Source: Bacilli bacterium
GTDB lineage: Bacteria; Bacillota_I; Bacilli_A; RFN20; CAG-826
Assembly (NCBI GenBank): GCA_045628045.1
Contig: JAZQOV010000003.1
Location: 32,001-96,000, forward strand
Reading direction: 5' to 3'
DNA: 64,000 bases
Numbering within the stretch: position 1 is the stretch's first letter; every line of letters starts with the position of its first letter. This document shows positions 1-64,000 of the stretch, piece by piece. The position numbers were made by a program, and so were the translations under genes. The notes beneath the pieces are model-generated. The model searched no databases. It was not told where the DNA came from and saw nothing but the letters and a program-made list of their open reading frames with translations.

Positions 1-1219
1 AGGCATCATCACGAATATGAATTTTATAAGAACATTTAAATGGTTCTTCATAACCTTTCACTTTAAGTGAAATTACTACGTCTTTAGCTTCATGACTTGC
101 AAGATCTAATGAAGGATAATTGAATGTTAAATTTTGATTTTTTTGTTCTTCTTCAATGTTAACTGGGAAGGTTGTTCCTCTAGTTGTAACTTTTTGAAGT
201 TTGATTCCTTCTTCTGAGAAAATTGAGCCTTTTGTATAATCAACAATGTGTTTTGAATCTGGCGCAATTTCAATTCTTTCTATCTTTTCAACTTGATATA
301 AAATCATTATTGATTTTAAGTAGACTGCACCTGGTTTTTTATAACTTGGATCATCTTCGCGGCTAGAATCGTATTCTGGTGTTTCAAAATCAATAGAAAT
401 TTTGCCAGCTGCAGAACAAGATGGTGATTCAAGTGTTCCAATGACATCATAATCATCTTTTTCAACAGTAACGTTATTAAATACAGTAAGATCACCAACT
501 TTTACAGTCATTTTTGCAAGTGAATTCGCAGATGCTGCTTCAATAATAATTTTACTAACTAAACGGTCATTTTCTGTTTCTAAATGAACGTGTGTTTCTG
601 GAGCAGATCCTTTACCAAATCCAATTGCACCCATGCTTGTTTGTAAGGAAGAAGCTATGCTTCTTGAATAAGACCAATCCTTGCCGTTCAATTTGGCGAC
701 ACCATCAGTAGTGCCTTCTTTTGGGCCTTGAGAGTTGTAGCCGAATTGGGCTCTGTCAGAAGATGCATATTGCCAAAGATAAGCATTTTCTTCATCAAAA
801 TCGATAACTTTAATAGTAAATGTTTTCTCTAAATCGTAATTGAAAACATTAGTTGCTGTAACTTTAACGTTTCCTTCCTTAACACCAAGAATTGTTGCTT
901 TTCTTGAATCTTTTGAATCAACTGTTAATGTTGCATATGACTCGCCTTCTACCTTCCAAGAAAATTCTTTTTCACTATCAATTGTTGGGCTTGGTGATAA
1001 AGTCATTTTTAATTCTTTGGTTTCACCAACCTTTAGATAGAATGGGGCGTTTGGCTCAGCACTTGTTGATGTAGCATGTTGAGTAATTGGATCTGGATTA
1101 ACATCATCAATTATAGTTTGATGGTCAACATGAACTTGTTCTTTCTTGTTGAAAAAAGATATTTCACAAGAACAAAGCATAAATATTGTAGGAATAAAGG
1201 TTAGGAATTTCTTCTTCAT
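1..1219 (-). CDS. Surface lipoprotein with Ig-like domains (3' end runs off the window)
   Basis: Not in the ORF track because it is truncated. ATG at 1219 follows AGGAG. MKKKFLTFIPTIFMLCSC has a lipobox; LKVGETKELKMTLSP...WKVE and VDYTKGSIFSEEGIKL resemble bacterial Ig-like segments. Confidence 0.75.
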   Translation of the reverse strand, partial: MKKKFLTFIPTIFMLCSCEISFFNKKEQVHVDHQTIIDDVNPDPITQHATSTSAEPNAPFYLKVGETKELKMTLSPSPTIDSEKEFSWKVEGESYATLTVDSKDSRKATILGVKEGNVKVTATNVFNYDLEKTFTIKVIDFDEENAYLWQYASSDRAQFGYNSQGPKEGTTDGVAKLNGKDWSYSRSIASSLQTSMGAIGFGKGSAPETHVHLETENDRLVSKIIIEAASANSLAKMTVKVGDLTVFNNVTVEKDDYDVIGTLESPSCSAAGKISIDFETPEYDSSREDDPSYKKPGAVYLKSIMILYQVEKIERIEIAPDSKHIVDYTKGSIFSEEGIKLQKVTTRGTTFPVNIEEEQKNQNLTFNYPSLDLASHEAKDVVISLKVKGYEEPFKCSYKIHIRDDA

Positions 1220-1311
1220 ACGCAACTCCTTATAAATTATTTATATTATAGCAATAAAAACGCGCGCATTGTAGCGCATTTAGCGTTTGTGCGTGCAAAT
1301 ATAAGAATTAA

Positions 1312-2871
1312 TTAATCTTTAGTGATATAATCACTAATTCTAAATTCAATTGAGGTAACGTCTCTAAAGACAGATGTGGTTAAATTGCCAAAAATATCTA
1401 ACTTCAAATGCGATTTGATTTCAGAATCTTTCATGTTAAAACCAAGTATTTTTGAATTAATAGAAATTGGGGTAGAAAGATGTTTTCCTTGGCTAATAAA
1501 TTGAAGTGATTTTGTTGGTAAATCTTTAATTGAAAATAATGGTTCAGGGAAACCCATTCCAAATGGAGAAAATTTGCGTAAAATTTCGTAATTTCTGAAA
1601 TTAATTTCTTGTAAATCTAGCTCAATAGATGGGAGCTCTTCATTAATAAATTTATGATCTTTACATAGAGCTATAAAATCAGTTTTAAAATTCTCAAAAT
1701 CACATGCTTTTATTGTAAGACCGCCGGCCAAAGCGTGTCCTCCACCAGCGACCAAATATTTTTCTAAAGATTCAAAAGCTTTTTGAACATTAAATCCTTC
1801 TTTTGATCTAATGCTTCCTTTTAGGAAGTTTTTGTCATTTGAGTCTTCTGTGAAAATAATTGCTGGAACATTATATTCGTTTAAAAGCCTATTCGCGATA
1901 AGTCCAATAAGTCCTTCTTTGATGTCTAATTTTAAGACTATTCCATCTTCAAAAAGTTGGTCTTTCGGAAGAGCTTCAACAGCCTCTTTTGTAAGGGTTT
2001 TTCTGAGTTCATTTGTATTCTTTATCCATGAAGAAATCTTGAAAATTTCATCAGGATTCTCGCTAACCATAAATTTAACTAACAAATTGATATTTTTATC
2101 TTCGACTAATCTTCCGATTGCATTAATTTTAGGCGCAATTTCAAGACCAAAAGTTTTTTCAGTAATAATCGGTGAATCAACAAGTGACATAAGGGCAGAA
2201 TATTTATTATTCTTTAAGTTTTCTAAAGCAAGTTTAACGACAACACGATTAAATTTCTGAAGTTCCATCATGTCAGAAATAGTGCTTAGTCCTGCAAGAG
2301 TAACTAAATAAGGATCATAACCATCAAGTAATGCAGCAGAAACAAGTAAAGACATAAATCCACCACAGCCATATATATCTGAAAATTCAGATATAATTGG
2401 ATGAATAATTCCCTTTGCGTTGACTTGAACTTCTGGGGCTTCATGATGGTCGATTACAAGAACATCTATGCCAAGTTCATTAGCTTTATCAATGGCCTCA
2501 TTTTGGCAAATGCCATTATCAACAGTGATTATTAATTTAAATCCTGCCTTGCTAATCTTTTCTACATTTGCGACATTTAATCCATAGCCATCTGTATAGC
2601 GAATAGGCAAATAATAACTAACAGGATAATTTAATTTTTCAAATGTTTTGACCATGATTGATGTCGAACAAACTCCATCACAATCATAATCACCATAAAC
2701 AATTATTTTTTCATTATTTTTGATAGCCTCAAAAATTCTATTTTTAACATTATCCATTCCTTTTATGTGAGAAAAATCAGGAAGATCTTTTTCACTAACT
2801 TCTTCAGTAAGTTTCAAATAATCTTCGCTTGTTAAATTATAATAATTAAGAAGCTTATCAATGAATTCCAT
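1312..2871 (-). CDS. recJ: Single-stranded-DNA-specific exonuclease RecJ
   Basis: DHH-family motifs YGDYDCDG, ITVDNG, DHH and GGHALAGG. Confidence 0.95.
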   Translation of the reverse strand: MEFIDKLLNYYNLTSEDYLKLTEEVSEKDLPDFSHIKGMDNVKNRIFEAIKNNEKIIVYGDYDCDGVCSTSIMVKTFEKLNYPVSYYLPIRYTDGYGLNVANVEKISKAGFKLIITVDNGICQNEAIDKANELGIDVLVIDHHEAPEVQVNAKGIIHPIISEFSDIYGCGGFMSLLVSAALLDGYDPYLVTLAGLSTISDMMELQKFNRVVVKLALENLKNNKYSALMSLVDSPIITEKTFGLEIAPKINAIGRLVEDKNINLLVKFMVSENPDEIFKISSWIKNTNELRKTLTKEAVEALPKDQLFEDGIVLKLDIKEGLIGLIANRLLNEYNVPAIIFTEDSNDKNFLKGSIRSKEGFNVQKAFESLEKYLVAGGGHALAGGLTIKACDFENFKTDFIALCKDHKFINEELPSIELDLQEINFRNYEILRKFSPFGMGFPEPLFSIKDLPTKSLQFISQGKHLSTPISINSKILGFNMKDSEIKSHLKLDIFGNLTTSVFRDVTSIEFRISDYITKD

Positions 2872-2877
2872 AAAAAG

Positions 2878-2900
2878 AAAAAGGGCTAAAAGCCCTTTTA
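2878..2900 (-). terminator. Intrinsic terminator after secDF
   Basis: AAAAGGGC-tttta-GCCCTTTT hairpin followed by a T-rich tract on the minus strand. Confidence 0.6.
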
Positions 2901-5594
2901 TTAATCGTTAATACCAATGAAGATCGTTTCTTCAGGTTCGCTTGTTTTCTTAACAACTTTTTCTGCTCTTCTCTTTTCAAAGAATTTAATCTTTGGAAGG
3001 TGGATCTTGCCAAATGCTTTGCCGAATGCATTTGATAAAGGACCAAGAATGCAAAGAACTGCAGCAACTGAGATAACTTCGCCAATAAGTGCAGAAGCAA
3101 ATAATAACACTGAGTTCTCAATACCGAATCCAAAGTAGTTAATGACAACATAAATGCTTGCTAACATAAACACAAACATTGGAGCTGCTGATCTTGAAAG
3201 AGCCTTAACCATAATTTCCTTACGGGAATTATCATCAAGATTTTGATGAGCTTCGCTAAGCATTGCTTTTTCAGTAGAAAGATAGAATAACGAAGCGAGC
3301 ATTGAGGTAATTGCAACAAGTGGCATTGCAACAGAAGTTAATGCTGTTGTACCAATGAAATGTAATCCAACCATTGCGCCATATGCAATCATTGTTGAAC
3401 CAGCGCTTGTAATAAGGAATGCAATTGCTCTTGATGGTCTAAATCTAAATGCAATATAGAGTGCAGCACCAGCAATTGCAATGCCTGTTGCTAATGCAAC
3501 AAATCCTTGGTTTGGAGTGTAAATCATTTCTTTTGAACTTCTAATAGAAACTGAGTTATTTTCGTTATAGCCAAGATTATCAGTAATGTTTTGCAACATT
3601 GTTGCTTCTAAGTCTTCGGCTGAGAAGTTTTCTGGAATTTCAAAATTTTGAATTGAAATGAAATAAGATGTAATTGTCTTTGATTCAGTTTCATCATATT
3701 GGAAGACAGAAACTTCTTTAAGTTCGAAATCTTCTCCGATGGTTGTTTTTTCTTCAAGACCTGTATCTTTTAAGGCATATTTAATAAATGTGCCTTCATC
3801 ATTAATTAAACGATCATTTGAATCAACTGTTGAAACATCAAGATTTACATAACAAACATTTGTTTCTCTTACGGCATCTTCAACATTTAATGGGGATTTG
3901 CTTGGGCTTGTTACTCCAAAGTAAATAATGCATACAAGTGCGCCAATGCCTAAGATTCCAAAGATAGAACCGAAAAGTTTTCTTCTCTTTGTGAAATCAA
4001 CTTTATCATAAGGTCCTTCGTAAGTTACCTTTTCATCAGTAGACATTAAGTTTGAAACTTTAGCCTTATCAACATTAAATGCACCGTATTTATCTTGTAA
4101 ATTCGTTGAATTTGTAAGTAAATACATAAGGAACTTGAACACCAAGAGATTCATTAATAATGCGAATACTGCACCAAAGAATAAGACAACACCCATTGGT
4201 TTAAGTGCTGTATCGCCTAATGCATAAAGCATTAAACCAGAGAATGCCATAATTACGCTAGCATCAACTGTAAGTAAGTTTGCTTTCTTACTTGCTTCTT
4301 GATTTGATTTCTTAACAGAACGTCCTTTGTAAATTTCTTCTTTTAAACGATTTGTGTAAATAATCTGTCCAAATAATGATCCACCTGCTAGAGCAATTAA
4401 ACCAATAAGAGCTGGAATATTAAATAAGACTTGGATCTGATTTAAAACAAGGAATGTAATAAATAATGTTCCTAAAGTTGTTGAGACCATTGCGAGTGCG
4501 CTTAATCTATAGAAAACAACTAATAATAATGCAACAATGGCAATAGCAATCATTGATGCAATAAATGTTTTTGATTTATAATCAATAATCTTGTTTGTGC
4601 TTAAACCAACTAACTTTTCTGCTGATGGTGTTAAGACTCTAGCATTTTCGAAATAATCAATGGAACTTTGACCTGATGTGCCTGCTGAAACAGTTGCAGT
4701 TGGGCATGTAACTTCAAATGAATATTTCTTTGCCTTGAGCATGTTAACTAAATAGTTAGCTCTATCATTTTGGTCTCTAAGACCGCTTGTATCTAATTCA
4801 TTTGGATTGTCTGGTTTAACAGAAGCACACATGTAAATTAATTCTGTTTCTTTTTCTTTAGAATCAGGATTCCAAAGTGAATCGCCATCGCCGCTGAATG
4901 CTAATAAAATCTTTTCACGAGCAACTGGATCACTTTCAAGAGTTTTAATGCTCTCTCCACGGGTTTCATCAAGGTTTGCCCAAAGATAAATATAATTGCT
5001 TGGTGTCGAGGCTTCTTCTTCGCCTTCTGCTTTAGCAGCAGGCATTTTTGACTTAGTTGTTCCGCTTGATGAACCGGAACTGAATTCAGATAAAAGTGCC
5101 TTTACGTCAGCAATACCATCTTTTGTTAATGGAATATAAATGGTTGGAATCTTAGCTTGTCCTTTAGCTTCAACTCTAACATCATTTGGTTCAAATAATT
5201 TATGTTCATTTTTAATAGAGGAATTAGATTCAGAAGATGAGACTAAAGCAAAGCTTTCGCCTGAAAATGTTAAATATTTAGCAACGTAATTAAATTCTGA
5301 TTGTTTTAAGTTCATTGAAACAGCGACTTTGTCGTTGCCTTGAACTTTGATTGAGTAATCATCAACCTTATATTGTTTTAAACGATAAGTCATTTCATCA
5401 GCAATGATTTGAGCTCTATTTTCGTTATCGGCATTTGAATCGCCTTCACCAACATTAAAAACAATCTCACGATAATTTCTACCATAAGTAAATTCACGAC
5501 CTGTATTTAAGTTGGTCAATACTGGGGTTGCAGAAACTACAATAGCAAGAAGCATTGTAATTGATGCAATAATGTAACCTATTAATCTGCGCAT
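2901..5594 (-). CDS. secDF: Divergent fused SecD/SecF-like translocase subunit
   Basis: About 12 TM helices in two halves, each with a large extracytoplasmic loop. NLNTGREF-like N-terminal motif, NRLKEEIYKGRS and VDFTKRRK linker. Lies between ruvB and recJ, as secDF does in Bacillota. Confidence 0.8.
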   Translation of the reverse strand: MRRLIGYIIASITMLLAIVVSATPVLTNLNTGREFTYGRNYREIVFNVGEGDSNADNENRAQIIADEMTYRLKQYKVDDYSIKVQGNDKVAVSMNLKQSEFNYVAKYLTFSGESFALVSSSESNSSIKNEHKLFEPNDVRVEAKGQAKIPTIYIPLTKDGIADVKALLSEFSSGSSSGTTKSKMPAAKAEGEEEASTPSNYIYLWANLDETRGESIKTLESDPVAREKILLAFSGDGDSLWNPDSKEKETELIYMCASVKPDNPNELDTSGLRDQNDRANYLVNMLKAKKYSFEVTCPTATVSAGTSGQSSIDYFENARVLTPSAEKLVGLSTNKIIDYKSKTFIASMIAIAIVALLLVVFYRLSALAMVSTTLGTLFITFLVLNQIQVLFNIPALIGLIALAGGSLFGQIIYTNRLKEEIYKGRSVKKSNQEASKKANLLTVDASVIMAFSGLMLYALGDTALKPMGVVLFFGAVFALLMNLLVFKFLMYLLTNSTNLQDKYGAFNVDKAKVSNLMSTDEKVTYEGPYDKVDFTKRRKLFGSIFGILGIGALVCIIYFGVTSPSKSPLNVEDAVRETNVCYVNLDVSTVDSNDRLINDEGTFIKYALKDTGLEEKTTIGEDFELKEVSVFQYDETESKTITSYFISIQNFEIPENFSAEDLEATMLQNITDNLGYNENNSVSIRSSKEMIYTPNQGFVALATGIAIAGAALYIAFRFRPSRAIAFLITSAGSTMIAYGAMVGLHFIGTTALTSVAMPLVAITSMLASLFYLSTEKAMLSEAHQNLDDNSRKEIMVKALSRSAAPMFVFMLASIYVVINYFGFGIENSVLLFASALIGEVISVAAVLCILGPLSNAFGKAFGKIHLPKIKFFEKRRAEKVVKKTSEPEETIFIGIND

Positions 5595-5752
5595 AATCTT
5601 AATTCCTTTATGTAATAATATAGTTTTTCTAACGCGTAGATTTTACTACTTATTACTTTATAAGTAAAGAAATGAATTTCTATACATGTATTTTTTATTT
5701 GAAAAAATATAGAAAAAGTGTAGTTTCTATCGATATATTTTCTAAAAATTAA

Positions 5753-6745
5753 TCAAAGATTAAGAGAAGATAAATGTTCAATTCCTTTTGTGGTTAGCAC
5801 TCTGCCTTTAGCTGTTTTATCAATAAAACCTAGCATAAGAAGGAAGGGTTCGCACACCTCCTCTAAATTAGTAGAAACTTCTCCGATAGCATAAGCAATT
5901 GTATTCAATCCGACTGGTCCACCACTAAATCTATCTCTTAATGTTTTTAAATACATTATATCAACATCATCTAAACCCATATTATCAATGCCAAGAGCAT
6001 TTAATGCTCTTTTAGTATCAGAATAAGAAATAATGTTGGAATCTCTGAAGTTAGCAAAATCTCTAACGCGCTTAAAAATTCTATTCGCAATTCTTGGCGT
6101 TCCTCTTGATCTTATAGCGATTTCTTTTACTGATTTATTATCAATTGTCGTATTAAAGAAATTAGCGGTTCTTTTTACAACTTCAACAAGTTCTTCTACT
6201 TTGTAATAGTCAATTTTTAAAGAAATACCAAATCTCGCTCTTAAAGGAGATGATAAATCGCCCGACCTAGTAGTAGCACCAACTAAAGTAAAAGGTGGTA
6301 AATTAACGCTTAAAGAAGATGAACTTGTTTCTTTTGAAACAACAATATTAAGTTTATAATCTTCCATTGCACTATAAAGAACCTCTTCAACTATTCTTGG
6401 CATTCGATGAATTTCATCTATAAAAAGAATATCGCCTGGTTCTAAAGATGAAAGAATCGAAGCTAAATCACCAGGTCTTTCCAAAGATGGACCGCTAACA
6501 AGCTTAATATTTCCTTTCATCTCATTAGCAATAATATAAGCTAAGGTTGTTTTCCCAAGACCAGGAGGACCAAATAATAAAACATGATCCAAAACTTCTT
6601 CTCTAGAACGTGCTGCACCAATAAAAACTCTAAGATTCGACTTTAATATTTCTTGTCCTACATATTCATCCAACAGAGTTGGTCGTAAAGATTTTTCAAA
6701 GTTAATTTCGTTTTCAGAAATATTACAATCAGATATTTTTGACAT
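5753..6745 (-). CDS. ruvB: Holliday junction branch migration helicase RuvB
   Basis: LRP..LDEYVGQ, GPPGLGKTTLA, FIDEIHR, GATTR and SRGTPRIANR. Confidence 0.97.
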   Translation of the reverse strand: MSKISDCNISENEINFEKSLRPTLLDEYVGQEILKSNLRVFIGAARSREEVLDHVLLFGPPGLGKTTLAYIIANEMKGNIKLVSGPSLERPGDLASILSSLEPGDILFIDEIHRMPRIVEEVLYSAMEDYKLNIVVSKETSSSSLSVNLPPFTLVGATTRSGDLSSPLRARFGISLKIDYYKVEELVEVVKRTANFFNTTIDNKSVKEIAIRSRGTPRIANRIFKRVRDFANFRDSNIISYSDTKRALNALGIDNMGLDDVDIMYLKTLRDRFSGGPVGLNTIAYAIGEVSTNLEEVCEPFLLMLGFIDKTAKGRVLTTKGIEHLSSLNL

Positions 6746-7295
6746 TTTGAAGTCTCCTTAAAGCTTCTCTTAAAATATCTTCTTTTGACATGGTTTCAGA
6801 ATAAATAAGAGGAAGGATTTTATCTATTTCCTTAACTTTAAACTTAAGTCTTTTCAAAGCATCGCGAACTTCACTATATAAATCACTATGCTCACGAATT
6901 TGTTTTCGTAAATAATCTTTTAAGTCAATTACTATTTGCATAGCAATTCTTGGAGAAATTCCAGAAGTAGTTTCGATTAAATGGGCATTATTTTCTGAAA
7001 TTGCGTTAAGAAGTTGGCCATAAGTCATCTTCGACAAAATTGTAATTGCGCCTTTTGGACCTAACCCATTTACGCGAATCAAATATTTAAAAGCTTCTTT
7101 TTCGTTTTTGTCATTAAATCCAACCAAAAACTCATTATCTTCTCTTTTATGATGATATAAATCTAAACTAACTTCTTCATTTAAAGAATAAGATTTGGGC
7201 TTAGACACAAAAACTTCGAAACCTAAACCACAAGTTTCAACGACGATTGAATTCTTTTCGATTCGTGTAATTTTGCCTTTAATTGTACATAGCAT
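6729..7295 (-). CDS. ruvA: Holliday junction DNA-binding protein RuvA
   Basis: N-terminal OB fold, HhH motif LIRVNGLGPKGA, adjacent to ruvB. Confidence 0.93.
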   Translation of the reverse strand: MLCTIKGKITRIEKNSIVVETCGLGFEVFVSKPKSYSLNEEVSLDLYHHKREDNEFLVGFNDKNEKEAFKYLIRVNGLGPKGAITILSKMTYGQLLNAISENNAHLIETTSGISPRIAMQIVIDLKDYLRKQIREHSDLYSEVRDALKRLKFKVKEIDKILPLIYSETMSKEDILREALRRLQNVKNI

Positions 7296-7392
7296 AAAAG
7301 CACCTTTCCCGACAAAAGTCGAAGGTGTTTTTACTATTGTTTTTTATCTAAAATTATTATACAAAAAAACTTCCATAAATGGAAGTCTTTTC

Positions 7393-8121
7393 TTATCTTT
7401 TATATTCTTTTGGAGCAGGAATTGGATTTCTCTTATGCTCACTAACCTTATGAAGATGTTCAATTCTTTCTTTAATCTCTTTAGGAACTTTCTTTCCAAT
7501 TAAGAAATTATCTAAATCCTCATACTTAATTCCCATCTCTTTTTCGTCGGTTTGTCCTTCAAATAAACCAGCAGAAGGAACACGATTTGCTAAAACTGAT
7601 GATAAACCATAAATTTCAGCAGCTTCTCTAACTTCTTTTTTAGTTAAATAAACAATCGGAAGAACATCAACTGCACCATCGCCATATTTAGTGAAATAAC
7701 CAACATATCTTTCATCCATATTATCGGTTCCAAGCACTAAACCATTATGCTCTTGAGCATAAGCAAATAATGCAACCATACGCATTCTAACCTTAAGGTT
7801 AGATTTTGTTAACCTAATAAAATCTTTTCCTTTAAGATTTTTTAAATAAGATTTATATGTTTTTGTTAAATTTATAACCTCGAGATTTACATCTAATTGT
7901 CTAGCAACTTCTTTTGCATCAACAATATCTTGTTTATTTGATTCAATATCAATCGCATAACAAAATAATTTATCTTTTCCTACTGCTTTTTTTGCAATTG
8001 CTGCAACCAAAGAAGAATCGACTCCACCAGAAAGACCTAAAACATAGCTTTTCGCATGAGCTTCATTTAAATAATCTTTTAAAAACTTTTCAACTTCTTT
8101 TAAATATTTTGTAAGTTCCAT
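7393..8121 (-). CDS. nadE: NH3-dependent NAD+ synthetase
   Basis: LGLSGGVDS, NLKVRMRM, GYFTKYGDG and PSAGLFEGQTDE. Confidence 0.95.
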   Translation of the reverse strand: MELTKYLKEVEKFLKDYLNEAHAKSYVLGLSGGVDSSLVAAIAKKAVGKDKLFCYAIDIESNKQDIVDAKEVARQLDVNLEVINLTKTYKSYLKNLKGKDFIRLTKSNLKVRMRMVALFAYAQEHNGLVLGTDNMDERYVGYFTKYGDGAVDVLPIVYLTKKEVREAAEIYGLSSVLANRVPSAGLFEGQTDEKEMGIKYEDLDNFLIGKKVPKEIKERIEHLHKVSEHKRNPIPAPKEYKR

Positions 8122-8123
8122 AA

Positions 8124-9392
8124 TTATTCTAAGTATTCGAATTCAAAGTCACATAAAATGACAGTGTCTCCGTCCACCGCGCCTTTCTCTTTAAGAGCCT
8201 TTTCAACTTCAATCTTTTGAAGATATGAAATTAATTTCATTAAACCTTCATCAGTTGAAATGTTAATAAGTCCATAAGTTCTTTCAATTGATTCACCAAC
8301 GATTCTAAATACGTGATCTTTTTCATGAACAATTTCAAAGATTGGTTTACTTGAATCATAGGCATTATAAACTTTCGTGCCGGAAGGATTTTCTTCAGTT
8401 TCAAGTGGGAATCTATTTGTTGTAGAAAGCAATTCGTGGCATTTGTTTAAAATCTCTTCAACACCTAAATTTGTTAAGCTTGATAAAGAATAAACTTTGC
8501 CTTTAAAATGTTTCTTAAATTCTTTGAATTTATCACTAGCTTCATCAGAATCCATTTTACTTGCGACAACAATAAGTGGTCTTTTATCAAGTCCCATTCC
8601 ATATTGTTTTAATTCATTTTGAATAATTTTGTAATTTTCGTATGGATTTTCTTCTTCCATAGAAACAAGGTGAACAATAACACGACAACGTTCAAGATGT
8701 CTTAAAAATGCAAGACCAAGTCCTTTGCCATTTGAGGCTCCTTCGATTAGGCCTGGAAGATCTGCCATAACAAATGATCCAAGTTTTGAATTTACAACTC
8801 CAAGATTTGGTTCAATTGTCGTAAAAGGATAATCAGCAATTTCTGGATTTGCGTTACTAACAACACTTAAAAGTGTTGATTTTCCAGCATTTGGAAGTCC
8901 AACAAGTCCAACATCCGCTAAAAGTTTAAGCTCAAGAATTAATCTTTTGTTTTCACCTGGCAAACCATTCTCGGCAATACGAGGGCATTTATTTCTGTCG
9001 GATTTAAATGCAGCATTTCCACGACCGCCACGCCCGCCTTTTGCGATAGTAACCATTTGACCGTCTTCAGATAAATCACAAATAAATTTATGATCTTTTT
9101 CTTCGTAAACTACTGTTCCACAAGGAACGTCAACGATTACATCTTGTGCGCTATGGCCATATTTATTTTTTGGACCGCCTTTTTCGCCTTCTGGTCCGAT
9201 AAAAACTTTTGAATGTCTAAAATTAAATAAAGTGTTAATCGATTTGTTCGCTCTAAAAATAATGGAAGCTCCTCTTCCACCATTTCCTCCGGAAGGTCCA
9301 CCTTTTTCAACGCACTTCTCGCGAAGAAAAGCAATCATGCCATCTCCGCCTTTTCCGGATCTAACTTCAATAACAACTTTGTCTATGAACAT
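8124..9392 (-). CDS. obgE: GTPase ObgE/CgtA
   Basis: MFIDKV start at 9392 preferred over the track start at 9431. Gly-rich Obg domain, GLPNAGKST, YPFTT, DLPG and C-terminal GAVDGDTV...FEFEY. Confidence 0.97.
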   Translation of the reverse strand: MFIDKVVIEVRSGKGGDGMIAFLREKCVEKGGPSGGNGGRGASIIFRANKSINTLFNFRHSKVFIGPEGEKGGPKNKYGHSAQDVIVDVPCGTVVYEEKDHKFICDLSEDGQMVTIAKGGRGGRGNAAFKSDRNKCPRIAENGLPGENKRLILELKLLADVGLVGLPNAGKSTLLSVVSNANPEIADYPFTTIEPNLGVVNSKLGSFVMADLPGLIEGASNGKGLGLAFLRHLERCRVIVHLVSMEEENPYENYKIIQNELKQYGMGLDKRPLIVVASKMDSDEASDKFKEFKKHFKGKVYSLSSLTNLGVEEILNKCHELLSTTNRFPLETEENPSGTKVYNAYDSSKPIFEIVHEKDHVFRIVGESIERTYGLINISTDEGLMKLISYLQKIEVEKALKEKGAVDGDTVILCDFEFEYLE

Positions 9393-9420
9393 ACTTACAT
9401 TATACACGTAAGTGTACAAA

Positions 9421-9446
9421 AAAGACCACAATTTTATGTGGTCTTA
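9421..9446 (-). terminator. Terminator hairpin after rpmA
   Basis: AAGACCACA-atttta-TGTGGTCTT with a T-tract on the minus strand. Confidence 0.6.
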
Positions 9447-9465
9447 TTGATTTTTGTTTTTCTAA

Positions 9466-9747
9466 CTACTTTGCGTAGACAGAAGCACGTGTTTTGTTTT
9501 TACCGACTCTTTCGTATTTAACAATACCGTCGATTGTAGCAAAGATTGTGTCATCTCCGCCACGTTTTGCATTAACACCTGGAAGGATTTTGGTACCTCT
9601 TTGACGATAGATAATGCTGCCTGCATGACAGAATTCGCCATCTGATAATTTAGCACCTAATCTTTTTGATTCTGAATCGCGGCCGTTCTTTGTAGAACCG
9701 ACACCCTTTTTAGAAGCAAAGAGTTGAAGATCTAATATAAATAACAT
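9466..9747 (-). CDS. rpmA: 50S ribosomal protein L27 with cleavable N-terminal extension
   Basis: [10 protein letters not shown]|[15 protein letters not shown]. Confidence 0.98.
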
Positions 9748-9749
9748 AA

Positions 9750-10061
9750 CTAATTTCCTTTCTCGATTATTTGAAGGAACTTTTTACTCGTTTGTTCAAC
9801 AGTTTTGAATTGAACAACCATTGTTTCAAGCACTTCATAATCGTGTTCATTAGCATGACTAATTTCTTTAATTGATGCATCACCAGAATCTAATTTAATT
9901 GCAAAGCAATTAGGTTTAGATAAGGCGTTACAACCTCCCACAAGGATTGAACTTACTGCTGCGCAGACAAGGTCTTCTCCTTTTGGAGCAGAATTAGCAT
10001 GCCCTTTAACGGTTAGATTAATAATCTTTCCGTCTTTACGAGTTGCCTCAATTTTAATCAT
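9750..10061 (-). CDS. prp: Ribosomal-processing cysteine protease Prp
   Basis: GHA...[10 protein letters not shown] motif; lies between rplU and rpmA. Confidence 0.93.
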
Positions 10062-10064
10062 AAA

Positions 10065-10373
10065 TTAGGCAATTGATTCAACAAGTAAGCAAGTATATGG
10101 TTGTCTATGACCAATCATTCTACGTGCTGAATTGTGTTTAGCTTTGTATTTGTAGATGCGAATCTTTTTGCCAAGGCCGTTTTTAACAACTTTAGCGACA
10201 ACTTTTGCACCTTCAACGTATGGTGTACCAACTTTAACTTCTTTGTCAGCGACTAAGAGAACTTTGTCAAATGTGTACTTTTCGTTTTCCTTAACTTCAA
10301 GTTTTTCAACAAAAATCTTTTGTCCAACTTCAACGCGGACTTGTTTTCCACCAGTTTCAATTATAGCGTACAT
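10065..10373 (-). CDS. rplU: 50S ribosomal protein L21
   Basis: [11 protein letters not shown]...GHRQPYT. Confidence 0.98.
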
Positions 10374-10394
10374 TTAAATACCTCTACTTTCTCA

Positions 10395-10480
10395 CTAAGG
10401 ACTCGCTATTAAGGTGTAATGACAAAGTCATTAACTTGATAAACCTTCTCTATGCGGTTGTAGCTCGTGAGGCGACAACG
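10395..10480 (-). ncRNA. L21 leader RNA
   Basis: Minus strand reads ...CTACAACCGC...AAGGT...ACCTT..TAGCGAGTC directly upstream of rplU, matching the Bacillota L21 leader pattern as recalled. Confidence 0.7.
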
Positions 10481-10580
10481 TTTATAATATTAATATTATC
10501 TTCATATTTTGTAAAGAATTTTATTTGTAATAAATCCTTTTTGGTTATTTGTATTATTGAAATGCAAAACTTAGGATTGC

Positions 10581-10714
10581 GTGGTTGACTGCTTACGTGA
10601 CATTGTAGCCGACTTTTTAATTTATAAAGTAAATTCTTGAATTATTCTACAGATAATCTTATAATAATTTTGGTCGGTTGATTATACCTTAAATGCGTTC
10701 TATACCGACTTTTT
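10581..10714 (+). ncRNA. Two related small hairpin RNA-like elements convergent on the 112-aa orphan gene
   Basis: Element A (10581-10618) and element B (10673-10714) share GGTTGAYT...CCGACTTTTT. B is preceded by TTGAAT-17-TATAAT (10637-10665). Confidence 0.45.
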
Positions 10715-11038
10715 CTTTTGCTTTTTTATTCGTTTTACTTTTCGTTTATCATTAATATTAAACGACCATTCTTTTAAATTTTTATCTTCAAATGAAGATA
10801 ATTCATCAATATAAATCTTTGGAATTAGATAATATTTATCTAAGATTTTGTCCTTATTTGGATTCGGATGTTTATATAGAGGCACATTAACAAGTATTAC
10901 TTTAGTGTTATTTTTCTTATGCTTTAAGATATTTGGTTTAGTGGTGATGAGAATATTTTTTCTTTTCTTTCCTAATTCTTTAAACAAATAGGCATAATGT
11001 TTTCTCTTCTTATTGAATCTAAATTCACTTAAAGACAT
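10700..11038 (-). CDS. Basic hypothetical protein (possible small endoribonuclease toxin)
   Basis: 112 aa, Lys-rich, EFRFNKKRKHYAY...ITT...NVPLYKHPNPN...Y pattern; starts 2 bp after radC. Confidence 0.65.
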   Translation of the reverse strand: MSLSEFRFNKKRKHYAYLFKELGKKRKNILITTKPNILKHKKNNTKVILVNVPLYKHPNPNKDKILDKYYLIPKIYIDELSSFEDKNLKEWSFNINDKRKVKRIKKQKKKSV

Positions 11039-11040
11039 AT

Positions 11041-11709
11041 TTATTTCTCCTGGTTAAATGAATAATACCCGTCTTTAAAAATAATAATGTGATCCACTAA
11101 TTTAATACCTAAGTTTTTCGCAGATTTTTCAATTGCCTTTGTAGCTAAAATATCATCATCACTTGCAGAAGTTTCACCATCAGGATGATTGTGAATTAAA
11201 ATGAAACCTTTAGCTTTAGCTAATATTATCTGTTGAAGTATCTCTCTAACGTCAATTGAAAAGGTATCAAAAGTGCCTTTATAAAGTAACTTTTCTTGCT
11301 TAATTCTATTCTTTGAATCAAGCATAATTATAAGAAGAACTTCTTGATCATAATTTTCAAGATATTGATAACGCAAATAAACTTCCTCAGAAGATTTAAT
11401 TTGCTCGTCTTTTTGATATTTTGAAGAATTAAGTCTATGGTGAAATTCAAAAGTCGCCATGAGTCTTAAGGCATAGCCTTCTTTTAAACCTTTGTGTTCC
11501 ATTAACGCTGAAATAGAAGCATTTGATAAAGAATACATCGAATTAAAATATGAAGACAAAAGATCATTAGCAATTTCTAAAGCTGAATTATTTGGTCCAC
11601 CAGAACCAATAAGAAGTGCTAATAATTCTTGATCGCTTAATTCTTCAATTCCATAACGTAAAGCCTTTTCGCGCGGGCGTAAATTAATAGGAATATCAGC
11701 TATTTTCAT
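11041..11709 (-). CDS. radC: RadC family JAB-domain protein
   Basis: RPREKAL.YG...LSDQELLALL, HNHPDG...S..D and LVDHII. Confidence 0.93.
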   Translation of the reverse strand: MKIADIPINLRPREKALRYGIEELSDQELLALLIGSGGPNNSALEIANDLLSSYFNSMYSLSNASISALMEHKGLKEGYALRLMATFEFHHRLNSSKYQKDEQIKSSEEVYLRYQYLENYDQEVLLIIMLDSKNRIKQEKLLYKGTFDTFSIDVREILQQIILAKAKGFILIHNHPDGETSASDDDILATKAIEKSAKNLGIKLVDHIIIFKDGYYSFNQEK

Positions 11710-11885
11710 TACTTCCAGCTAAATTTCCATCCGCCTGGTACAGTTGAACTTCCTTCTTCTGACATAAACATCTTATACATAATGACCGCAACAAGCGCAA
11801 TCGCGCACACGGCCATGACTGTCGCTAAGGCAACTTCACCAGTCACAATTGTTTGCATATCTTTCTTTGATAATTTGTATTTCAT
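11709..11885 (-). CDS. 58-aa membrane peptide with double-glycine-like leader
   Basis: Below the ORF-track cutoff. AGGAGG RBS. MKYKLSKKDMQTIVTGEVALATVMAVCAIALVAVIMYKMFMSEEGSSTVPGGWKFSWK. Its stop overlaps the radC ATG (TAATG). Confidence 0.75.
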   Translation of the reverse strand: MKYKLSKKDMQTIVTGEVALATVMAVCAIALVAVIMYKMFMSEEGSSTVPGGWKFSWK

Positions 11886-11983
11886 AACACATCCTCCTAC
11901 ATACTAATTAGAGATTTTTTGGAGAAAATGTTAATAAATAAAAAAAGGAACCTATAGGTTCCTTAATTTTTAGAGTTTTTTTC

Positions 11984-12454
11984 TTACTTAGTTTCAATCT
12001 TAAGAATTTCGACTTTGTATTCTTTCATTGCGTGAACAGAAACAATGTCACCAACATTCTTATCAACAAGAGCTTTTCCAAGTGGTGAAACATTTGAAAT
12101 TAATCCTTTTAATGGATTTGCTTCAACTGTTCCAACAATTGTATAGCTTGCAGTTGAATTATCAGTTAAATCTTTGATTGTAACTGTAGATCCAAGGAAA
12201 ACACCTTTTGCCTTGGATTTTTCGGAAATGATTTTAACATTTGCGAGAATATTTTCGATTTCTTTAATACGGCCTTCGATTTCAGCTTGTTTTGTTCTTG
12301 CTGCATCGTAATCAGCGTTTTCGCTTAAGTCGCCTTGTGCACGAGCTGCTTGAAGAGCTTCAATACAAGCTGGGCGATCAATATCAATTAAGTGGCGTAA
12401 TTCTTTTTCTAACTTTTCAGCGCCTTCTTTAGTAAGTTCAATTTTGTTAACCAT
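11984..12454 (-). CDS. greA: Transcription elongation factor GreA
   Basis: ARAQGDLSENADYDAAR and ISNVSPLGKAL. Confidence 0.97.
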   Translation of the reverse strand: MVNKIELTKEGAEKLEKELRHLIDIDRPACIEALQAARAQGDLSENADYDAARTKQAEIEGRIKEIENILANVKIISEKSKAKGVFLGSTVTIKDLTDNSTASYTIVGTVEANPLKGLISNVSPLGKALVDKNVGDIVSVHAMKEYKVEILKIETK

Positions 12455-12514
12455 GAGTCTAATCTCCTAAATTGCATTAAAGAGTTTATCAATACTCTTT
12501 CTTTTTGTAAATTA

Positions 12515-12781
12515 TTATTTTTTAATCTCTTGAATCTTTTCGTCATTCATATATGCATTAAAGACTTCTTCTGCTTCTGCATATTCTTCATCATCTTCAA
12601 TTTCTTCAAGAGCTCCATCCTTTTCATTAACAGAGAAAACAAGAATGTTATCTTCATCATCTTTCTCATAGAGAAAAACATATTGTTTTTTGCGTTGTTC
12701 TGATTCGTAAGTGAACAAAATTTTCATGACTTTTTCTTCACCAGAATCAGTCGTAATAATCATTTCATCATCAAGTATCAT
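12515..12781 (-). CDS. DUF1292 family protein
   Basis: Acidic, LEEIEDDEEY...EVFN; canonical position after ruvX. Confidence 0.85.
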   Translation of the reverse strand: MILDDEMIITTDSGEEKVMKILFTYESEQRKKQYVFLYEKDDEDNILVFSVNEKDGALEEIEDDEEYAEAEEVFNAYMNDEKIQEIKK

Positions 12782-13209
12782 TTCTTTTCTCCAAATTTTT
12801 CTAAATATCTTTCTAAAATGACAACTGCTGCCATTTCATCGATAATTTCTTTTCGTTTCTCGTAGCTTAATCCAGTTACTTTTAACTTTTCGTCAGCCTC
12901 GATTGTTGAATAACTTTCATCAATCATTTCGATGTGAAGTTCTGGATTAGATTTTATTAAATCATCTCTAAAACGAAGACAACTTTGAGCATGTGGGGAA
13001 ACGTCTCCTGAAGAATATAAAGGCATTCCTAACGCAATAGTTTTAATGCCTTCTTTTTTACAAAGTTCAAGAACATGTTCTCTTGCCTTTTTAAAGTTGC
13101 CAGGCTCAAATCTAAAAGTCTCAACGCCATGTGCTGCGATTCTTAAAGAATCGGTTTCAGCAATTCCGATAGTTGTAGTACCTAAATCTAAACCGAGAAT
13201 TTTATCCAT
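12778..13209 (-). CDS. ruvX: RuvX/YqgF family nuclease
   Basis: ILGLDLGTTTIGIA, DESYST and IDEMAAVVILE. Confidence 0.93.
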   Translation of the reverse strand: MDKILGLDLGTTTIGIAETDSLRIAAHGVETFRFEPGNFKKAREHVLELCKKEGIKTIALGMPLYSSGDVSPHAQSCLRFRDDLIKSNPELHIEMIDESYSTIEADEKLKVTGLSYEKRKEIIDEMAAVVILERYLEKFGEKK

Positions 13210-15809
13210 TATTTAATAAGTCCTTTAAACGTTTCAAAGGCTTCTGGAAGTTTTGAAAGTAAACGTCCACGACCATTTGCCATATTTGGACGCCCTCCGC
13301 CACCGCCACCTAAAACTTTAGCAACTTCTCTTACTAAATCTCCGGCCTTATTATTTTCAAGTGCTTTTCCGCCTGCAAAAATAGCAATTGGAAGTTCACC
13401 ATCTTGTCCACCAACAAGAAGAATGACGTAGTCATTAAATTTAACTTTTAATTCATCGCCAATGGAATTAATGTTGTCCATTGAGTTGCCTTCAAAGTGT
13501 TTGCAAAGAACTTTATAACCTTTAATTTCTTCAAATTCTGCTTCAACATTTGCAGCATTTTGATGTGAAATTTTGTCCATCATTGAATCAAGTTTTTTAT
13601 TAGCTTCATTTAACTTATTTAATAAGTCATGTGCACGCGCTAAAGCTTCTTTAGCATTTGTGCATCCAATTGACTTACATACAGCCATTAAAGCATCTTC
13701 CTTCTCTTTGAGAAGCTTGTAGCCACCAATTGATGATCTTCCTTGAATTCTACGGACTCCTGCAGCAACAGAAGATTCAGATTCGATTACAAATACGCCA
13801 ATGTCTGAAGTATTTTTAACATGGCAGCCACCGCAGAATTCAATAGATTCATTACCGAATTTAACAACACGGACTGAATCACCATATTTTTCTGAGAAGA
13901 ATGCTTTAGCTCCAAGTTTGCTTGCTTCTTCCTTATTCATAACTTTGATATCAGATGGAATTGCTTGAGCAATTAATTTATTAACTTCTGCTTCAATAGC
14001 ATGAAGTTGCTCATCTGAAATCTTCTCATAATGGTTAAAGTCAAATCTCATGTATTCATCACATACAAAAGAACCCATTTGTTTAATTTGATTGCCTAAA
14101 ACTTTATCAAGCGCAGTTTGAAGTAAGTGAGTTGCAGAGTGATTTCTTTCAATAAGTTTACGTTTTTCAACATCAAGTGAAACATGTAATTTATCACGAA
14201 CTTTAACGCTTCCTTTAATAACTTTTACTGAATGTAAATGTTGTTTATTAGGAGCTTTTTGAGTTGAAATAACTTCTAGTTCAACATCTTTAGATGTTAA
14301 TTTACCTGTATCGGCGATTTCACCACCCATTTCAGCATAGAAATTTGTTTTATCAAGAATGACTTCGCCTTCATCAGAAATGGCGTCCACTTTAACACCG
14401 TCTTTAAATAAACCGATGACTTTTGCGTCGAGTTCATCGTGCTCATAAACAAACTCTGAAGGTTCCTTAAAATCAAGAAGATCTTTAGATTGTTTGTGCA
14501 TGGATTGTTCACCAGAACGAGCATTTCTTGCTCTTTCTTTTTGAGCTTCCATTTCTTTTTCAAAGCCTTTTTCGTCAACTTCAACACCCATTTCTTTACA
14601 AATATCTTTTGTTAAATCAAGTGGGAATCCGAAAGTGTCATAAAGCATAAAAGCATCTTTCCCATCAAGGACTTTTTTGCTTTCAAGCTTTTCACGAAGC
14701 AAAGCTTCGCCACTCTCTAATGTGACAATGAACTTTTCTTCTTCAGCCTTTAACATTTTTGAAATATGTTCAATTTTATCCATGTATTCTGGATAGAATT
14801 CTTTGTATTTCTCTGCGACGACTGGAACAAGAGTGTACATAAATGGTTTATGAATTCCGATTTGTTTTGCAAATCTCATAGCTCTACGGACAAGTCTACG
14901 TAAAACGTAGCCACGTCCTTCATTTGAGAACATTTCTCCATCGCCAATTGCAAATGTAACAGCACGAATATGGTCTGCAATAACTCTGTAAGGAGTCAAA
15001 TTTGGTGCTTTATAAGGGACACTTGCAATCTTTTCAACAGCTTTAATAATTGGTTCAAATAAATCTGTTTCAAAGTTTGTGTCAGTTTCTTGCAAGACTG
15101 ATGCAATTCTCTCTAAACCTGCACCAGTATCAATGTTTTTAGATGGTAATTCTTTGTATTCACTACGTGGAATTCCAGGTTGAGCATTAAATTGTGAGAA
15201 AACAATTCCCCAAATTTCAATGTATCTATCGTTTTCAATTTCTTCACGTAAGAGTTTTTCTCCTAAGTGATTTGGATCGTATTTTTCACCACGATCAAAG
15301 AAGACTTCAGTGTTTGGGCCTGCTGGACCTTCACCAATTTCCCAATAGTTTCCTTCAAGTGGAATAAGATGTGATTCTTCAACACCTTGTGCAAGCCAAA
15401 GTTTATGAGTTTCTTCATCAATTGGGTTATAAGTAAAATAAAGTTTATCTTTTGGCATTTCGAATTCTTTAGTTAAAATTTCAAAAGCCCAAGCAACAAC
15501 TTCTTTCTTAAAATAATCTCCAATTGAGAAGTTTCCAAGCATTTCAAAAAGAGTTTGATGTCTAGCTGTAAAACCAACGTTTTCAATATCGTTTGTACGA
15601 ATTGATTTTTGAACGTTTGTGATTCTACGAGTTGGAGGAACTTCACTTCCATCCATATACTTCTTTAATGCAGCAACACCCGAGTTAATCCAAAGTAAAG
15701 ATGGATCATTATAAGGAATAAGGTTTGCTCCTTTTTCAATATGGTGTCCTTTTGATTCAAAGAATTTTAACCATGTTTCTCTGATTTGTTGACCTGTTAA
15801 TTTCTTCAT
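13209..15809 (-). CDS. alaS: Alanine--tRNA ligase
   Basis: TFEMLGNFS-like TLFEMLGNFSIGDYFK, IDTGAGLER, editing motifs NHSATHLL and EFCGGCH, and GGGGGRP. Confidence 0.98.
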   Translation of the reverse strand: MKKLTGQQIRETWLKFFESKGHHIEKGANLIPYNDPSLLWINSGVAALKKYMDGSEVPPTRRITNVQKSIRTNDIENVGFTARHQTLFEMLGNFSIGDYFKKEVVAWAFEILTKEFEMPKDKLYFTYNPIDEETHKLWLAQGVEESHLIPLEGNYWEIGEGPAGPNTEVFFDRGEKYDPNHLGEKLLREEIENDRYIEIWGIVFSQFNAQPGIPRSEYKELPSKNIDTGAGLERIASVLQETDTNFETDLFEPIIKAVEKIASVPYKAPNLTPYRVIADHIRAVTFAIGDGEMFSNEGRGYVLRRLVRRAMRFAKQIGIHKPFMYTLVPVVAEKYKEFYPEYMDKIEHISKMLKAEEEKFIVTLESGEALLREKLESKKVLDGKDAFMLYDTFGFPLDLTKDICKEMGVEVDEKGFEKEMEAQKERARNARSGEQSMHKQSKDLLDFKEPSEFVYEHDELDAKVIGLFKDGVKVDAISDEGEVILDKTNFYAEMGGEIADTGKLTSKDVELEVISTQKAPNKQHLHSVKVIKGSVKVRDKLHVSLDVEKRKLIERNHSATHLLQTALDKVLGNQIKQMGSFVCDEYMRFDFNHYEKISDEQLHAIEAEVNKLIAQAIPSDIKVMNKEEASKLGAKAFFSEKYGDSVRVVKFGNESIEFCGGCHVKNTSDIGVFVIESESSVAAGVRRIQGRSSIGGYKLLKEKEDALMAVCKSIGCTNAKEALARAHDLLNKLNEANKKLDSMMDKISHQNAANVEAEFEEIKGYKVLCKHFEGNSMDNINSIGDELKVKFNDYVILLVGGQDGELPIAIFAGGKALENNKAGDLVREVAKVLGGGGGGRPNMANGRGRLLSKLPEAFETFKGLIK

Positions 15810-15819
15810 TTTTTGGCCT

Positions 15820-15980
15820 CCTAAACAAAATAAAAAAGTATCAATTAGGAACGAGTTAATCGCGGTACCATCCTAATTCAATACTTTGTATTGCACTTCA
15901 TTAATTTGTCCTTAACGCAGAACTACGTCAACTTTCATTGACTCCAAAGGAGTAGCATTACGTTCCTTTATGGGAGTTCT
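15820..15980 (-). ncRNA. T-box leader of alaS (Ala GCU specifier)
   Basis: AATTAGGA-TGGTACC-GCG...CGTTCCTAATT antiterminator, GCGTTA IIA/B-like motif, short Stem I with GCT at 15954-15956, and TATAAT at 15984-15989. Confidence 0.85.
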
Positions 15981-16072
15981 ATAATTATACACTGAATTCA
16001 AATTCAGTAAACAAATTTTAATAGCAATTTATTTTAAATAAGATAAAATAATAAGCAAGGTAGGAAGCAAAA

Positions 16073-16144
16073 ATGATTACTAATTGCATTTCAAAAAATA
16101 GTAAAGTCAATGCTTTTTACTTTGGTTATTTTTACTATAGGTAA
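16073..16144 (+). CDS. Phe/Tyr-rich leader peptide (23 aa)
   Basis: MITNCISKNSKVNAFYFGYFYYR* preceded by AAGGTAGGAAG, upstream of the ABC operon. Confidence 0.7.
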   Translation: MITNCISKNSKVNAFYFGYFYYR

Positions 16145-16146
16145 TT

Positions 16147-16233
16147 GTTTCCTGCTGTAAAAATAATTGGTGGGAGACTTAAGTTGAACACCAAGCAAAG
16201 ATAGCCCGGTGTTCACTCCCGGGATTTATTTTT
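16147..16233 (+). promoter_or_regulatory. Transcription attenuator with mutually exclusive hairpins
   Basis: Hairpin 16147-16178; antiterminator 16172-16220; terminator CCCGG/CCGGG (16205-16223) followed by ATTTATTTTT. Confidence 0.65.
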
Positions 16234-16251
16234 GTAAAGGAGTTATTAATT

Positions 16252-17244
16252 ATGAAGAAAACAAAATTGATCTCACTACTTGCTTTAGCAACTGCTGCGG
16301 CAGGACTTGCTTCATGCGGTAACAAAGCCAAATGGCAAATTGGTATTCTTTTACCAGTCGAACACAATGCGCTTCAATCTTGTGCAGATGGATTCGTTGA
16401 AGGATTAAAAGAAGCTGGACTCAAAGAAGGTACAGATTTCTCCGTCGAATTTAGAAATGCTGCAGGCAAAGATGCTGATTTACAAAACTTTGCAAAGCAA
16501 CTTGTCGCTTCCAAAGATATGACCTTTGGTTTAGGAACAGGTGCATCTCAAGCATTAAAATCTGCATCAATTGACAAAGGATCACTTAATCCGGTTTTAT
16601 TCTCTGCAGTTACTGACCCAGTTGATGCTGGATTAGTTGAAAGCTTAGAAAATGGCAAAGGTTTTGTTACAGGTTCAAGTGATGCTCAACCAATTGCTGA
16701 ACAAATCGCTTTAATTAAAGAATGCCTTCCTGAAGCTGACAAAATTGGAATTATTTACACACAAAGTGAAACAAATTCCATTGTTCAAGCTGACCAAGCT
16801 GAAGCTGCCGCAAAAGCTGCAGGCTTAGAAGTTGTTAGACAAACAGTTACAGGCCCAGGAGACATTAATACTGTCGCTCTAGCTTTAGCTAGTGTTGATG
16901 GAATGGACGCAATTTATGTTCCAACCGACAACAATATTGCAGCAAATATGAATGCTGTTAAGGAAGCAGCAAACTCTAAACATGTTCTTGTTGTTGCAGG
17001 TGAAGAAGGTATGCTTTCTACCGGTGGTCACATCACTCTTTCTATCGATTATAAAGAATTAGGAAAACGTACAGGCGAAGTCGCTGCTCAAATTTTAAGA
17101 GGCGAAAAGAAAGTCTATGAAGTTCCTGTTATTACAATGACAAAAGAAGACTGCAAATTAGTCTATAGTAGCGTAAATCTTGCCGCTTCTGGAATTGTTC
17201 TTCCACAAAGCGTTTTAGATAAATGTGAGGATATGTCTAAATAA
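16252..17244 (+). CDS. ABC transporter substrate-binding lipoprotein (TrpX-like, aromatic amino acid)
   Basis: Lipobox LASC, VEHNAL, FSAVTDPVDAGLV, TGSSD and YVPTDN. Confidence 0.88.
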   Translation: MKKTKLISLLALATAAAGLASCGNKAKWQIGILLPVEHNALQSCADGFVEGLKEAGLKEGTDFSVEFRNAAGKDADLQNFAKQLVASKDMTFGLGTGASQALKSASIDKGSLNPVLFSAVTDPVDAGLVESLENGKGFVTGSSDAQPIAEQIALIKECLPEADKIGIIYTQSETNSIVQADQAEAAAKAAGLEVVRQTVTGPGDINTVALALASVDGMDAIYVPTDNNIAANMNAVKEAANSKHVLVVAGEEGMLSTGGHITLSIDYKELGKRTGEVAAQILRGEKKVYEVPVITMTKEDCKLVYSSVNLAASGIVLPQSVLDKCEDMSK

Positions 17245-17246
17245 AT

Positions 17247-18236
17247 ATGCTAGATGTTATTATTAATATTTTAACTTCTGGTCTTCCTTGCGTATTACTT
17301 GCGCTTGGCATTTTCTTAACCTTTAGAATACTTGATTTTGCAGATTTAACTGCCGAAGGCAGTTTCTTAATTGGTGCTGCCGTTTCAGGATTACTTATTG
17401 TTAACGGAGTTAATCCTTGGATTGCAACATTTTGTTCATTCTTAGCAGGCGGAGCTTGCGGAGTTATTACAGGTGTTTTAAATCGTTATCTTAAAATACC
17501 AAAACTATTAAGTGGAATTATTACAATGACCGCCTGCGCTTCAATTGCAATGTTAATTATGGGTGCCCAAAAAGGAAACTCCACTCTATTTGCATCACAA
17601 ATTACATTTACAAACATTCAAAAAGGCGGAACAAGTCAAACAATTTACACATTATTTGCGCCTTGGAAATTTGTTGAAGGTTATAACCAATGGATTATTG
17701 CTTCACCTTTAGGTGAAATCATTAAAATCCTTGTAATGTTATTTGTTGTCTTAGTAATTATGTTCGGTATTTATTTCTTCTTTGGAACTGAATACGGAAT
17801 GGCAATTAGAGCAACAGGTTTAAATGAAAACATGTCTAATTCTCAAGGCATCAACGCAAATATAACAACTATTGTTTGTATCGCAATTTCAAATGCTTTG
17901 ATTGCTCTTGGTGGCTCACTTTATGTTCAAGATGCAAAAACTGTATCCACCGTTTCTGCGGCTGGTTACTTAGTAATTGGTCTTGCTTCAATCCTTATTG
18001 GAGAAGCCATATTCGGAAAAAGAACATTTAAGAACTGGATTATTTCCGTTGCTTTAGGCGCAATTGTTTACTTTGTAATTATTACAATTGCTACTAGACT
18101 TGGTCTTCCAACTGAACTTAAGAGCTTGCTTTATGCAGTGCTTATTACAATTGCACTTTGCTTGCCTCTTATAAAATCTGGCTTTAAAAAGCTATTTCAT
18201 ATTAAACAAGACATCGCTTCGGAGGTAAGAAAATGA
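17247..18236 (+). CDS. ABC transporter permease (TrpY-like)
   Basis: FRILDFADLTAEGSF, GMAIRATG.N and LVIGLASILIGE. Confidence 0.9.
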   Translation: MLDVIINILTSGLPCVLLALGIFLTFRILDFADLTAEGSFLIGAAVSGLLIVNGVNPWIATFCSFLAGGACGVITGVLNRYLKIPKLLSGIITMTACASIAMLIMGAQKGNSTLFASQITFTNIQKGGTSQTIYTLFAPWKFVEGYNQWIIASPLGEIIKILVMLFVVLVIMFGIYFFFGTEYGMAIRATGLNENMSNSQGINANITTIVCIAISNALIALGGSLYVQDAKTVSTVSAAGYLVIGLASILIGEAIFGKRTFKNWIISVALGAIVYFVIITIATRLGLPTELKSLLYAVLITIALCLPLIKSGFKKLFHIKQDIASEVRK

Positions 18237-19294
18237 TTGAATTAACAAATTTAACAAAGATCTTTAACCTCTCTGGAGATGAAAGAGACAAACGTGTTGC
18301 TTTAAATCACGTTAATCTAAAGATTAACGATGGCGAATTTGTCACTATTATTGGTTCAAATGGGTCTGGTAAAACCACCACTATGAACTTAATCGCTGGC
18401 ACTTACACACCAACTGAAGGTGAAATTTCACTTTCTGGTATGCCTATTTCCGAAATGAAGGAATTTAAACGTGCTAAATACTTTGGCCGTGTATTCCAAG
18501 ATCCAAGAATGGGCACAACAGGCGAAATGTCTGTTCTCGAAAACCTTGAAATTGCTTATAGACGTGGAAAACACCACTCGCCAGTTAAATGGGGTTTCTC
18601 AAATGAAACTGTTAGGGATTACTTTATTTCTCAAGTCAAACAATTTGATTTAGGACTTGAAGATAGAATGAATCAAAAAGTTGGCCGTATGTCAGGAGGA
18701 CAACGTCAAGCATTAACTTTGTTAATGGCTGCAAATGATTCACGCATCGATACAAGAAAAGAATTTATTCAAATGAACTTTGATGTGGCTTCTGGCCCAC
18801 TTAATATTGAATTAAGAAACACTAACGATAAAACTAAACAAAACGAAATCAAAAATAAGTTGAAACAACTTAAAAAAGATTGCATAAGTAAAGCTGGGAA
18901 ATTCTATGATGAAGCAAAAGCTGAATATCTTAAAAAGATTACAAAAAATGCAACAAAAGAAGAAAAACTCAATGCTTTAGTTGATTTATCAAATAAACTC
19001 CATGATTACAACGGAGACAGAAAGATTTTGCTTCTTGATGAGCATACTGCTGCGCTTGATCCTAAAACAGCTAAAAAAGTTTTGGAACTTACAAATAAAA
19101 TTGTAAGAGCAAAAAAATTAACTACTCTTATGATTACCCACAACATGAAAGATGCTATTACTTATGGTGATAGATTAATCATGTTCCATCATGGACAAAT
19201 CATTCATGATTTCAAAGGTAAAGAAAAATCCAAACTTACTGTTGATGACTTATTAACACTGTTTGAAAAGGCAGATAAGGCAGACGAAAAGTAA
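18233..19294 (+). CDS. ABC transporter ATPase (TrpZ-like) with ~90-aa insertion
   Basis: GSNGSGKTT, FQDP, MSGGQRQ and LLLDEHTAALDP. Confidence 0.9.
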   Translation: MIELTNLTKIFNLSGDERDKRVALNHVNLKINDGEFVTIIGSNGSGKTTTMNLIAGTYTPTEGEISLSGMPISEMKEFKRAKYFGRVFQDPRMGTTGEMSVLENLEIAYRRGKHHSPVKWGFSNETVRDYFISQVKQFDLGLEDRMNQKVGRMSGGQRQALTLLMAANDSRIDTRKEFIQMNFDVASGPLNIELRNTNDKTKQNEIKNKLKQLKKDCISKAGKFYDEAKAEYLKKITKNATKEEKLNALVDLSNKLHDYNGDRKILLLDEHTAALDPKTAKKVLELTNKIVRAKKLTTLMITHNMKDAITYGDRLIMFHHGQIIHDFKGKEKSKLTVDDLLTLFEKADKADEK

Positions 19295-19295
19295 T

Positions 19296-19325
19296 AAAAA
19301 GGTTCCGTTAAATCGGAACTTTTTT
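19296..19325. terminator. Bidirectional terminator between the ABC operon and mnmA
   Basis: AAAAAGGTTCCG-ttaaat-CGGAACTTTTTT. Confidence 0.75.
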
Positions 19326-20460
19326 ATTTATCAATTCTTACATTGTCTCGATAAACTTCATCAATTGTACCAGAGGCAATTAGTAATCCATCTTTATTAT
19401 AGAAGACAGCTTCTTGACCTGTTGTGACTGCTTTGTAGTAATCATATTCGCAGATAATTTTGCCATCTTCCAGTCTAATTACAGCTGGATGATCAGGCTG
19501 TCTATATCTAAATTTTGCACCAACTTCTTGTGGAAATTTTTCATCCTTGTTAATGATGTTAAGTTTAGTTACAACGCACTTATTGGACATCAAGTATTTT
19601 TGAGTGTCCCCACGTGTCACATAAAGAATGTTTTTCTTTGCATCTTTTTTCACTATAAACCAACCAGAAGCGGTTTCACCGCTTATGCCACCAATTCCAA
19701 GTCCTTTATGTTGACCAATTGTGTAATAGAAAACACCTTTGTGTTCTCCAATTACTTTTCCTGTATCAATGTCAATTATTTGTCCTTTTTGAGCCGGAAT
19801 ATAGTTCTTTAAAAATTCTCTAAAGTTTCTTTCACCAATAAAACAAACGCCTGTAGAATCTTTTTTGTCCATAACTGATTCTAAATCGAGTTCATGAGCA
19901 ATTCTTCTAACTTCAGTTTTATCAATATCTCCAAGCGGGAATAAACATGATTTAATTTGTTCTTCATTAATTTGAGAAAGGAAATAAGTTTGGTCTTTGT
20001 TTTGGTCATAACATTTTTCCAAATAAAAATGACCATCTTTTTCAACTCTTTTTGCATAATGACCCATTGCAATTAAATCGAAACCATTCTTCTTTGCAAA
20101 CTCTAAAAATGCATCAAATTTGATGTATTTATTGCACAAAATATCTGGGTTTGGAGTTCTTCCAGATTCATATTCGCTAATAAAGAAACTAAAAACGTTA
20201 TCCCAATACTCTTTTATGAAATCAACTCTTAAGAGTTTTATTCCAAGTTTTTCTGCTACTTTTTGAGCATCTTGATAATCTTTTTCTTGAGGACAACGAT
20301 CATCATTAATTGTAGGGTTTCCTAAATAATCGCCATTTGCCATAGCGTCCCAGTTACGCATAAAGCATGCAGTAACATCATAACCATCTTTCTTTAAAAG
20401 ATAAGCTGCGATTGCTGAGTCAACACCACCACTTAATCCAACAAGAACTTTTTTACTCAT
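19324..20460 (-). CDS. mnmA: tRNA 2-thiouridine synthase MnmA
   Basis: GLSGGVDS, TPNPDILCN, KDQTYFL, KKDSTGVCFIGER and YTIGQ. Confidence 0.97.
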   Translation of the reverse strand: MSKKVLVGLSGGVDSAIAAYLLKKDGYDVTACFMRNWDAMANGDYLGNPTINDDRCPQEKDYQDAQKVAEKLGIKLLRVDFIKEYWDNVFSFFISEYESGRTPNPDILCNKYIKFDAFLEFAKKNGFDLIAMGHYAKRVEKDGHFYLEKCYDQNKDQTYFLSQINEEQIKSCLFPLGDIDKTEVRRIAHELDLESVMDKKDSTGVCFIGERNFREFLKNYIPAQKGQIIDIDTGKVIGEHKGVFYYTIGQHKGLGIGGISGETASGWFIVKKDAKKNILYVTRGDTQKYLMSNKCVVTKLNIINKDEKFPQEVGAKFRYRQPDHPAVIRLEDGKIICEYDYYKAVTTGQEAVFYNKDGLLIASGTIDEVYRDNVRIDK

Positions 20461-20909
20461 AAACCAAGTTCCTCCGAATCTAAAATTGTGGTAAACGGAC
20501 CATTATTTTCTAAATCAATCTTCATATCTGCACCAAAAACACCAGTTTCAACTTTAAAACCCGCATTTCTAAGGCAGACATTGAAATAATCATAAAGTTT
20601 TGTAGCTTCTTCAGGACGCATTGCATTTACAAAACTTGGGCGTCTTCCATCTTTTACAGAAGCATAAAGTGTGAATTGAGAAATAGAAAGAATTGAACCA
20701 TCAATATCTTTTAATGAAAGGTTTGTTTTTCCGTTTTCGTCATCAAATAGTCTCAAAGAGACTAACTTATTAACCATTCTTTCAACTCTTTCTTTTGAAT
20801 CATCATGTGTAAATCCGACAAAAAGACAAAAACCGCGGGAGATTTCTCCCACGATTTTTTTATCTATTGTGCAACTTGCACGGTTTACATTTTGAATGAT
20901 TACTCTCAT
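20457..20909 (-). CDS. dtd: D-aminoacyl-tRNA deacylase
   Basis: SQFTL, GRRPSF and NNGPFT. Confidence 0.95.
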   Translation of the reverse strand: MRVIIQNVNRASCTIDKKIVGEISRGFCLFVGFTHDDSKERVERMVNKLVSLRLFDDENGKTNLSLKDIDGSILSISQFTLYASVKDGRRPSFVNAMRPEEATKLYDYFNVCLRNAGFKVETGVFGADMKIDLENNGPFTTILDSEELGL

Positions 20910-22213
20910 TATCCTTTAATGTAGTCGTGAACAGTTGGAGGATATTCTACGAATCCATCAACGATAGTGAATGCATTTTCAATATCTTTGAGAATTTGTG
21001 CATACTCTTCCTTGTTTGTATAAACAGTACATAAGACATCGCCTTTAGCAACTTTGTCTCCGACTTTCTTGCTTAAGACAATACCTGCTGACATATCGAT
21101 AACATCATCAAATGTTTCTCTACCAGCACCTAAGCGCATAGCGCTTTCGCCAATTTCAAGAGCAACAATTTGTTTAATATAACCTGGTTTTGAAGCTTTA
21201 ATTTCAATAACATTCTTTGAAACTGGGAATTTTTCTGGGTGATCAATATAGCTTACATCACCACCTTGAGCAATAACCATTTGTCTGAATTTTTCAAAGG
21301 CTGAACCATCTTCAACAACTTTGTGGAGCATAGCAAGACCTTCTTTTTCGTCTTTGACGATTCCTGCTTGTTCAAGCATAATTGCGCCTGATTGATAACA
21401 AAGATCTTGGAAATCTTTTGGACCATGTCCATGAAGTGTGTCAATTGCTTCCTTGACTTCAAGGGAATTACCAACTGCATGTCCAAGTGGTTGTTCCATG
21501 CTTGTTAAAACTGCACGTGTATCACGATTGAGCGAATTACCAATTGCGCACATAATTTTTGCAAGTTTCTTTGCATCTTCTCTAGTTTTCATAAATGCAC
21601 CATTACCAAACTTAACGTCAAGTAAAATACAATCAGAACCAGAAGCAAGCTTCTTGGACATAACAGATGAAGCAATTAATGGAATTGATTCAACTGTTCC
21701 TGTAACGTCACGAAGTGCGTAAAGTTTCTTGTCTGCTGGAACTAAAGTTCCAGTTTGGCCAGCAATAGCAACGCCATTGCTCTTTAAAATTTCCATGAAC
21801 TTCTCTTGTTCCATGAAAACATTTAAACCTGGGATTGACTCTAATTTATCAAGAGTTCCACCTGTGTGGCCTAAGCCACGACCTGACATTTTTGCGACAA
21901 CAGCGCCACAAGCAGCAACCATTGGACCAAGGGCTAATGAAGTCTTGTCTCCAACACCACCTGTTGAGTGTTTGTCAACTTTTTTGCCAGGAATTGAGCT
22001 TAAATCCATGACATCACCGCTATGTTCCATACGGTCTGTTAAATGAACGATTTCGTCATTGTTCATACCTTTAAAAACAATAGCCATCAATAATGATGAA
22101 ACTTGGTAATCAGGGATTTTTCCTTCGACATATCCATCAATGAAAAAATCGATTTCTTCATTGGTTAATACGCCGCCATCTCTTTTCTTTGTAATAATAT
22201 CTACCATTCTCAT
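20909..22213 (-). CDS. pdp: Pyrimidine-nucleoside phosphorylase
   Basis: DKHSTGGVGDK and KMSGRGLGHTGGTLDKLES. Confidence 0.96.
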   Translation of the reverse strand: MRMVDIITKKRDGGVLTNEEIDFFIDGYVEGKIPDYQVSSLLMAIVFKGMNNDEIVHLTDRMEHSGDVMDLSSIPGKKVDKHSTGGVGDKTSLALGPMVAACGAVVAKMSGRGLGHTGGTLDKLESIPGLNVFMEQEKFMEILKSNGVAIAGQTGTLVPADKKLYALRDVTGTVESIPLIASSVMSKKLASGSDCILLDVKFGNGAFMKTREDAKKLAKIMCAIGNSLNRDTRAVLTSMEQPLGHAVGNSLEVKEAIDTLHGHGPKDFQDLCYQSGAIMLEQAGIVKDEKEGLAMLHKVVEDGSAFEKFRQMVIAQGGDVSYIDHPEKFPVSKNVIEIKASKPGYIKQIVALEIGESAMRLGAGRETFDDVIDMSAGIVLSKKVGDKVAKGDVLCTVYTNKEEYAQILKDIENAFTIVDGFVEYPPTVHDYIKG

Positions 22214-22340
22214 AAAAATAAAACCTCATAGTAAGTATAGCACAAAGAAAATTTTTGATAAATCAAAAACTAAAAAAGATTAATGAAATTAATAATTTTA
22301 TGATTTACAATATAAATCATGCTAAGGCTTAGTAAATAAA

Positions 22341-23618
22341 ATGGACTTTGCTACTCACCTAAATAAATATTTATCAGAACAAGAAATTAACGATCTAATT
22401 TCATCTTTTTCTTTAAAAGAAAAGAAGGCTGTTTATCTTAATACTAACAAAATTTCTAGAAAAAACTTTTTATCATTGTTTCCAGATGTTAAGCCTCATC
22501 CAATTGTGGAAAATGGTTTTCTTTTTGAAAAGGATAAATATGATTTAGGAAAGAAAATTTACCACGAGCAAGGGGCTTATTATATTCAAGAACCTTCTGC
22601 AATGCTTGTCGCAAATTTTTTAAATGCAAAACCAGGAGATGTCGTCTTAGATTTGTGTGCTGCTCCAGGTGGCAAAACTGTTCAAACTGCATTAAAAATG
22701 CAGAATGAAGGACTAATTATCGCGAATGATTTGTCAAAACAAAGAGCAAATATTCTTCTTAGTAATGTTGAAAGAATGGGGTTATCTAATGTTGTTGTGA
22801 CCTCACTTGATTTTGAAAATCACAAAAATAAATTTATTAATTTTTTCGACAAAATAATTCTTGATGCACCATGTTCAGGATCTGGAATGTTTAGAAAATC
22901 TAGTGAAATGAAAGATGACTGGACCTATGAAAAAGTAATTAAGAATTCATTAGTTCAGAAAGATTTAATTTTAATGTGTTATGAAATGCTTAAGGAAGGC
23001 GGCACTTTAGTGTACTCCACTTGTTCATACTCTTATGAAGAAGATGAAGAAATCATTAAATATCTTTTAGAAAAAACGAATGCTGAATTAATAAGAATTC
23101 AAAATTTTGAAGGCGAATATAGATCAAAAGAATATCCTGAAACCGTTCATTTATTTCCAAACTTATTTGAAGGCGAAGGGCATTACATCGCCTTAGTTAA
23201 AAAGCCTGGATTACTACATGGTAGTAAACTTACGCCAATTAAAGTAGAAAGAAATGTTATAGGTAAAGGAAATTCAAAAGAAATTCAAACTTTTATTTGT
23301 CCTTCAAAACTCCCAAATAATTTTGAAGATTTAGCACTTCGTCCTGGATTATTTAAAGAGAGCAAATTAGCAGACAAAATCATTCCTTCGCACCACTACT
23401 CACACGTATCAGATGCTTCTAATTCAATTGAACTTAATAAAGAGGAAGTTATTAAATATTTAAGAGGCGAAACACTAAATAAAAAACACCCGGATGGTTT
23501 TTACTTTGTTTCATTTAACAAAGTTAATCTAGGTGTTTGTTATTCTCTTAATAATGTTTTGAAAAATTATTATCCAAAAGGATTAAGAATTAACGCGAAT
23601 ATTGACTCTAGTTTCTAA
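22341..23618 (+). CDS. RsmF/RsmB (NOL1/NOP2/Sun) rRNA m5C methyltransferase
   Basis: YYIQEPSAM, LDLCAAPGGK, DAPCSG, YSTC and C-terminal KNYYPKGLR. Confidence 0.92.
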   Translation: MDFATHLNKYLSEQEINDLISSFSLKEKKAVYLNTNKISRKNFLSLFPDVKPHPIVENGFLFEKDKYDLGKKIYHEQGAYYIQEPSAMLVANFLNAKPGDVVLDLCAAPGGKTVQTALKMQNEGLIIANDLSKQRANILLSNVERMGLSNVVVTSLDFENHKNKFINFFDKIILDAPCSGSGMFRKSSEMKDDWTYEKVIKNSLVQKDLILMCYEMLKEGGTLVYSTCSYSYEEDEEIIKYLLEKTNAELIRIQNFEGEYRSKEYPETVHLFPNLFEGEGHYIALVKKPGLLHGSKLTPIKVERNVIGKGNSKEIQTFICPSKLPNNFEDLALRPGLFKESKLADKIIPSHHYSHVSDASNSIELNKEEVIKYLRGETLNKKHPDGFYFVSFNKVNLGVCYSLNNVLKNYYPKGLRINANIDSSF

Positions 23619-24413
23619 TTCTTTAACTTTACTAGATATCTTTGAGTTTAATATAAACTCATTATCAAGTTTACGTAATTTGTCGACATTATTGTCGACT
23701 TTTTCTTTTAAAGCTATAGCAAGATCAGTTGTCTTTGCACCTTTAACTTCACTAACGTCAAGTTTTTCAAATAAATTAAAGAAGCAAGGATAACTCTTTA
23801 AATATGAATGAATACTTAGAGGTCTAAAACCACCATAAGTTGCAGCAACACAAAGTGGAACTCCAGCCATTTGAGCAATCTTTAAAGTGCCTGGGTGGAA
23901 ATCCAAACATGTATTTTCTGGATGTCTATTTCTAGTTCCCTCAATGTAAATAACTATGTTAGGTTTACTTGGATCTTTAAGATAATCTACGATTTTTCTA
24001 ATCTCGCTTAACTGGGCCATGATGTTCTCACGATCAAGTGCGAAAACCTCTAATGCTTTAGCAATTTTTCCTGCAAAAGGCATTTTATAAGTTTCTTTCT
24101 TAACAACAAATGAAACTGGTTTTTCGCTATTCACAACGATAAAAAGCGGATCAAAGAAAGACAAATGGTTCGATATAAGCAAAGCTTTTGTTGGCGAATT
24201 TGTAAATTTATCGAGCCCCTTAACGTCATAGACTAAATGAAATTTTGACAAAACAAAAGTTATTTCTTTACGAATGATTTTATATCTATATTCAAAAGAA
24301 TATTTTTCTGTATGTTTCGCAAATTTTATCATGTACCTAAAATGGTAATAGATAATAACTGGTCCACAGACAAGAACAATTCTAATATATTGAAATAACT
24401 TTTTAATATTCAT
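23583..24413 (-). CDS. plsC: 1-acyl-sn-glycerol-3-phosphate acyltransferase
   Basis: NHLSFFD and IEGTR motifs. Confidence 0.85.
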   Translation of the reverse strand: MNIKKLFQYIRIVLVCGPVIIYYHFRYMIKFAKHTEKYSFEYRYKIIRKEITFVLSKFHLVYDVKGLDKFTNSPTKALLISNHLSFFDPLFIVVNSEKPVSFVVKKETYKMPFAGKIAKALEVFALDRENIMAQLSEIRKIVDYLKDPSKPNIVIYIEGTRNRHPENTCLDFHPGTLKIAQMAGVPLCVAATYGGFRPLSIHSYLKSYPCFFNLFEKLDVSEVKGAKTTDLAIALKEKVDNNVDKLRKLDNEFILNSKISSKVKELETRVNIRVNS

Positions 24414-24670
24414 TATTTAAGACCTTGAAATTGTTCAACGACAAGTATTGTACCAAATTTTTCGTGGCTGTCCAAGTGCGCTTCGACTGCAATTTTAGAG
24501 CCGCTAGGCATAACTAAAAGACGTGATTTTGGTTGACCTGTCCAATTTTTCACAACGATAATTGGATTCTTTTTCATTGGATCATCGCCAAAAGGCAATT
24601 CGTATTCAAAATATCTATAATTATCGTCAATATTTTCTCTCAAAATACCAATTAAACTAACTTGATTCAT
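24413..24670 (-). CDS. Short SSB-like OB-fold protein
   Basis: MNQVSLIGIL start, W...GSKIAVEAHL pattern and GGAGGG RBS; no acidic DxPF tail. Confidence 0.55.
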   Translation of the reverse strand: MNQVSLIGILRENIDDNYRYFEYELPFGDDPMKKNPIIVVKNWTGQPKSRLLVMPSGSKIAVEAHLDSHEKFGTILVVEQFQGLK

Positions 24671-24752
24671 AACTACCCTCCGTTAATATTTTACCACATC
24701 TAAATGAACTTGATTCCCGTTTTTCATAATCAAAAAACCTTGCTTAGCAAGG

Positions 24753-27350
24753 TTAATTGTCAAATTCATCATTTTCGTCTGGAACAAGAGTTGATTGCTC
24801 AATGCTACCTTGTGGTTGTGCACCAGGGACGTAGCCAATAACTTTAGATCCTCTTGCGTCACCAGTTGGCTCAACAACGCCTTCTTCAACAAGTCTATGG
24901 AACATTTTTCCAGCTCTAGAGAAGCCCATTCCATAGGTTCTTGTAATGTAAGAAATTGAGAAGAATTCTCTATAACGAGTATCGTCTTTAATACGTTGAT
25001 AAACTTCTTCTTCAGTTTTGGATTTGTCTATAGGATCAACCTTAGGTTCATCATAATGTTTTTCTTCAACAACTGGTTCCAAATTTACAAACATTGGGTC
25101 AAATTGAGGTTGATAATGTTCTCTTAAGAAATCGCAAACTCTCATAATTTCAACTTCTGAAACATAACAACCTTGTGCACGTGGCTTCATAGTTCTAGAA
25201 ATAAGAGGGCAATCGATAAGCATATCGCCATGTCCAAGAAGCTTTTCAGCACCGCCAGTTCCAATAACTGTTTGTGAGTCAATTGCAGATGCACAGCTAA
25301 GCGCTACACGAGTAGAAACGTTTGCTTTAATTGTACCGTCAACTACGTTGACACTTGGACGTTGGGTTGCAAAGATGATATGAATACCAGCAGCACGAGC
25401 TTTTTGAGCAAGTCTAACAACTGGCTCTTTAATTTCTTTTACGTTTTCAACTAAATCTGCGTATTCATCAATAACTACCACGATGTAAGGAAGAGGTTGA
25501 AGACCAGCAGTTTTAGCAAATTTATTAAAACCAACAATATCTCTAACTTTGTTATCCTTAAATAGGTTATAACGTCTTTCCATTTCTGAAACGAGTTTGT
25601 TAAAGGCAACAAGCACCTTTTTCATATCAGAAATGACTGGACATAAAAGATGTGGAATATCATCATAATAATTCATTTCAACCTTCTTTGGGTCAACCAT
25701 GATGAACTTAAGTTCATCTGGTCTATTTCTCATAAGAAGAGTAATGATGACTGAGTGAACAAATATTGATTTACCTGAACCAGTAGTACCAGCGATAAGC
25801 ATGTGTGGGAAATCAACTAACTTAGCATGCTGTAAATCGCCCGAAATGTCTTTGCCAAAAGGAATTTCAAGTCTATTTTCTTCACCTTTTGGAAGTTCTT
25901 CCACAACTTCACGAAGGTAAACATTAGTTCTTATTTCGTTTGTAACTTCAAGACCAGAGGTAGATTTACCTGTAACAATAGGAACAAAACGTACTGCAGC
26001 ACCATTTAATCTTAATGATATATCAGTGATATATTTTTGAATTACAGTAACTGTCGAGTTAGCATTTGTTTCAACATCAAATCTTGTAACAGAAGGTCCA
26101 ACAACGTAAGAAACAACTTCGGCACCAATGCCTAAATTTCTAAATGTTGTGTTTATTGTTTCAACTCTTTGCTTACAAGATTCATCGATTGATGCTTGAT
26201 CAACATTTGATTCATTAAGGTCTAATAAATCAATACTTGGATAAATATAGTTCTTAAGAATATTAGCTTTTGGTTGAGGTCTATTCTCGTAAGGAATGCT
26301 TTCAAGCGGATCTTTTTCAATAACAGGAGGTTCATCTTCTTTTATTGGTTCTGAAATTTCTGGTTGTACTTCTACCCTTTCCATTTCTGGTTCATGATAG
26401 ACTTCTTCAGAAGTATTTTCTTCACTTATAATACTTTCAGTATTATTAATAGGTTCTTTTTCCTCAATAATTTCTTCTTCAAAATCAGGTTTTGTAAACG
26501 AATTTTCATTTGTCTCTTCAGAAGTATTTTCTTCTCCTTTTAAAACAAAGTGAGCCTTCTTTAAATCGTATTCATTATTAATTGGCGCGCTGGTGTGGAA
26601 GGACTCGAAAATAGGACGATTATCATACACAGGAGTTTCTTCTTTTTCTTCAACTACAGGAGCAGGAGTTTCCTCAACTGCAGCTTGAGGCTGAGCTTCC
26701 ATGGTTTCAATTTTTACTTCTTTGAAAACATCGTCATCACCATCTCGTTTTTTCTTGAAAAGTTTCCCAATATGGAAAACTTGAGCATTAAACACCATAA
26801 CCATCCCACCAAGAAAGAACAACCAACACACAATGTTGAGTCCAACAGGTGAAATCGCACTATTAAGTGCGCCAGCAAAAAGAAAGCCAACTTTACCACC
26901 ACCAAGTTTAATGCTTGGACCAAAGCTTGCATTTGTTTCTTTAGCAACAATATCAAACACTTCCATTGAGTTGGAGAATGTTAAATATTTAGCAGTCCCT
27001 TCTTCTGTTGTGCCTTTTCCAACAATTTCCAAACCATTAATGGTTGTTCCTATTGAGGACCAATGCGAACATAAGATAAGTAAACACAAAATTATTATGA
27101 CAAGTCCCCACATGGTAACGCCCATTTTTAATTTAATTAAGCGTTTTCGGAAAATTAAGTAAAAACCTATAATTACAAAGTAAGGCATTATTACCCAGAA
27201 TCCAACAAAACCAAATGAGTGTGTTATTGCAGTCATAAGGAAACTAAATGGAGTTCCATTTGAGAATAAAACAACAAGCGGGAAAAGGATGGAACAAATT
27301 CCACCAATGAATGATATTGAATTTTTCGTAATTCTGTATTTCTCGTTCAT
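24753..27350 (-). CDS. ftsK: DNA translocase FtsK/SpoIIIE
   Basis: N-terminal TM domain, PHMLIAGTTGSGKS, VIDEYADL, ATQRPS, GAEKLLGHGDML and gamma domain. Confidence 0.96.
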   Translation of the reverse strand: MNEKYRITKNSISFIGGICSILFPLVVLFSNGTPFSFLMTAITHSFGFVGFWVIMPYFVIIGFYLIFRKRLIKLKMGVTMWGLVIIILCLLILCSHWSSIGTTINGLEIVGKGTTEEGTAKYLTFSNSMEVFDIVAKETNASFGPSIKLGGGKVGFLFAGALNSAISPVGLNIVCWLFFLGGMVMVFNAQVFHIGKLFKKKRDGDDDVFKEVKIETMEAQPQAAVEETPAPVVEEKEETPVYDNRPIFESFHTSAPINNEYDLKKAHFVLKGEENTSEETNENSFTKPDFEEEIIEEKEPINNTESIISEENTSEEVYHEPEMERVEVQPEISEPIKEDEPPVIEKDPLESIPYENRPQPKANILKNYIYPSIDLLDLNESNVDQASIDESCKQRVETINTTFRNLGIGAEVVSYVVGPSVTRFDVETNANSTVTVIQKYITDISLRLNGAAVRFVPIVTGKSTSGLEVTNEIRTNVYLREVVEELPKGEENRLEIPFGKDISGDLQHAKLVDFPHMLIAGTTGSGKSIFVHSVIITLLMRNRPDELKFIMVDPKKVEMNYYDDIPHLLCPVISDMKKVLVAFNKLVSEMERRYNLFKDNKVRDIVGFNKFAKTAGLQPLPYIVVVIDEYADLVENVKEIKEPVVRLAQKARAAGIHIIFATQRPSVNVVDGTIKANVSTRVALSCASAIDSQTVIGTGGAEKLLGHGDMLIDCPLISRTMKPRAQGCYVSEVEIMRVCDFLREHYQPQFDPMFVNLEPVVEEKHYDEPKVDPIDKSKTEEEVYQRIKDDTRYREFFSISYITRTYGMGFSRAGKMFHRLVEEGVVEPTGDARGSKVIGYVPGAQPQGSIEQSTLVPDENDEFDN

Positions 27351-27391
27351 ATTTTTGTTATTTTATCATAATAAATAAATTAATACAAGTG

Positions 27392-29062
27392 TTAATTTAT
27401 TTCTACAATTATTGGAATAATTACTGGAGACTTATTAATAGCTCTTTTAATTGCCTTGAAACAAATGTCTTTTGTGGTTTGTTCCATATAAGCAATTGAG
27501 TAATTCTCTTTAGCGAGTTCGTTGTTTATAGATGTGACAAATAAACGTGTGATTTCACGAATAAGTCCTTCGTTATCCTTAAGGAAAACAAGGCCTCGTG
27601 CTTGAACATCTGGTCCAGCAACGATTTCGTGCTTGCTTTTCGAAATGGTCAAACCTAAAACAACAACGCCTTCGTCAGATAGTTTATTTCTTTCTTCCAA
27701 AACTTCGGACCTAACATCACCAATACCTTTGCCATCAACAAAAACATCTCCGGCAACAACTTTATTAGGTAAAAGTTTTCCAAATCCTGCTTCAAATTCG
27801 ATAATATTACCATTATCAACAATGAATACATTGTTGTGATTAAGGCCAATATTCATATTAAGTGCAACCATAGCACAAGCCAAGAGCTTAACAAATTGAG
27901 CTGTAACCGGAACTAAATATTTAGGCTTAAACATTGCGATTAAATATTTAATATCTTCTTCGCAAGCATGCATTCTGGAATATTGTTTTCCTGGCTTAAT
28001 AATGTTACATCCGGTTTTATATAATTCGTTGATTGTGTCTGTAGCAATAGTCTCAATTTCTTGAGTTATATGGCTTCCATAAATAAATGTGTCAGAGTCT
28101 TTAATAAAGACAATCTTTTCATCATTTTTTCTACTTGCTAAAAGTGAAATCTTTAGATTTAACTTTTTAGCGAATCCTGTCATAAAAATCAAAACTTCTC
28201 TTGGTCTTAAACGATTTACATCTTCGATTGTTGCTAAAGAGTCATTTTTAATATTTAAAAATCCTTCAGAGTTTAATGTATTTACAAGTTCAGATGAATT
28301 TTCATCATAACAAATAATTTTTCTCCCATTTTCAACTGCAGTATTTAAACATTGGATAACGTTAAATAAATTTAATTGGTCTACTGCAAGGAAAATGCGG
28401 CCTTCTTTTTCAAAGACATCAGGATTTAGAATTTTAAGTAATGAATAGTTTGGAGAACAATATCCAGTCTTATCAGCATTTAATGCATCAAGTAATAAGA
28501 CTAGAGTCTTCTTTTCACAAACTTTTGCGATTTTTTGCTTATCGAAAACGAATCCTTTTTCAAAGTCGTTATGCGCAACAGCGTTTGAAATATAAACAAT
28601 ATTTCCTTGATCAGTATCAATTGAAATTCCAACTGACTCAGCGAAATTAGAAGTAACTCCAAAGAAAGAAATTTTTCTATTTGCTAAAAGCAAATCTTCA
28701 TCAGTTTTAACAATTGTAATTGGTAATTTTTCATAATTAAGTTTGTTATGAACACAAAATCCTTTTAAAAAGTCATTCGTTACTCTTGTGCAATAAATTG
28801 GAGCCGGAACCTTTTCATAAATGAAAGGAAGTGCACCAAAGACTGAATCAAAACCATGAGTGAGAAAATAACCTTTAACTTTTTCCTTGTTTGCTAAAAG
28901 ATAATCATAACGAGGAATGATAAAATCAATTCCTGGATTTGTTTTATCAGGAGTTTTAAAACCAGCACCGATAACAAAAATATCGTTGTTGATTTCAATG
29001 GCGCACATATTTTTGTAAAGTTCATCTTGTCCGCCTAGAAAAATAAGTTTAATTTTATCCAT
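27392..29062 (-). CDS. Ribonuclease J, degenerate active site (J2-like)
   Basis: IFLGGQDE, PGIDFIIP and GDVFVDG.GIGDV...LEER..LS.EG. The HxHxDH motif reads THGFDSV. Confidence 0.88.
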   Translation of the reverse strand: MDKIKLIFLGGQDELYKNMCAIEINNDIFVIGAGFKTPDKTNPGIDFIIPRYDYLLANKEKVKGYFLTHGFDSVFGALPFIYEKVPAPIYCTRVTNDFLKGFCVHNKLNYEKLPITIVKTDEDLLLANRKISFFGVTSNFAESVGISIDTDQGNIVYISNAVAHNDFEKGFVFDKQKIAKVCEKKTLVLLLDALNADKTGYCSPNYSLLKILNPDVFEKEGRIFLAVDQLNLFNVIQCLNTAVENGRKIICYDENSSELVNTLNSEGFLNIKNDSLATIEDVNRLRPREVLIFMTGFAKKLNLKISLLASRKNDEKIVFIKDSDTFIYGSHITQEIETIATDTINELYKTGCNIIKPGKQYSRMHACEEDIKYLIAMFKPKYLVPVTAQFVKLLACAMVALNMNIGLNHNNVFIVDNGNIIEFEAGFGKLLPNKVVAGDVFVDGKGIGDVRSEVLEERNKLSDEGVVVLGLTISKSKHEIVAGPDVQARGLVFLKDNEGLIREITRLFVTSINNELAKENYSIAYMEQTTKDICFKAIKRAINKSPVIIPIIVEIN

Positions 29063-29067
29063 ATTTT

Positions 29068-29415
29068 CTACCTATCTACATTCTTTGTTGAAATAATGTT
29101 TACATTAGTTCCTAGAATGTTCTTAATTATAATATCACCAATCTTGATTGGTGAACTAACTTCTATTTTCTTAATTTCTTCCATTGCTTTAGAAATTAAT
29201 TCCTTTGGAATAGGACCACTAGTTTTAACAGGAAGTCTAGTTTCAACTTTTGATTTAATTCTGACAGTCGAGGTGAGCATTCTTACAGGGTGTGTTACTT
29301 CTGCTTTTGCATACATTTCGCCTCTAGGACACGTATTTCCTGTAACGACTAAATTCTCATCAATTACCAAATGACATCCACGTGGACAAGTTATACAAAT
29401 GAGTTCTTTTTTCAT
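29068..29415 (-). CDS. DUF1667 family protein
   Basis: CITCPRGC...GNTCPRG...P.R.LTSTV. Confidence 0.88.
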   Translation of the reverse strand: MKKELICITCPRGCHLVIDENLVVTGNTCPRGEMYAKAEVTHPVRMLTSTVRIKSKVETRLPVKTSGPIPKELISKAMEEIKKIEVSSPIKIGDIIIKNILGTNVNIISTKNVDR

Positions 29416-30668
29416 TTTCTTTCCTCCACGTAAACTTTAATTTCGTTACCATTTTTTATAAAAAGATCTTTTGAAACGTTAACAATTTCCATCTCACTAG
29501 GAACGATTGCTGGTTTAAAGATTTTCTTAATAATATTATTGCTTTTAGCAATAATTATATTAATATCTTTCATTGGTTTAGCGACTCTAAACTTGAAAGA
29601 ACAACTGTCTTTAACATCATCAATAAATAATTTTTGAGGAACAACATAGTTAATTCCTAATCCGGGATTAACATCATAAACGTGACCTGTGTGCTTGAGT
29701 TCGCCTTTGAGGTAACTAATCGCACCAACAGCCGCTTCTCTAGCTTCTTCTACTACGTAGTCGACTAAATCATGCACATGCAAAACGTTTCCGGCAGAGA
29801 AAATACCAGGAATATCTGTTTCCATTGCTTGATTAACTTTTGCTCCTCTAGTTTTTGAAAAACTAAGTGGTAATTTGTTAAATAAATCAACATTCGGAAG
29901 TAAACCAACTGACAAAAGTAAAGCATCACATTCAAATTCTATTTCGGTTCCTGGAATAAAATTCATTTTGTCATCTACTTTTGCGATAACAACCTTTTCA
30001 AGGTGAGAGTCTCCAATAACCTTCTTAACAGTGTGACTTAAATATAAAGGAATATTGAAGTCTTGAAGACATTGGACGATGTTTCTATTTAATCCTGCTG
30101 AATAAGGCATTAGCTCAGCTACACCAAGAACTTTTGCACCTTCAAGTGTCATTCTTCGTGCCATAATTAAGCCAATATCGCCTGATCCAAGTATGAATAC
30201 TTTTTTACCTACTAGATAACCATAACAATTGGCATAAAGTTGAGCTTGCCCAGCTGTATAAATACCAGATGGTCTATCACCTGGAATTTGAATAGCTCCA
30301 GCGTTTCTTTCATAACATCCAGTGGTAAGAATAATAGCGTCTGCTTTAACTTCCACTAAACCTTCTTCTCTATTAGAATAAGTAACGACTTTGTCGTCAC
30401 TTATTGATAAGACATTTGATTCAAGTTTGTATTCAATTTTTAACTCTTTTACTTTGTCCGAAAACCTGGTCATAAACTCAGGTCCTGTGAGTTCTTCTTT
30501 GAATTCATGTAGGCCAAAACCATTATGAATACATTGATTTAAGATTCCACCAAGGTAAGCGTTTTTCTCAATAATTAAAATATCTCGTTCACCGAGTTCA
30601 TAAGCCTTTATGGCTGCTGCCATTCCTGCGGAGCCACCACCGATAATAACTAAACGTTTATTTATCAT
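29412..30668 (-). CDS. NAD(P)/FAD-dependent oxidoreductase (Glp dehydrogenase partner)
   Basis: GGGSAG, GGILNQCIHNGFG, GSGDIGLIMARR and GNVLHVHDLVD. Confidence 0.88.
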   Translation of the reverse strand: MINKRLVIIGGGSAGMAAAIKAYELGERDILIIEKNAYLGGILNQCIHNGFGLHEFKEELTGPEFMTRFSDKVKELKIEYKLESNVLSISDDKVVTYSNREEGLVEVKADAIILTTGCYERNAGAIQIPGDRPSGIYTAGQAQLYANCYGYLVGKKVFILGSGDIGLIMARRMTLEGAKVLGVAELMPYSAGLNRNIVQCLQDFNIPLYLSHTVKKVIGDSHLEKVVIAKVDDKMNFIPGTEIEFECDALLLSVGLLPNVDLFNKLPLSFSKTRGAKVNQAMETDIPGIFSAGNVLHVHDLVDYVVEEAREAAVGAISYLKGELKHTGHVYDVNPGLGINYVVPQKLFIDDVKDSCSFKFRVAKPMKDINIIIAKSNNIIKKIFKPAIVPSEMEIVNVSKDLFIKNGNEIKVYVEERK

Positions 30669-32106
30669 CGTGTTCTCCTTTTATTTCATAAGGCATAACG
30701 AATGAACCAGTTTTTTGAAACATAACTTTGTTAAGTGGAATATTAAATTTCTCTGAAATTATTTTTGCAACAAGAGGTTGGCAGAATCCACCTTGGCATT
30801 TGCCAAATCCTGCTCTTGTACGTTTTTTAATAGCTTTAATTGTCTTTGGAGGAACACTAGTGTTCATCTCAAAAAGAATTTCACCTAAAGAAATCTTTTC
30901 ACAATTGCAAATTATTTGGCCATAATCAGGATTTGCTTTAATAAAAGCATTTCTTTTCTTTAAACTCATTTCGTGAATATTTGGACGTTTTTTAACGTAT
31001 GGATTGAAGTATGGATTTTCTTTTAAATCTATAACTTTTGATACAAATTCATCAACAACGTATTCTGCTATAGCAGGAGAGGAAACTAAACCTGGAGATT
31101 CAATTCCAGAAAGGTTAATGAAATGGTTATCGCTTTTAGCGAATCCAATAATAAAATCATGAGTACTTGGAGTTGGTCTAGTTCCAGCGAAAGTACGAAT
31201 AACTTGATTAAATGGTATCTGTGGTACCATTTCTAATGCTTGTCTCTTGATTGTATCAAGAGTAGGTTTATCTGTTGAAACATCATCTTTAGATGGCATG
31301 GCTTCAGCAGATGGACCCACAAGATAAGTTCCTCCAATGCTTGGAGAAACCAAAATTCCTTTCCCTTTTTCACTTGGAAGAGGGAATATTGTGTGTTTCA
31401 CAAGATCATCTGTGTAATGATCCAAAATGAAATATTCGCCTTTTCTAGGCGATAAAGAATAATCAATAGGCTCCACCATTTTGTGGATTTCATCTGAATA
31501 AATACCTGCTGCATTAATAATAATTTTTGTTTCGTAAGTATTTCCAGACTCACAAATAATGTTATAGAAACCGTTGTTTTTCTTAATAAAAACAACCTTC
31601 TCTTCTAAGAAGAGCTTAACTCCATTATCAACAGCGTTTTCTATAGCATGAACCGATAAAGTGAAGGGATTCACAATTCCTGCACTAGGTGCGAAAAGTG
31701 ATCCCTTCACATTAGGATTTAAATGTGGTTCAGTTTTTAAAGTTTCTGCGGCATTAAGTATTTTTACTTCAACACCGTTTTTAGCACTTCTTTCTGCTAA
31801 TTCCTTTAGTAAAGGAAGTTGTTCATCATAAAGTGCTACAGTCAAAGAACCAATACGTTTCATTTCAACATCAAGTTCTTCACAAAGCTTGTCCATCATT
31901 TTATTTCCTAAAACATTAAATTTTGCTTTAAGCGTTCCAGGAACAGGATCATAACCTGAGTGAATAATGGCAGAATTTGCCATAGTAGTGACGTTTCCAA
32001 CGTCAGGTTCTTTTTCTAAGACTGCTATTCGTAATTGGTAGCGTGAAAGTTTGCGCGCTACAAGCGAGCCAACAATGCCAGCCCCAATTACGATAACATC
32101 AAACAT
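30658..32106 (-). CDS. FAD-dependent oxidoreductase with BFD-like [2Fe-2S] domain (GlpA-like glycerol-3-phosphate dehydrogenase)
   Basis: GAGIVG, ANSAIIHSGYD, GIESPGL and CNCE...RAGFGKCQGGFC. Confidence 0.85.
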   Translation of the reverse strand: MFDVIVIGAGIVGSLVARKLSRYQLRIAVLEKEPDVGNVTTMANSAIIHSGYDPVPGTLKAKFNVLGNKMMDKLCEELDVEMKRIGSLTVALYDEQLPLLKELAERSAKNGVEVKILNAAETLKTEPHLNPNVKGSLFAPSAGIVNPFTLSVHAIENAVDNGVKLFLEEKVVFIKKNNGFYNIICESGNTYETKIIINAAGIYSDEIHKMVEPIDYSLSPRKGEYFILDHYTDDLVKHTIFPLPSEKGKGILVSPSIGGTYLVGPSAEAMPSKDDVSTDKPTLDTIKRQALEMVPQIPFNQVIRTFAGTRPTPSTHDFIIGFAKSDNHFINLSGIESPGLVSSPAIAEYVVDEFVSKVIDLKENPYFNPYVKKRPNIHEMSLKKRNAFIKANPDYGQIICNCEKISLGEILFEMNTSVPPKTIKAIKKRTRAGFGKCQGGFCQPLVAKIISEKFNIPLNKVMFQKTGSFVMPYEIKGEHDDK

Positions 32107-32122
32107 AAATGTTTAAATTAAA

Positions 32123-34288
32123 TTATTTTCTATGACCTTTTTTTGCAGGTTTCTTATTTTCGATTGGTTTTTCAATAAATCCTGCTGGTTTTTCAATGAA
32201 TTCTCTATGAGAAACTTTGACTTTACCATGGTCGTCAATTTCGCAGACGCGAACTTTTAAGACATCACCAACTTTGACTTTGTCACTTGCTTTTGCAACG
32301 TAACCCCAGTCAAGTCTTGAGACGTGACATAAACCTTCACAGCTACCAAATAATTTTACGAATGCACCATAGTCTTCGACTCTGGTGACTTCACCTTCGT
32401 AAACTTCACCAACTTTTGCTTCACGAACGATATTTTCAATCATTGATTTAGCTTTGTTGATCATTTCACGGTTCATGTGATAAATGACAACGTGTCCATC
32501 ATCATCGATATCGATTTGGACATTGTCACATTGAGCAATAATGTCATTAATGACTTTTCCGCCAGTACCAATAACTTCACGAATCTTGTCTACTGGAACT
32601 TGCATCTTATCAAGTTTTGGTGCAAACTCAGAAACATCTGCTCTTGGTTCAGCAATGGCTTTTGCCATAACTTCACGGATTTGAGCACGTGCTTTATTAG
32701 CTTGTTCTAATGCTTCAGCTAAAACTTCTCTTGTAACACCAGCGATTTTGATATCCATTTGAAGTGCGGTAATACCTTTTGCAGTACCTGCAACTTTGAA
32801 GTCCATATCACCGAAGTGGTCTTCAAGACCTTGAATATCGGTAAGGATTGTGTATGGATTCTTTCTTAAATCGCCATCAGAAATAAGACCCATAGCAATA
32901 CCAGAAACAATTCCTTTAATTGGAACGCCTGCTGCCATAAGTGACATACAACCTGCGCAAATTGATGCTTGTGATGATGAACCGTTTGATTCAACAACTT
33001 CAGCAACTGTACGAATTGTGTATGGGAATTCTTCTTCACTTGGAATAACTTGAGCTAATGCTCTTTCAACAAGAGCACCGTGACCAACTTCACGACGTGC
33101 TAAGACACCAATTTTTCCGGTTCCACCAACACACCATTGTGGGAAGTTATAGTGATGAATAAAGCGTTTTTCTGTTTCAGCTGTTAATTCATCTAAGACT
33201 TGTTTGTCGCTTAAAGGACCAAGTGTTGTAGCAGAAATGACTTGTGTTTGACCACGAGTGAACATGGCTGAACCATGGACTCTACGACCTAAAAGGTCGA
33301 CTTGTGCATCAAGTGGACGAACTTCGTCTGTCTTACGGCCATCTGGTCTGACTTTATCTTCGATAATAAGTCTTCTGACTTCTTTATGAACAAGGTCTTC
33401 TTGAATGTTATGAACTTGTTGAACAGTTTTTGCGTCTGCACCGTTTGCAACATATTCTTCTTCAATAGCCTTTTCAACTTTTTCAATATTTGCTTCTCTT
33501 TCGAGTTTGTCTTTTGTTGAGACAGCTTTGCGTAAATCTTTGTCTGCCTTTGCTTGGACTTCTTTGTATAAGTCTTCTGGCATGACTTTAAATTCAATGT
33601 TTTTGTTCTTTTCAACACCAATAGCTTTGATAATCTTCTTTTGGAATTTGCAAAGTTTCTTGACTGCTTCGTGACCAAACATTAAGGCATCAAGCATATC
33701 TTCTTCGCTAACTTCGTGAGCACCAGCTTCAACCATGTTGATAGCATCTTCGGTACCAGCGACACAAAGATCAATATCTGAAACTTTCTTTTGTTCTACT
33801 GTTGGGTTAATAACAAATTTACCATTAACTCTACCAACGTAGACACCTGCAATAGGACCATTAAATGGAACGTCTGAGATACATACACAAAGTGATGAAC
33901 CTAACATTGCAGTAATCTCTGGAGAATTATCGTAATCAGCAGCCATTACTTGTGAAACGACTTGAACTTCATTACGGAATCCTTCAGGGAAAAGTGGACG
34001 CATTGTACGGTCGGTAATTCTACTTGCAAGAATTGCATGGTAGCTTGGGCGACCTTCACGTCTTAAGAATCCGCCAGGAATTTTTCCTGCAGCGTACATT
34101 CTTTCTTGGTATTCAACTGAGAGTGGGAAGAAGTCCCAATCAACAGTGTGTTGTGACATTGTGACGTTACTTAAAACAACAGTGTCACCATAACGAACCA
34201 AGACTGCCGCTTTTGTTTGTTTACCGATTTCACCGGCTTCAACAACAATCTTACGGCCTTCGAAATTTAATTCGAATACATTTTTCAT
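32123..34288 (-). CDS. pnp: Polyribonucleotide nucleotidyltransferase
   Basis: GKIPGGFLRREGRP, FTRGQTQ, DHFGDMDFKVAGT, KH and S1 domains. MKNVF start at 34288 follows GGAG. Confidence 0.97.
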   Translation of the reverse strand: MKNVFELNFEGRKIVVEAGEIGKQTKAAVLVRYGDTVVLSNVTMSQHTVDWDFFPLSVEYQERMYAAGKIPGGFLRREGRPSYHAILASRITDRTMRPLFPEGFRNEVQVVSQVMAADYDNSPEITAMLGSSLCVCISDVPFNGPIAGVYVGRVNGKFVINPTVEQKKVSDIDLCVAGTEDAINMVEAGAHEVSEEDMLDALMFGHEAVKKLCKFQKKIIKAIGVEKNKNIEFKVMPEDLYKEVQAKADKDLRKAVSTKDKLEREANIEKVEKAIEEEYVANGADAKTVQQVHNIQEDLVHKEVRRLIIEDKVRPDGRKTDEVRPLDAQVDLLGRRVHGSAMFTRGQTQVISATTLGPLSDKQVLDELTAETEKRFIHHYNFPQWCVGGTGKIGVLARREVGHGALVERALAQVIPSEEEFPYTIRTVAEVVESNGSSSQASICAGCMSLMAAGVPIKGIVSGIAMGLISDGDLRKNPYTILTDIQGLEDHFGDMDFKVAGTAKGITALQMDIKIAGVTREVLAEALEQANKARAQIREVMAKAIAEPRADVSEFAPKLDKMQVPVDKIREVIGTGGKVINDIIAQCDNVQIDIDDDGHVVIYHMNREMINKAKSMIENIVREAKVGEVYEGEVTRVEDYGAFVKLFGSCEGLCHVSRLDWGYVAKASDKVKVGDVLKVRVCEIDDHGKVKVSHREFIEKPAGFIEKPIENKKPAKKGHRK

Positions 34289-34416
34289 TATGTTCTTTTT
34301 CTCCTTTAAATAAACTATAAGTATTTTATCATATAATGATAGGTTAGGTATAATACTTTTAAAGGTAAAAGAAAGGACCATTACATAGTAATGGTCCATC
34401 TTTATAAGTTAATAAC

Positions 34417-34683
34417 TTATTTACGGATTTTTAATTCACTTAAGAGTTTGACGTATGCATCTCTATCTTTCTTTGAAAGGTAGTTTAAGAATGCTTTACG
34501 TTGTCCAACTAAGATGAATAATCCACGTCTGCCAGAAGCATCTTTTTTGTTGTGTTTAAGATGTTCGCTAAGATCATTAATTTGTGCTGTAAGAAGAGCG
34601 ATTTGGACTTGGGCTGAACCTGTGTCTTTTTCGTTCTTGCCATACTTCTTAACAATTTCGGCAGTTCTTTCTTTGGATAACAT
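34417..34683 (-). CDS. rpsO: 30S ribosomal protein S15
   Basis: DTGSAQVQIALLT...HL..NKKD..GRRGL. Confidence 0.98.
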   Translation of the reverse strand: MLSKERTAEIVKKYGKNEKDTGSAQVQIALLTAQINDLSEHLKHNKKDASGRRGLFILVGQRKAFLNYLSKKDRDAYVKLLSELKIRK

Positions 34684-34699
34684 ATTTATCCCTCCTATA

Positions 34700-34765
34700 A
34701 TTAACTTCGCTTAATCCAGGTATAACGTCGGAGTGCTCGTTAAACTTAGAATAAGTTGCGAGTAA
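34700..34765 (-). ncRNA. Probable S15 autoregulatory leader
   Basis: Structured 5' UTR (TCGC...GCGA outer stem, TAACG...CACTCCGACGTTA inner element) directly upstream of rpsO. Confidence 0.55.
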
Positions 34766-34835
34766 TATTATAATGATTTCTTAAATCATTCGCAATATCA
34801 AAAATTGCGAAAGAAAAAGATGGACAATGTCCATC

Positions 34836-35345
34836 TTATTTTTTAACAACAATTTCTGGCATATAGAATTCACAATTGATAAATGGGAATAAATATAAGC
34901 CACAACCAATCGCTGATAAGATTCCGATTGGTGAAATTAGAATAATGCCGATTTTTGTGTTTGGAACGACCTCATCGAATGCGAGGAGAAACATAAATAT
35001 AACTAATGCAATTTCAATAACACCACTCGCAAATCCGGTAACAAGAAGACCTTTTCTTGGAGTAAGTCTTTCTTTGTTCATTATGAATGGGAACATTGAA
35101 TAAACAATGAAGATTGACATAATGAGAACTGCAAGTGCACAGAAGAATAATGCCATTCCAAGGAATGGTTTTTCTTGGAATCCAACAATTCTTACAAGTC
35201 CTTTAGACATTGGATCTGGATCACCAGCAAAGTGATAAAGGAAGATTGAAACAAGTGCATAAATTGCGGCAACTAATGAAACGATTGATGCTGCAATTGC
35301 TGTAGTTCTGAAATTACTTAGTTTTTTGATTAGTTTATTTAGCAT
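34836..35345 (-). CDS. Hypothetical 4-TM membrane protein
   Basis: Four hydrophobic segments; no recognised motif. Confidence 0.7.
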   Translation of the reverse strand: MLNKLIKKLSNFRTTAIAASIVSLVAAIYALVSIFLYHFAGDPDPMSKGLVRIVGFQEKPFLGMALFFCALAVLIMSIFIVYSMFPFIMNKERLTPRKGLLVTGFASGVIEIALVIFMFLLAFDEVVPNTKIGIILISPIGILSAIGCGLYLFPFINCEFYMPEIVVKK

Positions 35346-35421
35346 ATTTTTTCTCGATTCTTTTCGTGATTTACATTATATATTAAATTTTAAAAAATTC
35401 AATAAATCCACTAATAAAAAT

Positions 35422-36303
35422 TTACAATGTTTTGATGTCCTTCTCAATTTGAGCTTTTAATTCATCAAGAGAACTGAATTTTTTCTCTTCTCGAATGAAT
35501 TTTAGAAATTCAAGATTTATGACGTCAGCTTTAACTTCTCCAACATGATTTAGCAAGTGAATTTCGACAGTCGGTTCTTTTGATCCAACAGTTGGTTTTA
35601 TTCCAACATTCGTGATTGAAACATGAGGAATATTATCGATATAGCAAATCGTTTTATAAACACCAAATTTTGGCAAAACATAATCATCTGTTAATTTAAG
35701 ATTTATTGTCGGAAATCCAATGGTTCTTCCTATTTGTTTTCCACTTGTCATTGTTCCAACAAGTGTGTAATTATGACCTAAAAGGTCATTTGCATATTCT
35801 ATTTCACCATCTTGTATTTTTTCTGCAAGCTTTTGGGCAGAGATTTTCTCACCATTAAAATTCTCAATATCCACCACTTTTACATCAAAATAATCTTGAA
35901 GCGAATAAAGGGTTCCTGAAGCATTTTTTCCGTACCTAAAATCTTTCCCAACAAACACTTCTTTAACATTCATCTTCTTGAGCATTTCGATAAAATCCAT
36001 GTCACTCAAAGATGTAAATTCTTTGTCAATTTTTAAAACAAAATAGTAATCTACACCGAGTTTAGAAATGATTTTAAAACGGTCATCAAGAGAAGTTAAA
36101 ACTTCTTTCTTTTTACCATTATTTATTAATGTAGAAATTGGTTTATCAAAAGTTAATAAACCTAAAGTGTGTTTAGCGTTTTTTCTCGCATATTTGATAA
36201 GTTTTTGATGCCCAAGATGAACACCATCAAAATAACCGAGACAAATTGATAATGATTCAAACCTACTACAAGGTTTCTTATAATCCATCAAAATTGTTTT
36301 CAT
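35422..36303 (-). CDS. ribF: Bifunctional riboflavin kinase/FAD synthetase
   Basis: GYFDGVHLGHQ, GRTIGFPTIN and FIREEKKF. Confidence 0.95.
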   Translation of the reverse strand: MKTILMDYKKPCSRFESLSICLGYFDGVHLGHQKLIKYARKNAKHTLGLLTFDKPISTLINNGKKKEVLTSLDDRFKIISKLGVDYYFVLKIDKEFTSLSDMDFIEMLKKMNVKEVFVGKDFRYGKNASGTLYSLQDYFDVKVVDIENFNGEKISAQKLAEKIQDGEIEYANDLLGHNYTLVGTMTSGKQIGRTIGFPTINLKLTDDYVLPKFGVYKTICYIDNIPHVSITNVGIKPTVGSKEPTVEIHLLNHVGEVKADVINLEFLKFIREEKKFSSLDELKAQIEKDIKTL

Positions 36304-37145
36304 CTTAACCCTCTAACGCAAGAGTATACACCATTATCTTCTCTTTTATAAAGAGCTATGATGCCATCTTTGTCTTTTAACAAAATTTCTTTGTCTTCAA
36401 TTGGAAGTCTAAAATGCATTCCGTTCTTTGCTTTTTTAGCGAGTTCACCTTCGACTTCAAAAGATTTTAAATGAGCTAACATTTTTGAGATTGGAATTAA
36501 ATCTTTTTCACTTACTTCTGAACTACGTTTTGCATTTTCTAATGAGTAAGGTCCAACCTCAAGTCGAGTTAACTTTGTAAGATGACCAACTGTACCTAAT
36601 TTTTCAGCGATATCTTCACCTAAAGTTCTAATGTAAGTCCCTTTAGAAACTTTTGCAATAAAAGTGATTTCATCTTTCTCAAAATTCACTAAATCAATAT
36701 TATAAATATTGATATGTCTTTCTTTTCTTTCAATTTCTTTGCCTTCTCTAGCGTATTTATAAAGCTCTTTTCCATTCACTTTTAACGCTGAAAACATTGG
36801 AGGTATTTGAACTTGTTCTCCCAGAAAAGTTTTTAAAGTTTTAACGATATTTTCTTTTGTTAAAACTGGTATTTCTTTTGACTCAATTACTTTACCAGTT
36901 AAATCACCAGTATCAGTTTTCTCACCAAGTTTTAATGTAGCGAGATATTTTTTGTCCATAACTTCTAAAAATGGAGCAATCTTTGTAGAGGAACCAAGTA
37001 GAACCACTAAAAGTCCATCTGCAAATGGATCGAGTGTCCCAATATGGCCTGCTTTCTTTTCGTTAAGTCTACGTGAAACATTATTAACCTCTTGTCTAGA
37101 AGTTAACCCTACTTCTTTATTAATTAATAAACTACCGCTAATCAT
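36300..37145 (-). CDS. truB: tRNA pseudouridine(55) synthase
   Basis: GHIGTLDPFADG, QIPPMFSALK and VSKGTYIRTL. Confidence 0.96.
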   Translation of the reverse strand: MISGSLLINKEVGLTSRQEVNNVSRRLNEKKAGHIGTLDPFADGLLVVLLGSSTKIAPFLEVMDKKYLATLKLGEKTDTGDLTGKVIESKEIPVLTKENIVKTLKTFLGEQVQIPPMFSALKVNGKELYKYAREGKEIERKERHINIYNIDLVNFEKDEITFIAKVSKGTYIRTLGEDIAEKLGTVGHLTKLTRLEVGPYSLENAKRSSEVSEKDLIPISKMLAHLKSFEVEGELAKKAKNGMHFRLPIEDKEILLKDKDGIIALYKREDNGVYSCVRGLR

Positions 37146-37169
37146 TAACTTATATTATAATATAACTCA
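37146..37169. promoter_or_regulatory. Bidirectional -10 element serving divergent truB and ttcA
   Basis: Perfect palindrome TTATATTATAATATAA (37150-37165) gives TATAAT on both strands, each 8 nt from an ATG. Confidence 0.6.
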
Positions 37170-38201
37170 ATGAAATCTTTACGAACAATTTTAGGATTAA
37201 TAAGAAAAGCTGATCAAAAATATGATTTTTTCCACGAAAATGACAATGTTTTAATTGGTATTTCAGGTGGAAAAGATTCTATGGTGCTTTTAAAGGCACT
37301 TTCTCAATATCAGCATTTCGATTGTGTTAATTTTAAAATTGTTCCAGTAATTTTAGATCTAGGTTTTGAAGGTTTTGACTCAAAACCAATTAAAGATTAT
37401 GTTAAATCTCTTGGTTTAGAGTTAAAAGTAGTTGATTCAAAAGAAGTTTATCAAATACTTAAAACTCAACAAAAAGATGCGCCACATCTTCCATGTTCAA
37501 TTTGCTCAAGAATGAAAAAAGCCGCTATAAATAAAGCAGCTAAAGAACTAGGATGCAACAAAGTTGCATTTGCTCACCATGGTGATGACGCAGTCGAAAC
37601 CTTAATGATGAATGAAATCTTTGGCGGTCGTATTGCATCTTTCCAACCAAAGATGCATCTAGACAGAGCCGATATTGAATTCATCCGCCCACTTATTTTG
37701 GTTCACGAAGAAGAAATCATTCGTTGCCAAAAAGAAGAAAAAATTCCTTCATTTCCATCACATTGTCCAAACGACGGAAACACTATGCGCGCAGAAATGA
37801 AATCTTTATTAAAAGGAATATACAAAAAATATCCATCCGCTAAAGATAATTTCTTCTCAATGCTTGATAATTATGATAAAGAAATTCTTTTTTACAACGA
37901 TATTTTCTATAAAATAGAAAGAAAAGATATTTCATTCAAACCTGTCATTTCCGCAAGCGATTCTAGAGTTGAAACAAGCTTAAGACTCTCTCTTAAATGT
38001 ATGAACCTTAAAGATGATGTTTTACGATACGTTATTTATAAATTAGATAAGCCAATTGGAGTTATTTCATTTATTAAAGAAGAAGTTCCTTACATTAATG
38101 ATCTTTATTTAATAAAAGAACACAAAAAAGAAAAAGAAGTAATTGAATCATTTATTGCAAATAACATCAAATACTTCGATTCTCCGTTTTATCCAAATTA
38201 A
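37170..38201 (+). CDS. ttcA: tRNA 2-thiocytidine biosynthesis TtcA-family protein
   Basis: SGGKDS PP-loop, CSICSRM, HHGDD and FIRPL. Confidence 0.85.
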   Translation: MKSLRTILGLIRKADQKYDFFHENDNVLIGISGGKDSMVLLKALSQYQHFDCVNFKIVPVILDLGFEGFDSKPIKDYVKSLGLELKVVDSKEVYQILKTQQKDAPHLPCSICSRMKKAAINKAAKELGCNKVAFAHHGDDAVETLMMNEIFGGRIASFQPKMHLDRADIEFIRPLILVHEEEIIRCQKEEKIPSFPSHCPNDGNTMRAEMKSLLKGIYKKYPSAKDNFFSMLDNYDKEILFYNDIFYKIERKDISFKPVISASDSRVETSLRLSLKCMNLKDDVLRYVIYKLDKPIGVISFIKEEVPYINDLYLIKEHKKEKEVIESFIANNIKYFDSPFYPN

Positions 38202-38230
38202 TTATTTTTATATTAAATACTTATTCGATT

Positions 38231-39370
38231 TTAAAATGATCTTGGACCGTATTTACGAATATCAATTTTAACTACATTCTCTTTACCATAGAAATTTGCC
38301 ATTTTTTTAATGAATTTTCTTACTAATGATTTTGGCACAGCACAAATAATGGAACCAGCGAATCCGCCTCCATTAATCTTACATGCCCCTTTATCATTTA
38401 AAATTTCCATTGCTCTATCACAAGCTTCAAGAGGAGATCCATGATAATGTCCTTCAACCATCATATTTTTAAGATAAGTTGTTGAGGAAATTCTTGAATT
38501 ATTAATTTGCTCCAAAAAAGTTTTCTTGTCATTCACTTTGAGAGCTTTTATTGCTTTTAGAACTCTTTCATTTTCAGAATAAAAATGAATCGATCGTTCT
38601 TTTTCAATTTGAGTTAAACCCGGAGTTTGTTCTAATTTTTCCAAATTTGACTCCCTTAAAAAACTAACACCCATTTTCTTTGCTGCAGACTTCATATCAA
38701 CAGGAATTTGAGAATATAATTTATTCATTGAAGAATGATCACCGCCAGTATTTACCCCGACAAAGCATAAGTCCATGAATGGAAAATCAATATTTTCAAC
38801 CTTTGGATTTTCAATATTTTCAAAATCAATTCTAACAACATTGCCAAAAGCAACACCAATTTGGTCCAAAAGACCACTCGCTTTTCCGTAATAATTATTT
38901 TCAGAATATTGACCAGCTTTTGCTAAAATAATTTTATCAATTTCCCCATTATTAAATAATTCATTAAAAATTTGACCTATTAGTAATTCAAATGCTGCAG
39001 ATGAACTAACTCCTGCTCCTGGAAAAATTGTAGATGAAAGAATGGCGTTAAAACCACCAATTTTCAATCCATTATCAACAAAAAATTTAGCAACGCCTTT
39101 AATCATTGCAGCGGATTTATCATCTTTCGGATTATAATCTAAAGTTGATAAATCAACTTTAAACTCTGAGAATCCAATTGATTTTACATTAATAAAATTA
39201 TCTTCTCTTTTAGAAAGTGCACAAGTGATAGCAAGACTTGCTGTCGCCGCTAAGCACAAACCATGATTATGATCTGTATGATTTCCTAAAATTTCAAATC
39301 TTCCACCACAATCAAAATTAAACTCTGGCTTACTATTAAAAGTTTGTTTGAAAATTCTATTAAGATTCAT
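38231..39370 (-). CDS. galK: Galactokinase family protein
   Basis: GRFEILGNHTDHN, GAGVSSSAA, GLLDQ and GGGFAG. Confidence 0.85.
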   Translation of the reverse strand: MNLNRIFKQTFNSKPEFNFDCGGRFEILGNHTDHNHGLCLAATASLAITCALSKREDNFINVKSIGFSEFKVDLSTLDYNPKDDKSAAMIKGVAKFFVDNGLKIGGFNAILSSTIFPGAGVSSSAAFELLIGQIFNELFNNGEIDKIILAKAGQYSENNYYGKASGLLDQIGVAFGNVVRIDFENIENPKVENIDFPFMDLCFVGVNTGGDHSSMNKLYSQIPVDMKSAAKKMGVSFLRESNLEKLEQTPGLTQIEKERSIHFYSENERVLKAIKALKVNDKKTFLEQINNSRISSTTYLKNMMVEGHYHGSPLEACDRAMEILNDKGACKINGGGFAGSIICAVPKSLVRKFIKKMANFYGKENVVKIDIRKYGPRSF

Positions 39371-39371
39371 A

Positions 39372-39731
39372 TTATTTATTCTTCATTAAATTAATTTGTT
39401 CTTGCTCTTTCCTTAAAATTTCGTCCAATCGATTTACTTTTTCATAAGTCTCATCTAGATAAAAAGTAATCTCAGGAGTTTTTCTTATATCAATTTTCTT
39501 AGCAAGTGAGCTTCTAACGTAACCTTTACATTTATTAAGTTCCTCAAGGTTTTGTTTTGGAAACTTGCTTCCTAAAAAAGTTACATAAACTTTAGCATAG
39601 CTAAAATCTGTGCTAACAGAGACTTCACTCACTGTGCAGAAACCAATTTTTGGATTTCTAAGTTCAAATTGAATAATCTCAGAAATATTCTTTCCAATGA
39701 TTGATTGAATTCTTTGGGTGCGATCCGCCAT
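39372..39731 (-). CDS. rbfA: 30S ribosome-binding factor RbfA
   Basis: DFSYAKVYV and RKTPEITF.LD. Confidence 0.95.
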   Translation of the reverse strand: MADRTQRIQSIIGKNISEIIQFELRNPKIGFCTVSEVSVSTDFSYAKVYVTFLGSKFPKQNLEELNKCKGYVRSSLAKKIDIRKTPEITFYLDETYEKVNRLDEILRKEQEQINLMKNK

Positions 39732-41563
39732 TATTCTTTTTCAACCATTTCGTATGCTTCGATAACATCTAATTCCTTCAAATCATTGAAGTTTTCAATT
39801 GTAAGTCCGCATTCGAATCCTTCTTTAACTTCTTTGGCATCATCTTTGAATCTCTTTAGAGATCCAAGTTTGCCTTCATAAACAATAACACCATCTCTTA
39901 AAACACGAACGAGAGCTGCTGCTTTTATGCATCCAGAAGTAACGTATGAACCTGCGACAGTACCAACTTTAGAAATCTTAATCAAACTTCTAACTTCAGC
40001 TTGTCCAAGAATAGATTCAACCTTTTCCTTCTTATACATACCTTTTATCGCAGCTTCCATTTCTTCAATTAAAGCGTAGATAATACGGTGTAATCTAATT
40101 TCAACTCCTGCTTCTTCAGCTTTAGCTGAAACCATTGCAGTAGGACGGACATTAAAGCCATAAATAATAGCTCCTGATGCGCTTGCAAGCATAACGTCGT
40201 TATTTGTAATTGCACCCGCTGAAGAGTGAATAACATTAATATGAACTTGGTCATTTGAAAGTTTATCAAGGGAAGCTTTAACTGCTTCTGCTGAACCTGT
40301 TGTATCAGCTTTTAAGACAATGTTAACGTCTTGAACTTCACCATTACTTTCAGTAATTCTTGAATAAATCTTTTCAAGAGAGGCTGCTGCCTGAGCACTT
40401 TGATCTTCGGCTTTCTTAGCCATTGCACGCTTTTCAGCAATTTCTTTAGCTTGTTTTTCAGTTGGGAATGCCATGAATTTATCACCAGCATTTGGAACTT
40501 CGCTTAAACCAATAACAGAAACTGGAGTAGAAGGTTTTGCTTCTTTAACAATTTTCTTGTATTCGTTAGTCATTCTACGGATTTTTCCATAAGCAGTTCC
40601 AACAACAACATAGTCTTGGAAAGTTAGAGTTCCGTTTTCAACTAAAAGAGTTGCTTTTGGGCCTTCACCTTTATCAAGATTTGCTTCAATAACTGTACCG
40701 ATAGCGTATCTATTTGGGTTAGCTTTAAGTTCTTGCATATCTGCCACTAAAATAATGGCTTCAAGAAGTTCTTTAATGCCTTTATTTTGTTTTGCAGAGA
40801 TTTCACAAACGATGTTTTCTCCACCGTATTCTTCAGCAATAATGTCATAAGACATTAATTCCGTCTTAACTCTACTAGGATCAGCTCCTTCTTTATCCAT
40901 TTTGTTGATTGCAACAATAATTGGAACGCCTGCTGCTTTTGCGTGGTCAATAGCTTCAATTGTTTGAGGCATAACACCATCATCTGCAGCGACAACAAGA
41001 ACAACAATATCAGTAACTGCTGCACCACGTTGTCTCATAGCAGTAAATGCTTCATGGCCCGGAGTGTCTAAGAATGTGATCTTTTGGCCATTAATTTCTT
41101 TTTGGTAAGCGCCAATTGCTTGAGAAATACCGCCAACTTCACTATCAGTTAAGTGAGAAGATCTGATTGCGTCAATAAGGGTTGTTTTACCATGGTCAAC
41201 GTGACCCATAATTGTGACAATCGGAGCCCTTGGGAGTAAATCTTCAGGTTTATCAACGATTTCAACTTCTTCGAAGTTTTCTTCGCTAACAATTTTCTCT
41301 TTCTTAAAATCGTAGCCAAATTGTAAACAAATTAGCCCGATCATTTCATCATCGAGAGTTTGGTTAATTGTGACCATCATTTTCTTTTCTATGAAAAGAA
41401 ATTTAATGATATCATTAACTTGAATATTAAGTTCCTTAGCAAGTTCACCAACAGTCATGTTACGAGTGAAAACGAATACACCGTTGTTCACTTTGTTTGT
41501 AGCATCTTTTTTGGCTCCACCTGCAGGAATGTTTGCTTTTCTTTGGTCTTGATATTTTGCCAT
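39731..41563 (-). CDS. infB: Translation initiation factor IF-2
   Basis: [22 protein letters not shown] and SLKRFKDD. Confidence 0.98.
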
Positions 41564-41613
41564 AACTTTTACCTCACTTTCTTTAATTAATATCTAGAGA
41601 AAATAACTAAAAG

Positions 41614-43275
41614 TTATTTATCATCATCATCGTAGTATTGATCGTATTCGTCGTAATCGATTTCCTCTTCGGATTCATCGAAATCTTCGTCCTCGTAATA
41701 CTCTTCTTCCTCTTTTGCGAGTTCAGCAAGTTCTTCATCAGTGTAAATTGCCATTTGAGGTTTGACTTCATCAGTCTTAATTTCTTCATGTGCAACTTCT
41801 TCTTCTTCGATCTTGCGTGGACGTTTAGAAGTCTTTTGTGTAGCTTTGAAGTTTTCTTTTTCTTTCTCACTATCAAGAGCAGCTTCTAGAGCATCAATTG
41901 AGGTTGTTGTCTTAACAACAGTTGTTTTAACAACTGGTTTTTCTTCTGGAACTTCAACTGGTTTAACTTCTTCAACTGGAGTTTCAACTGGTTTAACTTC
42001 TTCAACCACTGGTTTAACTTCTTCATCAGTAATAACTTGTGGTTTATTCTTTTCAACACCGGCTTCTGTCTTAGTTGAAACAGCACGTTCTGATTTGATT
42101 TGTGAAAGATACTTCTCGTATTTTTCTTTTTGAATACGAAGTTTTTCTTCTTCTTGAATTGTTTCGATTGATTTAAGTTCAATTTCAACTTCGTCAGACA
42201 TGCTAACTTCTTTAATATCAATATGACAATCAGTTAACTTAGAAGCAACACGAACGTTTGCACCTTTTCTTCCGATTGCAAGTGATAATTGTCCATCTGG
42301 AACAATGGCAATTGCGTTCTTTTTGCCATTTTCATCGGTGTAGACACCGATTTTAAGAATTGTTGCTGGTCTTAATGCATCAATAATGAAAAGTGCATCA
42401 TTTGGAGAATATTGAATGATATCAATCTTTTCTTTATCTTTTGCGTTGCCAAGTTGAGCAACAATTTTTTGAATAGCAGAACCATTTGCACCAATACAGC
42501 ATGAAACTGGATCAACGTTCATATCATTGCTGTAAACAGCAAGTTTTGAACGAATACCTGCTTCACGAGCAAGGTTTTTAATAATTACAGTGCCATCATA
42601 AATTTCACGAACTTCTTCTTCAAAAAGTCTACGTAAAAATCCTGCATCGGCACGTGAAACACGAACCATTGGTGATTTTCCTGTTTCTGAACCTGTAACA
42701 CTGCTAACGTATAATCTAACTGGTTTTCCGGATTCCAACATTTCATCACCGATTAAGTCACGACGTGTTAAATAAAGTGAAGAACGACCAATGTTAACAA
42801 CTGCGCCTCTGTCATCACATTTTTCACAAATACCTGTAATCATTTCGCCAATTTTATCTTTGTATACTTCGTATAAAGACATCTTTTCGGCTTCTGCAAG
42901 TTTTTGTCTTAAAACTGATTTGACTGTTAAAGCAGTTAATCTAGCCATGTCATCTGGTGAAGTTTCTACAATGTATTCGTCACCAACAACATACTTTTTG
43001 CCTTTCTTTCCTTTGTTTGCGTCTTCAAGTGAGATTTCTAAAATATCATCTTCGACTTCTTCGACGATCTTACGAACATATTCCATTCTGATTTCAGCTG
43101 GTTGTTCAGTAATTGAAACTCTAATATCGACGCCTTCAACGATATAGCCATCACAGATTTGCTTTTCTAAAGCTTTTCTAAGAGCTTCTTTTAAGGCCTC
43201 AATAATTGCTTCTTTGCTAATTCCTTTTGCAGCAGCAATTTCATCAAGAGCTTCTAAGAATTTTGTTGCATCCAT
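41614..43275 (-). CDS. nusA: Transcription termination factor NusA with long acidic C-terminal extension
   Basis: AREAGIRSKLAV, CIG.NG and LSLAIGRKGANV. Confidence 0.95.
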   Translation of the reverse strand: MDATKFLEALDEIAAAKGISKEAIIEALKEALRKALEKQICDGYIVEGVDIRVSITEQPAEIRMEYVRKIVEEVEDDILEISLEDANKGKKGKKYVVGDEYIVETSPDDMARLTALTVKSVLRQKLAEAEKMSLYEVYKDKIGEMITGICEKCDDRGAVVNIGRSSLYLTRRDLIGDEMLESGKPVRLYVSSVTGSETGKSPMVRVSRADAGFLRRLFEEEVREIYDGTVIIKNLAREAGIRSKLAVYSNDMNVDPVSCCIGANGSAIQKIVAQLGNAKDKEKIDIIQYSPNDALFIIDALRPATILKIGVYTDENGKKNAIAIVPDGQLSLAIGRKGANVRVASKLTDCHIDIKEVSMSDEVEIELKSIETIQEEEKLRIQKEKYEKYLSQIKSERAVSTKTEAGVEKNKPQVITDEEVKPVVEEVKPVETPVEEVKPVEVPEEKPVVKTTVVKTTTSIDALEAALDSEKEKENFKATQKTSKRPRKIEEEEVAHEEIKTDEVKPQMAIYTDEELAELAKEEEEYYEDEDFDESEEEIDYDEYDQYYDDDDK

Positions 43276-43289
43276 ATTTTTATTCTCCT

Positions 43290-43754
43290 TTAAAATTTGA
43301 TTGCAAGACGTGCTTTATCAATAACTTTTCTTTCAATTTCGCATTTGATAAGACGTGTTTTTTCTTTATAAGAAATGATGATTTTGTCATCATTAACACT
43401 TTCAAGAGTACCTTCAATAATATTTAATCCTTTATAAGGATTTGTGAGATGAATGTTAACATACTTATTAACATATTTCTCAAGACGAGCGACATCTATT
43501 TTCTTTTCTGCACCAAATGTTGTGACATCAAGAACATAATTTGTCTTAATTAAATCAGCTTCATCAAGTATTGGGGAAATAAGATCATTGACCTTCATGA
43601 TTTTATCAAGATCAATTGGCTCATCATCCTTATCTACCATTACTCTAAGGTAATTTGTGCCAAATTCATTAACGTATTTGACATCAATTTCAGAGTAGCC
43701 TAAAGCCTTTAAAGGCTTTTCAATAAGGTTTTTGACTGTACTTTCAAGTGTCAT
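43290..43754 (-). CDS. rimP: Ribosome maturation factor RimP
   Basis: Y.LDVTT.GAEK and KARLAIKF; first gene of the nusA operon. Confidence 0.9.
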   Translation of the reverse strand: MTLESTVKNLIEKPLKALGYSEIDVKYVNEFGTNYLRVMVDKDDEPIDLDKIMKVNDLISPILDEADLIKTNYVLDVTTFGAEKKIDVARLEKYVNKYVNIHLTNPYKGLNIIEGTLESVNDDKIIISYKEKTRLIKCEIERKVIDKARLAIKF

Positions 43755-43775
43755 TTAAGTCTCCTTAATAAACTA

Positions 43776-43798
43776 AAGAGTGGCAACCTGCCACTCTT
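43776..43798 (-). promoter_or_regulatory. rimP leader hairpin
   Basis: AAGAGTGGCA/TGCCACTCTT perfect stem, like the AGAGTGG...CCACTCT hairpin typically found upstream of Bacillota rimP. Confidence 0.6.
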
Positions 43799-44017
43799 AA
43801 TCTTAAGAGTTACTCAGCAAACTGAGCATAATTAATATACATTAATAGATTTTGTGTTGCAACTATTTTATTGTAAAAGACCACAAAAATTGCGATAAAA
43901 ATTGCTCTTATTTATCAAAATATTTAAAAATTTTGATGGAAAAAGTTTATATTAACTTGCATAAATTAGAATATTTATTTATAATTTATCTCGCTTTTAT
44001 TAAAGGAGATTAACAAA

Positions 44018-44467
44018 ATGCGTAAATTCTTATTACCAATTATTAACTTAGTTAATGTTATTCTTGTATCAATTACATTTGGTCTTGCAAATAATCCAGG
44101 CGCAACTGATCCAGCAATGCATGATGCTGCACTTCCAAACTTCTATAACTTAGTTTGGGGTCACCAAGAAGTCACAAACATCTATGGTATTGTTGCATTC
44201 TTCTTATTTGTTGTTGCAGTTGCATTAACAGTTATTTGCTTCATTCCAGGTAAAGCACGTAAAGTTCTCGTTGCATTAACTGGACTTATGTACATTGGAG
44301 CAGGTGTCTTATTCTTACTCACCCCAGCACATTATTGCTATGGAAACGCTGAAACAGTTCTTGAACTCTCAGGTTCATTAATTGCAATGGCAGTCTTAGT
44401 ATTTGTTGCTGGCGCATTAAGCTTATTAATGTGTGTTGTTGAATCAACAGAAAAGAAAGCTAAATAA
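44018..44467 (+). CDS. Hypothetical 4-TM membrane protein
   Basis: AAGGAG RBS, four hydrophobic segments, followed by a terminator. Confidence 0.75.
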   Translation: MRKFLLPIINLVNVILVSITFGLANNPGATDPAMHDAALPNFYNLVWGHQEVTNIYGIVAFFLFVVAVALTVICFIPGKARKVLVALTGLMYIGAGVLFLLTPAHYCYGNAETVLELSGSLIAMAVLVFVAGALSLLMCVVESTEKKAK

Positions 44468-44485
44468 TTTATTATTTAAAAATAG

Positions 44486-44515
44486 AAAAGCTTCTCACTC
44501 GAGAAGCTTTTTTCT
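44486..44515. terminator. Bidirectional terminator
   Basis: AAAAGCTTCTC-actc-GAGAAGCTTTTT. Confidence 0.75.
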
Positions 44516-44769
44516 TATTTACTAGCGTTGTGCGCTTCGCGTACAGCGCACGCTAACTGATCTGCACACGAAGTATTCTTGTAACCGCATGTATTTCCTT
44601 TTAATATAGACTCTATTTTATCAACGCTCATTCCCTCAACAAGTTTAGAGATAGCTTTAAGGTTTCCATTGCATCCTCCAAGGAAACTAACATTTGTGAT
44701 GATGTCATTTTCAATATCAAATTCTATTTGTTGAGAACAAGTGCCTTGGCAACGATATTTATAATGCAT
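44515..44769 (-). CDS. TIGR03905-family TSCPD domain protein
   Basis: GTCSQQI.F...F.GGCNGNLK...C..KNTSCADQLA. Confidence 0.88.
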   Translation of the reverse strand: MHYKYRCQGTCSQQIEFDIENDIITNVSFLGGCNGNLKAISKLVEGMSVDKIESILKGNTCGYKNTSCADQLACAVREAHNASK

Positions 44770-45346
44770 GTTTATTACTCCTTGTCATTACCTTTCTTAA
44801 TTTGTCTATTGTTGGAGTTAAAAACGCAGTAATAGAAAACTCAAAAACAAAGTTCCAACCAATAACAAATAAAAATATAAATTTCATTATTTCAACAGAA
44901 TTTTCATTTAATGCTTTTATAGCATCTATCATTACAGTAAAAGCTCCAAGCGCAAATAAAGCAGTATTAATAACTGGAACAATGATAGATGCAACAATTG
45001 AAGCAATAAAAGTATTCTTTTTTGAGATTGCCTTATAACAATATCCTGCAACTAAACCAGCAATACTTGTTTTTAATAAACAAGTCAATAATGTACCTAA
45101 AGGTGCATTTGCAAAGAAAATAGATTGAGTTGAAGGAGATAACAAAACAACAAATCCGTTTGCAAAACCTAGAATTAAACCAGCAAATGGTCCGTATACA
45201 ATCGCGCCCAAAGCAATCGGAATCAATGATAGGTTAATATTTACTCCACCAGGAAAACTAATCAAATTTCCAACTACTTGAAGAATGATTTCAATTGCCA
45301 TTAATATGGCAATGCCAGTTATTTTTCTTACATCAGTGTTCTTCAT
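44759..45346 (-). CDS. ECF transporter S component (PanT-like)
   Basis: Hydrophobic, LSLIPIALGAIVYGP.AG and PVINT. Confidence 0.8.
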   Translation of the reverse strand: MKNTDVRKITGIAILMAIEIILQVVGNLISFPGGVNINLSLIPIALGAIVYGPFAGLILGFANGFVVLLSPSTQSIFFANAPLGTLLTCLLKTSIAGLVAGYCYKAISKKNTFIASIVASIIVPVINTALFALGAFTVMIDAIKALNENSVEIMKFIFLFVIGWNFVFEFSITAFLTPTIDKLRKVMTRSNKHAL

Positions 45347-46383
45347 TAATCTTCATCATTCTCGTCGTGAATTTCTCCAACGAGTTCCTCTAAAATATCT
45401 TCCATTGTAACAATGCCAACGACTTTATTCTCATCTTTAACAATTGCTAAATGTTGATGACTACTCTGTAGTTTCTTAAAAAGTCTTGAAATTTTATGAC
45501 CTGGTTTAGTGATAACAATATCGGTCATAATTATTTTGCTAAGATCTTTTTCACCTTTAACCATAAATTCAAAAAGATCTTTTTGGTGAACAATTCCATA
45601 TGCTGAGTCTAATTTGTTTGTTTTACAAACAACCATACGAGATCTATTAGTCTCTACAAATATTCTACATAATTGTTCTGGAGTTATATTTCCTTTAACA
45701 TGATCAACGTTTTTCGCACTAATCATAATGTCTTCAACTTTTGTATCACCATATTCTATGGTGTTTTGAATAATATCTTCTTCAATATCGTTTAAAACAC
45801 GAGCTTCGTTCATGTCTTCAACAAGCATTGAGAATTCTTCTTCAGTATAAGGAACATCATCCTTCTCAACATGAACAATTTTCTTAATGATCTTTTGTGC
45901 TCCTGCAAGAATCATGACAATTGGGAAGAAAATGTAGTAGAAAAAATAAAGTAAATGAACATTAAGTTTAGCGAAAAATTCTGGTTGTTGTTTACCTAAA
46001 GATTTCGGGGTTACTTCTCCTAAAATAAGAACAACTATTGTAATAACAATAGTAGCGAGAAGAGGACCCATTTCATCATAATATTTCACAAACACTACAG
46101 TAGCTAAAGAAGATGCTGCAATGTTAACTAAGTTATTACCAATTAAAATTGTTGAAATTAAGCGGTCATAATTCTCGCTTATTTTCATAACAAGTCTTGC
46201 TCTTTTATTTGTCTTCGCATGGTTTTCAATTCTAATTTTATTTAAGGAAGTAAATGCAGTTTCACTTAAAGAAAAGAATGCAGAAAGAGCAAGTAAGAAT
46301 AATAAGATGATTATGGCTATCCAAATAAAGAACGGTTTATCACTAAGTGAAGAATAAACTAAATAACAGGGATGAGTGTTCAT
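45346..46383 (-). CDS. CNNM/hemolysin-family (DUF21 + CBS) protein
   Basis: SAFFSLSETA, TILIGNNLVN, GEVTPK and GIVTMEDILEELVGEI.DE.D. Confidence 0.9.
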   Translation of the reverse strand: MNTHPCYLVYSSLSDKPFFIWIAIIILLFLLALSAFFSLSETAFTSLNKIRIENHAKTNKRARLVMKISENYDRLISTILIGNNLVNIAASSLATVVFVKYYDEMGPLLATIVITIVVLILGEVTPKSLGKQQPEFFAKLNVHLLYFFYYIFFPIVMILAGAQKIIKKIVHVEKDDVPYTEEEFSMLVEDMNEARVLNDIEEDIIQNTIEYGDTKVEDIMISAKNVDHVKGNITPEQLCRIFVETNRSRMVVCKTNKLDSAYGIVHQKDLFEFMVKGEKDLSKIIMTDIVITKPGHKISRLFKKLQSSHQHLAIVKDENKVVGIVTMEDILEELVGEIHDENDED

Positions 46384-46455
46384 ATTCTGTGATTATTTTA
46401 AATGATTTTTGTTATATTTTGTAGTGATTTTTTTAATAATCACTAATTTAAATGT

Positions 46456-46497
46456 AAAAAAAGAGATTCTGCTTATTTCATTATAAGTAGAATCCCT
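46456..46497 (-). terminator. Terminator of the small-ORF transcript
   Basis: Minus strand GGGATTCTACTTAT-aatga-AATAAGCAGAATCTC followed by a T-run. Confidence 0.7.
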
Positions 46498-46539
46498 ATT
46501 TGAGATTGTAATTCATTTTAATTTCCTTTTTCTCTTCAA

Positions 46540-46674
46540 TTAGAAGAATAATAATGCTTCATCAAAACCGGCATCAACGTTGTTAACATCTGTGACAAAT
46601 TCATCAGAGTTAATATTTTCAATTAAGTTTTCTTTACGAATCTCAAATTCTTCATCGTCATAGAATTTGAACAT
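46540..46674 (-). CDS. 44-aa acidic small protein
   Basis: Below the ORF-track cutoff. AAAGGAG RBS; MFKFYDDEEFEIRKENLIENINSDEFVTDVNNVDAGFDEALLFF; flanked by its own candidate promoter and terminator. Confidence 0.65.
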   Translation of the reverse strand: MFKFYDDEEFEIRKENLIENINSDEFVTDVNNVDAGFDEALLFF

Positions 46675-46884
46675 TTTGAATTTCTCCTTTCTTTTTTATA
46701 AAAAATCCCACAATTTAGGGGAGGGCCGGGGTTTAATTCCTTATCGGGTTTATAAGAAATTTTGAGGTATAGTTTATGCTTTGGAAAAATTATTGCAAGA
46801 AAAAAATGTAAAAATTTTCTGAAAGCAGTTCCAAAATATAAAAAAACCGTACAAATGTACGGTTTAATTTTAGAAAATTTTTAA

Positions 46885-48954
46885 TTAAATTTTCATTGCG
46901 ACATCCCATGCGCGCCAGATAACTGTACGTAAATTACCTACTGAATTACAGTCACCAACGAGATGGACGTGTCTACCTTTTTCAAATGCTGGGGTTGGTT
47001 TATAACCAATTGAAGCAACGACAGCACTTCCTTTAATCTTAAATTCTTTGCCATCTTTACCAACTGCGATAACTCCATCATCCAAAACTTCTTTAACACC
47101 AGTTTCAAGATAAACTGGAGTCTTCTTAAATTCGAAATAATCTCTTAAGAAGGATGAGTTTGCCAAGCAAACGCCACGAACAGCAATTAAATCATTCTTC
47201 ATTTCAATAATTGTTGGATGTTTACCTGCAAGTTCAAGATCATAAGCAATTTCACAACCAGTTAAGCCACCACCAATAATAATTGGGTTATCGCCAACTT
47301 TGTTGTTGCCATTGAGGTAATCAACAGCACCAATTACCTTTTCTCCGCCTTTAACTCTGAGAGTATTTGCAAGAGCACCAGTTGCAACAACAATTTCGTC
47401 AAATTTGCCTTCTTTTGCTACGCAACCTGGGCATTTAATTTCTTTACCAAAGACGACTTTAATTGCATCGTATTTCTTAATTTCACGTTTGTACCATTCA
47501 ATTAATCTACGATCGCTTTCTTTGAAAGTAGGAGCTGCTGCTGCAATAAAGACACCACCAAGTTCCTTACCTTTTTCAAAGATTGTTACTTTGTGCCCAC
47601 GTTTTGCAAGAACTAAAGCAGTTTCCATACCACCAATACCGCCGCCAACTACAGCAACATTCTTTGCTTTTTTGGTTGGAGTAATGTGATATTTACCACT
47701 TTGCATTGTTTCTGGATTTAAAGCACATCTTGCCATGTGAATTGCATCACCAAGAGCTTGATCATTTGCAACGCCTTTGTAGTGACACATATTAAAACAG
47801 CCGTTATGACATTGAATACATGGCTTAATATCTTCTGGTTTACCCTTCATTAACTTAGTTACCCATTCTGGGTCAACAAGGAATTGACGAGCAACGCCCA
47901 TACCATCAAGTTTGCCTGCTTTAATTGAATCTGCAGCAACATCTGCATCCATGTTACCAGCACAAACTACTGGAATATCAACGAATTTCTTGATGTGTTC
48001 AACATCTTTAAGGTTAACGTTACGTCCGATGTATCCTGGTGGGTGAGCCCAATACCAAGCATCATAAGTTCCGTTATCACAGTTGAGCATGTCATAGCCT
48101 GCATCTTGAAGGTATTTTGCAGCCTTTTCAGATTCAGCCATATCACGACCAACTTCAACATAATCTTCACCTGGAACAGCGCCTTTTCCGAAACCTTTGG
48201 TTTTGGAAACTACTGAATAACGAAGTGAAACTGGGAAGTCTTCACCACAAGCTTTTTTAATAGCCTTAACAATTTCAACTGGGAAACGATATCTATTTTC
48301 AAAGCTACCACCCCATTTATCTTTTCTGAGGTTTGAATACTTCATTGTGAATTGGTCAAGAAGGTAGCCTTCATGAACAGCGTGAACTTCAACACCATCA
48401 ACGCCAGCATCTTTACAAAGTTTTGCAGTCTTAGCAAATCCTTCGATAAGTTGTTCAATTTGTTTTTCGGTTAATGGTTTTGTTGTAACGTCTTCAGCCC
48501 ATCTATTTGGAGTTGCTGAAGGAGCTGCGTTAATCCAATTCATGTTAAAAATTGGTTTCATAACTGCACCTAAAACTTTGTTTGTGCAGCATTTTGCCAT
48601 AAGTGAATTAAGTGCCATTGAACGGCCAAATCCACCAGTTAATTGAACGAACAATTTTGCACCTGTTTTGTGAACTTCGTCCATAAAGACCTTAAGGTCT
48701 TTGTACATCTTCTTATTTGAATATAACCAACCACCCATCATTGGGTTTTTAATTGGAGCAATACCTGGGAGAATTAATCCAACGTTGTTTTTACATCTCT
48801 CTAAAATGAATTTTGCAGCTTCCTTATCAAAGTGAGCTGGTTCCATCCATCCAAAAAGTGATGTTCCACCCATGGAAGTCATAACAATTCTATTACGAAT
48901 TTCAACATCACGAATCTTCCAAGGAGTAAATAATGGTTCTAATTTCTTTTCCAT
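46885..48954 (-). CDS. NADH:flavin oxidoreductase, OYE-fold 2-enoate-reductase-like (FMN, 4Fe-4S, FAD)
   Basis: EVHAVHEGYLLDQF, WGGSFENRYRF, CIQCHNGC...C, and two Rossmann motifs GGGIGG and GGGLTG. Confidence 0.88.
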   Translation of the reverse strand: MEKKLEPLFTPWKIRDVEIRNRIVMTSMGGTSLFGWMEPAHFDKEAAKFILERCKNNVGLILPGIAPIKNPMMGGWLYSNKKMYKDLKVFMDEVHKTGAKLFVQLTGGFGRSMALNSLMAKCCTNKVLGAVMKPIFNMNWINAAPSATPNRWAEDVTTKPLTEKQIEQLIEGFAKTAKLCKDAGVDGVEVHAVHEGYLLDQFTMKYSNLRKDKWGGSFENRYRFPVEIVKAIKKACGEDFPVSLRYSVVSKTKGFGKGAVPGEDYVEVGRDMAESEKAAKYLQDAGYDMLNCDNGTYDAWYWAHPPGYIGRNVNLKDVEHIKKFVDIPVVCAGNMDADVAADSIKAGKLDGMGVARQFLVDPEWVTKLMKGKPEDIKPCIQCHNGCFNMCHYKGVANDQALGDAIHMARCALNPETMQSGKYHITPTKKAKNVAVVGGGIGGMETALVLAKRGHKVTIFEKGKELGGVFIAAAAPTFKESDRRLIEWYKREIKKYDAIKVVFGKEIKCPGCVAKEGKFDEIVVATGALANTLRVKGGEKVIGAVDYLNGNNKVGDNPIIIGGGLTGCEIAYDLELAGKHPTIIEMKNDLIAVRGVCLANSSFLRDYFEFKKTPVYLETGVKEVLDDGVIAVGKDGKEFKIKGSAVVASIGYKPTPAFEKGRHVHLVGDCNSVGNLRTVIWRAWDVAMKI

Positions 48955-48971
48955 TTAGAAATCTCCTTTAA

Positions 48972-49412
48972 TTAATAAACGATAACAGTTCCGTCTTCTT
49001 TAACTTCAACTTGTCCACCTGTTTTTGCGGCTTCTAAAATTTCTTTGCCAAGACGGTCAATGACAATAATGTCACTGCCTTCCCAAACAGTTGATAAGAC
49101 AGCACCTGCTGCTGCAAGTGAATCTATAGATTCACTAAATAACATACATGCTGGGTTAATCTTCATTGAACAAATAACTTGAAGAACCATTCCACCTGTA
49201 GTTGAACCAATTGTTTGAGGAAGTATTAAGGCAATACCTGTAATGTTTTTGCCATATAAATCTGGGTTATTTTGGTCACCAGCGATAACATGCTTTGCAT
49301 GTTTAATTGCAGAGCCTTGGAATGTTGCGAGTGTATTTAAACCACCATGGCTAACAACACATTCGCCTTTATAATGTCCGCCTGCTAAGACACGACCTTT
49401 GAATTCTTTCAT
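48972..49412 (-). CDS. Aconitase X small (swivel, DUF126) subunit
   Basis: FKGRVL..G...G, NPDLYGKNITG and LPQTIGSTTGG. Confidence 0.85.
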   Translation of the reverse strand: MKEFKGRVLAGGHYKGECVVSHGGLNTLATFQGSAIKHAKHVIAGDQNNPDLYGKNITGIALILPQTIGSTTGGMVLQVICSMKINPACMLFSESIDSLAAAGAVLSTVWEGSDIIVIDRLGKEILEAAKTGGQVEVKEDGTVIVY

Positions 49413-49425
49413 CTTGTGTGTCCTC

Positions 49426-50715
49426 CTATTTTGTACCTACAATCTTTTCAACAAGTTGATCAGTTGTGTAATATCTTGCTAAAGTGTAGGTTCTAAGTTT
49501 ATTAGAAGCAGTCATAATTCTGCGTTTCTTTGTAAGTGGGTTATTTGAGTACATTAAAGGACAAATACATGTGAGTTTTGCGCCTGTTAACATAAGTTTT
49601 TGATAATTTTCAGTCTTCATGAATGCTTCTTTGACTGCTGGAGCTGTACAAAGAATTGTACGAACTGCAACTTTCTTTTTACCAGCTTTTGCTAAAGCAG
49701 TAACAAGTCTTTCGGTCCATTCATTAAGTTGTTTAAGTGAAAGGTGTGGACATCCGATGAAGGCAAGATTTCCTTCTTTATCTTTGTCTTTCCACATAAT
49801 TGGATAGTTTTTATAAACTCTTTCAAGTTCAGCATCATCAATGACGTATTCTTTATAGCCTTTGGCTAAAAGTTTTTCGCCTTGTTCTTTTGCTTCTGGT
49901 GTTACCTTATCAATATGATAAAGTCCAACAGCACCGTTTGATGCAGTTGCAGCACCAAAATCTTTTAAGAATCCTGTTGCGTCATCATTGAGTTCTGTGC
50001 CAATCCATTTATCAAGACCAACAACATAAGGAACTTCTTCCATAACTTTCATACCAATGGCAGAGCCAAGCACTTGAGCTTCTGGCATTTTTGTAAGTTT
50101 AAGTGTTATTTTCCAAGTTGCCTTACGTCCTTCATCTGTAAGTAAACCGAATTTTGGAACAAATCCAATAATTGATCCGAAGATATCAATCATGCCTGAG
50201 TTACGGTTACATCTTGCGCCTAAAACTGAGTTGGCGTAGTTAACCGCACTTGATTCAGCCCATGAAAGGACGTCACCTTTCGTTGGGATATTTCCTATTT
50301 CTTTGAAATAGCAAGCACATGAGAATGGATCATTTTGAAGCATTCCTAACTTGGTTAATCTTTCTTCATATTGTTTTTGTTTGCCATACATGACAATATC
50401 AAATACAGCTTTTTCAAGTAAATTACATTTAACGTTTTTGTAATCTACAGGACGTGGATCCATAGTGAATCCATCTTTGACTTTAAGTCCAGCATCAATC
50501 ATTTCATCACAAATTCTGAAAACTGGTTTCAATAGACCCATTCCGAATGATGTGACTAAGTGTCCACAGCCGTGTGTGACAGGGACAAGTTCAGGTGCGT
50601 CAAAAATGTCGCCATAGCGAACTAATGTTTCCATTATTTTTGCTTTGGTTTCACCTTGCTCACCTTTGAGGATACTAAGTTGTTCCTCGGTTAGCTTCAT
50701 TTTTGGTGTGTACAT
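49426..50715 (-). CDS. Aconitase X large (DUF521) subunit
   Basis: MKLTEEQ..IL.GEQG, WAESSAVNYANSVLGAR, FGAATASNGAVGLYH and GCPHLS. Confidence 0.9.
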   Translation of the reverse strand: MYTPKMKLTEEQLSILKGEQGETKAKIMETLVRYGDIFDAPELVPVTHGCGHLVTSFGMGLLKPVFRICDEMIDAGLKVKDGFTMDPRPVDYKNVKCNLLEKAVFDIVMYGKQKQYEERLTKLGMLQNDPFSCACYFKEIGNIPTKGDVLSWAESSAVNYANSVLGARCNRNSGMIDIFGSIIGFVPKFGLLTDEGRKATWKITLKLTKMPEAQVLGSAIGMKVMEEVPYVVGLDKWIGTELNDDATGFLKDFGAATASNGAVGLYHIDKVTPEAKEQGEKLLAKGYKEYVIDDAELERVYKNYPIMWKDKDKEGNLAFIGCPHLSLKQLNEWTERLVTALAKAGKKKVAVRTILCTAPAVKEAFMKTENYQKLMLTGAKLTCICPLMYSNNPLTKKRRIMTASNKLRTYTLARYYTTDQLVEKIVGTK

Positions 50716-50823
50716 ATAATTCTCCCTTGCGATATATGTAAGTTGTTTATATTATACACTTTATTCTATTTAATAGAATTAAAATGTATGAAAAAAGGTG
50801 CTTATTTCTTGCACCTTATTTCT

Positions 50824-52359
50824 TTAATCTAATTTAATTATATAATCCACCAAATCTTCATAGAAATCAGTTTCGTGTGAAACAAGAATAACCACGCCAG
50901 GATAAGCATCTATCGCTTCTTTTAGTGATTTCTTTGCAATTTTATCCAAGTGATTTGTAGGTTCATCAAGCACAAGAATATTTGATTTCTCTAATGTTAA
51001 TTTACAAAGTCTAGTTTTTGCTTCTTCTCCACCACTAAGTTCATTTAATGGACGAAGAGCAAGTTCAGCTTTAATTCCGCATCTTGCGAGTAAATTTCTA
51101 ACTTCTGTGTTTGTGAAGTTATCTCTAAGTGATTGAATAAAATTCATTGGAGTTATGCTTAAATCATCCATTTCTGTTTGAGAAAAATAAGAAATTTTTG
51201 CTTTTGAATTAAAGCTGAAAGATCCGCCTAAAGAAGGGATGATTCCAAGCAATGTTTTAATAAGAGTTGATTTACCAACTCCGTTTTTACCAATGATTGC
51301 AATCTTTTCACCTTTTAATAAATTAAAAGAAATCGGATTAAGTAAAGGCTTTTCGTAACCAATAACAAGATTCTCTACACTTAAAATGTCTTTCCCAATA
51401 TCACCTGAATAAGGGAAATTAAAATACACCAAATTTGTGTCGTTTTTAGGTGCTTCAAGTCTTTCAACGTGCGCGAGTCTTGCACGTCTTGATTTTGCAG
51501 CTCTAGAAGAGGTAGCTCGAACAATGTGTGCTGCAATAAATTCCTCTTCTTTTTTGATGAACTTTTGTTGAGCAGCGTAATCTTTTTCGTATTGTTCTTT
51601 TCTAACAACACTTTGTGTTTTGTAATATTCATAATCGCCTTTATAACGATTAATAACTCTATTTTCTAATGCTAAAACAACATTCGCAATACTTGATAAA
51701 AATGGTTCATCATGTGAGATTACAAGGAATGCTTTTGGATAATTTTGAAGGTAACCGCTCAGCCATTTTACGTGTTCTGCATCTAAGTAGTTTGTAGGTT
51801 CATCTAAAAGAAGAACATCATTCTTCTCAAGAAGCATTTTTGCAAGATAAACTTTCTCCCTTTGACCACTTGAGAGAATTTTTAATTCTCTATCCTTGAA
51901 ATCTTTTGGAATTCCAAGACCAACTAACACTTTATCAATCTCTTCTTTAATTGAGTAAAAATCTAAAGCGATAAGTTCATCATTAATCTTTGAGGCTCTC
52001 TCTAAATATTTTTCGTAATTTGGATCATCAATATTACTTCCTTTAAGAAAAAGCTCATTCATTTCAGCTTCTTTATCGAACAACGATTTATAGATTTGCT
52101 CTAAATACTCTTTAATTGTGAAATCATCATTTACTTTGTAATGTTGATCTAAATATGAATAAGTTATTCCTGGAATCCACTCAACTTTTCCTTTATCTGG
52201 AATTATTTTCTTAGTGATTAAATCAAAAATTGTAGTTTTGCCAGCGCCATTTTGACCCACTAAGACAGCATGTTCACCAGGATTAAGTTGAAAATTAAGA
52301 CCATTAAAAAGCTCTTTGTCTCCATAGTTAAACATTAAGTCAGTTACTTTAAAAAGCAT
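50824..52359 (-). CDS. ABC-F family ATPase
   Basis: Two ABC domains (GQNGAGKTT...LDEPTNYLD and GKNGVGKST...LDEPTNHLD), no TM segments. Confidence 0.93.
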   Translation of the reverse strand: MLFKVTDLMFNYGDKELFNGLNFQLNPGEHAVLVGQNGAGKTTIFDLITKKIIPDKGKVEWIPGITYSYLDQHYKVNDDFTIKEYLEQIYKSLFDKEAEMNELFLKGSNIDDPNYEKYLERASKINDELIALDFYSIKEEIDKVLVGLGIPKDFKDRELKILSSGQREKVYLAKMLLEKNDVLLLDEPTNYLDAEHVKWLSGYLQNYPKAFLVISHDEPFLSSIANVVLALENRVINRYKGDYEYYKTQSVVRKEQYEKDYAAQQKFIKKEEEFIAAHIVRATSSRAAKSRRARLAHVERLEAPKNDTNLVYFNFPYSGDIGKDILSVENLVIGYEKPLLNPISFNLLKGEKIAIIGKNGVGKSTLIKTLLGIIPSLGGSFSFNSKAKISYFSQTEMDDLSITPMNFIQSLRDNFTNTEVRNLLARCGIKAELALRPLNELSGGEEAKTRLCKLTLEKSNILVLDEPTNHLDKIAKKSLKEAIDAYPGVVILVSHETDFYEDLVDYIIKLD

Positions 52360-52380
52360 AACAAAGTTATGATTTCTATT

Positions 52381-53475
52381 TTAATAAGTGGTTCCGCCCC
52401 ACTCGACAACGCTAAAACCTGAGCGATTAACGGTTTCTAATTCTTGTGGAATTATCTCTTTAGGAGAATCGACTTTTTTAATATGAATAATTGTTCTTAA
52501 AATTGTATCTGGAGTAACACTAAAAGAAAGAGGACATTCTTTGTTTCTTTCAGCTGTTTGTTCAAAATAGACTAAAGAATTTTCATTTTCCTCTAAAATT
52601 GGAAGCCAAAACATAATAAATTCATCAGCTTCTCTTTGAGTAAATCCAAGTGTATCAAGTGATGTTTCTAAAAACTCTATAGCATTGTCTTTTGAAACAT
52701 TAAATCCATATTCAAATGATGCTTCAAAGTTTCTATATTCATCATAGAAAATAGCGTAATATTCTCTTTGAGAATTATTGACATTTAATGTTCCGTTTTC
52801 GTTAATGTGAACTCTCCAACCATCTTCATATTCTGGATAGGTTGTTTTAAGTCTAAAATCATTAACGTATGTAACCTCAACATCAAGTTCTTCCTCGTTA
52901 TATAGATAAAGAACAGGTTTATAAACTCCAAAAGGATTGTAGTGTTTGTCAACATCGATTTTGGTTTGAAAATCCAAACCTTTTTCAGCCACAACATAAA
53001 CAAACCCATATGAACTTGGTGAAGTGGCAGGAAAATAAATATCCTGATTTATTTTTTGAGTAACTGCATTACCTTTTTTATAAATTTCTTTAATGCTGAA
53101 TGTAGTTATGTCGTGGCTATCAATTACTGGAGTAACGTATACGTTATTAGTTTCAAAATCAACTTCCTTTGTTAGCTTTTCACCTTCGGTTTCAATGTGG
53201 CTAGAATATTCTTTAATCTCATCTCTTATTTGGTCAGCAATGTGATCAAGTAAGGCATTAAAAGAATTCAAAGCTTCTACACTGGAAATTACCTTAGTTT
53301 CTTCATTTTTAATGTCTAGATAATTTTCAATATCATGAAGTTCTAATTCACCACGTATTTGAAAAACGGTATAGTTTTCAATTTTTTCCTTCTTTTCGAA
53401 AATATTTTTAATATCGCAAGAGCAACAAATTAATGTGCTTATAATTGAAAGAAAAATTATTTTAAATTTTTTCAT
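52381..53475 (-). CDS. Lipoprotein with conserved KPVLYLY...EWGG domain
   Basis: Lipobox-like LICCSC; C-terminal half has KPVLYLY, TYPEY..GW, E.DEFIMFWLP and VVEWGG. Confidence 0.75.
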   Translation of the reverse strand: MKKFKIIFLSIISTLICCSCDIKNIFEKKEKIENYTVFQIRGELELHDIENYLDIKNEETKVISSVEALNSFNALLDHIADQIRDEIKEYSSHIETEGEKLTKEVDFETNNVYVTPVIDSHDITTFSIKEIYKKGNAVTQKINQDIYFPATSPSSYGFVYVVAEKGLDFQTKIDVDKHYNPFGVYKPVLYLYNEEELDVEVTYVNDFRLKTTYPEYEDGWRVHINENGTLNVNNSQREYYAIFYDEYRNFEASFEYGFNVSKDNAIEFLETSLDTLGFTQREADEFIMFWLPILEENENSLVYFEQTAERNKECPLSFSVTPDTILRTIIHIKKVDSPKEIIPQELETVNRSGFSVVEWGGTTY

Positions 53476-53514
53476 ACTAATATATTAGCATTATACACAA
53501 CACGTTTCAATTTT

Positions 53515-54030
53515 CTATTGGATGTCGATTGTAATTCCCGTTTTATTTTTTACCTCGATTTTAGTTCCTTCTTTTCTATAACCAAGAATTGCAGAACCCA
53601 CAATCATATTTTCATTTGGGATTCCAAGTTTTTTACGAAGTTTCTTTCCTTCATCACTTGAAAGCAATGCATCAAATTGATTGATCCAGCAAGAATCAAT
53701 CTTCAAAGATGCTGCTGCAATGAAAATATTTTCTAAGACACAAGAACAATCTTGAATACAAAATCTATCATCTCTTGGAGCATGTACTAAAACTATAGTT
53801 TTAGCACCGTACATAACATCTCTTTTTTCTAAAGTTTTTCCGAGTTCTCTCAAAGCCTCTATTTTAGACGCTCTTCTTACCGCTGTAATTTTAGCAATTT
53901 GTCTATTCATTGCGCTTGGAGCGCTTTGACCTGCGAGTAAAATCTCATTTAATTTTTTAGGAGAAACTTTCTTATCACTATATTCTCTACAAGAAACTCT
54001 TCCCTTAATAACATCAATAACTTTTGCCAT
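53515..54030 (-). CDS. Nitroreductase family protein
   Basis: R.SCREYS, APSAMNRQ and NIFIAA.SL.IDSCWI. Confidence 0.9.
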   Translation of the reverse strand: MAKVIDVIKGRVSCREYSDKKVSPKKLNEILLAGQSAPSAMNRQIAKITAVRRASKIEALRELGKTLEKRDVMYGAKTIVLVHAPRDDRFCIQDCSCVLENIFIAAASLKIDSCWINQFDALLSSDEGKKLRKKLGIPNENMIVGSAILGYRKEGTKIEVKNKTGITIDIQ

Positions 54031-54063
54031 AAATAATTCTCCACTATTAATTTTTTCTACAAT

Positions 54064-54918
54064 TTATTCAATCTCCTCATAATAATATGAAGTATCGATT
54101 CCTTTCATAAATAATTCTCTATCATCGATTTGATCAGTTAATGCATTTTTAAGAAGGAATTTAATTTTATTATCTTTTATTTGGCTTTCTTTCATAGCAT
54201 CGAAATAATCTGCTTTTTCTATCTTAGACCAATCTACACACTTTTTAAGATTTTTAATAAAAATTAAATCTAGCCAAATACGCGTCGATCTTCCATTACC
54301 TTCCATAAAAGGATGTGCAATATTCATTTCAACATACTTTTCTACAATGTGATCAAATGTGTCTTCAGGCATTTTATCTATTGTTGGAAGAATCTGAGGT
54401 AAAAAATCACCATTCGCAAAAACAAAACCACCTTTAGAAATTGTTTTTGATCTTATCTGACCGGCGAAAGGATATAATCCTTCAAATAAATAAGCATGTA
54501 TTTTTTGAAGACAAACAGTTGTCCCAATTTCATCGCTATAAATAAGTTCTGTTTTGTAAAATTGATAAGCTTTTCTTTTACTTTGCTCATCAATTGGATC
54601 AAGCATTCCTTTTATCCAATCGCTGATTTCTTTTTTATATTTTGAAGGAATTATTGTAATTAAAAGTCTAACCCCTTCTTCATTAATAACTTCAGAAAGA
54701 TATTTTTTACCATCGTCAGCATACAATTTCAGTTGTCCACAAAATGAAGACAACTCAGGATTTCTCACTTTAACATTATTCCAATACCTACGCGGAGAAT
54801 TAGGGTCTACTAAAACTGCGATAAAATCAACTGCTGAATACCACCAGATTGACTTTTCATTATCCCAAACAGCTTGTATTTGTTTATTGTTAAAATATCT
54901 GATTGGATGTTTTATCAT
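54064..54918 (-). CDS. Bro-N-like DNA-binding domain fused to Fic adenylyltransferase
   Basis: Start MIKHPIRYF at 54918. IQAVWD...WWYSAVD...RRYW..K...LSSFCGQLKL...DGKKY, Fic motif HPFMEGNGRSTR, and C-terminal SYYYE resembling the class III inhibitory helix. Confidence 0.85.
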   Translation of the reverse strand: MIKHPIRYFNNKQIQAVWDNEKSIWWYSAVDFIAVLVDPNSPRRYWNNVKVRNPELSSFCGQLKLYADDGKKYLSEVINEEGVRLLITIIPSKYKKEISDWIKGMLDPIDEQSKRKAYQFYKTELIYSDEIGTTVCLQKIHAYLFEGLYPFAGQIRSKTISKGGFVFANGDFLPQILPTIDKMPEDTFDHIVEKYVEMNIAHPFMEGNGRSTRIWLDLIFIKNLKKCVDWSKIEKADYFDAMKESQIKDNKIKFLLKNALTDQIDDRELFMKGIDTSYYYEEIE

Positions 54919-54925
54919 ATTATAT

Positions 54926-54969
54926 ATGATAACATAACATAATTCAGTTGTCCACAAAATTGGACAACT
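54926..54969 (-). promoter_or_regulatory. fic promoter with overlapping palindromic operator
   Basis: TGGACA-17-(TGn)TATCAT with ATG 7 nt later. The -35 lies within AGTTGTCCA-N6-TGGACAACT (54946-54969). Confidence 0.55.
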
Positions 54970-54985
54970 TAAAAGACCACAAAAC

Positions 54986-57103
54986 TTATTTAGTGATTGT
55001 TATTTTTGTTGAACTATCACTATAAACATAGACAGTACCGTGACTATATTTGGTCTCTGTTTGTAATGCAGATCCATCAGGAAGTGTAATGGTAAAAACG
55101 CCAGAACCCGAAATGCTTAAAGTATATGAATTAATTCCGGAACCTTTTGTTGGTGTTTTCTCAGTTTTTCCAAAAGCAATAAAGGTACCACCATTAATTG
55201 TCGCAGCTCCATCTGTGTCTAAACCTGTGGACATTCCACCGTTTGCACCTTTAGTGATAACAGTCCCACCAGTTTGTAAGAATGAACCATTTGAATCAAT
55301 GCCATCAACGTCTTGTCCATTTACTGTGACATCAAGAATTCCACCAGTTACTCTAATTTGTGGAGTTTGATTAATTTTCTCTGATGCATTTATTCCGTCA
55401 TCTGTTGCATACACTTTAGTGTATCCACCATCAATATTAATGAAGTTTGCTTCTAAACCTTCATAGGCGTTTTTAACGTCTATAGTTCCATCGCTTATTG
55501 TTAAAGTGTTATCAGCATGAATGGCATCATCTGATGAATAAATTTCATATGTGCCACCACTAATTTTTATGTTGCCTACTCCAGTTGAACCATTTTCAAG
55601 AGCGGTTCCGTTATTTGCGTGAATTCCATCATCATAAGATTTAATGAAATATTTCCCTGCACTTAAGATAATTTCATTTTCAGCTTTAATTCCTTTTGCA
55701 GAGTAATCGGCTTTATCATTGTTCCCTTCACTCATTCCACCTGGGCCACCACCTGGACCACCTCCAGGTCCACCTTGTTGAGATGATTGATAATTTGACC
55801 AGCCAGATGTTGTAATACTTGATGTAGAAGCTGAAACATTAACTGTGTCATACGAAGTGCTTAAAGTAGCAAAATTGCCCATCTTGCTTGTAGCATTTTC
55901 TTCAGTCAAATCTGTCACACTGTTAGCGAATAAGCACAGCTTAAATGATGTGGCACCACTTGGTCTAGTAGCTTGATAATAGTAGTTTCTAGAGAAACCG
56001 CCTTGGCCACTAGTGACTGCGGTAGCTTTAGTCCAATATGTTTCATAATTAGAATTCAAATACTCAACTCCAAAGAAATAATTTCCAATATTGGAACTAG
56101 TTTTAATATAAAGTTTTGAATCGCTGGATTCGATAATATCGCTAGTATATTCAGAATATTTTGAAGTATAGATGTTAATAATTGGATCATCTCCACCTTC
56201 TACTTTGCTAATTTCGATATTATATGACGCCTCAATTGCGTCTTTTGCGCTATATATGTCTAATTGTCCACCAGTGATTGAAATGGTTCCTCTTTGTTTG
56301 CCTTTTGAAGATACATCTGTGTTCTCTGTTTTCACTGCGTTTCCACCAGTAGAAATTAAAACCATATTTCCACTTTCAATTTCAATTGAGTCATTTCCTT
56401 TTAAACAGTTATTGACTGCTTTGATTTGAACTGATGAATTGTTATTTACTTCTGGTTTAATTTTTAAATCATCTTTGGTGTGAATTCCGTTGTTGTAATT
56501 TCCAATCACAGCAAGAGATCCTTTACCGCTTAATTTTAAGTCACAATCACTAGTGATTGCACCATTACCTTGTGCGTCATTATCTTCGGTTTTAATAGAT
56601 CTAGTGTCATAAACAAAATTTTCAGTTCCTTTTTTAATTGAAACTTGTAATTCACTAGCATTTACACATTTTATTGGAGAATCAGTGTTTGATTTAATTG
56701 TAAAACCTTCTAATGAAATTTTTACTTCATCATCGTCTCCAGCATTGACTAATATGTTTCCTTCAAATTGTCCTTTGAATGAAAATTCTCCAGCGGCAGA
56801 AATAATAAAAACTTTATTAGTACTATCATAAGATATTCCGTCTTTTATTGTTGTGATTTCACCAATTTCAGAATCGGTAATCTCTACATCATCTACATCA
56901 TCATCAATTTTAATTTCAATTTCTGTGTCGCTTGTTTCGCTACCTATTCCTTGATCTTGATGAAATGATTCTTCATTGTTACCAAAATGACTTGAAAACC
57001 ATTGATCAATCTTGGAAAACGGATTTAATGGGCTTTCATCTTTTAGACCACACGCTGTCAAAAGAAAAACTGGCATTAATAATAAAAATTTCTTTTTCCT
57101 CAT
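54986..57103 (-). CDS. Cthe_2159-like carbohydrate-binding beta-helix lipoprotein
   Basis: Lipobox LTAC, repeated DGIHA/DAIHA/DGINA/DGIDSNG beta-helix turns, and a GGPGGGPGGGPGG linker. Confidence 0.85.
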   Translation of the reverse strand: MRKKKFLLLMPVFLLTACGLKDESPLNPFSKIDQWFSSHFGNNEESFHQDQGIGSETSDTEIEIKIDDDVDDVEITDSEIGEITTIKDGISYDSTNKVFIISAAGEFSFKGQFEGNILVNAGDDDEVKISLEGFTIKSNTDSPIKCVNASELQVSIKKGTENFVYDTRSIKTEDNDAQGNGAITSDCDLKLSGKGSLAVIGNYNNGIHTKDDLKIKPEVNNNSSVQIKAVNNCLKGNDSIEIESGNMVLISTGGNAVKTENTDVSSKGKQRGTISITGGQLDIYSAKDAIEASYNIEISKVEGGDDPIINIYTSKYSEYTSDIIESSDSKLYIKTSSNIGNYFFGVEYLNSNYETYWTKATAVTSGQGGFSRNYYYQATRPSGATSFKLCLFANSVTDLTEENATSKMGNFATLSTSYDTVNVSASTSSITTSGWSNYQSSQQGGPGGGPGGGPGGMSEGNNDKADYSAKGIKAENEIILSAGKYFIKSYDDGIHANNGTALENGSTGVGNIKISGGTYEIYSSDDAIHADNTLTISDGTIDVKNAYEGLEANFINIDGGYTKVYATDDGINASEKINQTPQIRVTGGILDVTVNGQDVDGIDSNGSFLQTGGTVITKGANGGMSTGLDTDGAATINGGTFIAFGKTEKTPTKGSGINSYTLSISGSGVFTITLPDGSALQTETKYSHGTVYVYSDSSTKITITK

Positions 57104-57549
57104 TTTTTAATTCTCCCTATATTTTCTACAAGATACTCTATATATCTTTTCAAGAATGAAATAGATATATCTATTTCTTCTTTTTGAAATCGTTTAATAT
57201 CCTCTTCCTCAAGCTTAATGATGTTGTCGTATTTCTCATCCCACACCTTAAGACCTAGTTCGGTTAATTCAATTCTTTTAACTCGTTTATCTTCTGGATC
57301 AACATTGAGTTTAATTAATCCTTGTTTTTTAAATTTTAGAACAACATTATGAACAACTTGTTTTACTTCGTTTGTAAATATGACTAATTGTTTTTGAGTA
57401 AGCTCACCATGTCCTAAGAAAATAAGGTGCATTACTTTAAACTCAAAAGGATTCACTCCAAAAATCTTTGCTGCTTCAGTGTATACAGCATTTAGTGAAT
57501 AGTAGGTTTTCTTTAATTCAATTAGTTCTTTTTTCATAAAATTAGTCAA
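57100..57549 (-). CDS. MarR family transcriptional regulator
   Basis: LTQKQL...KQVV...GLI...DPEDKRVKRIELTELG. Confidence 0.85.
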   Translation of the reverse strand: MTNFMKKELIELKKTYYSLNAVYTEAAKIFGVNPFEFKVMHLIFLGHGELTQKQLVIFTNEVKQVVHNVVLKFKKQGLIKLNVDPEDKRVKRIELTELGLKVWDEKYDNIIKLEEEDIKRFQKEEIDISISFLKRYIEYLVENIGRIKK

Positions 57550-57698
57550 TATTCTTTACTAATTTAGAATATACAAAATCTAATTTTTTGCAATTATTTA
57601 TTTAAATTTTGTTTATATATATCAATTAAATTGATATAAAATAATTATCAAATACCAAACCTAATGCAATTATAAACTGCATTGATTTCACATTAAAT

Positions 57699-58391
57699 TT
57701 ACCTTTTCTGTTTATTTCTTCTTTTTCTAAGAAACACGAATAAGAAAGCACCACAAGTTACAACGGCTACACCACTTACTACACTTATAATAATGATTGA
57801 ACCATCACTAATAAATGCCCCTACATTATTTGATTTATCACCGTAATAACGGATTGTAATTGATTTAATACATTTATCAAAACCACCATTGCCAAATACT
57901 ACAAAGCAAGGATTACTAATAGATGCATTTTCATCCTCTACAAAGTTTTGATTAGGATCATTAAAAAACAGGACTCCAGACTTGTCATTTAAAGTATAAG
58001 AAATGGTTACATATGAATCGTTAAATCTCTCAGCATAAATAGAATAAATATTGTTCAAAGTTAAATTTAAGCTATAACCCCAATCTGTTTCATTTGCAAA
58101 AGAAATATATTCTGGCGTTGTTGCAATTAAACAACTAGAAGTGCACTTAAACGGAATTTTTTGGCCTACATCATCAAAAATAAATCCTTTATAAATAGGT
58201 TTTTCATTCGGGAAATGATTATGCTCATAGTCGAAAATAATAGTCCTTAATTTGCTCTCATCAATTTTTCCGTCAGCCGAAGCTGGTAAAGGTTTTAAAT
58301 TTCCTAAAAATGCTAGACCACCCACTAATGCTAGTGACGCAAAACATATTGCTAATTTTTTGAATATATTTTTCATTTTCATGCCTCGCAT
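57699..58391 (-). CDS. Secreted protein with C-terminal membrane anchor
   Basis: Signal peptide ending PASA|D; C-terminal GAFISDGS, TM helix and RKRRNKQKR. Confidence 0.75.
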   Translation of the reverse strand: MRGMKMKNIFKKLAICFASLALVGGLAFLGNLKPLPASADGKIDESKLRTIIFDYEHNHFPNEKPIYKGFIFDDVGQKIPFKCTSSCLIATTPEYISFANETDWGYSLNLTLNNIYSIYAERFNDSYVTISYTLNDKSGVLFFNDPNQNFVEDENASISNPCFVVFGNGGFDKCIKSITIRYYGDKSNNVGAFISDGSIIIISVVSGVAVVTCGAFLFVFLRKRRNKQKR

Positions 58392-59029
58392 TTAGCATTA
58401 TTATCGTTTTTACATATTCTTTTTATTAAGAACATGAATGGAACAAACACTAATGAAGGTAATAAGAAAGCAATAACATAGTGATTGCACACTGCAAAGT
58501 AGTTATAAATTGAATGATATATTATAGCGACAGCCACAAGACCAACAGAGCCCGAAACAAAAAGTTTCTTTCTGTTTAAGATGAATGATAAGCCAAAACC
58601 AACCGCCAGAGTGGTAATAACATGCATCATTCCTGAACCGAACGCTCTTAATATTGCGGTAATTACATCAATTTGTTCAGCACGAGATGCAATAACAAAT
58701 GCGTTTTCTAATATTGCAAAACCAACACCGATTGCAATTGATCGCTCAATTAAATCTTGTCTTGAAGGATGCATAACGAATGTACAAATAAAAATAGGTA
58801 TAATTTTAAGTATTTCCTCAATTATTGGAGAAAATGTTGTGACATATGTTGCTTGTGAATATTTTGTATTCTTAAAAATAATTCCATTAATTTCACCACA
58901 TAATAATGCAACAGTTAATCCAATAATAACAAAGCAAACGAGTGATTTTGTCTTACTCTTGGTCATTATAAGTACAATAAGTAAAGGGACTGTAATACTT
59001 AAATACAAAAACAGATTTAAAAATTCCAT
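58379..59029 (-). CDS. PrsW-family glutamic intramembrane protease
   Basis: Probable start MEFLNL at 59029 after GGAG. Motifs EEILK, GFAILEN, GMMH and HSIYN. Confidence 0.85.
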   Translation of the reverse strand: MEFLNLFLYLSITVPLLIVLIMTKSKTKSLVCFVIIGLTVALLCGEINGIIFKNTKYSQATYVTTFSPIIEEILKIIPIFICTFVMHPSRQDLIERSIAIGVGFAILENAFVIASRAEQIDVITAILRAFGSGMMHVITTLAVGFGLSFILNRKKLFVSGSVGLVAVAIIYHSIYNYFAVCNHYVIAFLLPSLVFVPFMFLIKRICKNDNNAKCEA

Positions 59030-59661
59030 TTTTTTGCTCCCTTTGCGCTTGTATAAGATAGACCTAAAATTATAAGTGCGATTAGTAAATCGCCCACACC
59101 AGATAAGATTCCAGTCTTTAACCAACTTAAAATATCTAAATTAACAAAAACACAATAAAGTAAAATGAAAATATCATTCAACAATAAACCATTTTTTAGG
59201 CCAAGTTCATCATTTTGAGACAATAAGCGTTTAACAACAAAATATACTACAAAAGCTAGTGGAATTTGAATCGCAACAAAAAGATAAAATACAAAATTTG
59301 TAGGCTTAAAACAAAAGAAACCAACAACAAAAGAAATGCCGAATTGAAGTAAACCAGATATTGCACTAATTATGATGTATTTAGTTTTTGGCTTATCAAA
59401 TAACTTCTCTAAAGCGCCCCTATTTGCGCAAAATAAGAAAATGTTGCAACCAAGCAATCCAAAGAAACTTGTATTGAAATAAATCTCATTAATATTGCAA
59501 CAAGACATTACGATACCTGTTAAATAAAAAAGTAAAAAACATCCAATTGCACAAACAATAATTTGAAAATACAGAGGCTTTCCTTTTCTCCAAAGTGTTA
59601 TGACACCAAAAATAAAGGAGATTAATAATATTGAAAGTGTAGCAATCTTAAAACCAATCAT
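59017..59661 (-). CDS. Hypothetical multi-TM membrane protein
   Basis: About seven hydrophobic segments; overlaps the PrsW start. Confidence 0.75.
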   Translation of the reverse strand: MIGFKIATLSILLISFIFGVITLWRKGKPLYFQIIVCAIGCFLLFYLTGIVMSCCNINEIYFNTSFFGLLGCNIFLFCANRGALEKLFDKPKTKYIIISAISGLLQFGISFVVGFFCFKPTNFVFYLFVAIQIPLAFVVYFVVKRLLSQNDELGLKNGLLLNDIFILLYCVFVNLDILSWLKTGILSGVGDLLIALIILGLSYTSAKGAKKWNF

Positions 59662-59681
59662 TTTTAATGTCAGAACTAAGA

Positions 59682-61109
59682 TTAATTCTCAGCTCGATTA
59701 CTAGCTCCTTTTCTTTTCTTAAAATATAAAATCATAAATCCAACCGTTGTTACAAGGAATACTCCTGCAGTGACGGAGAGCAAAATAATAAGCGAACCGC
59801 TTGACATAAGGGTTCCGTTTCCGTCAGAAGGCGTATTATTGTAAAAGGTACAATCTTTTGTAAATGTAAAATCATCACTTGAAGCATAGACAAGATAGTA
59901 TGCGCCGCCTTCTTTTGATGCTTTGCAATCATGTATTTCTAAACACCATAAAGATTGATTTCTATCATTTCCATATACGCCACCGCCGTATTCTGCAGAA
60001 CAATTAAATATTGTTATGTGGTCTAAATCGTTATTAAATCCAGAAGCGTAAATGCCACCACCATATCTACCAGCTTCACAACCCGAGATTTCTAAAAATG
60101 AAGACAAACTTCCATACAAACTTCCTTGCTCACAATCGCTATAAATAGCACCACCATCAAATTTGGCAGTACAATCCTTAATTGATGTTTTGTCAAAAGA
60201 GCATCTTTGAAATGCATATTGACTTCTTTGATAATCGTAAGCCAAGTTATCTTCTATATAAATAGCACCACCATAATATGCTGAACAACCTTCAAAAGTT
60301 GATCCTTTTACAGTAAGAATTGGATTGTTACCACCATGAATGATATCTTCAAGATAAACCGCGCCACCATAATATGATTGACAATCATTAAATGTGCACC
60401 CAGTTAAAGATATGGTGTTGATTTTTTCCATGCAAATTGCACCACCATATCCTGTCGAACAACAATTTTCGAATTTACAATTTACAAAACTTGCATCATG
60501 ACAACCGTCACCCATTGCAAATATTGGGTAAGATAAATTAGTTTTGAAACCAAGAATTGTGGTGTTATACACGTCTAATCTACCGGTATCAACCCAAATT
60601 GAACAATTGTATTCATCGCCTGAACGTGAAGTTTTAATTGTTCCACCGTCGCCATTAATGGTAAGACTATAATCTAATTTCCAATAGTCGCCGTGATTTA
60701 TTTCTAAGGTTTTTCCGTGTAAATTGATTGTTATCGGCATAGGTAAATTATTACAAAGTTTCAAACTTCTGATGACATAGTCTTTTTCAAGATCAATAAT
60801 ACACTTTAACGAGGTTTTTTCACTCCAATAACTATAATAATTTGAATGCATTTCTTGAAAGGTATAATCCATGTTTTTATCTTTGAGTTCATAAATCATG
60901 TCTTCACCTTCATATACTCTAACTACTAATCCACTAACATCTAAGTGTGGAATATCTTTAGAAATCCCAATTGTTCTAACTGGCATTTCAGATTCAGTGT
61001 CAGCATGTACAGGAGCTATTTTATTAGAACTTCTTATGCATAAATTTGTGCCAACAACCATAAACGTGCAAAATAAACCAACTAAAATTGTTTTTGTTAT
61101 TTTTCTCAT
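59682..61109 (-). CDS. Beta-helix (Pmp-like GGA[IV] repeat) surface protein with C-terminal anchor
   Basis: Signal peptide ending VHA|D, about seven F..C.A..GG(A/G)(I/V)Y-type repeats, and C-terminal GTLMSSGS, TM helix, KKRK. Confidence 0.82.
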   Translation of the reverse strand: MRKITKTILVGLFCTFMVVGTNLCIRSSNKIAPVHADTESEMPVRTIGISKDIPHLDVSGLVVRVYEGEDMIYELKDKNMDYTFQEMHSNYYSYWSEKTSLKCIIDLEKDYVIRSLKLCNNLPMPITINLHGKTLEINHGDYWKLDYSLTINGDGGTIKTSRSGDEYNCSIWVDTGRLDVYNTTILGFKTNLSYPIFAMGDGCHDASFVNCKFENCCSTGYGGAICMEKINTISLTGCTFNDCQSYYGGAVYLEDIIHGGNNPILTVKGSTFEGCSAYYGGAIYIEDNLAYDYQRSQYAFQRCSFDKTSIKDCTAKFDGGAIYSDCEQGSLYGSLSSFLEISGCEAGRYGGGIYASGFNNDLDHITIFNCSAEYGGGVYGNDRNQSLWCLEIHDCKASKEGGAYYLVYASSDDFTFTKDCTFYNNTPSDGNGTLMSSGSLIILLSVTAGVFLVTTVGFMILYFKKRKGASNRAEN

Positions 61110-61380
61110 TTTAAATTTAACCTCGAAATTTACGTTATTTTATTTTATAGTATTTTATACTAAAAGTACAATAGATTTGTAACCCTCATGCTCGTTATAT
61201 CGTAAAAGAAATTAAACGTCAAAAATCTATAGAAAAATAGAATTTTCTTGGCCAAATTTCAGAGAAGACATCGAGTATATTTCTTCTCGTTACGACGGTT
61301 AACCATCAGTTCTTCCTGGAGGTTCGCTAGGTTCAAGCCTCTAAACCAAACAAAAAGACACCAAAAGGTGTCTGTTATTG

Positions 61381-61460
61381 TCTTGTCTTGCTGCAACAAA
61401 GTTAATATTTTTTATAACAAGTGCAACGAAGTTAATAGATTGAACGCGACGAAGTTAATA
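61381..61460. repeat. Left three-box direct-repeat array
   Basis: TCTTGTCTT, then GCAACAAAGTTAATA (61393), GCAACGAAGTTAATA (61423) and GCGACGAAGTTAATA (61446). Confidence 0.85.
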
Positions 61461-61967
61461 TATTCTTTCCAATATTGGAGTAACTTCAATTATATTTTTA
61501 CTTTTATCAAGATGGTTTTTGTCCAAAACTGTCTTTGGTCTAACGCAGTATTTAGCATCAATAAAACCAATAGTACATTCTCCATTAGTAGTTGCAATAG
61601 TACATGAGACTTTGCCTTTTTCAAATTTTTCTTGGAATAATAATTTTTGTTCAAATACTGAATCAAAATTAACAAGATGTTTGAGCTTTTGCCTAACAAA
61701 ACCTTTTATTTCTTTTGATGAATCACAATCAAAATCGTCTTCCGCAATAGACTCATTAACACATCTATCAAAAAACTCTTCAGCACTTAAATTAGTTTTT
61801 ACACCAGTTAGATGTAGAAAATTAGTCTTATAAAATCTCAAAATATATTTGTCAGAAACAACAAAAAGATTTGAAGAAACAGTTATTTTTACATTTAATA
61901 ATTTTGAATAACTTTTTGCTGCATCAACTAGTTGATTTCTTGTTCTTGTTTTAAATGAGATCTGCAT
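61455..61967 (-). CDS. PBECR4-domain (Barnase/EndoU/colicin/RelE-like) predicted RNase
   Basis: AAKSY..L...F.KTNFLHLTGV...AEEFF..C...QKL..L...IGF...RPKTVL matches PBECR4 as recalled. ATG at 61967 preferred over the track GTG at 62003, which lies inside the structured RNA. Confidence 0.78.
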   Translation of the reverse strand: MQISFKTRTRNQLVDAAKSYSKLLNVKITVSSNLFVVSDKYILRFYKTNFLHLTGVKTNLSAEEFFDRCVNESIAEDDFDCDSSKEIKGFVRQKLKHLVNFDSVFEQKLLFQEKFEKGKVSCTIATTNGECTIGFIDAKYCVRPKTVLDKNHLDKSKNIIEVTPILERIY

Positions 61968-61974
61968 AAGTAAT

Positions 61975-62078
61975 AAAAAAAGCGTTTTAAGGTGCGCCAC
62001 CACGACTTGGACAGGTTTAAGGTCTCTGGCCCGACGAATTGGGTGGTCTTTTTATGTCTCCCATCCCTCTTGACACTT
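61975..62078 (-). ncRNA. Candidate tandem-pseudoknot RNA (putative antitoxin)
   Basis: Three H-type pseudoknot-compatible units (62041-62075, 62009-62035, 61982-62001) ending in T7. Confidence 0.55.
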
Positions 62079-62080
62079 AG

Positions 62081-62109
62081 ATTATAACAAAGTAATAAAA
62101 AAGATGCAA
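62081..62109 (-). promoter_or_regulatory. Sigma-A promoter of the RNA-PBECR4 unit
   Basis: TTGCAT-17 bp-TATAAT with extended -10 TG. Confidence 0.75.
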
Positions 62110-62128
62110 TTAAATGCATCTCAAATTT

Positions 62129-62207
62129 TCTTGTCTTATTGCAACGAAGTTAATATTTCAAATCTTCACTGCAACGAAGTTAATAGTCGCTAGCAACGAA
62201 GTTAACA
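62129..62207. repeat. Right three-box direct-repeat array
   Basis: TCTTGTCTT, then GCAACGAAGTTAATA (62141 and 62171) and GCAACGAAGTTAACA (62193). Confidence 0.85.
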
Positions 62208-62459
62208 TATGTTTTTCGCGCTTTTCGACACTAAAATGATAACTTTTATAATTTAATGTTTCAACAACCAATTATCATAATTTCATTGTATTAATATGTC
62301 TTGTTGTAACAAAATTAACACAATCAATTTAAATTTTTAAAAAAATAAAACTGTTATGATTACTTGTCTCATCTTTATCGCAATAATGATTTTTTAACCA
62401 AAACGAACGGACATGATAACTTTATCTGAACAACAATCTTATATCACAGATTTTCAATA

Positions 62460-62485
62460 AAAAAGCAGGACTATAAGTCCTGCTA
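62460..62485 (-). terminator. Terminator after the antiporter gene
   Basis: AGCAGGACT-ata-AGTCCTGCT with a T-tract on the minus strand. Confidence 0.7.
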
Positions 62486-62510
62486 AATACATCAAACATC
62501 TATTGTGATA

Positions 62511-63755
62511 TTAAACACCATTATCAACGTTTGATATGCATGGATTAAGCAGCCTCTTGTAGCTCAAATTCATAACAAGAGAACTTAATGGCGCAGTTAT
62601 TAAAATAGATAAAGCAGAAACAGAAAGCACTATAATACCTGCAGCAATAACAGCTTCTGCTCTAGAATTACCATTAGCAAGCATTTGATTTCCTAAATCT
62701 AATAGTCCACCACCAATCGAGGCTTGAACTGTGGCTTTTGGCAAATAAGAAATAGTGACAAAAGACCTCTCTTTAAAGTTTAAATCAGTTTTAATTAAGC
62801 ATCCTTGAACCATTAGTGATCTTGCGGTTAATGAGATTGCTAAGATTACTAGAGCCGGCAAAATGTAAGTTGGAACGTATTCTAATCTAATTGAAGCTCC
62901 AACTAAGAAAAATAGGAACATCTCAGCAGGAATCCATACTTTAGAAGCTTTAGCACTTAATGCTGTAGCCTTTTCTTTTCTAAACATTCTAATTACGATA
63001 CACATAGAGATTGTTGCAAGTAAAGATGAGAAGCCTACATAAGGACTAATTACTTCTTCTAAAGCTACAAAGCCTATACCTATAGCGATTATTAAGAGTA
63101 ATTTCATTGAATCTCTCATGTGCACCTTTCCAAAAATAAGCTTTAATAAGAAGCCAAAACCTACACCAATTGCAACACCAATAACGATAGATAACAAAAT
63201 GTTTACAAAAGCCATGGCGTTTACATTACCGCCAGCTTCAATACTTATAAAAGTCTGATAAAAGACAATCATTACGATGTCATCAATGCTACTACCAGCT
63301 AAAACTAATTGAGGAATACCCTTCTTAGTTCCAACTTTTTCATCCATTAGTCTTGTCATCATTGGAATTACTACTGCAGGAGACACTGCACCAAGTACTG
63401 AACCAAGTAAAAAGGACTCAACATATGTTAAATCAAAGAATAAAGGGGCAACTAAGCCTACAACAATCATTTCAACTACTGCAGGCATAAAAGACATCAT
63501 AATAGCAGGCCTTCCTACTTTCTTTAAGTCTGCTATATCAAGCGATAAACCAGCTTTAACTAAAATAATAATTAAAGCAATTTTCCTTAAGTAAGGTGAA
63601 ATTGCAGCAAGATTAGGATCAAATGCTCCTATTGCATTAATCAAAATGCCTAATAAAAGGTAACCAATTAATGCTGGAACCTTAATCTTATTAAGTAATA
63701 GGAAAATTATTGCTCCACCACCTAGAATGATTAATAAGTCTAGAAAGAATAACAT
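62511..63755 (-). CDS. Cation:proton antiporter (NHA/SLC9B-like CPA family)
   Basis: Start MLFFLD at 63755 after GGAGG. LRKIALIIILVKAGL, AVSPAVVIP, SSIDD and YLPKATVQA. Confidence 0.88.
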   Translation of the reverse strand: MLFFLDLLIILGGGAIIFLLLNKIKVPALIGYLLLGILINAIGAFDPNLAAISPYLRKIALIIILVKAGLSLDIADLKKVGRPAIMMSFMPAVVEMIVVGLVAPLFFDLTYVESFLLGSVLGAVSPAVVIPMMTRLMDEKVGTKKGIPQLVLAGSSIDDIVMIVFYQTFISIEAGGNVNAMAFVNILLSIVIGVAIGVGFGFLLKLIFGKVHMRDSMKLLLIIAIGIGFVALEEVISPYVGFSSLLATISMCIVIRMFRKEKATALSAKASKVWIPAEMFLFFLVGASIRLEYVPTYILPALVILAISLTARSLMVQGCLIKTDLNFKERSFVTISYLPKATVQASIGGGLLDLGNQMLANGNSRAEAVIAAGIIVLSVSALSILITAPLSSLVMNLSYKRLLNPCISNVDNGV

Positions 63756-63777
63756 TTTGATACCTCCCAAAGTAAAT

Positions 63778-63859
63778 AAAAACTGATGTATCTAAAACAA
63801 TGTCTAGATATCATCAGCATCAAATGCGGTTTGATTTAATCAGGGAGATATCATTCCCG
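63778..63859 (-). ncRNA. Fluoride (crcB) riboswitch with terminator expression platform
   Basis: Minus strand GGGAATGATATCTCCC...AAACCGC-atttgat-GCTGATGATATCTAG fits the crcB consensus. It overlaps terminator CTGATGATATCTAGACA...TTAGATACATCAG-TTTTT. Confidence 0.88.
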
Positions 63860-63955
63860 AGATGTATGTATCATAACAAATTTATTTTAAAAAACAAGAA
63901 CTTGTCTCTCTTCCTGAACTTGTTTCTCTTCCTTGCCTATTGAAATTCAATAGCT

Positions 63956-64000
63956 TTACTTTTCAGAATTCCGTACAATAAAAGCCGGCTCATTAACTAG
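63956..64000 (-). CDS. Possible 3' end of a gene entering from the right edge
   Basis: Open frame ...LVNEPAFIVRNSEK* ending at 63956; too short to identify. Confidence 0.3.
   Translation of the reverse strand, partial: LVNEPAFIVRNSEK

Follow-up and report, generated by a model that had tools for sequence, protein, structure and literature searches.

A predicted Phe/Tyr transcription attenuator ahead of a putative aromatic amino acid ABC importer in a Bacilli genome

Described leader-peptide attenuators and the locus

The enterobacterial his, pheA and pheST operons are controlled by leader-peptide attenuators, in which a run of control codons is combined with alternative helices and an intrinsic terminator. 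In bacilli, His leader peptides have been predicted (PMC2965389), and a Phe uORF has been predicted upstream of aroF in Acholeplasma (PMC8632094). Stav 2019 described uORF-12, a prediction with 1258 representatives (90% in Firmicutes; Bacilli, Clostridia and Erysipelotrichia), as a peptide rich in F and Y that is encoded directly ahead of P1, in most cases upstream of amino-acid transporters; in uORF-13, the P1 loop contains F-Y-F, the terminator is simple and aroF/tyrA usually follow (PMC6429828). T-box control has been described for trpX of Streptococcus suis (PMC9382623). The premise of the original prediction for our locus, that ribosome-mediated attenuation is foreign to Bacillota, is outdated in view of the published predictions (PMC2965389, PMC6429828, PMC8632094). 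The kind of attenuator reported here was already predicted in 2019, and our locus is a further case. A literature search, in which subscription papers were thinly covered, turned up no experiments on a Phe/Tyr leader ahead of a TrpXYZ-family transporter.

By its published description, uORF-12 shares with our leader the F-Y-rich peptide right before the first stem, the amino-acid transporter downstream, the occurrence in Firmicutes and the status of a prediction. It differs in the downstream genes that are named for it, a sodium-dependent transporter or shikimate genes, and in that its description gives no ribosome-position logic, unlike the model presented below (PMC6429828). Our leader, which in the model works like a classical attenuator, fits the published description of uORF-12. 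We also considered uORF-13 and rejected it: the F/Y run of our leader lies in the 5' arm of a helix (A:B), the leader has six segments, and a transporter gene follows.

The window, i.e. the whole stretch of 64,000 nucleotides that we analysed (G000:C3:32001-96000; all positions are those of the window), belongs to a genome of 1.07 Mb with 33% G+C that is 96% complete. The leader is flanked by alaS (- strand, start 15809) and by a three-gene ABC operon on the + strand (Table 1). The insertion in the ATPase is charged and separates the signature motif from the Walker B region, and ATPase profiles matched the protein in two stretches, about 2-163 and 264-326. On the - strand, alaS has a short, divergent and weak T-box (15844-15983; 56.6 bits vs. 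a cut-off of 93), which was missed by the gathering-score scan and is kept in relatives, and rplU has an ordinary Rfam L21 leader ahead of it (10388-10469). No T-box (RF00230) was found on the + strand here, the divergent alaS T-box being the only one, and no Rfam family lay over the window leader (L001), either at gathering score or at E up to 0.05. Away from the leader, T-boxes of this genome stand before ileS, thrS, pheS, valS and alaS (alaS named by profile match, the others from N-terminal sequences).

The promoter scanner called no + strand promoter upstream of the uORF in the window, and its calls over the relatives were uninformative (upstream in 34/66, inside in 31/66). Two RNA-library contig sets, from related strains, covered only pieces of the locus, with start, end and strand unreadable. 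A search pattern drawn from the finding itself gave 1 match and 0 in shuffles, a result that carries little weight.

Table 1. Coordinates of the leader features and of the downstream operon in the window.
Feature	Positions	Strand	Basis or remark
Leader RBS, purine-rich, AAGGTAGGAAG	16057..16067	+	Sequence; most relatives also have a purine-rich site ahead of the leader ATG
Leader ORF, 23 codons, MITNCISKNSKVNAFYFGYFYYR*	16073..16144	+	F/Y run conserved in relatives
Predicted control codons F15 Y16 F17 G18 Y19 F20 Y21 Y22	16115..16138	+	Folding model, three footprint lengths
Segment A, coding-region arm (16125-16135, 16138-16141)	16125..16141	+	Folding
Segment B	16147..16157	+	B:C: 7 pairs, 98.9% paired, no double changes
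Segment C	16168..16178	+	Pairs with B, or with D (TGGTG/CACCA plus GAC/GTT) as predicted anti-antiterminator
Segment D	16183..16193	+	Pairs with C, or with E as predicted antiterminator (16186-16192/16208-16214)
Predicted intrinsic terminator: E 16205-16214, F 16219-16223, U-rich tail 16224-16233	16205..16233	+	
RBS of binding-protein gene, AAAGGAG	16236..16242	+	Sequence
Substrate-binding lipoprotein, PF04392 / TrpX-CD0873 family	16252..17244	+	Glu251 and Tyr267 at two published selectivity positions
ABC permease	17247..18236	+	Weak NCBIfam matches to sugar-type permeases
ABC ATPase, insertion of ~100 residues	18233..19294	+	

Leader ORF, alternative helices and ribosome position

The F/Y-rich uORF with an RBS that had been proposed is present in the sequence, with 7 Phe/Tyr in codons 15-22 and zero Trp. 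In Phe/Tyr it was the densest of 444 intergenic small ORFs of the genome (ATG ORFs of 8-45 aa, at most 400 nt upstream of a gene) and the sole one with 7 F/Y in 8 codons; among the others none had 6 and six had 5. In 66 hand-picked leaders, the F/Y runs used TAT 190, TAC 102, TTT 121 and TTC 31 times, which amounts to 292 Tyr vs. 152 Phe codons, and no Trp codon was found in the peptides. Phe and Tyr were mixed in 57 out of 64 leaders, while 6 were Tyr-only and one was Phe-only.

The predicted switch comprises six segments, A to F. When ribosome-free, segment A is predicted to pair with 16157-16167 and 16151-16154 (A:B); the 4-pair core, which alone was counted on the alignment, was 90.2% paired with no double changes. 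Segment B is the partner of C in the predicted read-through state and is covered when the ribosome sits at the stop codon. In a covariation alignment of 13 leaders of the window's type, the C:D helix (16168-72/16189-93) was 96.8% paired with double changes at 2 pairs, D:E was 96.7% paired with 3 such pairs, and E:F was 92.3% paired with 2. B:C+D:E was paired in 97.8% of 182 cells, with 3 double-change pairs, all in D:E (3/500 shuffles as high; slid controls 42-59%), and A:B+C:D+E:F in 93.3% of 179 cells, with 4 double-change pairs, 2 in C:D and 2 in E:F (0/500 shuffles); these shuffle statistics overstate the support, since the 13 leaders are related to one another and the helices were taken from the window. 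In one leader (L003), the GGTG/CACC/GGTG core is altered to GGCG/CGCC/GGCG, a joint change in C, D and E.

The predicted terminator consists of the stem CCCGG/CCGGG (16205-16209/16219-16223) and the tail ATTTATTTTT (16224-16233). Its stem is short, with 5 G-C pairs closing a 9-nt loop at roughly -8 to -9 kcal/mol, and the consensus scanner did not call the element. The folding z of the leader was -2.49, with 3/200 shuffles equally good. The hairpin 16147-16157/16168-16178, the helix 16186-16192/16208-16214, the CCCGG/CCGGG stem and the tail of the original prediction are all in the sequence, and its long antiterminator with the GGGAG/CTCCC extension can form, at an energy near that of the terminator state (-28.3 kcal/mol with D:E forced vs. 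-28.1 with the terminator forced). The extension is the least supported pairing (88.1% of 59 cells paired, gaps in 2/13 rows at three pairs) and reuses the 3' arm of the terminator.

The notion of mutually exclusive structures held in that all the proposed helices exist, but it missed the C:D helix and counted three structures instead of six segments. The GTTTCCTGCTG/TGGTGGGAGAC hairpin (B:C) had been given the wrong role: as anti-antiterminator it would make the switch run backwards, and adding C:D restores the classical direction, with B:C as the read-through partner of D:E. In our model, the switch is of the six-segment, his type and the predicted anti-antiterminator is C:D. As in a classical attenuator, mutually exclusive covarying helices end in a predicted intrinsic terminator, although a weak one.

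We folded the window transcript to 16203 with the ribosome masked as A site + 7 nt, and repeated the folding with +4 and +10 nt. For stalls at Y19, F20, Y21 and Y22 (16127-16138), the probability of B:C was 0.88-0.96 and that of C:D at most 0.12. With the ribosome absent or stalled at codons 13-17, A:B and C:D formed (0.92-0.99; C:D 0.92 ribosome-free), and F15-Y16 stalls left the switch unflipped, while a ribosome at R23 or at the stop codon gave a C:D of 0.89-0.99 (0.99 at the stop). The +4 and +10 nt footprints shifted the effective window by one codon, F20 and at least two Tyr always remaining inside. Of 65 leaders, 28 had D more strongly sequestered with the ribosome at the stop than with a stall at the last codon, 3 showed the reverse and 34 were flat, in an automatic test that mis-defined segment D in some leaders.

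Equilibrium folding of later intermediates gave a different picture. For a transcript ending just before F, D:E dominated every ribosome state in the window (0.65-0.66), and folding up to the terminator loop showed no switch for the window and 26 vs. 1 of 64 across leaders; this test was replaced by the earlier decision point. Since D:E wins at equilibrium, termination would require C:D to be trapped kinetically during the synthesis of E and F. For the his leader, too, an early helix is assumed to persist during later transcription. In silico, and subject to these kinetics, ribosome position decides between antiterminator and terminator.

Conservation, covariation and masked-ribosome folding all support the original proposal that a Phe/Tyr attenuator dependent on the ribosome precedes a TrpXYZ-family importer, and we consider it very probable that the predicted element is a ribosome-mediated transcription attenuator ahead of an aromatic amino acid ABC importer. 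The leader would be transcribed from a promoter upstream of 16057 and then translated. With plentiful Tyr/Phe, the ribosome would reach the stop codon and cover B, C:D would pair and the E:F terminator would form, giving a 3' end around 16230; if the leader is not translated, A:B and C:D would lead to the same terminating outcome. A ribosome stalled on Y19, F20, Y21 or Y22 would cover A alone, letting B capture C. With B:C formed, D would be free to pair with E, no terminator would form and the operon would be transcribed. Scarce charged tRNA-Tyr or tRNA-Phe would in this way turn the importer on, and the leader likely senses both amino acids.

Conservation, predicted cargo and competing readings

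Matches to the binding protein were found in 24/41 relatives, 37/201 genomes of the order, 77/301 of the class and 56/301 of a phylum draw that yielded solely genomes of the same class. We read the upstream DNA of all 25 matches in the relatives, of the best 30 of each later search and of 40 further regions, which gave a sample of 128 proteins that leans to closer homologs. The named relatives (binding proteins 49-63% identical) are mostly gut/rumen MAGs titled Bacilli or Erysipelotrichaceae bacterium. The proposed search for F/Y-rich uORFs upstream of orthologs found the leader before 39 out of 45 binding-protein homologs of the order, 37 by an automatic rule and 2 by eye (L032, L036); the 45 are the 48 homologs of the order minus 3 with short upstream DNA (at least 200 nt were required) or in second place in a tandem. 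None of the 45 had a T-box, and the 6 with neither leader nor T-box were all within the genus.

The 80 proteins from other orders comprised 27 with an automatically called leader, 19 with a T-box, 31 with neither and 3 with short upstream DNA; two of these leaders (L099, L101) were judged false and one Phe-only leader (L091) was missed by the automatic rule. By motif, the 19 T-boxes were 8 Phe, 5 Tyr and 6 Trp, with specifier codons taken by regular expression and not from structure. Rfam confirmed T-boxes in 20/20 loci submitted, some of which the motif had missed. Leader and T-box never occurred together in the 128 homologs, and neither was seen for the homologs in Brevibacillus, Peptoclostridium and Collinsella records. 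The leaders of relatives vary in start position, length and spacer sequence and keep the F/Y run with both synonymous codons. In a quick IQ-TREE search of 93 proteins, from which those outside the genus that carry neither label were omitted, 6 changes of the leader label are required, 4 of them forced by well-supported branches, and the window's protein sits in a leader-only group of 55 rows.

Several loci show other arrangements. Four leaders (L020, L016, L017, L049) are 70-90% identical to that of the window, while binding protein and permease are only 33-38% identical, which suggests that the transporter may have been replaced behind a retained leader; L016 retains the alaS neighbour, and the six leaderless homologs fall in the same protein clade as the proteins of these four loci. 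At L057, the terminator region resembles the leaders of relatives and no ATG-started F/Y ORF is present, possibly a decayed attenuator. At L091 (G425:C11:5550-8500), tandem binding-protein paralogs with Ala-Glu and Ser-Glu pockets have a Tyr-only (…AYYYYRNQRI) and a Phe-only (…NFFFRLTRI) leader, and the same tandem pairing occurs with Phe and Tyr T-boxes at L082 and L093. Four loci (L114, L115, L116, L118) have a Trp T-box and then a short Trp-codon ORF just before the binding-protein gene, a possible second control layer. Finally, a pattern scan of metagenomes returned at least 116 stretches, with a short ORF over the pattern in at least 18: at least 8 of these ORFs resemble the window leader, with a downstream gene of the binding-protein family in at least 3, at least one precedes a DAHP-synthase-like gene, and the remaining ones look like chance.

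The best PDB matches of the binding protein were 6HNI (E 1.3e-44), 3LFT and 3LKV, which hold Tyr, Trp and Phe, respectively (PMC6816091). Glu251 and Tyr267 align, in a gap-free part of the alignment, with Glu263 and Tyr279 of CD0873 from Clostridioides difficile (6HNI, the best match), so that by sequence both selectivity residues of this tyrosine-binding protein have their equivalents. CD0873 was stabilised by Tyr alone among 20 amino acids (KD 94 uM; PMC6816091), which counts against Phe as cargo. Position 251 was acidic (Glu/Asp) in 60/64 leader-led, 5/5 Tyr-T-box, 5/8 Phe-T-box and 1/6 Trp-T-box proteins. As a marker against Trp, Tyr267 was rejected: the residue is common to the leader-led proteins and to those behind Tyr, Phe and Trp T-boxes, all 6 Trp-T-box homologs included. 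The match to the TrpX equivalog NF041285 reached 248 bits vs. a cut-off of 390, and the protein has Tyr267, not Gln, at the position of SP1069 Gln284.

A search of the 96% complete genome for chorismate synthase, TrpA, prephenate dehydratase and prephenate dehydrogenase found none of them, with 14/14 controls positive; by its gene content, the cell appears unable to make aromatic amino acids. PF04392 is represented by a single gene. The control codons of the leader match the downstream function, an aromatic binding-protein family with a Glu/Tyr pocket. Among the candidate cargoes of the importer, Tyr is best supported, Phe is likely and Trp unlikely; pocket and leader codons favour Phe/Tyr over Trp as the predicted substrate, as originally proposed.

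It is possible, if doubtful, that the same attenuator is a tyrosine sensor for a tyrosine-only importer, with Phe codons accepted for the UUY/UAY pattern that they have in common with Tyr codons and that pairing requires, or contributing weak control only. Tyr codons do exceed Phe codons (292 to 152 in 66 leaders), Tyr-only leaders outnumber Phe-only ones (6 to 1 of 64), of the four effective codons of the window leader three encode Tyr, and CD0873, with the same pocket residues, is Tyr-specific. Against it, 57/64 leaders mix Phe and Tyr, F20 lies inside the effective window with all three footprints, and Glu-pocket proteins stand behind 5/8 Phe T-boxes. That the importer has a broad aromatic specificity and also supplies tryptophan, under a leader blind to Trp, seems unlikely given the zero Trp codons in 66 leaders, the score under the TrpX cut-off (248 vs. 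390 bits) and the Trp-T-box homologs, which mostly have Ala251 and sit in other tree branches; yet no second PF04392 protein turned up in this genome, in which no Trp synthase alpha chain was detected, and Tyr267, present in 6/6 Trp-T-box homologs, is compatible with Trp.

We regard as highly improbable a riboswitch-like terminator under metabolite or protein control, in which the F/Y run would simply result from a U-rich arm that has to pair. Segment A shares bases with the F/Y codons and is the partner of B, so that pairing does constrain these bases, but RBS, ATG, frame and the stop next to B persist in leaders with dissimilar RNA (to which the window-type model gives E 0.03-1 or no score), the third codon positions vary synonymously, and no aptamer-like core is conserved across the order. 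Least probable of all is an inverted switch, in which a ribosome at the stop codon frees C and D for the long antiterminator, so that plentiful Phe/Tyr induces the operon or read-through mostly prevails. C:D forms first and has double-sided changes, GGGAG/CTCCC is the least conserved pairing, the relatives favour the classical direction 28 to 3, and, B:C and D:E being compatible, a stall could not prevent read-through; these points outweigh the stability of the long antiterminator (-28.3 vs. -28.1 kcal/mol for the terminator state), the dominance of D:E at equilibrium before F is made, and the weak terminator. The preferred reading is still the Phe/Tyr attenuator operating in the classical direction.

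sRNA_2410, the trpB motif and other known systems

The RNA sRNA_2410 of E. faecium has 195 nt and gave two transcripts on Northern blots (PMC5593968). The trpB motif (RF04312), whose two hairpins form a terminator/antiterminator pair and which in most cases precedes an uncharacterised ABC transporter for amino acids, is a riboswitch candidate for which the authors left a classical attenuator possible (PMC11109978). We found that leaders of distant homologs end in …YFR*, and that one of them (L089) matches sRNA_2410 (RF02863) with 76.2 bits (cut-off 61) and the trpB motif with 43 (cut-off 59). The leader before a homologous binding protein in Enterococcus gallinarum (MKLLLSPQLNIAYFSYFR*) reached 89.5 bits with RF02863, and that of a Streptococcus suis operon with two tandem binding proteins (…YFYGYFR*) 36.2 bits; the RF02863 consensus opens with bases reading S-Y-F-R-stop. 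In Ilyobacter polytropus (NC_014633, L279), a Trp-run leader (…FTWWWQ…) precedes tandem binding proteins.

None of the trpB matches examined attained the 59-bit cut-off (best 48.5). Sub-threshold matches lay just behind aromatic uORFs at L065, L089, L109/L274, L275, L282 and L298/L300, followed by genes of the binding-protein family, BrnQ-like carriers or a DAHP-synthase-like gene (we take the BrnQ-like and DAHP-synthase-like genes to be such from their N-terminal sequences); two further matches (L272, L273) had no aromatic uORF ahead. In 150 scored genomes of the phylum, RF04312 gave 4 weak matches, 2 behind aromatic uORFs and 2 plain hairpins. It had no match in the window's genome, and neither RF02863 nor RF04312 matched the window leader at E up to 0.05. 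The trpB-like pattern occurred at 19 loci in viral contigs, with a leader in 2, one near-identical pair; no relative of the binding protein was found in these contigs. A blastn search of plasmids with the L089 leader gave no match. Six sRNA_2410-type leaders, folded at equilibrium and at two fixed lengths, showed mostly C:D in all ribosome states.

Among these leaders, three of the sRNA_2410/trpB-like kind with F/Y runs (L275, L298, L300) stand before BrnQ-like carriers, which suggests that these carriers may import aromatic and not branched-chain amino acids. A W/Y/F leader (L282, …NWYFYYYFRN*) precedes a DAHP-synthase-like gene, as does an F/Y/W-rich leader with a terminator on a metagenome contig (L157:1480-1700) that resembles the description of uORF-13.

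Leaders of the sRNA_2410/trpB type escape the window-type model; what they have in common with the window leader is a shared design, a likeness and not a demonstrated descent. On balance we lean towards one joint reading, in which a single widespread class of aromatic leader-attenuators (Tyr+Phe, Tyr-only, Phe-only, Trp) includes sRNA_2410 and the trpB motif, precedes TrpXYZ-family importers, BrnQ-like carriers and DAHP synthase, and has repeatedly traded places with T-boxes across Bacillota and Fusobacteriota, sRNA_2410 being the terminated leader transcript and trpB the downstream half of the leader. If this is true, sRNA_2410 is no sRNA and trpB no riboswitch, so that one sRNA and one orphan candidate would be reclassified, and the switch of an uncultured organism could be approached through the leaders of cultured Enterococcus and Streptococcus.

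The predicted attenuator would be an order-wide, covarying case in which gut Bacilli with small genomes sense amino acids through the ribosome while retaining T-boxes at other genes, pheS included. Unlike a single T-box, one leader peptide can respond to two amino acids simultaneously, and this may be the reason why a leader serves a Tyr/Phe importer. Leader codons could also annotate the substrate in a transporter family usually labelled 'tryptophan' or 'uncharacterised', and the six-segment mechanism is concrete, with mutations predicted to alter the switch.

Compared with the T-box of trpXYZ, the window leader precedes the same transporter family and would likewise have uncharged tRNA as its signal and termination as its output. 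With the enterobacterial his leader it shares the six-segment parity, the control codons, the alternative helices and the terminator; unlike his, pheA and pheST, it combines two amino acids in one run and would control an importer.
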